This document shows, piece after piece, positions 1-64,000 of a DNA stretch of 64,000 nucleotides. The notes beneath the pieces were generated by a model. It saw only the letters and a list, made by a program, of their open reading frames with translations. It was not told the DNA's origin and searched no databases. Each line of letters opens with the position of its first letter. Within the stretch, counting starts at the first letter, position 1. This DNA is from Sarea resinae (taxonomy: Eukaryota): positions 1 through 64,000 of the forward strand of contig JAPEUD010000056.1 in the NCBI GenBank assembly GCA_026026165.1, given 5' to 3'. The position numbers and the translations under genes are program-made.

Positions 1-32
<32 letters not shown>
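1..32. repeat. poly-G homopolymer at window start
   Basis: 32 consecutive G. Could be genuine (G runs also occur at ~17026-17044 and 26912-26936) or a sequencing/assembly artefact. Confidence 0.8.
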
Positions 33-34
<2 letters not shown>

Positions 35-808
35 GGTTCTAACTAGCCATTAGTACAGTGTACGGTGTATGATCTGTTTTTATTAAAGGCTTGAATCTTG
101 CCGTGCTGTGTGAGCGCTGCTGATCATGTATCCCTGATTTTTGCTCGGTGGGATGAGAGGGGGAGGGAGGGGGGAGGAGAGGGAGAGAAGGAGAGAGGGA
201 GAGAAGGAGGGGGGAAGAAGTGGAGGGGGGGAAGAGGGGAAGAGGGGGAGCAGAAGAAAATAGAAATAGAAATAGAGAAAGAAACAGAGAGAGACAGAGA
301 TGGGAGTACGAAAAATGCATCCATCATCCTAAATCCCAACGGGGGAAAATCACAGTAGACAAACACATCTTCAGCATAATATCATCAACTGGGAACGGAT
401 TTGGTATAGTTTATGTATAGCGATGATCTGGTGCTCAAATAGAAATAGTAATTTCATTTCCACAAGCTGATGAGTGGTGCTGACAGGTGGACATTTTGCA
501 CGAGGTTAAGAAGAAAAATAAGGATTGCTTGGGCACAGAAGGAGAGATCAGAAATTCGTTTCATTAGAATGTTGGTATTCAATGAGGGCTGTTTGAGCAT
601 TCTCATTCATCATAGAGTTTTTGAGAATTGCGAACTCTGTTTCGGGTTCCCTGTAGCAAGAGAGCCCTCCCAGGCTCCTGTCATGACCCATCATATCCCG
701 TCCGGCCCCAGTACACCCCATTGCGTTCCATTCCGTCCCCGTCCTTCCCGCCCTCCTACTTACTCCCCCAGGAAGCAAGCGCATAGCTTGAGAAGAATGA
801 CAGATAGT

Positions 809-1782
809 CTACTTCCCTTCCTGCTTCAGCTTCTCAAAGCGCGCCTTGGTATGCTTCGTGATACTCTCGGCATCAAAGACATAAGTGACGCTCTCCTGCG
901 CAATGACCTTCTTGGCCCAGGCGGAGAAATGCGGCACGCGGGTCTCCAACTCAGTCTTCAGCGAAGCCGGGAGGAAGTCATCGTTTGCGAAGGTGTAGAG
1001 GCGGATGATGAAGGGCGCGGTTTGGACCTGTTGATCGGTGGTTGTGGTGAGTGTGGGTTAAAATGACGTCTTAAGCGGCGCCAAAAAAGTAGGAACAATA
1101 TGACGGAGGAAATTGCAAATATGGGGAACAGTCAAAGCTATATGGTGCATACCTCAGCCAGAGTGAGCTTCTCGCTGCCCAAGAAATACGGTCCCTGACC
1201 CTCCGTCTTCACCTTCAACAACGGTTCGATCTCCTTGGCAACCGCATCGACGATCACCTGGATTTTCTCGCTCTTCTCCTCCGCACCCTCGCTACGCAGC
1301 GCGCCAAACCACAGCGGCAGAACCTTGGAGATGTAGGCGTCGACAAAGAAGTTGACACGCGCGCGGAAGAGGGGCGCAGTGGGGGATTCGTATGAGGGCG
1401 GCAGGAGGTGCGAGGGGCGTGCGTCGGCCAGGAACTGGGCCACAATGCCTGATTCCGTGATGATCTCGTCTGAGAGGATGCCATTGGAGTATTTGATTGT
1501 CGGCACGAGGCCACGCTTGAATTGCGGAGAGGCACTTGGTGAGCTTTTGAACTAGGCCTGGCATGGAATGACGATCTATAGAAGGAACCGTCATGGCTGA
1601 CTTACAGGATTGATCTTCAGATACCACTCATCGCGCGGACGGTTGAGATCAATGATAACCTCCTCGTAGGGCAGATCCAGCTCTTTGAGAGCAATATGAG
1701 CGCGGTGAGCCCACGGGCAGGCGTGATTGGTATAGAGGGTGATCTTGGGTACCACGCCGTTTGAAGTCGCGACTGTAGCCAT
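809..1782 (-). CDS. Glutathione S-transferase family protein (thioredoxin-like N domain plus GST C domain)
   Basis: Exons 1782-1606, 1515-1153 and 1027-809 joined by GT-AG introns. Motifs CPWAHRAHIAL, INP|RGLVP, ITESGIVAQFL and YFLGSEKLTLAEV. Stop TAG at 811-809. Confidence 0.9.
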
Positions 1783-2651
1783 TGTGATTATTTTCTTGAT
1801 TCGTAGTACAGTGCTGTAATAGTTGGTGTCTTTGGAGGATGTGCTGACGCCTTGTGCAGTGTGAATATGTTTTATTTATCTACGCTGGATTGTCTCATCG
1901 ACCTCCCCTCATGGTGTGCTCGGCTTGATTTCTAAGCTAGGTGAGGGGCGCCTATATGACATCAACATAAACATTCAGGGTCCGTCTACAGCAGAGAACG
2001 AGTGACTAATCTGAAGAACGAAAGGATGAGTAATCTGCGTGAGTAATGCGAGGGACGAGAGGAATGCGAGCAGCTACTACTGCGTTGCAGAAGTATTCGC
2101 AAATGCCATCTTCTGGCTTCGCCTTGCCTACACAGCACTACTCCGTACAACTAATGAAATGTAGTCAGTGGGCCTGCTGCCGACGATATCGTGTTTCAAT
2201 GGGATCACGACTATCCCTATCAACTTGACCTTACGGACCCGTCCAAAACAACAGTCAGTAATCGATTCAAGCATCAATCACGCATTCTCAGTATTCATGA
2301 ACATCCATGCATTCAACTATCGAACATTGAAGCCGTGAAACATTAGCTAAAAACGAAAGCGCTCGTGAAAGGGATGGCCTTAACAACCGTTGCAGTCGTT
2401 AAGCCATCCAAATGGCCCGTACAGAGGCCTCGTAAGAGAAAGTAGACGCTTGCTCAGAACCCTTTGATACCGCACGCAATCGCTGGCACAAAACATGACC
2501 GCCCTAGATGCGACTCAACCTTGAGTACATCAAGAGACGTGCATTACTGCCCAATTATTCACCACCACCACCACCACCACCGCCGCCGGAGCGGTCATTT
2601 CATCAATTCCGTCGCATCGCTTTTCAACCCCGCTAGGTACGATTTGCAAGC

Positions 2652-4231
2652 CTAGATGGCTGCAACTGGAGCTTCTCCATCAGTCTGAGGCTCGGTGTGG
2701 GCAGAGGCGGAAAACTGGTCTGCGATGGGTGTGGGCTCCTTTGAAGGAGGGGCAGGGAAGTCCGCGGAGGTATATGCTGGCTCAGTCTTAATTGGGGTCG
2801 ATACTTCCGGCTCGGTCTTAATGGGCGTAGTCGCGCTGGGGTTGGTGCTGGAAACCGCGGCTTTCTTTGGGGTAAATTCCGGAGACGTTGAGCGGGTGCG
2901 AGCAGATCCAAGATACTGGTGAGCCTTGTTGCTGTAGTCGCCTGCGTAAGACTTGACCGTTTCAGTAGTGCGAGCGGTATGCTGCTTAGCAATTTCCTTG
3001 ACTTGGTTGGCCTGGGTATGGACAATGTCTGAGGCTTGTTGGATCTGCAAATCGATGGTCTCCTTATTGCTGATGTAGGTCAATGGGATGATGTACAAGG
3101 CGACGGTCGAGATAAGAGCCAAACCCCAGAGAGGAATGAACTTGACGAGCCAGTACGAGAACAGAGAAGCAACAAAAGCCTATGTCCTGATTAATACGCG
3201 AGCTGCGTCCCACTGAAGATGAAAACTCACGACGATGGTCGCAGAAACATTCTCAGCAAACAACACGCGTTGGAACTCGATGACGAAGAAGTTGCTAAGC
3301 TCCTGGACGTCCTCCACGGCCTGCTCGAGAGTCTCTTTGGGGATAGTGTAGTACTTTCGGGGACGCAATTGGGAAGCAAATCCATTATTGAAGACAAGCT
3401 TTCCAAGGAGCTCCGCGGATGCAGTGACTAGCGCAGATTAGAAGACGTCAGATGATCAGAAGGAGAATGCTTACTTCCAAGAGCGACATAGAGGCCCTTG
3501 AAGATGTACCGGAAGATATGGATATACCGCACCGCAAAGATGAACAGAACAGTTGAAGTAAAGGAGATTGCCGTGGCACGGGGGTTCTCCCACTAGTAAT
3601 GTGAGCTTGGCAATGTATGTTGGTATCGAGGACAGCTTACACTCAAGAGGCTGTAGAACAGCGAATGGTAGTCTACAGAGATGGTCAGCCAGCGTCAAGA
3701 AAAGCCAGGATTGACATATAATCACGCGTCAAAGGTTGGCCAGTCGCTGCGGGTTGATCGGGACGAGTGCGAGAGTTTGCAAGATTCCGGAACTCAGCAG
3801 ATGTCTTCGCAGACTCAGTCCTAACGCTATCGGCAACAGGGCCTTGATACCATTAGTCGGGCATATTGAAGGACTGAGAGAAGATGCTGCATGACGTGTT
3901 AATCTTGGTATCATAAAATGTCGGCCATTGGGCGGGTAGCCTACCTTACCGTTCTGCACAGTGTCCTTGACATTCTGTGTGAGCGGGTGGTTTTGGACCG
4001 AGTTGAAGGCCGACTGAGCATCTAGAGAATCATCGTAAGTCACTGTCGAAAACGAGTGGCCTCATGAATACTATGATAGGCATCCAGGTTAGCATTCCGT
4101 CAGGAGTAATGTCGAGAGCGGGCGATGCTTACCTCACTAGAGGCAAAGCTGTCCTTCGCGTTGGACAGCGCGTTGCCGCCATTCGCAGCTGAATCCGTCG
4201 ACGGATAGGTCACGTCAGAGTGAACCGACAT
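2652..4231 (-). CDS. RTN1: Reticulon-like ER-shaping protein
   Basis: Exons 4231-4138, 4021-3950, 3842-3726, 3672-3641, 3592-3475, 3427-3231 and 3179-2652 give one open frame. Reticulon hallmarks: YHSLFYSLLSWENPRAT, two long hydrophobic hairpins, RPRKYYTIPKETLE...NFFVIEFQRVLFAEN. Confidence 0.9.
3843..3949 (-). other. Second [D5,6] stwintron of the reticulon gene
   Basis: Minus strand: GTAAG | internal intron GTAGGC...ATTAAC...TGCAG (3944-3887, 58 nt) | C. This reconstitutes donor GTAAGC of a 49-nt external intron (branch GACTAAT, acceptor CAAG at 3843). Confidence 0.7.
4022..4137 (-). other. First [D5,6] stwintron of the reticulon gene
   Basis: Minus strand: GTGAG | internal intron GTAAGC...GCTAAC...CATAG (4132-4071, 62 nt) | T. 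This reconstitutes donor GTGAGT of a 54-nt external intron ending TCTAG at 4022. Only removal of the whole 4137-4022 block keeps the frame. Confidence 0.8.
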
Positions 4232-6149
4232 CTCGGCGATTTATGAAATGAAACTTTCTGCAAGAGCTCAAATGATAAGGTAGTCGAAATGAGACTGAAG
4301 CGTCAGAAGTGTGACGAAGTAAAGAACTAAGGATCAAGCTTCCGGTGGCGATGGAGTCGAGAAGGGTGAAGGTCGGGAGGATGAATGATGAGGGAGAAGG
4401 TAAGGTAGATAGATGAGTGCTTCACTCTGGTGGTCAGGCAAAGGGAGTTTCCAGGTTTCCAGTGTTTTCATCAATGGCGTCTGTTGGCACACGACCAGGC
4501 TAGGCAAGCACGAAGTACCCAAGGTACCTCCACTCTCCAAGTCCGGCCACAAAGGGCCAAGGGGGCCTCGGGCCACATCTCAAGAGCCACAGCGTGCTCG
4601 CTAGAATTCAGTAGTCACCGACCCGGAAAGCACCGCCCAGAGCACTCGGCTGCCCATGTGGGAGAATGCCCTTGTTCGCCGGCACCACTGCTAAAGGAGT
4701 ACTTAATCTTAACATCTTACGACGGCTGCACTTCGACTGACCTGCAATGACCTGGGCTGTACATTCGTACTCCGAGTACTGATCTCACATGAAGACGACT
4801 AGTACTTCGTACCTACCTACCTGACCTAGAGTAGGTACGAGTAAAGTTGCTGCGACTACTACAGTACCTACCTTAGCTAAGGTACCTTAGCTAGGGGTAC
4901 TTCGTACTCCTTTAAACCGATGGAATCACAACACAAGACAACCGATGATGCAACCTCTCCTTCTTTTTCTCCATTCCATGCCACTGGGCTTCTCATGCTC
5001 CACCACCAAAAGGTTTCCGAAAGTTGCAACCTTCGAAGCATTCGCAGAGCAGCTTCACCTGTTCATGTATATAGATCGGCCTAATGGTTGGAAAAATACA
5101 GGTACCTCACAGTGACACGGTGTACATTGCACGATTGGAAATTAGAAGAACGAACGCATCTGAAGGAAGCCCAGTATTCTCCTCTGTTAGGCCCTTCACG
5201 GGCATCATCACGCTGCATTGCTGCATACCTTACCTACCTAGGTAGGTAGTCAGAGTATGCCACAACCAATTTTTAGCATTTACTATTTGATGTTAGGATT
5301 CTCTTCTAGACACAAAGTTATAAGATACCTTATTTTTAAGATCACTATCTAACCGCCGGATTTTCTTATGAAGTCAATGAATGATAACGTCAAAATCTAA
5401 AACAGTAATTGATAAATCAAAGGTGAATAGCTTGCGACTCTGAAAAGGTGCTATCATGCCAGAGAGTGTAGTAGTAATCACTCACCATCAGCGTATATTT
5501 ATTATCTTAGATAAGTCAGATAGCGAGACTGTTCTGAGTTAGTCGGTAGTTCCAACGAAGGTCTTCGAGGCTTCTGTTGCGAGGTCGGCACGTTCAATAG
5601 TCGGCTTATAAACACAGATCGCGAGATTAGCCCTACTACGTAGTACTGTGATCACCGAGATATGAACATCCTGTCTCCCATCTCCATCATGTTAAGCCAG
5701 TAGTGCAAGGGTGAAGCTCCAATTGAGTCAATGTCACGACCACCACAAAGCCCTGCTTTTCTGCTACACCGGTCGAATAACGTGCGGTCTCTATTTAATA
5801 TTCCAGGACGGATCGCCTATTGCCGATGCGGATGACCCAAGCCATCGAAAGGGCTTCCCACCGTTCCTGTTCATCTATCAGATTTCTGGAGTGTTCTGAA
5901 ATATCAGGAATTAGCCAGTGTATCGTGATGAGATGACGGTGGAGGACAGTGGTAAGAGTACCATATTTGGAGAATCAGCTGTGACGAGCTAAAACCGTCA
6001 TGACCACACAGTAGAGTAGGACACCAAACACAGTGGAACGGACCTCCTGTCAGCCGTCTCTAAATTAGAAAAGTCATGCTGAAAATGTTCGTTATTCCGG
6101 AAGACACACCTCAGCCACATCGCGTTCTATCTCCAGACCCGGGGCCGTT

Positions 6150-6425
6150 TTACTCCGACGAAGTCGAAGATGCCCAATTCTGGCGTGCCGCTAGGCCTGT
6201 GATTTGTTTCTCGGCCTGAATACCGCGACTTGCCATATGCTTCCTCTCCTTCCATCCACAGTGACCGGAGCAGAGAAGACAGACGCGCCCCTTCTTGTGT
6301 GGCAGTTGACGATACTCGCGGATGATGCAGACAGGCTCTCCAGGCCAACTTAGTCCACAGGACCTATAGCCAGCGGGGACCTCGGTGCCGCAGTTCTTGC
6401 ACGCCCAGAAGAAGTTGAAACACAT
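6150..6425 (-). CDS. Small Cys-rich hypothetical protein (~91 aa), possibly Zn-binding
   Basis: ORF from the internal ATG: MCFNFFWACKNCG...C...C...CLLCSGHC. Two CxxC pairs; no family recognised. Confidence 0.35.
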   Translation of the reverse strand: MCFNFFWACKNCGTEVPAGYRSCGLSWPGEPVCIIREYRQLPHKKGRVCLLCSGHCGWKERKHMASRGIQAEKQITGLAARQNWASSTSSE

Positions 6426-7945
6426 TGATTCGGGCGATCGAGATGAGTAGTAGGTCAGGTGATCATAAGAAGTCTCAGGAGGAGGAGCTTTAGGAAAATC
6501 GGAGTTGATCGACGAAAGTGAAGATTGATTTGGTTTGCCTGTCACCTACAAAGGTAAAGGTTCGACGAGCTTGCAAGGGGTGAACTGCATGCAATGATGT
6601 CAACAGCAACAAGAGATTCGTGGCCTGTGACAAGTGCGAGCAATACTGTTGGCGCAGCGACTCAGGTTGTGATTGACAAACCTGAGCCATGATTCCTTCT
6701 ATAAAAAACAGAACGAGAAGTCACAGACACGAACAAAACAAGATGCCTGCAAAGCTATAGATTTGAAATATGTTTCGAGGACAGCAGACTAGGTATCGAA
6801 TCTCCAGCTTTCTGGGGGGCTTGTTCATTAGTATTGCATCCTGACGCCAGAGAGATACCAAGCAGTGTGTTGGAGGCTTAGATGTCCGCGACTAGGGAGA
6901 CCACGAGCAGGAAGGAGCAATTGGAAAGTCAAGGAAATAAGGTAGGCAAGAATGATAACATGGGCAAAATATTTGATTTCTATGAATAGCTAGAGTCTGA
7001 CTCCTATCTATTGCTCTGGCGGACAGAATCTGCCCTCAGCGTGAATGAGACTCGGGGGTTCCTCAGCCCCTCTCTCAGGAACACATATTTTGTTCATTAC
7101 TCTGGGAAGAGTAAAATGATCCCTTAGAAAACCTAGACAATCCGCAATTCGGCCCACTACACCAGCAAAATAAAAAAGACCGATATATCTACGCTTTCAA
7201 AGCACCATTGATGAGGCCTTGCAACAGGAAAAGGATTCAGAATCTCTATTCATGCGAATCGATACACCAATGCATGGATTTCAGTGGGAGAAAGCCGCGA
7301 CAGTGGCGATTGCTGCCGACTTCAGAGTAGAATAGCAACGTGAATGCCTCAATTTGAAGTAGCCTCCTGTTACATATATCGAGTTCCCGTCCAAAAAGAG
7401 TAGTATATCGGAATATTAGAATGGAGCACTAAGGTGATTAGGTAGGCATTATTATAAGTCAGGTAGGTAAGGGAGGTCGGTAGAGACACGGTGATCATAC
7501 TCCGTAGTAAGCTCCGGCCAACGACGGGAGTTTCGAAGTACCTAGGTACCTTACCTAGGTACGGAGTACTTCGCACCTGACCGCAACTGAGAGTCGTAAC
7601 AATAGCGCGCCTCCCCTCCCCTGCCGACTTTAGCGCGATTCGAATCACAACAAACTCCAGCTCCCCGAAGTCAACCATCAACCATCACCATCATCGCCAT
7701 CCTCGACTTCCATCACCATCAACACCTTTGCTCCCACGAAGTCGACGATCTTCACCAGATTCATTGGCATATCCCGAGAGACTGATTGACGATTTTCGAT
7801 CTCACGCCTTCCGACATCCTCGTTTCACCCCGCGATTGATCAACAACACAACGTGTCCGATGATGCGAGGTTAACCCTGGTGGAATTTCCACTCCTCTTC
7901 GCCAAACCGACGCGTTGCCGTGTCCTCTGGTCGCTACCATTTGCC

Positions 7946-10900
7946 ATGGCTAACGTACGATCGAGAGTCCAATTGCCGGTCGGCTCGGCGCAATGGGTTG
8001 CCAATGAGCGAGTGCAAGCTTTGCAATTCGTCGACCAGGACGTGGAAGACTTCGCTTTTTCCGCGCGTAACGAGCTTGACTGGCTCAATGAGCACATGAC
8101 AGATATCTTTACAAAGAATGCAATGTAATATCTCGAAATCTTGCGGGAGTGAGGCAGGCTGACATTCGAATAGCAACGTTGTGGATGTGTTCAAGACTCC
8201 TGGGAAATTACGTGGCAAGACCCCGCGCACTGCTAGGAAACGCAATCCTCTCGAAACTCGCGCGGTTCGTCACGTCTTTGCATTATATTTTGGCGTACAC
8301 TAATTGCTTTTCAGCCCCTCACGGATATCTTTTCTACCAACATACAGGCGAAGGACAGCCCGGCACATGCAACGGCTTTCTATAAGCAAGTTTCTCAGTT
8401 TCAGGTCGCAGAGGACCCGGGACACTCAGTAAATGGACGTGATGTACCGACTAATGGCGGAAACCCAGCAATCACAGGGAAAGAGAATATGGATTCTGGC
8501 TACCACGGAATGACTGGGGATGAGATGGATCCAATTAATGGCTTGGCTAGTCAAGCTGAAGAGATACGCTCTCCTGGCGATGGTTCAAGTCCTGTCCGCG
8601 CTCCAATCCGAAAGAGTAGTCTATCATTTGCGACACTTCCTGCTCGTGAACCTCTTACAACGAAGAAGAGCTTTGGCCCTGGAGTCTCGAGGGCCAGTCA
8701 TGTTGATCATAACCCCATGGGCATGGCAAACCGAGCGAGCCATTTCGAAAGCAAACAAGGTGGTGACATTCCTGGTGACAGAAGCGAAATTCCACGCGCG
8801 CAAGTGGAGGAATACCATGATGTGATGGACATAGATACAGAGGAGAAGCCAGCTATTACATTAGAAGAGGGCGGGCGAGATGCGAAATCCACCGAGGATC
8901 ACAACAAGACATCCACTCAGCGATTGCACGACAGGATCAACATGCTTGGACAGTCACATGCTCCACGACCGACAAAATCTATACCGTCACTAGCAGCAAT
9001 CTCTCAACTCAATTATCCGGATCTCCGAGCTGAATCAGAGCATCCCGTGTCTGCTATTGCAGACGCTGACGCGCAAAAGTCGACGGCTTTTCATATCCTA
9101 GATGATGACGAAGAAGACTGGATTCCTCAAATGCCTGTGCGAGCACCGTTATCGACCAGGCCTCAGCTGACGAAGAGCTTTTCAGCAGAAGTCATGGAGA
9201 AGATCAGCGGCAAGAATAGTATTGGTGGCTTAGAACACGCTCATGATAGCCCTAGTCAGACACGAACAGTCACTATGGGTTCTCCTTTGCGACATCACAC
9301 CTTACCAGAAGAAGCTGATGGTCATGATGAAGGGCCTATTGCTCATGTTCCCGTCTCACCCCCGAGTGGCGTCGGGGCCGCTGGAGTAACACGGAAGAAG
9401 GCAGATACAGTCTCTCATCCGGCTCTTTCTTCGAGTTCATGGGATCTGAACCAGGTCCAGGATTCTACTACACCTCTGGGTTCGCCTAAGAGGTTTGTTG
9501 ATAATCCGTTGAGCGCATCAAAAAACAAGATGTCGTCTATACTCAAATCGGCGAAAAACTTGTTCGTAGCGAGCGCTGGGGTCAGTGCCGAGGCGAAGAT
9601 GGAGACCCTGTCCCCACACTCAATGCGTCTGAGAAGTAAGGCGCATAGCCCTGCAGTGGACAAAATCCGGAGCGCCAAACTTCCGCCTGCAAACGAGGAT
9701 CTCTATCCAAAGATAGACGTTGATATGGATGAAGCTATTCCCGTTCAGCCTCAAGCGAGCGAATCTCCAAAGCAAAGCAACGTACGAAGGACCAGAAGTT
9801 CTACCGCTAAGGAGCAGCAGGAGAAAGAATGTGAGGCGAAGACGCAGCATGAAGAGGAATCTAATGTCGGTCCCAGTGAGGTTAAGGGCAAGACAGCAGG
9901 ATCTGGCCATACGACTGTAGCCAACATCGACATTCCGGAAGCTCGTCAGGCCATGCTGCCTCCAGCTTTGCCAAAAGGCCAGTCTAAATCGAATCAGAAT
10001 CAAAAGGGCAGAGAAGTCCGGCGGCCTACAAGACCAACCAAGGAGACGGCTCCAAAGGCAAAGCCTGTGGCTATTCATATCCCTACAGCATCCCAGCGGG
10101 AGTTCAACAATCGTAAAGTATGTGAAGCACAATACCTGACGAAGCCACTCACTAATAGGTAATAGACAAACCAGACTCATCCCTCCAACTCAGCCCTGGC
10201 CGCAACATTGCAAGATACCCTGGGGGGGCCTCAGTCTAAACCCAAGCAGCAAAACCCGGCTAATAAGGCTAGCACTGCTTCTTCATATAGCGCCACTTCC
10301 AGTACCACCTCGAAGAAAGGCACCTCGACCATTGGGCGTCCGAAAGCGCTGATTGCCGCCGCTAAAAAGAAGGAACAGGTAATTCGAAACTCACGAAGCT
10401 CAATCATTCTAAGTTTACTAACGTTATCTTTAGGCTGAGATCGAAGCTCGCCGTAAGGCTGATCACAAACGAGATATTGAGCAAAAGCGGGCAGCGCAGC
10501 AAGAGGAGGAAGCGAGAAAGCGACAGGATCAATCCAAGAAACGAGAAGAAGAATTGGACAAGCTAGAAGAGCAAGCGCGTAAGCGAGACGAGGAGAAAGC
10601 GAAGAAACGAGAGGAGGAGGCTTTGAAGAAGCGAGTGGCCGAAGAAGAGGAATACAAAAAACATGCCGCTGAGCGAGCTGCTGAACGTAACGAGTTGAGA
10701 AGACAAGAGGAGCTGCAGAGGCTTCCACCGGGCGAAAAATACGATGCAGCACGAACCCAAGCATTACGTGCTAAGCTTCAGAAGGCGAAAGAGCGATGGG
10801 GGATGCTCAAACCCCCAGAGGAGAAGCCTCGTCCTCAGCTTCCCGCGCGAGCAGAACCATCCAATGACCTCGTAAGTTTGCCCATGTGCTAGTGAACAAA

Positions 10901-11956
10901 GGAGCTAAAGATGGTCAGGCGCATGCTTTGCAACAAGAGAAGACACACGCTGCCCCGGCTCAACCTCGAGGCGAGCTTGCCAACGGAAGGCCGTATTCCA
11001 GAATGGACTCACTCCTCGAGTCTAATCGCATCGCCCGAATGGAGCATATTCAGGAGTTCAGTCGACAGGTCAATCAACATGTTAATCAGCAGATGAATCA
11101 ACAGCCCAATTATCCGCCAATCAATCCTGCGCGCCCCCCCAAGCGTGCTCCTCTGACCGAATCTTCTGATGAAGCGCAACATCGCCCGAACGATCCGCGC
11201 GGTGGGTTGCCTTATCAGCAGAATGAATCTAAGCGACGCCGAACGGGGCAAGAAGAGCCTGAAGAGGACGTACCAAGGGCTGCCGGGACTTCGAACGTTC
11301 GGAAGGTAATCAAACATGAGCTCGTTGCCTATGACACTACTGAAGGTTTACAGGATGGGCCAAACTCGATATTTTCGAGCGGTTACACCAGCTCCGCTCC
11401 ATACCAGGGTGGGCACACTATACCCGCTTTCTTGCAATCGAATCCGTTGCAGACGCAAACGAATCAATTGCAAGCAAATCCGAATGGCCCGCAACGGAAG
11501 CTTCCAGCTCACCCGATGGCTTTGGCAGCAACTTCGAATGCGCAGATTCCTTTCGCCTCATCGTCAAGCAATCAGCCCAGCCAGAACACCGCTAATCGGA
11601 ACTTTTCACCAGGATACCAGATGGGCGATGCCATTGATCTCCCAGACATCAACACCGACAGTGAAGATGATGATTCGGCGCTGGACACATCACTCCCATC
11701 GTGGGCAGATAGCCCGGCTTTGAATGAGACGCTTGCCCGCCAGCAGCTGATGAATCCGGAGGAAGTGTTTGGACCTATCGCGCCTCTTCACATGGAAGAG
11801 ATCTTCAAAAATAAGGATCGTCATCACCGCTTTAGGAGCCGTACTAGTAGTGCCAATTGGAGTGGCCAGGATCGTCTCACTGAAGATGAGATCCGAAAAG
11901 ATATGGAAGGCCGTGAGCGCCTGCAGCGCAATGGAGGATGGACCTACGATACGTGA
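7946..11956 (+). CDS. INCENP: Inner centromere protein (INCENP/Pic1/Sli15), chromosomal passenger complex scaffold
   Basis: N-terminus VGSAQWVANER...FSARNELDWLNEHM, then KTPGKLRGKTPRT, a long disordered middle, a charged coiled coil (~10440-10800) and a C-terminal IN-box (LPDINTDSEDDD...WADSPAL...PEEVFGPIAPLHMEEIF...FRSRTSSANWSG). Several short GT-AG introns. Confidence 0.92.
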
Positions 11957-12387
11957 TGCATATCTCACAAATTGCTCAGGTCTGGATTAGCTTATCTTTT
12001 TAGAGGCTGCGAAGTTTGACTCTTCTCCAGTATTGCTTGATTCGCCGTTTTCTTTTTAGCATTCTTTCTATGGCGTTGGAAAGAGGGTTTCTGCTGGCTG
12101 GGCATGGATTATGGGGCACAGGATTACGCTTTCCTTGACGTGGGGCACGCTCAGTGGATACCGTTGTCGGCATGGGATACGGACGGAAGTGGTCTTGGGG
12201 ATTTTTACTGTTGAAAAGCTCGCGTTGTTCGAGTGTCCTCATGCCACAATACGCATTCTTCTATCCTCCATTGGGAGCGATATCGAAGCTGCTGCTACAG
12301 ACGCATGTAGTTATTCTCTTTTTCTTTGACTGCGGCAATGAAAGAAATATAAACACACTGAACCCATTGCTTGTGGGACGTATACTT

Positions 12388-12789
12388 CTAAGGCAGTGTG
12401 TAGGTTTCATTGAGGGGTATTTGTGCAGATTTGGAGAGTTGTTCAAAGACATTCTGCAAGAACTTCCGTAGTGGGTATGAGTAGTTTAGGCAAAAGTCGT
12501 CGAACGTCTCAAAGCTTCCGCCCGCTTTCCTCTTCCGACGATTGACAATAGTCTCCAGAGTTGTCCATACATGGCGACGGGCCTCACCACATATGACAGT
12601 AAATGATTTTCTGCAAAATGCGTCGAACGTCTCTCGAACTACAGTTGTCCGGCGATCGACGATTCTGTCAACGGGCTCGGGTCTTACGCGAAAGGCACGC
12701 GACGTGGTGCCGAATATCGTCCTCATACCCATTACCCGGCAAATGCAAATCTTATCGATAAGCACCCGAGCCACTGAATCTTTTCCCAT
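12388..12789 (-). CDS. Hypothetical 133-aa ORF with an internal repeat (possibly a gene relic)
   Basis: ATG-initiated ORF with two copies of IVxRR...ETFDxFC. Starts only 97 bp from the CNS1 ATG. Confidence 0.2.
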   Translation of the reverse strand: MGKDSVARVLIDKICICRVMGMRTIFGTTSRAFRVRPEPVDRIVDRRTTVVRETFDAFCRKSFTVICGEARRHVWTTLETIVNRRKRKAGGSFETFDDFCLNYSYPLRKFLQNVFEQLSKSAQIPLNETYTLP

Positions 12790-12885
12790 GCGACCACTTT
12801 TTGCGAATGCGAGACTGCGGTTGAAACTCGCCCCACACCAGAAATATCAACATCCTGAATTCGCAGATCCTCCTCCCTCGCAAAC

Positions 12886-14350
12886 ATGGGCCAGATAGAA
12901 GAGCTCTCCGACGACTTTGATACGTCCATCGACCTCAACAGAACCGCCCCTCCATCCGCATCTCCCCAAAATGGCGCCCCCGACACGCCCGCCATCCCCG
13001 CCTCCGCATTCTCCCAATCCGTCCCCTTCCCCATCCGCAAAGACGGCGGCAAAAGCCAAGACGCCAAAGACAAGCTCACGCCGGATCTACCGCCGCAGAT
13101 GGAATCCGTGACCTCGCACACGGCGGACGAGGTGCTGGAGATGATGAACCGCACGCCGCTGTTCATGACCACGCTCGACGAGACGGACGGCTCGGGCGGC
13201 GAGAACGTCGAGCTCGAGGCCATCAAAGCCCTGGCGTACGAGGGCACCAAAGCCGAAATCGCGGCGAATTTCAAGGAGCAGGGGAATGAGTGTGTGCGCG
13301 CGAAGAACTGGAAAGATGCGAGGGAGTTTTATGACAGAGGCATAGTGGCGCTGAGACGGAAGCCGGGGCAGGGGAAGGAGGGCGAACCAGCGCCCGTGGC
13401 TGAGAAATCGAGTGAAGAGGAGGAGAAGGAGGATAAGAAGCTGTTGGAGGTGTTGCACGTCAACCGGGCCCTCTGCAATCTAGAGCTAAGTACGTGAAGA
13501 CAGAGACAGACAAAGTCCCCCTCCAACCACCCACCCCCGTCATTCTTCACATTTGGCAGTCACTCCCAAAGCTAATTCGCCAACGCCACCAGAAAACTAC
13601 CGTTCCACCAACCTCGACTGCGCCGCCGCCCTCACCCTCAACCCCACCAACATCAAAGCCCTCTACCGCTCCGCCCAAGCCTGTTTCGCGCTCTCCAAAA
13701 TCCCCGAAACACTCGACGCATGCACGCACGGGCTCGCCCTCGACCCCACCAACGCCGCCCTCCTCACCCTCCAACAAAAAGCCCTCGCCCAAAAAACCGC
13801 CCTGGACAGCAAAGCGCGCGCCAAACTCGCCGAACAACAGCAACGCGCCAAAGAAGCCGCGACGCTGAAGCTCGCCCTGAAAGCGCGCCAGATCGCCACG
13901 CGCACGACGACCTCGAACCCGCCCAGCGCCGAAGACGCCGTGCCGACGCTCCGGCCCGACCCCGCGTCGCCGACCTCGACCCTGCACGTCCCCGTGCTGG
14001 TCTACTACCCGCTGGCGCTGCAGTCGGACCTGCTGAAATCCGTGTCCGAGTTCGATACGCTGGCGTCGCATCTCGAGTACCTCTTGCCGCCGCCGTGGGA
14101 CACTTCGGCGGCGCACCACGACTACGCCGACCAGGCGGCCGTGACGGCCTACGCGCAGACCACCTCCGGCGGCCTGATGAAAGTCGGCAAGAAGGTCCCG
14201 CTGTACAAGGTGCTGGGCACGGGCAAGGTCGAGCTGGTGGACGGGTTCCTGAACGTCTTCGTCGTGCCGAATGCGCGGGCCGAGGAGTGGGTCGGCGAGT
14301 TCAGGGCCAAGGCCGAGAGGGAGGGGAAAAAAGGGGGCGCGAAGAAGTGA
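12886..14350 (+). CDS. CNS1: TPR co-chaperone Cns1/TTC4 (Hsp70/Hsp90)
   Basis: Exons 12886-13489 and 13593-14350. Motifs MNRTPLFMT, LEAIKALAYEG, NFKEQGNE, NRALCNLELKNYRS, NIKALYRSAQA and the C-terminal wheel-domain PVLVYYPLALQSD. Confidence 0.93.
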
Positions 14351-15386
14351 TTTTTGGAGGATGCCGGGGCTGGAAAGAAGAGAAACGGAAAGCAAGAGAC
14401 TCGATCGATCGATATATAGATAGATAGATAGACTGGGCTGGGCTGGGCTGGGCGGGCGGGCAGGGCTTCTGCGGCCCCCCTCCCCCCTCACCGAACGAGT
14501 GGGCTGGGCTCATGGTTGGCAATGCTACGCTTACGAGAGAACGTGATAGGGGTTAAAGACGTCTCTCTGCAAAGAACTACCAAATATCGGCTGGGAAAGT
14601 GCGACGAAAAAGACCCCATCGCACATTCTATCAAGTTTCCACCTCGCCCACAATTATACCATCAGTATTCACCTGACTCGCTCAACGTGTTCATCTTGGG
14701 TATTGAAAGACTGGATCGATCTATCTATCTAATCTGGGATGAACGGCCCCCCAAAACAGACGCAACTTGGGCCCTTGTTGAGGTGTCGTCGTAACGCGGG
14801 AGCAGCTCGATTCCATCCATCCATCCCGCTATATAGGTATACCTCTCTATATTTTTTCCTGTTATCCGAGACCTTGGTGCGGGCGTAGATGTCACATGAC
14901 ACCTGTCCAGTGCTGGTTACCCATGTTCTTGTCTGTCGTTCGTTGATCCAAGAGCGCGTTCGTATCGATTCCCTATCCCTTCTTTGGGGTTTGTTCCTTG
15001 TGTCTCCTCTTCGACAGCTGTGTTGTTGCTGCCCATAATCAAACATGAAACAAAACGGTTACTTTGGGCGCTCTCGCTTGGACGTCATACTTCGTATACT
15101 AGGTATATGATGGCTGTATCAAAAAGACTCAGGACAGCCGACATGATGGCTGGCGGGCGCCGGCCCTATAGTCTGGACTGCTTTGGTCCGCGTGCTCTTG
15201 GGAGAAATACTTCTACTCAGACTTCATCCTCAGGGTCGCGGTACGTTGGGGCGCAGCTCCTGCGAAGGCTGAGCTCAATGGAGCGACAGAAGAATCCGAT
15301 TAAAGACGGAGCCGCGGAGATGGGATGGATTGGTGATGCATAAAGTCATGGCTAGGTTATTCATAAATGTGGCTTTCGTTCAGAGC

Positions 15387-16826
15387 TCAAGCGCCCGTAT
15401 TCTGCCGGGGCAACTGCATGGACATTCCTTGGAACTGCGGTGGAAATCCGGGTTGCTGTCCCTGCCCGGAATTCGGAGTCATCCCGCCCTGTAGCGCAGC
15501 CGCGGCGGCCCTATGCTGAGCAGCAGAATTACTCGCTTGCTTTTGTCCCGGTGACGTCGTCGACCCTGGCTTGACATCGGGGAAGAGTCTCTGGAGCTTT
15601 GCGTATGTCTCCCCCAGAGCGGGTAGATGTGCGGGCGCATCCATGATGGCGGGACAGGGAGGTATTGAGGAGGCTGGTTTGCGGTAGCGGTCCGCGATCG
15701 AGGCCAGATAGGCTAAATTCGCTTGGAGACGTCGCATGCATCTTTGAAACGATATAAGCTACAGGCCATGGAAAATATCCAGACATTGTGAGGACAACTT
15801 ACTCGAGATATTCTCGCGATGGAGGCCGAGCTGGCTTTGCTTCGGCTGGTTTGTCATCTTCGGGTTTTGCCTGCCCAGCACCGGGTCCCGCGGCCGGACC
15901 TTGACCAGGTATGCCGGCCTTGCCTTGCGTTTGAAGATTGACGACTTCCTGCAGCAGATCCCGGTTGATTTCGAGAAGTGTGGTCACACGCTCTCTTTCT
16001 CTTGTCTGCGATGCAGGAGAAAGAGGCGGCTGGAACGATTTATGGGCGGAATTCGAAGGGGACATTTGTGGTGGAGGTATTTGCGGTTGTGGTGGCGCGG
16101 GAGCGGACATTGGCGGCTGCGGCTGCGGCGGCGGCGGTTGATGCTGCTGATGTTGATGTTGTTGCTGTTGCTGCTGCTGCTGCTGCTGTCGTTGTTGAAG
16201 CAGTTGCAGTTGTTGTTGTTGCTGCTGTTGCTGTTGCTGCTGCTGTTGCTGCTGTTGCAGTAATTGATGCTGCTGAGAGAGGTACTGCTTGGGAGTCGGA
16301 GACTGATTCGGATACGAAGGGGATAGAGATGTCCGGTAGTGCGGCGCAGGTTGCGAGGGAGTTGACGTCGGCGTTGGCTGTAAGGGCTGAGAGAATGGCG
16401 CGTTTGGATAGGGACCCTGGGGACCTAGCGCGTGGCAGGCATGTCAGCCTTGTTCTCGAAGAAGATGGTGAGAAGAGTGAAAGCGGAGGACATACTTCCC
16501 ATGCGTGGTTGTTGCGGCTGCATCCCCGCGGGTATCATCCCCCCACCGGCCATCATATTCCCCGGTCCCACGCCCATGCCCACTCCCATGGGGATCCCAG
16601 CAGGACCGGCGGGGCCATACTGCTGCTGTACCTGAGGGTAAGGGCCGCCGAAGATCTGCTGCTGTGGCTGCTGCGGCTGCTGCTGCTGCTGCTGCTGAGG
16701 AGGGAGCTGTGGGTGGCCATGGAAGGTCTGTGGATTGGCATTACTGCGGAGCTGCTGCTGTTGCTGCAGCTGTTGCTGCTGGGAAAAGGCGGCCGGATTG
16801 TAAGCAGCTTGGTAGTTCATGTTCAT
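15387..16826 (-). CDS. Gln/Pro-rich protein with an SS18/SSXT (SNH)-like domain; putative SWI/SNF-associated coactivator
   Basis: Exons 16826-16496, 16424-15803 and 15741-15387. ERVTTLLEINRDLLQEV...EYLECMRRLQANLAYLASIAD matches the SSXT pattern (LLxxN...LQxNLxYLAxxAD). Long CAG/CAA polyQ tracts. Confidence 0.75.
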
Positions 16827-18506
16827 CCTTGCATCATGGTCATCGGACGGAAGCCAGGCCAGATAGTGCGGTCTGATAGGATAAGATGCTCTGATATGGC
16901 CGAGTCTGTATAGCGCCGATCAGGAGTGGGAGGGGGGTCGAGAGAATGATGGGAGCAGGGGAGCAGGGGGTGGGTGCCGGGGTGGGGATGGCTGGTTCGA
17001 GATTGGGATTGGGGGGGAAGAGGGAGGGGGGGGGGGGAGGGGGGAGAGAAGAAGATTGGCGTCGCGATGGCGTCGAAAGGACTCGAGAATAGGCTGAGAT
17101 GTGTGTAATGGCGGCTACCAGGGGTGTGGTTGGGGAAAGCGTATGGAGTATTCGTCGCAGTAGCAGAGTGGTGGTGGAGTGGTGGAACGGCCGTGGAACA
17201 GCAGTCGCAACAAGGCATCAGAAGAGAAGAGAAGTCGGGGGCAAATGGGGGCAAATGGGGACAAATGGGACGACACGAGACAGCGGAATCTTTCTCGTCT
17301 ACGGAGAGAGAGAGAGGGAGAGATGCCTTGGCTGACTACGGAGAAGAGTACTACTACTACTGCCTGCTTGAGGTACCTTACATGCTCGACCGAGTGGGCA
17401 AGGTACGGGGCTCTACGCTGGTCACACGTTGCGGTGGCAGACTGCGAGCGAGGCAGCATGTACTACGAGGTACCCGGCTGCACTGGTGCCCATACGACGA
17501 TACTTCCGTAGGTAGTCGCTGGGTCGCCGGGACTCGCGAGAATTGTGGGGGCACCACGGCCGCGCGACGAGACCCTCGACACTCGACGGTGCCACGACGG
17601 AACGCGGCGGACGCCAGATGCGGCGACGTCTTCATGCAGGGCGGGCGACTAGTGGACTTCTATCCAGTGGAGGGAGATGAGGGTACAAGGAGAAGAAAGC
17701 CCAAAGGGGATCCATCGGTCGCCCGCTTTGGAGGTGCGTGGTGCGGTGCAGGGTCGACGGTGGTGTCGTCGATGGCCGAAGGGAGGAGATGGATCCCAGT
17801 GGGATTGTGATTGTGATTGTGATGTGATGGGGAGTGGAGCGGAGTGCAGTGGAGTGGATGGGTGGGCATGGATGAGATGAGATGCAGCTACCACGAGTAA
17901 TCAGGATGGATCAACTACTATACTCTCAAGGACTGCTGTCTTCCACCGCGGGCAGGCTGCACGCCATCGGCTGCACGCCAGCGACCAAAGGAGCAAAGTC
18001 AGCCGGCAGCTCGAGATGGAGACCACTTCATCCCCACCGAAGCCGCCCGCAGACGCCCGCCCTGACCTCTAGGGCTCCGGGACCTTGACCTGGACCTGGA
18101 CCTTGACCCTGCCCCTAACCTGGTCGGTGCCGTTGATGCTGATCGTACCGTGGCGGTCGATGCCGATCCGACAAGTTTGCTGGCAATATCACATCAAATG
18201 AATCCAAGTGTGGCCTCGGCAGATGACCTCTTATTTGATATCATCCCGTCAGTGATACGAGATTCGGAGCAAGAGGGAGAAGAGGGAGAAGGGAGATTGA
18301 CAGCAGTACCCGCACCTCGTACCTTCAATGTTGGTAGGGCTCGCTCGCATATGATAAGATCATCTCGATTCGTGATACTGCAGTAATATCTACCAATCCA
18401 TCGACACCACCAGAGGCACATCCAGGCTCTTTTGGACGACACCTTACCTAGTCTCCACATCCATTCGTAGCATCGGCCAGTCTCGAGCATCGCTGCCGTA
18501 TGGGCC

Positions 18507-20964
18507 ATGTCCGGTGGGTCGAGTCCTCCAAAGCGGCCATGTGCACAGGCAATCACGGCACGACTGATCTTGCAAATGAATCCGAATAGCACGCGGGGGA
18601 GGTCGTGGTCGAGGAGCTAACTATAGAGCTCTGTACGGGGGCGGTGGTGGCGGACGCGGGAGAGGGCGTGGCGGCCAATCTCATGCGCAGCAGGATGTGC
18701 CCCCCCGTACTCCCAATGGGACGAGGGATTGGGAGACGCTTTCGCGCGAGCTGAACAGCATTGACGGTCAACAGTACGGTAAGGGCTCTGTATTTACGGG
18801 AATCGTCTCGATGGCGTTGGATGTGATGTGATATCCATGTCCAAGATCACGGCTCGTGTTCCTGCCCCAATTTGCCGTGCAACGTTCTCATCCTTTCGGT
18901 CCGCGCGCTCGAGAACAGTCCTAATGGCTCATCGAACTGATCTGTCTCAGGCCAATATAAAAGACTGGGTATGAGATCTGCCAAGATGGATGCGGCCAGG
19001 CAACTTGCTGACACCGCCCTGCGCTGAAGTCGGGCAATACGAGCATAGCTCACCAAGCTTTACACTCGCCATTGACCATGTCCAAGCAGACGCCTATGCG
19101 CCGCCTTCTCGAATTCGTGCTATTTTGCCCTTGGTAAGAGAGTGCTTGATGACTGTCCATTGAAGGTACTGAATTCTCCCTCTAAAGGCCGTCGCCGGGT
19201 TTCCCGATGAGCTATGGAAAGAAAAAGTCAGGAGGATTGCTTTGGCCGATTATGTCACCCGAACTGCAGCCGCTTTCATCAGGAATAAGCACATGGATGA
19301 AGCTGTTTCTGGTGAGCATGGGGGCGGTGGCGGCGGCTGGGCTGGCCCGAAAGGAGGCACATTCAACATCAACGCGCCCGGCCAAGAAGTCCTAGAACGA
19401 ACGAGCTGTGTAATCAGAACGGCAACAGCAGACGATCATCTTTCTCGAGGCACCATCGAGCTCCGTTTCACCGTGGCTTTACCCGCCAGAGGACGCACAA
19501 TTCTAGGCCGAGAAGCTCACCGAATACTTGCTGGGAATCTTCCTCTCTTGATCAAACAAAGCGTTCTCTGGATGAACCAGGATCAGCAAGCGCTCATCCA
19601 GCATATACGCACCATTGAAGACCAGGAAGGCCTACGATCTCAGCTGAAACCGAATGGGTTGGTTGCGTTTGTGGCTAACGGCTCGATTCTTCCCCGTGCG
19701 AGCGGAGCCTCATCGCTGCCGATGACAGGAAATGGTGTTGTTCCCTTCCAATCACCGTCCGATCTAGAGCTTGAGCTAGTGACCCCAAATGGAGGCTCTG
19801 TCAGGGGGATGGGAATTCCTCGAGGAATCACGGTACTATCCGGAGGAGGCTTTCATGGGAAGTCGACCCTGCTCGAAGCCCTTGAGCTGGGTGTCTACAA
19901 CCACATATCTGGCGATGGACGAGAGAGCGTGGTTACCGATCCGACCGCTGTCAAGATTCGCGCTGAGGATGGACGGAATGTTAGTGGGGTGGACATAAGC
20001 CCCTTGATTTCTGGACTTCCCGGCGGCAAGGATACCAGCCATTACAGCAGCGAAGTGTGTCCACGCCATTCTGTGCTTGAGCACTACAATGTAGGAGTTG
20101 TTCCATAGGCTGATCCGAATCTCGCAGGACGCCAGCGGCTCCACCTCTATGGCTGCCAACATCCAAGAAGCCCTCTCCCTTGGTTGCACCGCTCTCCTGA
20201 TCGATGAAGACTCGAGCGCAACCAATCTCCTCGTCCGCGACCAGAGAATGCAAGCCTTGATCCAGAACGAGACCATCACGCCGCTTGTCTCGAAAGTGCG
20301 CGCCTTGTACGCGCAACACGGCGTCAGCACCATCATCGTCATCGGTGGCTGCGGAGACTGTAAGTCTGGTCATCTCCTTTTGCCCCCTCACCACCTCCGC
20401 CGAAAACATCTACTAAATCTGGCATCCTCAGACCTCTCCGTGGCCGATCTCGTTCTCGTCCTGTCGTCCTACACCCCTACGAACCTCACCGCGCGGGCCT
20501 CGCAAATCGTCCAGGTCTACCCGACCTCTCTCACCGAACACGCTTCCTACGGCGCCCTGCCCGGCCACCGCACCCCGACCCTCCCCGCCTCTCTCCTCTC
20601 CAACCGCCCTCCGGCCGCACGAGGCAAGTCATTCATCTCGCTCCCCGCGCCGCACTACGGGCCGAAAGACCCCTCGGCCTCGGAGCCCGGCGTCGACATC
20701 AGCGGGCTCGTGCAGCTCGTCGAGGCCGGCCAGGCCAACCTGGCCGCGCACGTCATCCGCTGGCTTGCGCGTCGGCAGAGCGAAGGCGAGCCCGAGGGAA
20801 ACAGGCCGTTGGGCGAGGTGCTGGGAGAGGTTGGAAGGCTGCTCGAGGCGGAGGGGCTGGATGCCGTGCAGGCTGCTGATGAGGGCCGGCTCGGCGGCGA
20901 TCTGGTCTTCACGAGGGCGTTGGAGCTCGGGGGCGTCTTGGGCCGCATCAGGGGCACTTCTTAG
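18507..20964 (+). CDS. Predicted ABC-class P-loop ATPase (bacterial ABC_ATPase / MRB1590-like family) with an RGG-rich N-terminus
   Basis: Manual model with about 6 introns, including an 18-nt micro-exon at 18951-18968. Motifs LNSIDGQQYGQYKRL, IDHVQADAYAPPSR, PGQEVLERTS, LPARGRTILG, FVANGSILPRASG, Walker A GGGFHGKST, KIRAEDGR, DASGSTSMAANIQEAL and Walker B LLIDEDSSATN. The start codon is inferred. Confidence 0.85.
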
Positions 20965-21889
20965 CTTTAGCTAGGTAGTCAAGGGTAGTTAGAACGGCTT
21001 ACTATGGGGTCCCTACTAAAGCCCCACGGACGCTCGTACTGAAGAATGAAGACCGACCGACAATCACACACGCACAACCCGCCGGCCTTTCGTCGTGCAA
21101 GATCACGACACCCCCCTTCCGACTCGACCCATCCCAGCTAGACCAACAACCTCTACATGAACCCCATCACCCCTCGTCACCCGCAGAAATGCAGAAAACT
21201 TAACCATAACTCCTCCCATCCAGTTCCAGACGGCCTTTTCCTCGCCAGTCCGGTCTCACACTCACACCACCACCACCGACGAGGACGACGACGACGACGA
21301 CGATGGCGGAAGCTCCCTTCTTGCTTGCTGGCCTGCCTGCTTGCGGGAAAAGAAAGGAAAAGAAATCAAAACAAAAGAAGGTTGCGGGGTTTTATTTTAT
21401 TTTACCTTTTTTTTTCTTCGTTCGGTCATGATCATGTTGTATCAATTCCTTGCCTTGCCTTGCCTTGCCTTGCCTTGCCGTGCGTGGAATACATCTATGG
21501 ATAGATAGATAGATAGATATAGAATGTCCTCATGCGTGGAATGTCACTGGTTTTTTCAGTAGAAGTGGGGGGTTGGAAGAGCTTGATGATTTGGAGTACG
21601 CTGGTAATTTTCATGTTTTGGTCATAATCTTATGATCACAGTGGGTGGGTAGGTAGGTAGGTAGGTAGGCGAGCGCTATTCATTCCATGTCGTGACAGCA
21701 ATGAGATCGTAAAACGTGTCGAGCCGAGTTAAGAGACAGCTTCAAGTTGATTCGAAGAAAAGAAAGAATAAAAGCATAGACAAGCTTCGTGAGCGACGTA
21801 CAATCAATCAATCAATCAATCAAGCATTAAGCAGGACGCCAGCTAGTACGGACGAACGAACGAACGAACGAGCGAACGGACGGACCAGA

Positions 21890-22984
21890 TCAAGGAACCC
21901 AATTGACTCCCGCAACCCAAACCTGCTGGATCGACCGGGTGGCCCGGATGTCCTTGATAGGATCGCCCGACACGAGCAACAGATCCGCGCGTTTGCCCGG
22001 ACAGATGAGCCCGCGGTCCCAGAGGCCGAATTTCTGCGCCGGGAGGATCGTCGCCGCGCGCAGGGCGTCCACGGTCGAGAGGCCCGCGTTGACAAGGAGC
22101 TCGAGCTCGTGGTGGAGGGTCTCGCCGTGTGCGGGCGCAGCGGGAGCGTTGGGCGTGGTGTTGGCGTCCGTGCCGGCGAGGATGGGGATGTGGGCTTCGT
22201 GGAGGTTGCGGACCGAGTGCCGGGCGTTGTTGTAGTCGGCGGAAAGCGCGCCCATTTTCTTGGCGAGGGCCTCCATCATGGTGAGCGTGGGGATCACGCA
22301 GCGCTGTCCGGAGGCGATGTTGCTGACCATCTCGCCTTCGATGCGGCCGGAGAGCGGGACGTGCGTTATCATGTTGACCTGAGCGTCGTGGGCGACCTTC
22401 CAGCCGGGCATGCTGGTGGCGTGCGCGACGGTCAGTTTGCCTAGCTGGTGGGCCGAGGCCACGACAGCATTGATGACGGCGGGGTCGATCTTTGGGTCGG
22501 AGGGCAGGTTCTCGGCGATGACTTTGATGTAGTCTGATCCTTCGGAGACGCGGTCTGCTACCCATTGCGGGGCGTCCGCGGCCGTCTCCACGTTGCCCAG
22601 CGGGGGGAAGCCCGCGCGGTGATAGGTAGCTGCCACCCCGGCGCTGAGGAGGTCAGTAAGGCCGTTCTGGCCGGCTTTTTCGCGCAGCTGGGCCAGAAGG
22701 CTCGGCGGGAAGCACTCCATGTCCATGACCGTGGTGACGCCGTAGTTGCGCATTTCGGTCAATTGCTCGACGGCGGAGATGTGCGCATGCGCGTCGATGA
22801 GCCCGGGCAGCAGGACCCCGCCGTGGCCGTCCACGACGTAAGCTCCCGTGGAGTCGAACCCGATTCGATCGCCATCGATGACCACCGTGCCTGGGTCAAG
22901 GAGTCGATATCCGTCAAAGACGCGAACGTTGATGAGGGCCGTCTTTCTCTTTTCGCGGACGTAAATAACGGGCTGTTGATACAT
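21890..22984 (-). CDS. Metal-dependent amidohydrolase (amidohydro_1-type TIM barrel)
   Basis: Single-exon ORF (open from 23170; likely start at 22984). Complete motif set: NVRVFDG, PGLIDAHAH, DYIKV, VAHA, THV, ILAGTDA, GKRADLLLV. Confidence 0.9.
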   Translation of the reverse strand: MYQQPVIYVREKRKTALINVRVFDGYRLLDPGTVVIDGDRIGFDSTGAYVVDGHGGVLLPGLIDAHAHISAVEQLTEMRNYGVTTVMDMECFPPSLLAQLREKAGQNGLTDLLSAGVAATYHRAGFPPLGNVETAADAPQWVADRVSEGSDYIKVIAENLPSDPKIDPAVINAVVASAHQLGKLTVAHATSMPGWKVAHDAQVNMITHVPLSGRIEGEMVSNIASGQRCVIPTLTMMEALAKKMGALSADYNNARHSVRNLHEAHIPILAGTDANTTPNAPAAPAHGETLHHELELLVNAGLSTVDALRAATILPAQKFGLWDRGLICPGKRADLLLVSGDPIKDIRATRSIQQVWVAGVNWVP

Positions 22985-24593
22985 GACTGTGTCCGCGGCT
23001 CCAGTCTCTTCATCGGCCGTGTCTATCTCGTACGGTGGTGGACCGTTGATGGCCCTGGACAAGATAGGTAGTATCTGCCGGTGCGCCGGCATGGGCGGGC
23101 GAGAGTCCTGAGGATTGCTTAGAATGGTCATGATGGTGGCCGAATCCGAACTCTCCAGATTGAAAGTCATGATGGCGACTATAAATGAACGATGCCACGT
23201 ACTGAAGCGCGAAAGCTGAACGGATTGCGCGTGCAGAAGTTAGTGGGGTAGTGGCGGCAATGATACACAGCAGATTGAATATGCTCCTTTTGGTCAAGAA
23301 TCGCCACCCTCTTCCCTTTGAAGGGATTTTGAATCGAAGATCGAGGTGGCATCAATTGCCCTGGGGCGTTCTCAATCCGCTTTTTCGACACACGACGTCT
23401 GGCGTCGTACGACACGCAAACGATGTTCGGGGTGACGTCTAAAGCGACAGGACTGGATACTTATCTTCGACCACGGCCCTGGATTCCCATTTCTTTGTCC
23501 TTGCGCCACCTGGTCATTCTACATTCTTCGACTTTGACGATCAAGACGTCCAGGAATCTGACCACGGCCGCAGCGGCTTCTCAAGCAGCGACGTCCAGAT
23601 CGGTTGGAGATATCCGGGCCAGTGAAACCTGCACGCTTCCGATGCGGCGCGTGTGATTTCCACGCCCATCTTGACGAGACGCTCGTTTCGACTCCGAGTA
23701 GAAGATGCTGTGATAAGGAGGCCGTTGCGACACCATCGCATCGTCTTTTCGGCATGACCGGGCCTAGGCAATCTACGTCCTAGGAACGGGGTCTTCTCTC
23801 ACCATGGCACGTTAGCACGTTGTCGAGATCGTCGGTCAGTGGTACAGCTTGGACACAGGAAGGTCAGATCTGCTCGATGTCTTCGCATTTGGTTTCGAGG
23901 TTCCCGACGACGCTACTATGTCGTGCTAATCGCGGGAGCAACCTTATCCATCCGATCTTTCCCCACTTGAGGAACGGCTCGCGCTTCGTCTCGTAGCACA
24001 GACTACAGCCTTTCTTGATCTTCTTGCATGCTCTTCTCCGCAAGAGAACATCGGCCATCTCATTATCAGAGTCCTACAGAGATATACTACGCGGTCATTG
24101 TTGTCACTGCCAGCTCCTGCTGAGCCGATTCACGTGCGGACTAGAGGCTGCTTACCTTATTGGCGGACGATTCCGTGACTGCGCCTACTACTCAATATGC
24201 CTATATGCATGGAGATTTGGCATCAGGTCATCTTCGCAAGATCGCCATATGTCGAAAGCTCGATAGAGGCCGGCATAAGAGTCACCGTAAGGCTTTTGCG
24301 AGGCTGAAGGCACGGCTGGACTGGGTCGGCGGCTGTGCCACCAATCGCTTTCCAAAATGATGGGCAATCCAATCGACATGAAGCATTCCTCTTCGCCGCA
24401 ATACTTTGCTACAGGCCATTGTCGGCGCACAAAAGCGGGGGACTGCAGGATAGTTGCAGGCAACCATCAATGCCCGTTCAAATAGATGGGCTGTCCCCTC
24501 CGTACAACCTCGTTACGGCTTTTTCGAAGAGGTATCACGAATCTGCAGTACGACCACGCTTGAAGATTTCAGCCGTTCGTGAACTATTGAGCT

Positions 24594-26120
24594 ATGTCGC
24601 ACGTTTGCAGCATGGCAACTAGTGACGTTTTCCGCGAGCGATTTGAGCATTTGAAGGAAGTGCAAGATACAAAGGATGATCTAATCAAGGTTCGTGTGTG
24701 CCTTGTATTCCATGATGCCGATGCTGACAAACAATCATAGGAACTCATTGCAGAGGTCAAGTCGCTGGGGGACAGTTTGGAAGACGCTCGCTCAGATCTC
24801 GAACGCGAGAAGACTACTGCTCGTGTGTATCAGGGTCGAGAACAGGAAACTAGCAATAAATTGAGGCAGAAGGAACTTGAGATTGTAGGTCCTTTAATCG
24901 TTCAGTCTTCCTAGCGTCGAACCTCCCAATTGACTGAGACAGGGCTGTAATCCCTTTGTGGTCGTCTTGATCGACGGCGATTGCATGAACGTAAGTATCT
25001 CATCTACAATCCAAGTTCCTAGCCTGAGTATTTTTGACTGAAATTGTCACATCAGTTTTTAGATACTTTCGTGAAAAACCTCGAGATAGGGGGCCAAGAG
25101 GCCGTCGGCCGTCTCCGAAGTTCTGTTTTTGCTCACCTTCAAACCAAGGTCCCCTCGATCCGCCGCGATGTTGAAATCGTTGTCCGTGTATACGCCAATA
25201 TCAAGGGCCTATCTAGGACATATCGTGAAGCTAATATTCTTGACCGTCACACGGACTTTGAATCATTTGTACGGGGCTTTAACAAAGGCCATCCACTCTG
25301 CGATTTTATCGACGCCGGCGACGGTAAGGAATGTTCGGATGTGAAGATACGAGGTTGGTCGAGAATCGACAATTTGGGCTTCTCTTGCTCACCGATCTCA
25401 GAGCAGTTAAAGTTGCACGTGAGAAACGTCCACTGTCAGCACATCGTTTTTGGTGCGTCGGCCGACAATGGTTACGCTCGTGAACTGGGACCATACAGCG
25501 GCGATGAGAAAATACGTGACCGCATCTCCTTGCTAGAAGGTCCGCCGTTTGCGAGAGAGCTTCTTGAGCTGGCGCAAAAGTTTGTCACGGCGTCTTGTCC
25601 GACTGTGTTCCGCTCAACGAAGCTTCTAGCCACGAGAGCGCCAATGTCGGTAACGCCTCCAATGTCACCTGGCCCTTCATATGCTTCGACCGTGGCACTT
25701 GTTGCACGGCCTGGTAGTTCCGGCCCAACCCCTGCAGCACCTATCACGCCCCAAGCCAGCAACATTCACAAAGGCGTGGTGGCCCACAACAGCGCCGGCC
25801 AGCGCGTGGACCTCCCTCTGAACTTTTCCAGCAGCCTCGTCGCCCAGCTCAAGACGCGCAAGCTCTGCAACGCTTACCACCTACGAGGCTTCTGTCACTT
25901 TTCATCTTGTACGCATCAACACGGCCCGCAGCTCAACAAGAAGCAGTTGGTGTCGTTGCGCTATATTGCCCGGCTCACGCCCTGTGCCATGGGTCTGGAC
26001 TGCGACGATGAAGACTGCGTCTGTGGCCACAGCTGTCCGCAGCCTCTGTGCCACTACGGGTCCAGCTGCCGGTTCCCGAGGCAGATGCATGGCGTTGATC
26101 GCACGCCCGTAACGTCCTGA
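24594..26120 (+). CDS. Coiled-coil + NYN/PIN-like domain + tandem CCCH zinc-finger protein
   Basis: Spliced model: N-terminal coiled-coil exons, then VVLIDGDCMN|F, FIDAGDGKECSDVKIR and HIVFGASADNGYAREL, then CNAYHLRGFCHFSSCTHQH and further Cys/His clusters. Start is at 24594 or 24612. Confidence 0.8.
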
Positions 26121-26234
26121 TGATGATGATGAGAAGGTGTTTGCTGCTCGGGGAGTGTCCTGAGGATTGTCAAGGTACTTTTCTGTTTGTTTGACTGAGA
26201 CGTTATATATGCGCCGTGGTGAATAGCATGGCAT

Positions 26235-27130
26235 AGCCATTGCCAGACCATAGCCATAGCCATAGCCATAGACTGAGACATGATCCCAGAGAGACATTGC
26301 ACATACGTTCTTTTCGAGATGCGCTTCGTATGCGATTACTTCAGCCCAGCCCAACCTAGCCCAGCCCACACTCGACTGAGTGAGAGAGTGAGAGAGTGAG
26401 AGAGTGAGAGAGTGAGAGAGTGAGAGAGTGAGTGACATCAACAGGAGAACCCTCCACTTTCGCCCGGATCCGCCGTCGAGCTTTCCATTTCTATTACCCA
26501 TTACTCATTTATCACTAGAGAGAAATGGACGCCCGACACCACACCACCAATCTCAGCAATCTTCCCATTTACCAATCTGCCAAAAGCCAATCTGCCGAAA
26601 GCCAAGTCCGGCCAAGTCAGGCTGCGCGACATCTCCAACAACATCTCATCTCATCTCATCTCATGTCAAAGAACATCTCCAATAAGCTCCAACAAGCTCC
26701 AACGACCTCAAACGAACAAATTGCAAACAAACAAACAAACAAACAAACAGAAGGGGAAGAAAGGGATAGATAGACAGATAGACGTAGATGAACTTCCTAG
26801 AGTAGAGCCGAACCCTCCCCGTGGCTTTCAATAAAGAGAAGATAGATTGTTGTTGTTTCTTGTTTTTTGCTTCTTTTTTTCTTACTTGGAGGGAGGAGGA
26901 GAAGGGAGGGAGGGGGGGGGGGGGGGGGGGGGGGGGAAATCTTAGGGGTTGATATATACATATCTATATCTATATATATGCCTTTGTAGCTAAGATAGGG
27001 TGAGGAGGTAGGAGAGGATAGGACAGGTTAGGATAAGATAGGTAGGGTTAGGATAGAATAGGATAGGAGAAGGTAAGGTAGGCAAGGTAAGGTAGGGTAG
27101 GATAGGTGAGTTAAATCGGGTAGGATAGGT
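26235..27130. repeat. Microsatellite / low-complexity cluster
   Basis: (GCCATA)n at ~26235-26270, (GAGAGTGA)n at ~26377-26432, (CAAA)n, poly-G at 26912-26936 and degenerate (GGATA/GGTAA)n at ~27000-27130. Confidence 0.85.
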
Positions 27131-29207
27131 CGGATCCTTGGTCTTAGGAACCCCTCCCCCTATTCAACCCCTATTCACCACACCACACCACACCACACAC
27201 CACCCCTCACACATCCTAACTCACACGTCAAACTTCCCTCTCTCTCCTCCCTCCCGGCCTCACACATCCTACCTCCCCTCCCGTCTCCCCCCCGCCCCCG
27301 GCCGGCCCATCTCTCCCAAACTACGACCAAAACAACGACCAAAACAAACCATCCCATCGCACCATCGCACATCGCACCACCAGCGCCTCGTACCTCCCAC
27401 CCTTACAAAACCACAACCACCACCACCACCACCAAAAGCTGAACCAGAAATCTTAGCACAGCGAATAACAGCGCCCCAACCAGAACCAGCAGATAAACCA
27501 GGACCAGAGCAGCCACCAGAACACAGTAGCCATCAGAACAGAACACACAGGAGCCGAACTACAGACAGAAGCCAAACGCTCCAGACATGCACCTTTTTCA
27601 GAAACGCCCCCGCCATGATAATGACAATGACGACATATTATTAGCAGCAATCGATTTTCGTTCTTTCTTTCTTTCTTTCTTTCACTGGTGACAAGGGATT
27701 GATTAGGCCAGGGGATTAGAAAGTTGGAAAAGCTTGGAAATCTTAGGGAGAGAAGAGAGAGAGAGAGAGGGCTGGGGGGAAGGAGGGGAGGGGAGGGGGG
27801 AGGGGGTGTGTTGAAGATATATCTATCTATCGTTTGTTTGTTTGTTTGCCTCGTGAGGTATGCTATGCTGAGGTATGCTATACTATACTATACCATCCCT
27901 CCCATCCTGGCAGTGCTGCTTGGTGAGAGACTCAAAAAGGAAACTTTGACAAGGATAGTCCAATGAGATCAGCTGAAATCCGTCACTAAAATCTCGATCA
28001 GATCTCTCAGTGGCTCGCTGAATTCGGGGTTACACACAGCAAGCAGCACTCCCGCCAGGATAGGGGATACTATAGTACGCTTCAGACGAAGATAAGAACA
28101 AGGATAAAGATAAGGAAAGAAAGACAGTAGAGCCGAGGAAAAAAAACAGAAAAGCCGCCGACGAAGAATTATTTCTTGGACGCGAGATGCACTTCCAAAT
28201 GCCAAGGTTCCAAGATTTCAAGGTTTTAAGGTTCTTAAAGTATGGCTAACGGGAGCTTTGTTGTGAGTGAGTGTGTGGTAGTGTGGGTATCTTTGGGCAA
28301 TGGAGCGGTTTTTTGCATTCATGTGTTATCTTATCTAGGTTAGTTTTGAATGGTATGGTATGGTATGGTACGGCATATATGGTACGCGGGGTGCTGTAGC
28401 ACGGCCACGTGGAGTCTCTCAATACAGTAATGCTGAAGCGGTACGGCGACTGCGAGTGAAATTATCCGTGTTTGATATTATCATCTCTATTTACGTGTTC
28501 ACTGTCTGAATTTCTTGCTGCCAGGATCGCGGGACGGAAAAGCCAGCTAGACACCAAGGTATGATGACACACGTCAAGGCACTATTGACTCGACTGAGCT
28601 TCGCTTTACTACCTACCTACTAAGGCAAGATAGTCTGGCGATGGTGCCGTCATTCGTCTTCTGCTTCGACGCATTTGGCTAGGTGAAAAGTAGGTAAGAG
28701 AGATAGAGAGGTGGGCCTGAGTATAAAGCGCAAGTGCGGATTCGAATGTTCAGGGGTATCAATCAATCCAACTCCGAGGACGTGAGGTGGCGAAAAGGAA
28801 GAAGTGGAGGTGGGCCAAGCGGCGACCAGGTGTTCCCTAAGATTGAAGAAGAAGAGAACTTGAAATAGGAATACCGCTGCTTCAGGCACTCTGCCGAATC
28901 CGTAAAACGCTCGCTCGCTGACAACGCTCACGATGGCTCCGAAAAAAGAAAATGAAAAATTTAGTAAACCACATATGCCACGCTATGCAATGATTTGATC
29001 TGCTCCGGTTTCCGGCACAATCCCATGCCGATAAAACAATGAGAAGACAAAACACCTCGCACAGCCAAACAAGACAGACGGAAATGATCAATCGAAAGTG
29101 CCCGTGTGCTGAGGCGGTAGAGAAAAGAAAACGAATACATCCGTAGCATCAGTCGTGATCCAGAAGACATGACGCTGGGAGATCTTTGAATCAGATCAGA
29201 CCACCAC

Positions 29208-32200
29208 TCATGCGCTACTCATCGGCTTAAGTAGCTTCTGTCTCACGGCAGCAAAAGCCCTCATCGTATCCCGATGCTTCTCCCAGGAAACGTCCCAATG
29301 CTCACGCACCCTGAAGTCCTGTTCCAACCCTTGCATGTAGGTAGCAAAACCGCCGTGCTCGCCCTCGCCCCAAACACCAAGAAAGTCCTTGACCAAACCG
29401 GTCTCAACCTGGGTCTGCCGGCCGCTAAAGTGCGCGAGCATCTTTCTGTTGAACTTACTCCATTCCGAGAAATATACTCGCATATTAGTCAGATAACGCT
29501 CCCAATTGTCGTTGTTGAGCTTGCTGGGTGGTAGAGGGCCTTTGGGCGGGTTGGGCAATTCTAGAGCGATGGGTTCGGTAGTTCGAAGTGGAGGATGGGC
29601 TGATGGACGAGACTCGAAAGGTAGTGTTGTAGATAGATCTTTAAGATCTTTCAGGCCATGAGCGCCGGGTGCTAGAGGTTCCACATTCTTGAGAGCAGCC
29701 AAGTCAATCTTCGAGGATTCTGCACTTTTGACGGGTGGTGTGGCTGACACTGGCGGTGTAGCTGAGACGGGTGGCGTATGGACATTTCGCGCATTCGCAA
29801 CTGGTTTAGCTGCAAGATTCGCGGGACTCGCTCTCCATTCGGGTCGTGTTGGCTCTTGCGCGACAGGTCTGGGCTCTCGAGGAGGCTCCGAGTCTGTAAC
29901 AACGTTCGGCTCGTCTGTTCTCTGTGGGGTCGAGCTGTCAATATCCATAGCGCTACCATCATCGCTTGTTTTGCTGCTAGAACTCTCGACGGTCTCGTCG
30001 CTCTCCTTGGGACCTGTCGCTTCTTCGGAGTCATCACCAACTTCGCTTGCACTTGCTGGCTTTGGTGCTGTGCCGCGCTTTGCAGAATGCTTCGATTGAG
30101 CTCGAGAGCCCGGACCTGCATACCGTTTCCCCGCTCTGGAGCTGGGACGGACAGGCGAGGTGGAAGAGGATTGTGGAATCGGGATTGCCCATGTCTGCTC
30201 TTTGAAGGTCTTGGCCCATTCCTCGGCCGAGAACTTTGCGTGTCCGGGAGCCGCAGGAGGTACTGGTGGCTCCTTTGGAGGAGGAATTGGTGCCCCATTG
30301 ACAGTCGAGCTTGCACGACCAGGTTCCGGCTGCATAGGCGGACGCGAACTTTTGGCCTCCCGGACAGGGGAGCCTCTGGTGCGCGCTCTGCTCTCTCTTG
30401 GGACACTGTTCGTTACATGGGGTGGAGCTCCAAAGTAGTCAGCCCCGTTCCCCGTAAACTTCCCACTCCACTCCGAAGGAGAGAAATTCGTGTTGATATT
30501 TTCTGTGCTGCTACTCTTAAACGTTGCGGGAGTAGAAGGAGAGGGGTCGAATGTGTCATTATCAATTGGCATCGTGAAGCTATAATTTCCATTACTGTCA
30601 GCTTGTTGGTTCTTGTTGAACGAGTGGCTCTTTGAAATAGACGGATTAAAAGTTCTAAGAGAAGGGTCAAAGCCACGAGGTGGCAAAACAGACGAAGGAA
30701 TGGCCCAATAAGGCGGAGTAGTTAGGGGCCTCTTTCGCTTCTTCTGCATAGAACCAAACGGCCACTGCGTTGACCAGTGCTGGGGCGGATATGAAGAAGA
30801 ATTTGGATTAAAATCGGCATACATTGTCGAGCCATCTTTCTTTTCCCGTGCACCCTCCCATTTGTCACCTTTCGTAACATTATCTTGCCGTCTTCCGGGC
30901 ATCTCGAATGGATCGGTAGGCCCATTTGAGGCTTCTTGGTCCTTGCCGGCACCAACTGCAGCCCCTTGTGGAGTGTCGCCCGGTACTTGCTTGGCCTTTC
31001 GAAACGGATTGGTATTCCAGAGCCTATCCGCGAAAGACTTGGGCTCCTGAGGCGGCAGGGGTATCTCTTCATCACTTTCCTTCTCGACGGACGGCTGGAA
31101 CCGCGGACTGGGACGATTGGCGGCAGGGCCGTCGGTTCTCGGCGGTGGTCTCCTCACATTCGAAGGTCTGCTGGTTTGGCTTCTCGGTATCGTCTCAAAA
31201 TCGTCGTCTGAGGAGGATGCAGAATTTGTTTGCGAACCCGGGCGACGTTGCCTGTACCTAGGGCTCGAACTTCGGTGTCTGTCACTGCTACTAGGAGGCG
31301 CTTCGGCACTGCGGAATTTTCGGTCGGGGTCCGGAGCCCAACTGAAACGCTTCGGTGGCTCGCGTGTGCTTGTCGATCTCCCCAAGCCTGAACTTGAAAA
31401 GTACGTCCTCTCCCCGCCACTCGTAGCGTAAGGAGTACGAAGACGGCTGCCCTCAGAGGCATCATCGTCCAATTCGGTCCGAACCCGATGGACTGGCTCA
31501 GGCTTTAATGATGTTGGTGCTCGGCCTTTGGGTGCAGGTTCAAAAGTAGTACTTGCACGAGCGGCACTGGGTCGATGACCCTGGGACGTGCTGAAATAAG
31601 CCGACGTATCTGATGCCGGGGGTTCATCCGGACCGGGGGTGAGAGGATCAAAACCTGCCCGACGGGGCATTCGGGTGCTTGTGGTTCGCGACACTCCAGG
31701 AGGTGGACCGGTGGGTTTGTCAAATGGAGAAGGTCCAGCGGGCGTTCGAGGTGAATTTGGAATCCCCCCTTCCGACGGGCGAGAATTTCGACTTGAATAT
31801 TCCTTTGCAGGTCTCGACGTCGGTGGTGGCGGGTGAGACTGTTGACTTCGGTCATGTTTCATCCGCTCCCATGCACTAGCCTGCTCATATGCGCGAGCCC
31901 GAGCCTGGGCGCCTTCCGGAGTGTTCGTTGGGGGTACATTCCGGAAGAAATCATATCGCGCCGCTCCGCTCGTTGGACCTGAGCCGGCCGTTGGCCCTGG
32001 GGGGTACTTCGGTTTAGGATTTGCCTGCCCGGACGGTCTCGTCTGTGGGGGAGGGGGCGGGGGACCCCATGGCCCACCCGATCGGTAAGGAGTCGAGGGC
32101 TTTTGTCTTGTCGGCGTAGCTGGAGGGACGTATGAATATCTTTGAGCCAGTCCAAGTTTCCGCCGCTCCAGATCATATTTGATCCGTTGCTCCGGGCTTG

Positions 32201-32465
32201 TGAGCACCTCGTGTGCAGATTGAATGGCCTGAAACTTCGAGTTGTACTCGATTTCTTTACCCGGGTTGCGATCAGGATGATACTTGAGTGCTGTCGAGGA
32301 GTCGACGAGTTAGCTAAGATATATCCGAGTAGCTTGAGACGAGTAAGCCCAGCCTTCGGCAGACCTACCTAGCTTCCTGAATTGCTTTTTGATTTCTTCT
32401 GGAGTCGCATTCGGTGAGACCTCTAGATCGGCATAGTAATCTCTACTGACTTCCGCCTTCACCAT
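29208..32465 (-). CDS. DnaJ (J-domain) protein with a long Pro/Ser-rich disordered region and a conserved helical C-terminus
   Basis: Exon 1 MVKAEVSRDYYADLEVSPNATPEEIKKQFRKL; exon 2 begins ALKYHPDRNPGK...KFQAIQSAHEVLTSPEQRIKYD (HPD motif). C-terminus WERYL...WSKFNRKMLAHF...VREHWDVSWEKH. Confidence 0.9.
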
Positions 32466-35069
32466 TTTATCGGTGGCCAATATTCACTACAGGCCTGGAA
32501 CCTTTTCAATGATCGTCTCACATGAATGGGCCACGCAGCGAAGGACGGAACCTCTTCGACGGTACAAGCCGGCCCGGGTGAACAGCAACAGGATGAACCC
32601 TAATCGAAAGATCTCAAGACGCTTTTCATCATGTGTACACGGGTTGCAATGCCGACAGCAGACGTGATCGTGATGCTGAGTGGTGGCGTTTTCGCTATGA
32701 GTTGTCGTGCAGATAGATGCACTTAAAGAAGCGTCACCACAGATAAGCTGAGTTTGCGACCCACACGAGATGTAAAGGCGGTGAGGTCCCGAGGTGGATT
32801 TGGCTGCTCGATAGAAGATTGAAGCGTGATCTGATCGGGTGTCTGGGAGATGCTCTCAGAAGAGTGATCGATGATGTGTGTTGGTAGCAGTGTTGGTAGT
32901 CGTTGTTGTAGCCTGGACGTCTGCAGAAAACATTGCGGTCAGGCTGCGACGATAAACACTGGAGTGCGTGCTGGACGTGGCGGAGAAGGCAGGCAGGCAG
33001 GCGGGCAGGGTAAGGTAGGGTAGCGGGCAAGACACTAGAGAAGATGGTGGATCGGCGTCAACCTAGGTACCTCTAGTTACGTAGGCGAGCCAAAGCTGAG
33101 GGATCTGGAAAATGCAGAAATGCCTGCCACCGGATCCCCATCCACGTTGTTTGCCTTTTGAGGGGTAGGATGAATTCAGGACGGTGGGGTCAGTATGTGT
33201 GGGTTGAAGTGGAGAACGAGACAGAGAGACAGAGAGAGAGCGCGCGAGAAAGAAAGAGAGGGAGAGAGGGAGAGAGGGAGAGACAGCGTGCAGGTCGAAT
33301 GGAGAGTACCAAGAGAGGGTCATGCGTGGAGGATGGGGATAAATGATCGATGGGGATGATGATGATGACGGATGGACGGACAAGTGAGAGCGAGTGACAT
33401 GGGAATACTCCACTGGCTACCGGAGACACGTACGACGTGGAGTTCTGCCAGGTAGTGAGTGGGTGCCCGTGTGTGTTACGAAATAGAGACAAGAGCACTC
33501 TTTGCCCCCTCTGCAGCGCCGCGGTCAGGTAGACGATGGGAGATGGTAGATGTCCATGAGCATTCACGGGCATTCTACCTCCAGCTGCCTCCCTTACACA
33601 AGGGGCTTCGTAGCTTCGTACTTCGTGCCTGCTGGCCCCCTATGCAATACATCTGCGGCCCTTCCAGTTGCCATCCTCGGAGCTGGAGGAGGTGCGACTG
33701 CGGCGCGTTCTCATGGCGGCCCTGATAACATGACCTGAATGCCTCAGGTAAATCTCAGAAGTAACCCTCATCTCTCCTGGTTCAGTAGTCCCCTCGAGCC
33801 TTCCTGCCGTGACCAGACGGCGGGCGACGGTAGTAGACGTGGGGTGTCGCGACTGCCAGACCGGATGAGCTTGCACTTCCCCGTTGCGTTAGACAAATAC
33901 AATGACAGCACATCCATGGATCTCTGTCTCTCTGTCCGTGTCGGCCTCTGCGCGTAAGGCGGACCCGCGTATCAAGCAAGTCTCCTGCTCTCTCCCGTCA
34001 ACCTCCATCCCACTCGAGTTAGTGCCCGTGCGCCTCTGCGGTAGCCATTGCCTGTTCCAGACATCGTACAGTTGGCACGTCGGCACACTGGCAGAGCATA
34101 ACATATCCATACGGAGCACATCCCACCCATACAGACATGGACACCACCATCTACAAGAGACATCCATGGGATGCTGGTCCGAAGGCAGAGGGCCAGCCGG
34201 GACGGTTCAGCCCGAGATGCCCGCTTGATCCATCAATGAGCGCTCTCGTGGACGGTGGACAACTCTCCATCCTGTTGGCGAACCCTCCTCCACCCCACGA
34301 TCGTGGGCACGGGCCGAAGGAAGAAAGAAATTGGGTGCTTCACGTCGATGCGATTTGCTCGTTGAAGGGCCAATCGCTTGGTGCTGCGCTGGACGGCATG
34401 ACGGGATCACCATCATCGTCGGATTTCGGGGCCGTGGAGGGGCACCGTTGACGAGGGCCACGGCTTGCGGCATGCTCCGCACAGATGGAGGCTGTGAGGC
34501 GCGTCCAACAATGGCGATGCTCTGGCGATGCGGATGGTTCTTTGCCGTCCGTCGCAGCTGGTATACCACCCTCAGACTGACTCTCAGCCTGCCTGCCTAC
34601 TTGCGTCGGCTGCAGGAACCAGACAGACACGCGGACGTCGATGGTCTAATTGTTCCTGAATCCGTCCTTCAACAGAGCATCAGAAGCATGGGAGATTGAG
34701 CCATCTTTGAAAGCTGATCCCGTGTTCAGGGATATTCCCTTCTCCAAGGCTTTGGCAGAGCCCTAGCGTGCACTGCAGTTTGGGTCGGGTACTACCGTCA
34801 CTCGCACGATGACTCGGAAGTCTGATGTCCAATCCACGTATGATGGCACCCTTGCCAAGTCCCAAGGCCCAAGAGCTTCATGCAGCCAGTCAGCCCGTGC
34901 ATGAGCGCAAATGTACGTTATCGTCATTCTCCGCGTCAAGACTCGAACGTACTGGTCAGATCCAAGACGCCATGTAACTTTCGCGCCCATGTCGAATTAC
35001 TTGATGATAAACTCCAGTTACACATTGGTCAATTCCCTGAATAATTTCGATTTATTGACGGCGGGCATC

Positions 35070-36506
35070 TCAAGCAATCACATCATTTGCATCTCTCTCT
35101 CTACCTTCTTCATCTCCTTGTGCACCCTCCAGCTCTCCACCATAGATTTCCCTCAGCACCTCCCTTATCTCCTTCAAGAACCGGTCGACTTCCTCCTTAG
35201 TGCCCACCGTGATCCGCAAGCACCCCTGGCAACCATATTCCTTCCCCCGAAATCGCACAACGACTCCCTTGGTCTCCGCCAAGGCCTCATAGACTGCCAG
35301 AGCCGTCTCATTAGAAGGCTTCCCGTCCTTCTCTCGCGGCTTATCTAGGATCTCAACGAGTAAGAAATTCGAGTCGGTACCACCCAGAAATCTACCGACG
35401 CCAGGGACTCTTGGTAACTCCCGCAGCATCCGCTCGCGCTGCGTTAGGATCTTTGCTTTGCTCTGCTGTGTGATTTTGAGATTGTCAGCCTCGAGCGCGG
35501 CGCAAGCTAGCTGGCTTGTGGGACTCGAGATATTATAAGGTGCTTTGAGACTGTTGAGGAGTCGGGCGATCGGCGGACTCGTGAATGCGGCGCCTAGTCT
35601 GATACCCGCGAGGCCGAAGGCTTTACTGAGCGTCTGCATCACTACCAGATTTGGCCACTCGTTGACCCAGCCTGCGAGACTGGCATCCTCGGGTGCAAAG
35701 TCTATGTATGCCTCGTCCACCACTACCACGCCGTTCCAGGTGGGGTGCAGTAAGACCTTTTCGATATCGGCCTTTGCGATGAGATTGGCGGTTGGGTTAC
35801 CGGGAGAGCAAATATAGACGAGCTTGATAGACGGATCGGACGAGAGTGCTTCTTCTATAGCTTCTGCGCGTAACGAGAAGTGGTTTGCAGGGTCGAGCGG
35901 AACTTTGACGATCCCGACATCGTTGACCTGTGCGGATACCGAGTACATGCCGTAGGTGGGCGGACAGGTGAGTATTTTGTCCCGCCCTGGGGCACAGAAG
36001 CACCTTAGAAGCGCATCGATTGCCTCGTCGGAGCCAACGCCCACGAAGAGGTTCTCGGGCGTCAATGGCTTGTCTGAATGGTGGCGGGTGTTTCGAAGGT
36101 TGCAAAGTAACTGCTTCAACTCTATCTGGTGTCTGCAAGCGGCTTGTCAGAAAAGGCCAGTGAAACCGCAGGTGCCCTTGGGCGGTCGAGTTTACGTACG
36201 GATCCGGGTATCTGTTGAGACCATGGAGATCAATCTCTAGATTCTTCGCGATCGCGTCTCCCTTGACCGCGCCATTGACCAGGCGCCCGTCCGGCGTGAG
36301 AGCTAGGCCCGGCCCATTGGCATTCTCGTTCGCATCGAGCAGAATGTTCGTGCCGTCATCTTTGTAGTCACTGCCTCATCAGCTGAAGAACATATGCATT
36401 AGCCAATGCGAAGCACTCACTCTCTTGCGCAGCGGTAGGGCTCCAGCGCGAGTATGTTTGGTCGCGCGCAGGTTTCGAGATTGAATGCGGACTTGCGAGA
36501 TACCAT
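35070..36506 (-). CDS. HIS5: Histidinol-phosphate aminotransferase
   Basis: Three exons. LLDANENA, LNRYPDP, GVGSDEAID, CSPGNPT, VVDEAYIDF, PLP-lysine motif TLSKAFGLAGIRLG, LRITVG. Confidence 0.96.
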
Positions 36507-36969
36507 CGTGACAGAGTCCCAGTGATCTCAATGGATTGGTTTGAGATTCTCGTGAAAGATCAATTCGCGCAAGTTGTCGAGGTGGGATGTGCTCGTAGGT
36601 AAATGGTGGGGCACCGCCATAAAAGCTCCGAAGCGATTGAGTCATGGATCGGACCCTTCGATATAAACGGCACTAAACATGTGCAGCAACATATCGTCAC
36701 AGAATGTATCACGGCCAGATTTGGTCTTCTCTGCCATGAAGAAAGAGCATCTATTGGCATTGACATTTATTGCCATGCTTGCTCTTGTGCTTTGTCTGTC
36801 GATTTATTTCCAAAGGCGGAAGCCTCGATACCTCCCAGCAAGCCAGATGACGCTACCGTACCGCGAATGCCATGTCCCAACCATATCCATACATGCCATG
36901 CAATGCTTCCTATGCATGAGGGTTCCCTACCTCCTACCTCTACAGAAACCGCTGACTGAGCTCATGTCT

Positions 36970-39900
36970 CTACAAATCCCCATCAATCTCCTCTTCCGCC
37001 ATCATGCCCTCATCCATGATCTCAGCTGTGAGCGAGCCAACGCCCCCTTGCGATGCACCATTCTCGTAGGTCATCCTCTTCCACCCACAAGCTTCCTTAT
37101 CGTCCTTGATAAAGTCCATCGTAGGGAACTGGTTAAGTTAGCTTCAATGTTCCGCAGCAGAATGGATATAGATCGCTTACGTAATGTTCGTTCTTTTTCA
37201 TCGTAATAACCCACGGAATATTATCAAAGGTGACAGCCTTTAAACGGAAATCTAGAGTACCTTGTCAGAGCATCACTTTTGACAATATCTGGCACGAAAT
37301 CTTACATGTGTTGTCGGGAATCTTATTGACTTCTTGGACGAAGGAAGTCAAGTCGGCCGTAGTCACACCGTTGACAGCTGTGATGAAGTTTGTAGGCGCT
37401 AGCCCGTATTGATATGCGGGAGATCCTCTCGTCTATAAATTGTCAGTGTACGCGTTCAGGTCAATATGATTGCTTGTTGACTCACCCGAGCTGACACGTA
37501 GACCTCCGAGTGCATCTTGCTAATCTGTTGTCTCACAGCATGATGAGGGCGATGGAGTACAGCACCACAGAACACGACCGCACGATCTGTCTCCAGATCT
37601 TCAGTTGGTACTGTTGGTACATTGATCCTCATCTCTTCGCACTTCCTGACAACGACTGCATCGAGGAAGTCATGATCATACATGACATCGAGCTCAGACA
37701 CACGGGTGATTGTCTTGCCGTTTAGAGTCAAAATCACATCGCCCTCTTGGAGCGTCTGATCATGTCCACATTCGACCTTGCGGACCATGAAGAGCTGATG
37801 TCGTTCAGGATTTCCCTCTTCGACTTTGCTGATCCATTCTAAATATCTATTAGTCATGCAAGTTCATGTGCGAAATGCTTGTCAGGGAAAGGTTACCCTC
37901 GGAAACACCCATAATTCTGGCTTGGCTCATTTGAATAGTGCTGGTCTCGACATTGAGCATTCTTAGCTTCGGCACAATGCCCTTCTGTATCTGGCTGATG
38001 ACCGGTAGCAGAGAAGGCGTAGCTACTCCTAAGTGATATTCAATGTCCTTGTTCGTATGTGGAGAGCGTTCTCCCAGGTAACTCAGCCAGAGCGCCTGAA
38101 CAGTCCCGTCTTCAGCAACCAAAACACCACTTCCGCATTGCCCGCTGAGCCCAGTGTCGACAGTAATAGCATCTAGATTGATCGCCCGATATCTCGGAGC
38201 AGCTGCGTTTGCAGGAATAGCGACCGTTGTGATATCGGTAACCGTGGTTTTGGCGACCACGACTCTCAGATTTTGGTTGAATCCGAGGAAGATGGTAGAA
38301 GCACCCTGTTTGATAGACTCGGTGCTCAATTTTGCACTCTGGACGGGAGCAAGAACAAGCGATGGATCGTACTGAACAACGGCATAATTTTGCAGAGGGT
38401 GCATGAAGAGAACTTTGCCCTCGACGATGATGGAATCTGCAATGGTGATGGAGATGTCGCAGAGGTCGTAAGGGACAACAGCTCTTGAGACCACGACCAG
38501 TCCCTTCCCTGCATCGACAACGACTCCAAATCCAATTTTTCGAGCTCGTGGAAATCCGTCGAGTTTGACAGGCATAGAGCAAGATATTCTCACGAAGCTC
38601 CGAACGACATCAGCTGCTGCGGGGTGCTTGACACTACCGAGCTTGATAAAATTAGCCTTCCGGGGCGTAGGAAGGACTGCTGGGAGTGGATCAGCCAGAT
38701 CAGTGAAGTCCCACTTCCCCGACTCGTCGTTCCGTACAGCAAGCTTCATCTTGCTGGCCCAATGGCGGTCGATATAGATGATGCTCGTATTGAGAGTGTG
38801 CAGATCCCGGAGATGCTTGTAGGTAACCACGACACGAGCTCGGTCTAGCAAAATGTCAGCAAGCGGCAGAATTCGATGTTCAATCTACTCACCTCGAATG
38901 CCCTTCATGACCTCGATAAAAGTATCAAGGTCAGGGGTCAGTTTTTGATCCACCGACTCGATGATCCAACCTGATTCGGTACTCTCGAATCTGAATGAAC
39001 CAGCTGCTTCGCAAACATAGACACCCTTGACCGGGATGGCGTACAGTCTAGCCTGTTGGTAGGACAGGTTATGAAACGATCCTCCCGCAACGGTCACGAA
39101 ACGGTCTGGTGTAATTTCGTGGAGATCGCCAACATCCAGCTCGACCTCGATATCCTCGCCTCCCCTCTGGACAAGCAAAGCAACCTTTCCTCCCACGCTG
39201 GAGTCAAGGATGTCATCCAGTCGCACGAACTGCGTCAGAAGTTCTCCATTGACCTTAATGAGGACATCTCCCTCTTCGAGTTTGCTGTCTGCGGGGCCTT
39301 TGGGCAGGACAATCTCGGCTACCAGCATACCAGTCTCTTTTGGAAAGCCCTTTCGGATGGCAGCCTCCCACTCGGGAGCAAGGCCAAGCCTACGGCACTC
39401 ATCAAATGGCTTTATGATCCATTGACATTGAATAGTACCACGAGATACAGGCATTCCCTGTCGAATGCACTGCAAGGCGCGTAAGGGTCTGTCGAGCGGC
39501 AAGAAATAATCTGTCGCAGCTCCATCTGCTCTGCCACCAGCTTGCAAAGCAATAGCGAATCCATCAATATTGACCACGGGACTGCCAGAGCTACCTCCGC
39601 TCGCTGCTGCTGCCGCCTGAATGTAATTGGTATCTAAAATGGGCTTTATTAGAGCCGAGAACTTCAAATTTGCACCAAATCACTTACTGAAGTCGCTATA
39701 TCCCTCTCCATACTCTGGGGCATTCCTGTCTAGTCGGCTGATAACGCCAGAAAGAATACTGAGCTTTTCACCTGCATCATTGCCAACAACACGGATTTCC
39801 GATCCCACGCCTGCAACCGATCAGGAACACGTCAAACAGGGTGGATAAAACACTTACGGGCCAAGTCAGGCCTTAGCTCCAGCGCGGCCACTGGCATGTA

Positions 39901-40436
39901 CTTGATGGCTTTCGGATCGAATCTGAGGATTCCGAAATCGTGCACAGGGTCGCGATAGACTGGGTAAACGTCGCACTGTTCCAGTCAATGATCGATCTCC
40001 AGAACCACCGCACGGAGTAGCCCACCTCTTCGTGATTATCAAAGATACAATAGCCCCAGAAAGGTCCAGCTCCGACGACATGTCTGTTCGTCAGGATATA
40101 GCCTTTTTGCGCGTCCACGACGAATCCGGTCGCCTCACTGGCAATCGCCGGATCGGTATCAAAGGCACAAGTCTGACAGAAATGGATAGACACCACATTT
40201 CTCACCACCTTCTCGATTGTCGCCTGCCATTCTGCCGTATCTGCCGTCGCAATGGCAAACGGAGACACCCCATGCTCCTCGATCTCTGCCTCCAAGCCTA
40301 ACATAGCGTTCATCGGCGGCATCTCGTCCTCTGATGCGGAAACCGGGTCTTGAGGCTTGGGCTGTTTCGTAGGACGCTGTAGAGTCCCCGAGGGAGGTTG
40401 CTTGCGTTTGGCGCGTGCTTCGCCATTGCGCTCCAT
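36970..40436 (-). CDS. NMA111: Pro-apoptotic HtrA-like serine protease Nma111/Ynm3 (tandem protease-PDZ modules)
   Basis: Catalytic motifs [15 protein letters not shown] and [11 protein letters not shown]; duplicated protease/PDZ architecture; basic NLS-like AKRKQ near the N-terminus; multiple GT-AG introns; stop at 36972-36970. Confidence 0.95.
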
Positions 40437-41796
40437 TTTAGAATCGGTCGTAATGTGTGCAAGGCTGTTGCTGCGACGATCTTGAAACCTCGAGATGGGC
40501 GGCGACCCTGGACCAGCTGGCGCAGAGAGGAAAGATATGGGCTGCGACTGGTGTGCACGGAAGTGGTCAGCTGGGGACGGCTGCGCAGCTTGCGCGCATG
40601 CAAGCCGGATATAGTGAGTCAGGTGAAGTCCGGATGACGGCCTTATGCTTGCAACTGTCCTTGAGCCAATCAGACGGCCTAAACGCATTCAAAATTGTCA
40701 CCAGGCGAGGCGGCAGCGAATAAGGGAGGGTGGAGGGAGGAGAGAGAGAAGGGGGGGGGTGGTGGATGTGGGGACTGGAGAATGGAGGAGTGTAGATAGA
40801 TGGAGGGTGTGGTGGTGGTGGTGGTGGTGGTGAATGAGTGCGTGAAGGGGAGACAAAAGACAGATAGAAAGGCTGAATGAATGTATACGGATCCATAGCG
40901 AGGTAGGTAGGCAGTATCATACATAGTAGATGGTTGAAGATCCTGTCGCAGGAGTACCTGGTCGTAGGGTACCTGGGCTGTCTAGGATTTGCAGCAGACG
41001 CGAGATGTATATCCCTACAGAGTGCAGCCGACCAAAGTACCCTTACCGTAAGTATCTTACGCCGATCATCTTGCTCGCTCGGGGCTGGTATCTTGGTCGC
41101 TATGGGTGTGGCATTGATGGCTACCTTACCTTACGGGATCCATCTGTTTGCTCATGGATGGCACTTTTCAGACAGGCCCGTCCGTCTCGAGGTCCATCGT
41201 CGAGTGTTTGGCAGCAGACTTGCTCCGTATCTGGGCATCAGTACATGCATTACGACTTGGGCGTATTTCAGGGTACAAACCTAGTCAGCAGCACCGCCCA
41301 CGGCAGATCGCGCAGGTTGCAGTAGCACCGATGGGCCGGTGCGGGAGGGATGAACTGCGAACTGATTGAACGCGAAGGCATGTGCATGTCAGGGCCAGGG
41401 CCCGTGTTCACCTGCTCATCCCAATCAGGCAAATCAACGAGGCTATCCCCGGACATCCATATGGATCTATCTAGAGCTGCAAGTCCTGGGGTCCATGCTT
41501 GAGGTGCAACTTGCTTTTTCAACTCGGCCTCACTGATCCGCAGTCTCCTATCTCGCAATTGTTGGTCACAGACCGCAACCAAGCTCAAGAGAAAGCAGCA
41601 ATTCACGGCACGGCAAGATCGCTATAGGCCCAATCTCCCGTGACTTTTGTGAGCGTTCTCGAGCTTTGCCAGAGAAAGGGGTACAAAGAAGACATGACTT
41701 GATCTTCAAACTTGTTCAGTACTACTAAGTCGCCTTGATAACCATATCACTCGCCTCGGCGTTCGTTGCTCGCTACTACCATCTTCATCATGAAGT

Positions 41797-41870
41797 CCTC
41801 CCCCTCCTCCTCCCCCTCCTCCTCCCCCTCCTCCTCCTCCTCCTCCTCCCGCTCCACCCTCACCTCCTTC
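41797..41870. repeat. (CCT)n-type trinucleotide tract
   Basis: Imperfect CCT/CCC repeat in an ORF-poor intergenic interval. Confidence 0.8.
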
Positions 41871-43251
41871 GTCATCTGCTCGTTGGACTGGACGCAATAG
41901 ACCATTCAAAAGCCGAGAGGTTCGAGCGTATCTCGGGAAAATCTTTTCTCGACGAGTCGCGCGCGGGCTGATGATGATAGAAATTATTCTATGTAACCCA
42001 CGCCATTTCGGTCCACGGCATAGCTGGACCACCGATTGCACGTGCACATTTCTTGCTATCTGACGGAGGTGCATGTTGATATTTTTCCGTTTTGGGAAGG
42101 GAGCCTTTATATTTCGCGACGTAAGAGCGGATCCTATTCGCAAGTGTCTTGTTTACGCTTTCGACTGCCACGCTGGATTTATATTGCTTTTCAGGGCCAC
42201 AAGGAATCCCAAGCAGCTTCCCGTACTTGCGCGATCAAATATGGATTGACCCAAACCCGAGACTCAAGTGACTCGGGTGCAACTCTCCAACTTCACCGGA
42301 CCGGTCTTCTCCTTTTCTCTTTCATTTCTCAAGCCTCGCGATCCGTGAGCAGTAGGAGTCCAGAGAGGGCCGGTGTGAGAATTGACCGGTCTCTGTCGTT
42401 GCTGCCATCTTCGTAAATGATCGTCTGCTGCGGACGAGATGCTGAATGTACACCACCGCCTATTGTTAGCAGCTTGCTGAGCATCAGATTCTATCTCGCT
42501 CGCAGTGTCGTCCTTGGCCCAGGACAGGTACCGTTTGAGATAATTTACCGCCAAGTCGGTCATCGACTTATTGTTCTCGCCGGTACTATCTGTCTTAAAA
42601 GCTTTCTCAATGGCTAGTGTTATCTTCCTAAGGCGTAAAAAGTGTTATTATATCTCTCGAAAACCCCAAAAACTTATTCCTCGTGCTCATACTCCTTGGG
42701 GTTATACACCACGTACGGTCCTGATCATGCCAAAATTCTATCCTTCTCCACCCAAGCTTGCAAATGCAAGATTCTTTTGCGGGATGACTTGGTTTTGTTG
42801 CTTCTCACACAGCTCTGACGATATTCAATTGAGCAGGAGAACCCTAAAAAGAGTCCTAGAGCTAGCCAACGAGAAAAAACACAAGAACCTTCCGTCATTG
42901 GGTTTTGTAAGCATCCGTCTTCCCTTTAGGTGGAAGCACGCCTAAGTAGTATTGCTTCAGATATCCAAGGTAGGTAGTCTACGGAGTTGCTTGCTCCTTG
43001 TGTTTTACACCCTATGATTAGGTCAACTTGTCTAGGTAGGTATGCTTCTGCTCATCTACCCTTGCCTTTGATACAAGTTAGTTCTTGTCTTGTACTTGCC
43101 GCAACGAAAAGACTTGTTCATCTCCAGATCTAAAGGAAAAAAAGAGTGCTCCTGAATTTCTAGACCCTCAAAACTGACTTTATCGTAAGTCCAAGTTTAC
43201 TCAACATGCATGCGCTCAGAAGCAGTTCTTTGCCAATCCAAGACCGTATTC

Positions 43252-43363
43252 ATCCATCCATCCACCCATCCATCAGGAGCATCAACCCGGGGACATTGTG
43301 GGCCAGAGAATGGCCCAACAGTCAACCCGAGGTACCTCCTGATGGATGGGTGGATGGATGGAT
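43252..43363. repeat. Perfect 28-bp inverted repeat (hairpin / MITE-like)
   Basis: ATCCATCCATCCACCCATCCATCAGGAG (43252-43279) is the exact reverse complement of 43336-43363, with a 56-nt spacer. Confidence 0.85.
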
Positions 43364-43479
43364 AATTGGGTATACAAACGTGGAATGAGACCCAATGAAC
43401 ACCCCATCTCATCAATCCGCTGAACCTTAAACATGATAGAAGACCCTGAAAATGCTTTCTCCCGTCAAGCCACCGAGCT

Positions 43480-45831
43480 CTATTCAACGCATTGAATGCC
43501 TTCTAGAGCTCTCAATGCTCGAACCCCTTCCTGCTCAAATTTGTTGGCCATCCTCTCACACTCACGACGCATGATTTCCTCTCCCACGCTGGAGTTATGA
43601 CGGATCCATTCTTCGACACTCATTTTTTTCTCGGGGCTAGTCAATAGCTCAATCGCTTTGCTGACAGTTCCATCCACGCCAACATCCTCCTTGTTCACAT
43701 CCCAAGGACGACTTGACGGAGACGTGATGAAGATGTTCTCCAGATCGACCGACTTCCAGGGGAATGATGTCTGGAGGCCGCCAGAAATGATGTTCCTCTT
43801 GCTAGGGCTTACGATCGGTGTGCTGGTAACAGGGAATGATAGTGGCTGATGCTTGCTAGGAGAGGAAATGGGGTGGGAGGAAGGAGGCTGGTTTTCAGCA
43901 TCAGAGGATTGTGGAGATGGCGAGGGCAAGACTTCCTTAGCTGTTCCCCTTGGCGCAGGTGAAGGTGTAACTTCCTTGTATGGCGCTTGAGGCGATGGAG
44001 TAGGCGTGGCTTCTTTTACCGGTGCTGGAGATGGAGTAGGTGTGGCTTCTTTTGCCGGTACCACAGATGCTTGCGATGAAGGCAAAGCGACGGGTAGTTC
44101 TGGTGATGAACTGAACAGTCTCTCTTTGTTCACAGTTTTCTTGGTAGTCCTTGAGATTTTGCGAACAGGCGCGACAGAAGCAGCAGCTTTCACCTGTCGT
44201 GTGCGTGTCAGACGCCTGCTCTTCGTAGGTCTTTCTTCTATTTCTTCACCAGCTTCCTCATCCGTAAGTGGACGATCAAGATCTGCATTCAGAGCGGCAT
44301 CGATTTGCTCGTCATCAGGCAATTCCGCCCTTAAAGACGCCTTGGAAGCCGTCGACGCGGCAGATACTACGCGAGCTGCAGGTCTGGTTGAAGTCGGGCG
44401 TTTTCTGCTCGTCCTTCCGCCCTTGGTTTTGGTCGAGGTTTCCGAGGCAGTGGCCACTTGAGCATCTGTCATGCTGAGATCGTGTGACTCTTCTTCATGC
44501 GCTACTGTTGCGGGGGCACTCTGTAATTGTGCCATGCTGCTTCGCGTTCTCGTTGCTCTCCGCTTGGGTGCAGGCTCGGCTATGGCCTGTTTCTCTTCGT
44601 GCGAATCAGGATATTTAGACTCTTCCATGACAGCGTTGCTTCTCTTCTTGCCACGCGTTTCCTTTGGAGGTGGTGATGCTGATCGCTTTGGTGTTGCCTT
44701 TTCACTGGATGCCGTAACGCTATCCTCGTCTGGGACGACATCCTTCTTTACAGTACGCGTCCGTGGGGCCTTGGCAACGGCAGTCTTCTTGTTAGACTTC
44801 GTGGGTTTCCGGGCTTTGCTTTTCGCAGGGACCGAGGCGGTTGTATTGACTGTACCTGTAGTCATGATACTGTCGTCTGCGCCGCAACTGATGTCTGCGT
44901 TCGAGGGTGCTTCAGAGGCGATGGAGATAGTTGATTGTGTTGAGAGACGAGAAGCTTTCGAAGCTCGACCCTTTTTGGTACGAGTCGGCTTGCTAGCAGT
45001 CGCAGTCGCACTTGTTTTCGTAGACGCGGAACTGGTGAGTAGGAAGAAAGCACAGTCTGGAGAACGCCGCTGGTGCTCGCGTCTAGAAAGCGTCGTTCAG
45101 CACGGTGGTACATAGTATTTGCACCCAAGGAAGGCACGGTTGACAACTTACAAAGGATTGTCTTTGGGCTCCCACCCGTCGAGTGACAAACTGCAATAGG
45201 CACACGAAACAAAGTCATCTGACTCGGGGGTTGGGCAATAGTACCACCCAGCTTCCACCATCTTTATCGTGATATATTAGTGCCGTACATATGATAGCGT
45301 TCTGTGTAAGCAAGGCACGCACCTTCTGCATTTTACACGTCCATCCTCTTTTGCCCTCATGAGGCCACAAATCCATAAATGTAGCTTTACGTGCTTCCAT
45401 CAGCTCGTCGCTGAGTGGGTCTTCTTCGACGGGGTGCTCGTCTTCTTTTCGCTGCGCAATGCCGGCATTGACAGCCCATCCGCACGTCGGGGAATGGTGA
45501 AGATGTTCGGATACTGGACTGTCTTCCTCTTCCCAGCCATCGAGAGACTTGCGACATAAGAAGCACGCAACATTATCCGCACTCGATGCGGTCGGTCGAT
45601 AGAAGAACCCGGCCCGAGCAAGCTGAACGCGCATGGATCGGTCAGCGAATGGACTGTGCATCACTTTGCCAAGTATGAAAAGAGACGCACGTCTTCCGGT
45701 GAAGGGCTAGTATGGGGCCAAGAGATGGTCTTTTGATTTTTCGCATTCGAAGCTCTTCTTTTGGGTAGCTGAGCAGCAGCGAAGGACGCGAGACGGCCGG
45801 CGAAGGTGAGCATGGAATCAGGCACCGACAT
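43480..45831 (-). CDS. BIR1: BIR-domain protein Bir1/survivin (chromosomal passenger complex; IAP family)
   Basis: Two BIR repeats (RLASF...WPH...LARAGFFY...CFLC...LDGWE...EH...C; ARKATF...WPH...AGWYY...CAYC...LDGWEPKD...H...C). C-terminal EKKMSVEEWI...CERMANKFEQEGVRALRALEGI. Confidence 0.94.
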
Positions 45832-46347
45832 CTGGACGGCTAAGAGCGCAAGACGCGCGATCTAGAAGATCTGGACAGAAGCAGTTCAGTGACGATGGGC
45901 AATGGCTGGTGATCGGCGGGTAAGGTGGGCGATGATGGTGGAATCCGATCGTTGCTGTCCGCTGGAGTGCGATACGGATGCGCGACGATGTTTGTTGTGG
46001 TCGACTGGGGAGGCGATTATTACAGGGTGCCGGAAGGACGAGAAGCGTAGAAACGGGAGCGAACGAAACGCGAGACAGAGACGAGTCACTTGATCTCGCT
46101 TGTAGCCGTATCGATTCGCTGCGATGCCACCTCGCACCCTACGGAGTCAAGTGACCCTAAATACTCTGTTGATATGCTGCTCCTACATAGGTAATAGTCC
46201 TTACTGTCTTGCTTTTGTACGAGTATTTGTTGCCTTCTGCTCATATATGATCTTGATATAAGGGCACTATATGCCATCAAGCACAGGTAGTTGAGTAATA
46301 TCGTTCCAATCGGTGGTTTGGAGGCTGTAGCCATGACCTTGTCTCTA

Positions 46348-46881
46348 TCAGTTCTTCCCCTTGAACCACTTCTTTAATCCTCCCTTTGGCGTCCTCGAAC
46401 TCTCTTCCCCTTCATCCTCCTCTCCTCCCTCTCCCTCCCCCCCTTGGGAACTATCTCCAAAGTTCCTCACCACGTCCCCACAATAGACGACCCACCATCC
46501 CACCTTCTCCCCCGGCGCAATCTGATCTCTTAATTCAACCAATGCGCCCCATTCCTCCGCACTTCCAGCCCCTCCAGCCATTACTTCCCCAACATCAACA
46601 CTCAGTTCACAGTCCACGACCCTATCTGCTACAAATGCGAAAGGCTGGCTTGCGGCGGCAGCACTGAGATTCCGCTCGTCGTGCTGTTCGATGAATTGCA
46701 GGTGTGGGAGAGACGACATGACGGCGGGGTAGAGACCTTTGAGGGAGCTGAGCATAGTCCGCTGAGTAGAAGGGGCCATCAGCCATTCTGCCGCGGCGTC
46801 GTCGAGGTTTTGGAGGATTATGTGAATCCGGATCGCGGCTCGAGGCCAGCGAAAGCCGTGGAGAAGGAAGACGGGCATTGC
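46348..46881 (-). CDS. flbE: Developmental regulator FlbE-like protein
   Basis: Single exon. MPVFLLHGFRWPR...IRIHIILQNLDDAAAEW...LQFIEQHD...SQPFAFVAD...LRDQIAPGEKVGWWVVYCGD, as in the FlbE family. Confidence 0.82.
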   Translation of the reverse strand, partial: AMPVFLLHGFRWPRAAIRIHIILQNLDDAAAEWLMAPSTQRTMLSSLKGLYPAVMSSLPHLQFIEQHDERNLSAAAASQPFAFVADRVVDCELSVDVGEVMAGGAGSAEEWGALVELRDQIAPGEKVGWWVVYCGDVVRNFGDSSQGGEGEGGEEDEGEESSRTPKGGLKKWFKGKN

Positions 46882-47645
46882 ATCTGTCCCGTGGATTTCT
46901 GGCAACTCCTGAGAATGGTAGATTTAAGTGTAATTGTTCTCATCAACTCTCTTTCGTCCTGGAAAATTGATAACGGCGGTCAGAGAAATGATTGAAATAG
47001 CAGCGCATCGCTTCATTGTGACCACTGTTGTACGTTGCTGTCTCTGTGCTGCATGTGTGCAGTCCGAGTTGCCGTCAAGGGCTAAAGATCAACTTTTTTT
47101 GGGTTTGTGATGACTATCCCTGCCGCTGCACTGCACTGCACTGCAGCCGCAGCCCGCCAAGTTAGGCTTGAGCCTTGTTGCATTGCATGCCGCCAAATCA
47201 AGTCGAGAGAGTAACACGTCGCATGAGATGGCAACGTCTGTGAATTTCGAATGAATGCTTGTACCATAATTCGTACTCGAGTGGGGACTGGATATTACTT
47301 ATGCGTGCTTGGTGCAGATGCAGTACTTTGTAGAGCAAAGCCGTTGAAGGCGGTCGTGCCAGAACATCAACCCTTGCGAACTACTTGGTTGGCAACGAAA
47401 ACGGATGGGGATCCTGTTACGGACACGTAATTGTGGACTGTGATATGGATAAGATCATGTAATTTCGCGGCTTGTGCATGAGCGTAAAGGACAATCGACG
47501 ATTGAAATGATCCTAGTTGTGGATGAGCCGATTCCTTCGACATGGTGTCAACAAGGTACACCTCCATCTCCACTTCCACTTGCATTTCTGCCTTTACTCA
47601 GAGAACAGCAGCTCTGTTATTCCATGGCGATACCTTATTTTCCTA

Positions 47646-48649
47646 CTATGCTCCTTGGTAATCCCTCTTCCACACCTTGTCAAACACCTCAGCATCGACC
47701 GCAAACGGTCTGATGAACTCCCTTTCCAAATCGTGTGTTCTGCTCCCCAATAGCACCAAACTATGCAACGGTTTACCAAGGTCGGCTTCGCTCAACTCTT
47801 TTAATGTCCCTGCCACCAGCTTCTGATCCGCTGCTCCTACCCTTGCTGCTCCGACGGCAAGACTGTCGGGGCCATATACTCCCTGCCGGCGCTCTTCTTC
47901 CGTCTCCAGCATCTGCGTCGCACACTGTGCCACCGTCATGTATCGTGGCGGCTCGAAGATTTTCCTCCCCCGAGCCAGGTTCTCCATCGACTGCTCTTTG
48001 ACCTTGATGTCTAGTAGGACCAGTGTGTGCAGGCCGATCTGTCGGTTTTCCGCAACGCGGTCGTAGAACGAGGATGGCTTCCAGTTGTCGGTGAAGAAAA
48101 CCATCGACACTGTCTGACCAAAATTGTACAGTTGGAGCCCCGTAGATCCGATGGCAGACATTATCGAGGCATTTGGGATCGTCTGGGTGGGGATGTGTAA
48201 CTCTCGAGCTCGTAGGACGAGATCACTATGAGTAGTTGCCCTAGTGTAGAAACACATGAGCAATCATTGCATCTTCTGGTACCAACTAAAGTCCTCTCTC
48301 ACCCAAATGGATCGCCCACGACCAAAAAGGCCACATCGACCTTGTCTGCCTCCGCTAGGATGTCGTCGCTAGCAGACTCGACCATCTCTCGGTCAGCCAG
48401 CAGCACGTCACGACCATAGTAAGCCTCCTACTTTTGTGCGTGGCATCAGCTAGGAACTCTAGAGCAGGTACAAATGGTTGAGCTTCAGTATATCGCGCAT
48501 TGAAGGCAGCTTACGAGTTTCTCTTTGTCGACTAGGAGGATGCTTGTGTAGGCCTCTAAGTAAACTCTCTCGGCCCTCTTCACAACATCAAGGCCTTTGA
48601 CGGTGATGTCTGTCTCATCTGCGAGACCCAGACCGACTAGATAGAGCAT
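47646..48649 (-). CDS. DPH5: Diphthine methyl ester synthase
   Basis: [20 protein letters not shown]...[58 protein letters not shown]; two introns. Confidence 0.96.
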
Positions 48650-48972
48650 CTTAATGGACAGGATACCCGCGAGGATATCGATCGGGGACGAAGAAGAAGG
48701 TGATCGGCAGATCAATAATCTCGATAGCAGCCCGCGTGCGTCAGAAAATCCATGTTCGATAAAGACCAGCTTAGGCTTAGCTCAAGGCGGTGAGCCTCTT
48801 AGTCAGCACTCCTGCCGTGTCTGGCCTCGCAATAGGTAACCAACATCCATGAACAGGCTCTAGACCTCCAATTCCCCCCACTATCTCCATCTCTGTCTGT
48901 TATTTTCCTCATTGATTTATCTTCGACAACCGCTGACTAGATAAAGGGTATATCAGAAGACTGCCGATCATC

Positions 48973-50561
48973 ATGGGGGACAAGATGGCAAAGTATAGGA
49001 CGGAGATCCAGCAGGTAAGTGGGCAGACGATCGTGTCCAGCGCACTCGAAGCCGCTCCAGTTCTCAAGCATGTTCATTCGCTCCCTGCGTTCTCGCACAT
49101 CATGGATTCAAATGCAGATTATGCGATGCCGAATAAGTCTTTTGGGTGTTTCTCGCCGACTGCTTCCGTTCCACGCAACAATCATCCTGTGAACGGAGGG
49201 GCCTTCTGCGCCTCCAGTAGCTGCGCTGCTTCAGATTCACTGGAGGGCCAGTCACGTTCGCGCACCGTCCTTTCTTTTGCTCATTCAGGTCCTTCGAGTC
49301 TCAAGAACAGCTTCTCTTTCTTCTGAGCTTGACAGTCGTTTGTTGTCTCCTTGGTTCCAGTCGTTCTACCCTTTACCCTGTCTGTCATTTCAAAATGCGC
49401 TCCTACTACGACTACCTTGTCGAAACACAACCTCCCAATCCAAAGGATCAAATTCCAGATGATCAGGATGACGAGTCGACTGGTGAGTGGAAGGAAAGGC
49501 TAACAACTGTTCTCGAAAAGATGATGTTCGTCTCTGGTGAAACCGGTGATATATCCCCTGAGACCACTGGCATGGTAGAGGAAATTGTACGACAACAGGT
49601 CATCGAAATTGTAAGCCAACTGTAACTTGGATCCCTCATTCGAGCGAATCCTAACTTGCTGATTTGTCCTAGCTCAGCCAATGTACTGCCCAAGCCGCAC
49701 GACGCGGTGTTCGCTCGATCTCCACGGATGATCTCATCTTCTTGATTCGCCATGATAAGGCTAAAGTATCCCGCCTCCGAACCTTCCTCTCGTGGAAAGA
49801 TGTGCGCAAGAATGTGAAAGACTCAGACGACAAAGGTGGAGGTGACGCAGCTGACTTTGCAGCCGGAGATGATCCCCTAGCAGCTGGCGTTGTCGGTGGC
49901 GGCGGGCCCGTCGGCGATGCTGCCAAGAAGAACAAGAAAGCCAAAGTAGGCCTGCCATGGGAAGTCTCGAGTTTCTACAGTGAGACGGTACCGGAGCGCG
50001 AAGATGAGGAAGACGAGGAGGAGGAAGAGATGAATTACGCCACCCTCCAGCGTCTCAAAAATGCCGACGAGCGTACCAAGCATATGACTAGGGAAGAATA
50101 CGTCCACTGGTCTGACTGTCGTCAAGCATCATTCACATTTCGCAAAGGCAAACGTTTCAAGGAGTGGGCCGGCTTCGGCGTCGTCACGGATAGCAAACCC
50201 AACGACGACATTGTCGATATTCTTGGCTTCCTAACATTCGAGATCGTACAGACGCTTACAGAAGAGGCATTGAAGGTTAAGGAGGCGGAGGACCAGATCA
50301 AGCGCGAAAACGGCGGGGAGAGCCAGAGCCAACGGCGGAAGAGGAAGCGAGAGACTGGCCTTTTTGACCCGCCAGAAGAAGTCAGAACCCCCGTGCAGCC
50401 GAGACACGTCCAGGAGGCTTTTAGGAGGCTGCAGCATCGTGGAAATAAGGGCAGGGCAATGAGGAATTTCTCTCGGGATCTATATCGAACGCCTTTGAAG
50501 CTGGTAAGCAATTTCGTTGCGCATGTGCGGAATGTAATACTAAAAGCTCGACTAGATTTAA
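48973..50561 (+). CDS. SPT3: SAGA complex subunit Spt3
   Basis: [16 protein letters not shown]...IVRQQVIEI|...[17 protein letters not shown]...[32 protein letters not shown]...[19 protein letters not shown]. First intron 49015-49520; final micro-exon ATT TAA. Confidence 0.95.
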
Positions 50562-50825
50562 GCCAGGGATACCAGGGTTTGGACTAGGGCGCTATGACGG
50601 CAAGGATAGGGGGCTGGGGGTGTTCTAGGCTATTGAGGAACGGCGTTTTAGAAGCATCTCATAGGCATCACATTGCGTTTCAGGACCGGTATGACGGATG
50701 TTGTCTAGTACTCCTTTCTCATACAAAGCCCGTCCATATGGATGGTTCTCGTCGTAAAAAATCAGCCATGAACTGCAAATTCGTAAACTCCAAACTCCAC
50801 ACGCTGACGGTGCTGTGCAATGATA

Positions 50826-51874
50826 TCAAATCCTCTTCAGCGCTGCAAATCGCCTGGTCAATTCATCGGCATCCGGGATCTGTCCGCCCACAACGTTCTT
50901 GCCAGTTTTGCCTTGAGCCTGAGCATTATCTGCCTTGGAGGGATTACTCTTCGTTTCCTTCTTTGCTCCAGCTGCCTTCGTACTTGGCTTCGATTCCGGT
51001 GGCCCAGGAAGTTTAAGAGTCGGCCTCGGGTTCTCGGTACTAGGACTTTGGGGCGCCACCCTCACGGGAGATTGAGGACCTAGATTCCGCGGTGGTGTGG
51101 CGTGGCTGAGTTCGTCCGTCGTCAATGGGTCTTCTAGATTCCGTACCGCCTGTCCACCGCTTGGATTCTCGTCGTCGTCATCAATATCATCATCCGAGAC
51201 CGTCTCCTTCTTCGGCCAAGGCACCCCATACGTCCTCGCAATCTCGGTCAAATAGCTCGTGACCAGCTCTTGCTCTGGCGGCTCGACCCTCAGTTTCTTG
51301 ACCACCCTCTCCGCCACCTTCCCATCCGAATTCTCAATCGCCTGCAACGCGAAATCCTTGCCGTATTTTTCTACTAGAAGCTGTCGAGCCTGTTGGAGTT
51401 CTTTGATGTCTGTGCGCGGGGCAGCGTAGATGATGGATTTGACGGCTTCTTCGAGCCCCGGGTCGCACTCCTTGGCTTCAAGGAGGCCGATTCGTGCCAG
51501 GAGCAGCTCGCAGTAGAGTTCAAGGATCTCGAGTAGCTCGGTCGATATATCGCTCCGGATGATGTTCTCGACCCTGATGCGGGCGGATTCCTCTTTGCCT
51601 TGCTATGGTTGTGGTGGTATGTCAGGCTAGGCTTGAAGGATGGTAAGGATGGGGCCGAGAGATTTACCTCGAGTAGTTGAGCCATGGCTCGTCTTTGCTG
51701 CTTCGCGATCGCCGTGTCCTTTTGCTGGACCATGCGCAACCTGCTGATGGACAGCTTGAGCTGCACCTTGAGCTTCGACTGTTGATGAGTCTTTGGTCAG
51801 TACTGGTGTCTGATGCATAGGGACAGACGGAGCGAGCGATGCGGGCTTACTGTCACCGAGGATAACGGCGCCAT
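50826..51874 (-). CDS. IST1: ESCRT-III-associated Vps4 regulator Ist1
   Basis: KLKVQLKLSISRLRMVQQK...RRAMAQLLE|QGKEESARIRVENIIRSD...ELYCELLLARIGLL...KSIIYAAPR and a C-terminal MIM DELTRRFAALKR. Confidence 0.93.
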
Positions 51875-52206
51875 GATGCGTAGGTCTGGAGAAGAGAGCG
51901 TGAAGGTGAAGCTGCAGCGGTCTCTGTTCTATGACGGGGCCTCTGTTATATGACGAGGCGTTTGTGATTGTACTCTGGCCGTCGTCGGCTGCACTCCAGA
52001 GTAGGTGATCGGGTGCCCCTCGTTCCTAATCGAGCAGCAGCAACCTTGCGCAGATCCCCGGATTACGTCGGCCATAACGAGTGCTCAGTAAAGGATCGAC
52101 TCCCCACTCCAAAAAACAGTCACTCGCAATTACGACCATGCTCGCCATGCGACCAAGCCGAAGCAAACCCTAAGAGCAATGGAATCGTGTCATCGTGACT
52201 ATCAAC

Positions 52207-55200
52207 ATGGTCAATTGGATGCCGCAGAAGGCGGTCGACCTGGTGGGCAACCGTGCTGATGCGATATGGGAGAACCTGCAGAAGAGTATGTTGTTGTCTT
52301 ACTGCTAGCTGTCGCATACTATACACCTCCCCTCCTGCGGATGGGGTCATGGCATTGACGGGATACGATCCCTCCTGAGACAGACTTCTGACGTGTTGGC
52401 ATCATCAGACAATCTATGGAAGCGCATGTTCAAGAACGTCCTCACGACCACGATCGTTGGTGAGTCGCCATCGTACCCCGCAACGGCGCGACCCAATGGG
52501 CACTCAAGCTGATTTTCCGTCAGTGTCGATATGTCTGATTCCTGGCACTCGCACCGCATTCGGACGTGCGGCGTACCTTTCCGCCATCGCGACTGTCTTC
52601 GGTCACCCGGGCAGGCGTTTCGGCATGATGGCTGAGGCCTTGGCCCTAGGCGCTTCCGGGGTGCTGGTGGGCGTCGCCTGGTCAATATTAGGCATATATC
52701 TGGCATCATTGGTGATTGAAACAAATGCCCCCGCTGCCTACACGATCCGAGGGTTATTTCTGACCGTGGTCTTGCTCGTGCATGGCTTCCTCCGATCACA
52801 CTCGCCGCGTCTGTTCATATTCGTGCTCCTCTTAGTGATCGTCAATGTGGTCACTCTGACCTCGCCTGCTCAGACCGTTTCGAGGACACTAGCTACGCAG
52901 ATTATATACCCTATCTTTACTTCTTTCGGTATCATCATGCTTATCAATGTTACGGTGTTCCCTGAATTCAGCTCGGATTTTCTCGGGCGGACGACCATTG
53001 ATACGCTGAATGAAACGGTCAACACTATGAGGGATGCCACTGTGTATTTTCGTCAAGAGTCTGGACAGGCTGATCTATCGGTCGAAGAACATGAGCCGAA
53101 TGCTGACAAGGACCACGCATCCGATGATCCGGATGAAAAGTCGTCTACTAAGGTAGATAGCAGCCACCGACTATGGTGGAAGCGGTTGCTTAGGCGTAAG
53201 CCAAAGCAACCCCAGGCTTCGAAACAAGAAAGCCCCAGAAAGATTACCATAAAAGACTTGACCTCTGCGAAGAACCAATTAAGGACAAAACTGGCTGGCT
53301 GCAAGTCAGCTCAGAGAGAATGCAATTTCGAACTTGCGGTTTCCTGTTTGCCACCAAGGAGTCTGAAACCTATCAGTGAGGAGGCCATGAAGAGGATAGT
53401 TGCAAACACAATCACCTTAATCGGCGCTTGTGAGAGTAAGTTTGCTCTTCTCGGAGAGGAACAAGAGCCGGACTCCGAGACGCAAGCTACCCGTCAATCA
53501 AAAAATCCAGCTGGAGGGTACGCGAACGGTACGCCTTCAAAGCCCGAGCTAAGTGGAGGCGAGACCTCAGGCCAAGATGAATCTGTTCCTCCCAGCGAGG
53601 ACTCGGATGAGAAGCCAAAAAGAAGGAAGAAGGATGAAAAATTGAGTCGGAAGAAACGATTGCAGCAGGAAAAGGATCGGATAGAGCTCGTCAAACCTCG
53701 CCGTGAAATCGAATTCGGTGATGTCGGGCTTGCTCGATATCTCATGGCACGGGTATCAGATTCTTTGAGCGATCTCCAAAAAGTGATCGACAGGAGTGTC
53801 GAGGTGGTTGGCATCTGCGTTGCACACACCTACGTATGTCTTCATTTGAAAACCAGAGTCCTAGATTGCTGATTTAGAAGGAATAGGATGTCAAAAGCCC
53901 ACCTTCTGGTGCTCACGTACCTTCAGGACTACTGCTAGAGGAGATGGATATTTACATTGAAAATCTGAAGGAAGGCCTCGAAACCTTCGATCGAAACTCT
54001 AGTGCTGCGATCCAGGGAGCTGGACTCTTGCAGCAGCTAGAGGAGAGTCAAATGGACATTATGCCGAGAGAAGAGATATTCCTTGTGTCTTCTTTCCTTC
54101 TAAATCTCAGACATGCTGCGTAAGTACTCAGTCTCATGCTTGTCTCACTGCTTATTGACTGGATTTCTAGCGAACATGTCCTAGAAATGATGAAGCACTG
54201 CCGCAAATTATTGGAGCAGCATCAACGTCGACATGGGAGAAAGACATTATACCCACCGCGCATTGCCTGGAAAAAATGGCTCTATACCGGCGGGGAGCAG
54301 TATGAGGAGGGACAAGCTGATGGTAGCACCATAGTGACTAGGCGGAATGTGCCTGATGACGACGACGATGATGACCAGGAGCTGGATGGGCCGAATAGCA
54401 AAGAAAATCTGCTTACAGAGTCTCATTCTCATGTTTCAAAAAATCAAGACCTGCCAAAAGATCCCGAGCAAGACGCTGTAGAACCAAAGAAGAAAGCACC
54501 TTCCTCAGGCCAGAAGACCACTGCGAAGGTCCGAAGAAAACGGAAATCAAAGTCTATTGCTTGGAGAGAAAGGATTGCGAATGCTACTGAGTGGGCACAA
54601 TCATCAGAGGATGTGGCTTTTGCTATCAAATTCGCATGTGGGGCGATGCTTGTCATCTGGCCCTCTCTCATCGCCCATTGGAACACTTGGTATTCCTTGA
54701 ATCGTGGACGTAAGTCTAATTATGCACGTCCACACAATAACTGCGGCTAACTCATCTAGTTTGGGCTGCTCTTCAGCTGGTCTTGGTTACAGAGACGGCT
54801 ATTGGTAGCTCGGTCATGACCTTCTTCCTCCGACTGATTGGAACAACTCTGGGCTGTCTATGGGGCTGGGCCGCCCTGTCAGCGCGAAACGAAAATCGTA
54901 TAGTATGTGCTGCCATGATATTTATCGGTCTCATCCCTTCAGTCTATATCCAATTGGGGACCAAGTACATGAAAGCTGGCATGGTCTCGATCATCAGCAT
55001 GTGCATTGTGGTCCTGGCCACTGAATTGCAGACTGTCCCAGGTGAGAACTCATTCTCATGCTCGAGTCAAAGAGTTGCTGGCTGATGTTGTCTCAGGCTC
55101 TGCAACGGAGAATTTCCTCAAAAGATGGATTGCCTTTATGATTGGAGGTGCCGTTGCCCTAATGATAGAGTTTGTTCTTTTCCCAGTGAAGGCTCGATCG

Positions 55201-56273
55201 AAGTTAGTCGATTCTCTAGCAGCATCGATAAAATACATTACCGAGATGGAAAGCTGTATTGCGTATGGCGTGGAGCAGAGAACAAATGTGGACGTCTACT
55301 CACCTAATGTGTTTAAGCGCTTCGAACGTGTCAGCAATAAGGCCAAATCGGCCTTGAATGCCGCTGGTTCATTTTGTGAGCCGATATTTTGCCGTGTAAG
55401 TGAATTCATTGCTGATGAAGATTGTAGTGCCGTTTTGTAGGAACGAGCCAAGGCTCAAGGGGTCCTTTGAGGCGCTTGCTCTGGTTTACGGAGAGGTAAG
55501 TAAATCTTATCGAAGGAGGACTGATCTAACATGTCCTTAGATTCTATTTGTCCTTCATGAGATCGTCGACAAAATGGATAATCTGCTACAACTACGTACT
55601 GCCTATGGGTCAGGTATTCTAGAGGAACACAACGTAATTGCGCTTCATCTCAGTTTCTTTCGTCGTTCTAACAGGCGCAAAGGCTCAAGTTTATTCCTAC
55701 CGTCGGAACGTCGCTGGATCCATCACGATCACCCTTTTCGCCGTCCACGAGGCGCTTACAACAAAACTTCCGCTGCCCCAATTCCTTCCCTCCGCTCGCC
55801 TGGCGCATCTCCGCATGATCAACAGAGTTCGCGAAGTTGTCCTCACAACCGCTGAAGACGACGAAAGAAATCTAATTAAGGAAATTCACAACCCCGCCCA
55901 ACGCAAGTTCGCGCGCCAGAAGTACTTATCCTGGAACGCCACGGCGGCCGCGCAAGTGGAAGTGGTGGAGTACCTGGAGGAGCTCATTGACCTTGCCAAA
56001 TTACTCGTGGGTGCCAATGAGTTTCGGAGTGGGATGCTGCTCCGACCTACATATCGAGATTATATCGAGAAGATAGGCAGACAAGACGAGCAGTGGGAAG
56101 CTCCTTCTAGTACTAATCGGACAGAAGATGTTCCGTTGAAGAAGGTGCCGACCGTCGAGTCGGTTGAAGCGGCGGATCTTCCAAATCCGTTGAAGAGAAT
56201 TCATACGAGGAGATTAGAGACTAGAATCGAGAGGCAGAAAACGAATGAGAGTTGGAAAGATGTGGGGCAGTAG
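52207..56273 (+). CDS. FUSC/ArAE-like (Bre4-type) multi-pass membrane protein
   Basis: N-terminal TM block (WKRMFKN...TVFGHPGRRFGMMAE), a second TM block (FAIKF...RG|WAALQ...RLIGTTLGCLWG...KRWIAFMIGGAVAL...FPVKAR) and the C-terminal EPRLKGSF / PLPQFLPSARLAHLR motifs. About 9 introns; start uncertain. Confidence 0.82.
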
Positions 56274-56995
56274 ATCTTGAGGCACGAGTAGGACAGTCGG
56301 CGTTGCTGCTTTAGAGTTGGGTTTCTAGGGATCTGGCATTGGTGTTGTGGGCAGGAAAATCCCCTCGTCCAGAATTTTGCATATCTGGTTTCGCAGCACT
56401 CTGCTTAAGGTATACACAACTATAAACGCAGATCCTAGAAACGTTCCATTTGAGATCACGACGGTATGAAGATAGTTTAGAGACGGTCAATATATGGTAG
56501 GAGCTGTACTTCCATGATTGATGATGTTGATGACGTTGATGGTAGTTCTTGTGTAGCTTCTATTTCTTGAGGTCCCAAACATGTGCATTCAACCCACTCG
56601 CACTATTAAGGGGGTAGGATACACTGATCGTGGAGCCACCTAGGCGACAGCAAGATAGGTATCTCTATGTTACAATCCAACAGCATCCCATGCATCTGGT
56701 ACGATGGTTGCTCGTCCGTCACTTCCACAGTGAATGCCGAAACAGGATGGTTGATATGATGGCCTCTCTCACGAAGGGAAAGCACGACTCAGGGTAAACA
56801 AAGGCTGAGACGTTCGACGATAATTGTCGAAAACTCCCCGGCCATCGGATCGGAGAACGGAGCTAGAGTTTAGCCGCGATGGCGCCGGGTAACCCCCAAC
56901 CGGCCTTGCCGCGCCCCTAACGTTATCGCAATCCTTCCACTGGGCCTCAGTCGCACTGCTTTCTTGAATCGCAAGCCGGTGCCCAATTCGACATA

Positions 56996-57868
56996 ATGGT
57001 TCTCTCCTTTATCCTGGTCCAGAATAGACAGTAAGTCTTACTATTCCGTCGACTGAGGATGACGATTGTTATGATTTGTTCCAGCGACTAAGAGGGGTGA
57101 TTAGGGGCAAGACTCGCCTTTCGAAGTGGTATGCGCCGTATAACGTAAGACATCTCTGGAGCTCGGGTTGGACCTGAAGCGGATGGAAGGGGAAAATCGA
57201 CGAATTTGGGAAGATGGAAGCTGATGATGGTGTTGGAATATATAGGATGAGGAGAAGATCAAGTTGAAGGGCGAAGTGAGTACACAATGTCATCTTCCGT
57301 TTTCCTTTGCAGCGCACGACGCCGGAACCTCTCCACCATTTCCAACCACTATAACCACATCTAACGCCCTTCCTCCGCTACCGTAGGTCCATCGACTAGT
57401 GGCCCCCCGTGACCAAAAATACCAGTCCAATTTCGTCGAGTTCCGGAATAACAAGATCGTCTACCGGCGGTACGCAGGCCTCTTCTTCTGCGTCTGCGTC
57501 GACGCCAACGACAACGAACTGGCCTATCTGGAGGCTATCCATTTCTTTGTGGAGGTGCTGGATAGCTTCTTCGGAAATGTTTGCGAGCTGGATCTGGTCT
57601 TCAACTTTTACAAGGTACGTCTTGGATGTGTTTTGGTACTGCCCGAATTGCGGACCAGTGTAAATGGAGCGAGGAGAGGCGAATGCTCCGGTTCCGGAGG
57701 TTTACCGCTGGGGGGCCGCAGATTATATGACTGGATGCCTGAGTCACTGATCACTAATATACTTAGGTCTACGCAATCCTAGACGAAGTCTTCCTGGCCG
57801 GCGAAATCGAAGAGACAAGCAAACAGGTCGTTCTGACACGATTAGAACATCTAGATAAGCTTGAATAG
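56996..57868 (+). CDS. APS2: AP-2 adaptor complex sigma subunit
   Basis: Five exons: [70 protein letters not shown]...[41 protein letters not shown]. Confidence 0.96.
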
Positions 57869-59619
57869 AAAACGAGTTCTGCTCGGGACGGAGGAGAGAA
57901 TGCTGCGATGGGGTTGCTTAGAGCATGATGGGCTGGGAGATGCATTGGGTGGAGTCACGGCGTCTTGAAATTTGCCTATCGCTACTGTATCTAGGGCTTA
58001 TAGGGAGCGGAGCGAGCCACTGATCTCTTACACATGGCCTTCACCTGTCTGATAGCTCATTGGGATACTTCTTTTTTGCCTACAGCGGTTGTAGATTAGC
58101 TCTTTGGGTCGACGATTGCGATCAGGAGATAAAGATCGCTGCTCCGGATGCGGGGGGACTTATCTGCGAATATATGAAATTCCATTCACTACAGCGTCTA
58201 TCCTAGTAGCTATTCTGCCAAAGACTTTGTCCCTTGGAATCTCTGTTGTCTCTGCTACGTAGAAGTTGTGATTCGAATGGCAAGTTGGTCAAATCAGCGC
58301 CCCTTTACAGCATTACTTATCATCGAAGACGAATTATTCTCCTATCTTCTTAGTATTCAATTATATGAGATCCAAAGGCCTTGCTAAGTGTAAAAGTAAA
58401 AAAATATAACGATGCCATTAGTCCCTTCTCTTAACCTCACGCCCCGCAGCCCCTACGCATCGTCTCGACCGTGCTGAGAATCCGTAGGCCTTGCTGTTCT
58501 CATTCTGACGTTGTATCTGCCCTCACACTGTACTATAAGCACCTCGTTTATATCCGTAGCCAACAGCGTATGACATCTCGTTCCGTCGCACGAGGAAGCA
58601 AAGTAGGACTGGGCCCTGCCACAATAGATCCCTCCACAGTCCTGTATCCACTTCTCTCCGTGTGTAGAGTGGCCATATCTGCTTTTCTGTGAAGCAGTAG
58701 TGGGAAATGAACATCTGGCTTGCCGTTCTTCTGTAAATCTCAGTGGCCTCGAATCACCAACGTTTGCTCACCATCTCAACCCCTATGATTGAGGACTCGT
58801 CCCACTCGCGCTCCCCCAAGATGCCCGTATCCCGTCACTAGCTGTGTAGCTTCGAGGCGGATGAGTAGTTAGTTGCCTTTGCCCGCCCAGCCAAACAAAC
58901 TCATCACCACGGCCCCTGTGCCGCCATCCTGGCCCGCTGTTTTCCTCCCCTAGAATCACCGCTTCTAACACCACATCGACACTCCTTGCACTGCCGCCCC
59001 TTAACACCCATTCCAGAACATCACCACCACACTTTCCCCTCCCATCCACACCCCGACACCCTCCCTCCTTGTACCAATGTCGCTTTGTCAGCGCCGAGAC
59101 ATTTGCCGCCGCACCCGTGAATTTTCTTGACTTTGCGGAATGAGATCAGTATCCCAATTAGGCGGCGATGTATAGCAGCTGATCATGCGGGAATCATCTA
59201 TTCATCGGTCAGTTTGCCTCCCCAGTGCCCATGGCGGTGCGGGGCCACGGCCTGCCTATAAATACGGCCTGCCCGCCCAGATTTTTTTTCGTTTCTTTTC
59301 TTTCTTCTTCACGATCAGCACCATCATCCACCTTAGCTTTTACGCTTTCATTGATCTCTATCCTCATCTTCTTATGTGTCAAAGGGTATGTGACCCATGC
59401 TGGCATGCTTTATACATATATAAAAAAGACACACATATATATATATATGTATACAGATAAGTATCATCATTTGTCATTTTGTCTTCGCGGCCGCGGTTTT
59501 TCTTGCTTTTCGTTATCTGGATGGCAGCTTCGAGGTCCTTCATCTCCAACTTCACTTGATATGATAGAACTGTGGATCAAAACCGTTTGAATCATCGACA
59601 TACTTTATCATGTATGACC

Positions 59620-60540
59620 CTCACTTGTCAATCATCGACAGTGATGCATTTTCGTTTGCTTCGTTGTTTGCTTCGTTGTTCTCCTCGTCGTTTTCTTCGT
59701 CGTTTGCTTCGTTGTTTGCTTCGTTGTTCTCCTCGTCGTTTTCTTCGTCGTTTGCTTCGTCGTTTGCTTCGGCGTCTGCTCCTTCACCTTACTCTTTATC
59801 TTATTCTTTATCATCGTCATATATCGTTCTGCGTCTGCTGTGGAGGTTTATCTACCTGTATCGTGATGGGTGCAAAGTTGTTCGGAGCTCAAACTAGCGG
59901 GCCGAGTCTTATTTTTGCTTGGTCTAAGACATACTTGGGCCTCGAGGAGTTTAAACCCTTCGAGGGACATGCTCGTGTTTCTCTTTAGCTGTCCGTCTTG
60001 TTCTCTTTTTCTATATATTTTTTTTTTCCTATATTTTTTCTCATGGATTAAAGTCCTTCTTCTTTTGGTTCTTCGGGTTCGTCAGATCGTGACCTATTGG
60101 GCGGTATTGGGCCGTTGGGCATAGGGCGTGTGAGAATCTCAGCACGCTCGAGCGGGGCCGATCGAGTAAGAAGCTTGGTAAGGCAGATCGGGTAAGAAGT
60201 CTGGTAAGACGGACCGTTTGTTGTTCGATACTCAGGATGAAGTGCGGCTCTACATCTGCCTGAGCGACCTTCGGCGGCAGAGCCAGCAGCGACTTTGGGA
60301 ATGCCGAACTCGAAACAGACTCTCAGGTCAGGACCGAAACCGAGAAGTAGCACTTCTCATAGCGCTACACAGTAGTAAGTCAAACTCTCCCTTCAAAATG
60401 AACCTAGCCTTAACGAAGCTGTCAAAGGCCTTCTTTGTACCTGTTTCCTAGCTGACCGGTCGAAAGTCTAAACTCCACATACGAGGTCTCCCAGAGTGAA
60501 GACAGCTTGTTGGGCCGGATCTTGTACTTCGCCATGATAC
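59620..60540 (-). pseudogene. Degenerate gene relic with many in-frame stops and an acidic repeat tail
   Basis: One minus-strand frame reads as protein but is interrupted by TAA/TAG/TGA (RYKEGL*QLR*G*VHFEGRV*LTTV*RYEKCYF...; DKE*DKE*GEGADAEANDEANDEENDEENN). Product not recognised. Confidence 0.45.
59652..59782. repeat. 12-bp-period tandem repeat containing an exact 48-bp duplication
   Basis: 59652-59699 is identical to 59700-59747 and is followed by more TCGTTTGCTTCG units. Confidence 0.9.
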
Positions 60541-61756
60541 CTGGCTCCCTAAGTCTATCGTGGACGCGGACGGAGCCCCTAGCTCGCACTAATCTTCGAA
60601 ATGCTTTATGCTAATCTGCTTCTTAACACAACTTCAAGGCTGTTGAGCTAGGATCATGATTTCCTTTCACGAACGTTCGATGGTTACCTTGTCTTTATAG
60701 CAGGACAGAAAAGAACAAGGACACTCACCTTGCTCGAACTAAGCTATCTCTCATTATGATAGGCAGCACCAAAGGTTTATACATTAACGGAGCAAAGCGA
60801 GCATTTGTAGGCTTCGCCATCCAGCTGGCGATGAATATATGAAAGAGGCAAAAGGCCGGCACGGCACGGTGCCGTGGAAAGCCAAAGATATCTCCGGGGG
60901 GAACGGTACTGAAGCCGCTGAAGAGCTGTATCATTAGATAAGGAACAAGGGGACAGCAGAAGAGAGTAAGTTAGCCAAGCATCCCACATTCCTCTTGTGC
61001 TTCGCTAGCTCTGCTAGAGCTGCCTTTTTGAGAAGCGCCTCGCAATGCCATGACTGTCTATTCCTCCAAGAGAGTCCTGCTGACATTTTCTGAGTCTTAG
61101 TGATCAACGACCCAGGATATATCCTGCTGATAGCAGATACTGTATACAATAGACAAAGAACGGGGTCTTGATACCATATACCATATACGAAAATCTGACA
61201 AGGGTCGTAGGTTCGGTGATGTTGTAAGGGTACTTCCCACAGGCTCAGAGGAGTGGCATAAATATGGTAAATAGGAATGAGAAAGAGGGCCGGAGGGATT
61301 CACACGTCACGATCCGGCGGGTGAGAAAGACTCTTGCATCCCTGAGCTAAGATCGGGCCAAAGATATCCTTCTTTATAAGAAAAAAAAAGTGAACTTACG
61401 AATAACTCAGCTGGGCCCTAAGTGATGGATATTAATCTGTGGCCCATGTGGCTCTGTCGTACAGGCGTGATTTTACTATTGCAAAAGCATGAGCTGATGA
61501 ATTGCGCGGCCCCGGAAATGAGCGCGCCGGGGAGGAAGTGTTCTTACCCTCTCCAACTGCTGAACAGAGACCGTCACCGGGTGCAGTCACATGCTGTAAG
61601 TCATCCCCTGCATCTCATTAGCCCTAGTCTCCGCTACTTTCTCTTCTTTCTTCTTACCTCTGACATCCGGCACAGAGAGAATATCATTCGCATCAACCTA
61701 AATGCTGGAATCACATCTCTTCTCTTCTTAAGTTGCCAATAGACTTCAGCATCTCT

Positions 61757-63520
61757 CATGGTCGAAGATTATAGGGGTACTCACTTAATCCAATCATAGG
61801 CAACGAGTTCAGCCTGCCTTCATAGACGATGATGGTGGTGACATTATCCGGCTTTTCTATATCGAGTATGTCAGTCAGATTAGCCTTTCAAATCCCCAGA
61901 TGATGGCGCATATTGGAGGACAAAGATGCAATCCTAGAACTCACTGTCGAGCAATTCTTAGTGAGTACAACTCAAACTAACTGCGAAGCAGAGAACTTAC
62001 CAAGAATCGCAGTGTGTAGCTGGGTATCAACCTCAGGCGCAATGTGAACCGATCAAGGGCCACAAACAACCTGGCCAAGCTCCAGTGCCAGCGAGGATTA
62101 GAGAGGCAGTGCGACGTCGAACACGTCGGCAAGATGATCCACTCCGGTAAGTCTACTATACTCACGCCCGACTCTTGCTGGTCCTCCGAATGAGTCGCTA
62201 ATGTAATAGATCCTGGTCCAGATGCCCTCGAAAGCAATGAATACGGATTTAGATATAAGCAATGAACACGGATTTATATGTAAGAGCAATTGGAAAAAGC
62301 ACGAGGGGACCGAAGAGCCACGAAAAGAGGAGAGCGATGAAGGGTAAAAATTTCAAACTTCAATTAGTGATCTAGGGGCCTGCATCGGGCTCGGCATCCT
62401 CAGCGCTCTAGGTATCATGTTGAACATCATGATGGATCGTGATGAGCAGGTGTCTCAAAACAGCGGGCTCCTTTTCCCCAATAGCGACGATTGCGAACGA
62501 CTAAGTAGAACAAATCAGCGGAACGACTCAGCGGAACGACTCAGCTGGACGAATCGGCTGAACGACTAAGCAGGACGCGCCACAATGGCGACCAGTCATC
62601 CAGCAGTGGCGGAAACAACATCTGAGGCAGCGTAAGTCCTGACATCCAGTTTTCCCCTAAATCCCGAAGACATATATGAAGACTAATCCTCCTCGTAGAT
62701 CCACTCCATGGAACGCGCACAGATATCAGGGTCTGGCTAATTGGCCATTCCAACTTAAGCAATTTGGACCGCCTCACACCTTCGAGCTGTGAGAGCGAGC
62801 AAGTTGTTATCTCTCTTGATACAATGAAATCATTTCTAGAACTGAGAATCAAGCTCTACCGACTCGCTTCGACGAGCGAAGTTCCTCTTGCTGAGGCACA
62901 GGGGTGGTCACCATAGAGAGTGATGGCGCGAGTATATCGAGCGCAACTTCTTTCCACAAATGGAGAAAAGGGCTCTCACCTCTTATCTTCTAAAGATCAG
63001 GTGACGCAGATGCCAGATACCGATCTTCCTGGCATTGAGCTCTTCATGCACCTGAAAGTCTCATGTCAAACGGAACAGACGAGCTTCGAGCTCGAAATTG
63101 TTGATGCTGAATGAACAGAAAGAAGGACCGGAAAGGCATGAATGTACCGCCCAAGCTCGGCGAGAAATACTTACTACAGGAGTGTTTCCACATCACGTCA
63201 GCTGGCATGAGTGGTGCGCCTAATTTGAATCACTGACGATTGTCGATTTCCGTATTTACTGCTCAGGCCTCGGAGCCGTCTCCTTAGACAGAGCAACTTC
63301 CTTCACAAATGTTGGGACTATTGGCTTCTTGGAGCCCAAGGTCTGTACCTTACCACCGCAGAGTCGCTCGTTGATCATGGAGATTGAAGCTGTCGTCACT
63401 GCAGCTCGGACGAACCTCTTGTTGAGATTCCTTGAAGAACCGGTGCCGCGTGAATTGGCTGCATTTCTCCCGAAACGCCGAAGCAGATTTTCTTTCGTTG
63501 AAATTGAAGTATTGCAATGA
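61757..63520 (+). pseudogene. Possible second degenerate multi-exon gene relic
   Basis: Intact-looking GT..AG intron signals (e.g. GTAAGT ~62148 ... GCTAAT..TAG ~62209) separate short stop-interrupted frames; no family recognised. Confidence 0.25.
62495..62577. repeat. 13-bp minisatellite (~6 units, consensus GAACGACTCAGCG)
   Basis: Units start at 62495, 62508, 62521, 62534, 62547 and 62560. Confidence 0.8.
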
Positions 63521-64000
63521 AAAGCACCCAGAGTCTGTCAATATATCAGCAAGGCAAGGACTCGACCACAAGCGAAATTCTTACGTCTTAGGGGTCGTAG
63601 TCTTCACTCGGTCGGGTGGGCTCTCGGACCATGGAATACGCTAATGAGGAGAAAGACTTAGAAACCAAGGGCAATGCTGCTCATGCCACAAACTATGGCC
63701 TAATCTTATATTTTTGAAAGATAAAGACTTACAGTCGCAACAAAATACTCTAAAAAGCAATAGAAAACAAGGCCGTTACGTTTGGGCCCGCACACGGAGT
63801 GATTTTCAAGTGTAGAAATTGCGTCGACCAGAGAAGGCGCACTTTGACGTCGAGAAGAACAGAGGCTATACACCTAGTCCTTAGAAAGACTTGGAGGAGC
63901 AGATACACACCTTTGAATGATTGGAAGAGCTCCGTATCAGTACCCTCTTGCGTGTTCATAGACGGCCTAGGTCTAGTTGTTGCACTGACAGGGTTTCACT

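Follow-up and report, generated by a model that had tools for sequence, protein, structure and literature searches.

Two candidate [D5,6] twin introns in the reticulon-like gene rtnA of Sarea resinae

The reticulon locus and its transcript

We analysed a stretch of 64,000 nucleotides from Sarea resinae (contig JAPEUD010000056.1, positions 1 to 64,000; hereafter the window). Its minus strand carries a reticulon-like gene, the rtnA orthologue, whose coding region (2652..4231) runs from an ATG at 4231 to a TAG at 2654-2652. The joined open frames and an RNA contig give a gene of 7 exons encoding 385 amino acids, and a domain search placed the reticulon domain (PF02453) at residues 101-258 of the product (E 3.5e-31). 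Gene model and RNA contig together define the coding part of exon 1 (4231-4138, 94 nt, phase 1 at its end), exon 2 (4021-3950, 72 nt, phase 1 on both sides) and exon 3 (3842-3726, 117 nt); the model continues with exons 4, 5, 6 and 7 at 3672-3641, 3592-3475, 3427-3231 and 3179-2652. Four canonical introns of 53, 48, 47 and 51 nt (3725-3673, 3640-3593, 3474-3428 and 3230-3180) span 3180..3725 together with exons 4-6. The first two intervening sequences, IVS1 (116 nt, position 1) and IVS2 (107 nt, position 2), are about twice as long as these four (47-53 nt), and both are phase 1 in the gene model. If the nested units described below are counted separately, all eight unit introns fall between 47 and 62 nt. 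The gene has the features by which the rtnA orthologue group is recognised, PF02453 and phase 1 at both positions, with its candidate twin introns in the part encoding the disordered N terminus; phase 1 at the rtnA positions holds in most taxa (PMC6616335). Within the 3' UTR of the reticulon gene, at 2500-2595, lies a trinucleotide-type repeat with H, P and T runs in the three plus-strand frames; flagged as a repeat, it was excluded from the transcript alignment.

Transcript evidence came from X1, a public metatranscriptome of assembled contigs in which 0.49 of the sampled words were present. One contig of 1600 nt (X1 record 1) aligns to 2596-4327 with five mismatches and a single 1-nt gap, and skips exactly 51, 47, 48, 53, 107 and 116 nt, corresponding to all six predicted introns. 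The alignment leaves a 2-nt ambiguity at the IVS2 borders, for which 3949..3843 is the sole GT..AG reading. The differences between contig and window lie at 2858, 2967, 3282, 4281, 4283 and 4300 (five substitutions and one 1-nt deletion), and the protein predicted from the contig (P0001, the query in our searches for relatives) differs from the gene model at 2 of 385 residues, 147 and 318. Because of these base and residue differences, we assign the X1 transcript to a different strain, of the same species or of one very close to it. The contig represents the mature form alone; assembled contigs drop rare variants, and a one-step splicing route would yield an identical mRNA.

Farther along the window, minus-strand positions 35070-36146 form an exon of a histidinol-phosphate aminotransferase gene (PF00155). 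Over 99% of its length the exon product matches the Sarea resinae protein P0134 with 100% identity; the next best matches are 74-79% identical.

Nested donor design of IVS1 and IVS2

IVS1 (4137-4022, minus strand), of which the RNA contig skips exactly 116 nt, is a candidate [D5,6] spliceosomal twin intron (stwintron) with the double donor GTGAG/GTAAGC. Reading the sequence, the first five bases of the outer donor, GTGAG, occupy 4137-4133 and are followed by a predicted inner intron of 62 nt (4132-4071) with the donor GTAAGC, the branch motif GCTAAC at 4093-4088 and the acceptor TAG, which lies 18 nt past the branch A and is the first AG after GCTAAC. The outer remainder (4070-4022) begins with T4070, the base that would complete the donor GTGAGT, and ends in the acceptor TAG at 4022, giving an outer unit of 54 nt. 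A DYURAY branch motif was not found in this outer unit, the nearest candidates being AGTGAC/ACTTAC at 4044-4035. Since the RNA contig uses the TAG 4022 acceptor, some branch site in the outer unit must work by any route. Compared with CAG/GTAAGT, the inner donor matches at 7/9 positions and the outer donor as transcribed at 5/9, and restoration to GTGAGT would raise the outer donor from 5/9 to 6/9.

IVS2 (3949-3843, minus strand; 107 nt skipped by the RNA contig) is a candidate second [D5,6] stwintron with the double donor GTAAG/GTAGGC. Here the first five outer donor bases, GTAAG, read at 3949-3945, precede a putative inner intron of 58 nt (3944-3887) with the donor GTAGGC, the branch motif ATTAAC at 3903-3898 and the acceptor CAG, located 12 nt past the branch A and again the first AG after the branch motif. 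The outer remainder (3886-3843) would contribute C3886 to a restored donor GTAAGC, and contains the branch motif ACTAAT at 3857-3852 and the acceptor AAG, so that the 49-nt outer unit (GTAAGC, ACTAAT, AAG) is complete. Use of AAG, not YAG, as the outer acceptor is confirmed by the RNA. The inner donor GTAGGC is weak, with G at +4, and falls outside the GURWGH motif of the literature (PMC6616335). Two further properties of IVS2 count against a two-step reading: the donors tie, with 6/9 matches each for the outer donor as transcribed (ACG/GTAAGG) and the inner donor (AAG/GTAGGC), and removal of the inner unit leaves the outer donor score unchanged at 6/9. We also observed that an AAG acceptor followed by G at position 2, as in the window at 3843-3845, has a counterpart in the canonical 52-nt IVS2 of two related loci (L078/L079), which likewise ends in AAG.

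An earlier note on this DNA had proposed the same nested design for both intervening sequences, an immediate stop after removal of the first inner intron only, and final junctions 4138^4021 and 3950^3842 flanking an in-frame exon of 72 nt. On re-reading the minus strand we could confirm all coordinates and motifs, the frame left by removing inner intron 1 alone does stop, at codon 36, and both junctions are present in the X1 contig, which keeps exon 2 in frame. Use of the IVS2 outer donor together with the proximal branch site and acceptor (3949 to 3887) would also lead out of frame, with a stop at codon 108. All partly spliced forms that we tried terminate early except the exon-2-skipped form, which keeps the frame. 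The segment encoded by exon 2 is conserved across classes in the protein alignment.

Double donors at orthologous loci

We searched metagenome contigs for relatives, using 15 aligned RtnA proteins as the query. The scan matched 493 stretches, 208 of which encode relatives, and the best 80 of these 208 were kept; among the best 80, many loci are spliced transcript contigs and others contain introns.

At position 1 we compared 30 chosen sequences from which near-identical duplicates had been dropped. The end of exon 1 is visible in 25 of them, and 23 of these 25 have the double donor; the exceptions are L049, with a canonical single intron, and L069, with a degenerate inner donor. The base following the inner acceptor of IVS1 is T in 20 of 23 distinct sequences (printout read by eye), as a restored donor position +6 would predict. 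L035 and L066 have A at this site, and L057/L077 have G or A.

The position 2 set comprised 21 sequences, the window and 20 loci that have an intervening sequence there. All 14 long IVS2 sequences (101-112 nt) carry a GTNNG/GTNNG double donor, and they represent 8 distinct lineages (window, L050, L052, L055, L057/L073-L077, L061/L063, L067 and L068). The short IVS2 sequences (52-60 nt) have a single donor in 6 of 6 cases, from 5 distinct lineages (L022, L035, L059, L066 and L078/L079). The remaining sequence is the transcript L018, which retains 48 nt. Length and double donor therefore coincide without exception at position 2. The nested design described in the earlier note recurs in relatives at both positions. 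Within the long IVS2, G6, T7 and G10 are constant in 8/8 lineages, whereas +8, +9 and all other intron positions vary. The base following the inner acceptor varies over the 8 lineages (C, G, A, C, T, A, C, A; L050 read by eye) and, because of this variability, there is no clear selection for a restored +6 at IVS2, which argues against a two-step reading there. The double donor of the window IVS2, GTAAG/GTAGGC, is also present at IVS1 of L036 and L038, and inner donors of the type GTAGG[CT] occur at IVS1 of L036, L038 and L050.

Three transcript contigs among the loci bear on splicing. The mRNA contig L011 is 100% identical to genomic L050; in it both double-donor sequences are removed and the 72-nt exon 2 is left. 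Compared with the genomic loci L029/L033, to which it is 93-98% identical, transcript contig L016 (1-190) is without the IVS1 inner unit of about 200 nt and keeps the outer unit. By its sequence it looks like a splicing intermediate in another fungus; alternatively, its source may be a species in which this inner unit has been lost. In transcript L018 (270-330) IVS1 is removed and 48 nt starting with GTGAGA are kept at IVS2. This form would fit an IVS2 intermediate in another fungus, its closest genomic counterpart among the loci being about 84% identical.

Motif scans of the window

A donor-like hexamer at +6 to +11 is present in 2 of the 6 RNA-verified introns, the two long ones only. The probability of GTRNGH at a fixed position is about 0.006 in random sequence, and finding it in 2 of 6 introns corresponds to about 5e-4 (hand arithmetic). 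Over the whole window the combined motif GTRAGGTRNGH occurs 7 times, compared with 0.98 expected. We considered the five further matches as stwintrons and rejected them, two being in simple repeats and three without evident coding context. Independently of the gene, the regions 26880-27130 and 27660-27900 are intergenic and of low complexity, with a G run of about 35 bases and with GGTAGG/ATAGG-type and CTTT repeats; they contain two spurious double-donor matches.

A strict stwintron regular expression built from the published motifs GTRWGH, DYTRAY and HAG detected neither IVS1 nor IVS2 in the window, and did detect stwintrons in the relatives L073, L057, L077, L068 and L059. It misses the two in the window because the inner donor of IVS2 is outside GURWGH and the outer unit of IVS1 is without DYURAY. 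An ORF-bridging heuristic for the frequency of G at donor +6 in the window returned 33 candidates with many overlapping false calls; it was too noisy and was left unused.

Relatives and public gene models

The protein search returned 991 RtnA relatives, including the RtnA of Helminthosporium solani (P0086). The best named relatives, from Pycnora, Varicellaria, Candelina and Xylona, are 55-60% identical. We built a quick tree from 53 proteins with a named source organism, picked from 133 returned, plus P0001, and gave it the class labels that we take these organisms to have. In this 53-protein quick tree the window RtnA is sister to that of Xylona heveae (SH-aLRT 85), and the two lie within a larger group that also takes in Sclerophora, Thelocarpon, Peltula and Geoglossum and is weakly supported (87). 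NCBI taxonomy places Sarea resinae in the class Sareomycetes; one revision, in the available part of its text, puts Sarea together with Xylonomycetes (PMC9157775).

Public RtnA models from Geoglossum, Mycoblastus and Chrysothrix (P0002, P0003, P0004 and P0014) contain insertions of about 8-30 residues at the junctions of exon 1 with exon 2 and of exon 2 with exon 3, visible in columns 60-160 of the RtnA protein alignment A1. These insertions are probably translated parts of nested introns. A protein named Sarea resinae was not found among the best 120 RtnA matches, although the protein of the neighbouring gene is in the database. The spurious insertions and the lack of a Sarea resinae RtnA among the best 120 suggest that gene callers mishandle nested introns.

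Proposed two-step splicing and its alternatives

We consider it probable that IVS1 and IVS2 of this rtnA orthologue are [D5,6] spliceosomal twin introns of the published kind, each removed in two steps. RNA at the outer borders and the conserved design support the nested architecture, and we infer the two-step order from the literature and the design. In the proposed mechanism, an ordinary short U2 intron would interrupt the donor of another short U2 intron after its fifth base. Under intron definition, in which fungal spliceosomes match splice sites over a short intron, the inner donor would engage the closest branch site and acceptor, and the inner unit (62 or 58 nt) would leave first. This would join the five outer donor bases to the sixth (GTGAG+T and GTAAG+C), at the predicted intermediate junctions 4133^4070 and 3945^3886. 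The restored outer unit of 54 or 49 nt would be excised in a second reaction, and four reactions in total would clear IVS1 and IVS2, retaining the conserved 72-nt exon 2.

This scheme has precedents. A [D5,6] stwintron is found at position 1 of rtnA (AN5404 in Aspergillus nidulans) in almost all Pezizomycotina, as surveyed over 754 orthologues (Kavalecz et al. 2019, PMC6616335). Its splicing intermediates were cloned from A. nidulans, A. niger, B. cinerea, T. reesei, N. crassa and H. solani, and an EST represents an intermediate in Tuber (PMC6616335). For many Dothideomycetes, Xylonomycetes and Lecanoromycetes the survey predicts a second [D5,6] stwintron, and in Helminthosporium solani both rtnA stwintrons were demonstrated experimentally (PMC6616335). 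The novelty that the earlier note implied for the doubled form is consequently gone: it was described in 2019 and verified in H. solani (PMC6616335). The doubled [D5,6] layout is already published for rtnA, and the window is a further orthologous example, not a discovery.

The alternative that fares best concerns IVS2, where a one-step route is a more serious rival than at IVS1 because both donors score 6/9 and restoration changes nothing. IVS1 would be a working [D5,6] stwintron, and a single step from GTAAGG to the distal AAG, via ACTAAT, would account for most of the removal of IVS2, whose inner signals would be a weak or relict alternative. An inner donor equal in score to the outer one, with a G at +4 that takes GTAGGC out of the GURWGH motif, speaks for such a route, as does an unconserved base after the inner acceptor, and the X1 contig, being mature mRNA alone, accommodates it too. 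We nevertheless regard this mixed arrangement as rather unlikely. Retention of G6, T7 and G10 in 8/8 distinct lineages and the coincidence, without exception, of IVS2 length with the double donor speak against it; a second stwintron has been shown experimentally in H. solani (PMC6616335), and the unusual inner donor has GTAGG[CT] counterparts at IVS1 of L036, L038 and L050. Moreover, as the proximal product (3949 to 3887) is out of frame with its stop at codon 108, the one-step route must bypass a good proximal branch site and CAG.

Both intervening sequences might also be ordinary long one-step introns with inner donor- and acceptor-like motifs that are incidental or non-functional here, a reading compatible with the observed RNA, which is mature mRNA only, with a length of 107-116 nt, which falls inside the fungal intron size range, and with the failure of the strict published motif set to detect either window stwintron. 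It is highly improbable in view of the IVS1 double donor in 23/25 sequences with T following the inner acceptor in 20/23, the clearly better U1 match of the inner than of the outer IVS1 donor (7/9 vs 5/9), and the intermediates cloned for the position-1 intron in six species and found as a Tuber EST (PMC6616335).

Comparison with known stwintrons

Returning to two candidate [D5,6] stwintrons as the preferred reading, the closest known system is the H. solani pair. It resides in the same gene (the H. solani RtnA, P0086, is 55% identical to P0001), at the same two phase-1 positions and with the donor again split after base 5; its two stwintrons are separated by a conserved exon, as are the two intervening sequences of the window, and this exon measures 72 nt in the window and in L050. 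The window differs from the published pair in its weak inner IVS2 donor GTAGGC, in the AAG acceptor of the outer IVS2 unit and in an outer IVS1 unit without a canonical branch motif, and its nested splicing is predicted where that of H. solani was demonstrated.

In A. nidulans, position 1 of AN5404 is occupied by a phase-1 [D5,6] stwintron, and four canonical introns come after it in the part encoding the reticulon domain (PMC6616335), a layout comparable to that predicted for the window. Aspergilli have a canonical intron 2 and an exon II of 24 or 15 nt (PMC6616335), whereas the window has an IVS2 of twin design and an exon 2 of 72 nt. The dual intervening sequence of Onygenales, in the 5' part of rtnA, requires four consecutive U2 reactions, the number proposed for the window (PMC6616335). 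There, however, stwintron and intron 2 both lie inside a discontinuous fourth intron, a second-order intron whose excision takes exon II out of the mRNA (PMC6616335). In the window, by contrast, exon 2 is present in the X1 contig and in frame, and the four reactions proposed are grouped two plus two, not three plus one. The [D4,5], [D6,7] and [D7,8] complex intervening sequences of Lipomyces rtn, as presented in the available part of their description, are likewise donor-disrupted nested introns of phase 1 in a disordered N-terminal coding region; according to the same part, they differ from the window in subphylum, intron position and donor split points (PMC7138796).

The class of the window organism, Sareomycetes, is not named in PMC6616335, and in the main texts of the literature no stwintron was found together with Sarea or Sareomycetes. 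The locus contributes a gene model, backed by RNA, in which two intervening sequences are of the [D5,6] type, from Sareomycetes, a class close to the Xylonomycetes named in the survey. It agrees with a wide distribution of the position-2 twin intron beyond Eurotiales and Sordariomycetes.

The doubled cassette might serve regulated skipping of exon 2, in that the restored outer donor of IVS1 would pair with the branch site and acceptor of IVS2. In A. niger and N. crassa a restored outer donor used with IVS2 sites does cause exon skipping, from a single stwintron. If this applied to the window, skipping of exon 2 would give a second, frame-preserving RtnA isoform lacking 24 residues. We think such a role quite unlikely here. 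Skipping of exon 2 keeps the frame, and the lone X1 contig shows the exon-2-containing form only (contigs drop rare variants).

A conserved 10-mer in the outer units of relatives

The 10-mer GCTCGCGTGA was not found in the window. In relatives it is conserved within the outer unit of IVS1, in 18 loci from at least six distinct lineages (L005/L006, L054, L057, L060/L062/L065, L069-L072, L073-L077 and L078/L079), about 40 nt upstream of exon 2. A single IVS2 outer unit contains it too (L055, position 162), and a further copy in L067 lies far upstream of the gene. In all, 20 loci carry GCTCGCGTGA, compared with about 0.5 copies expected by chance over all loci, and it is positioned upstream of each intron's own branch motif.
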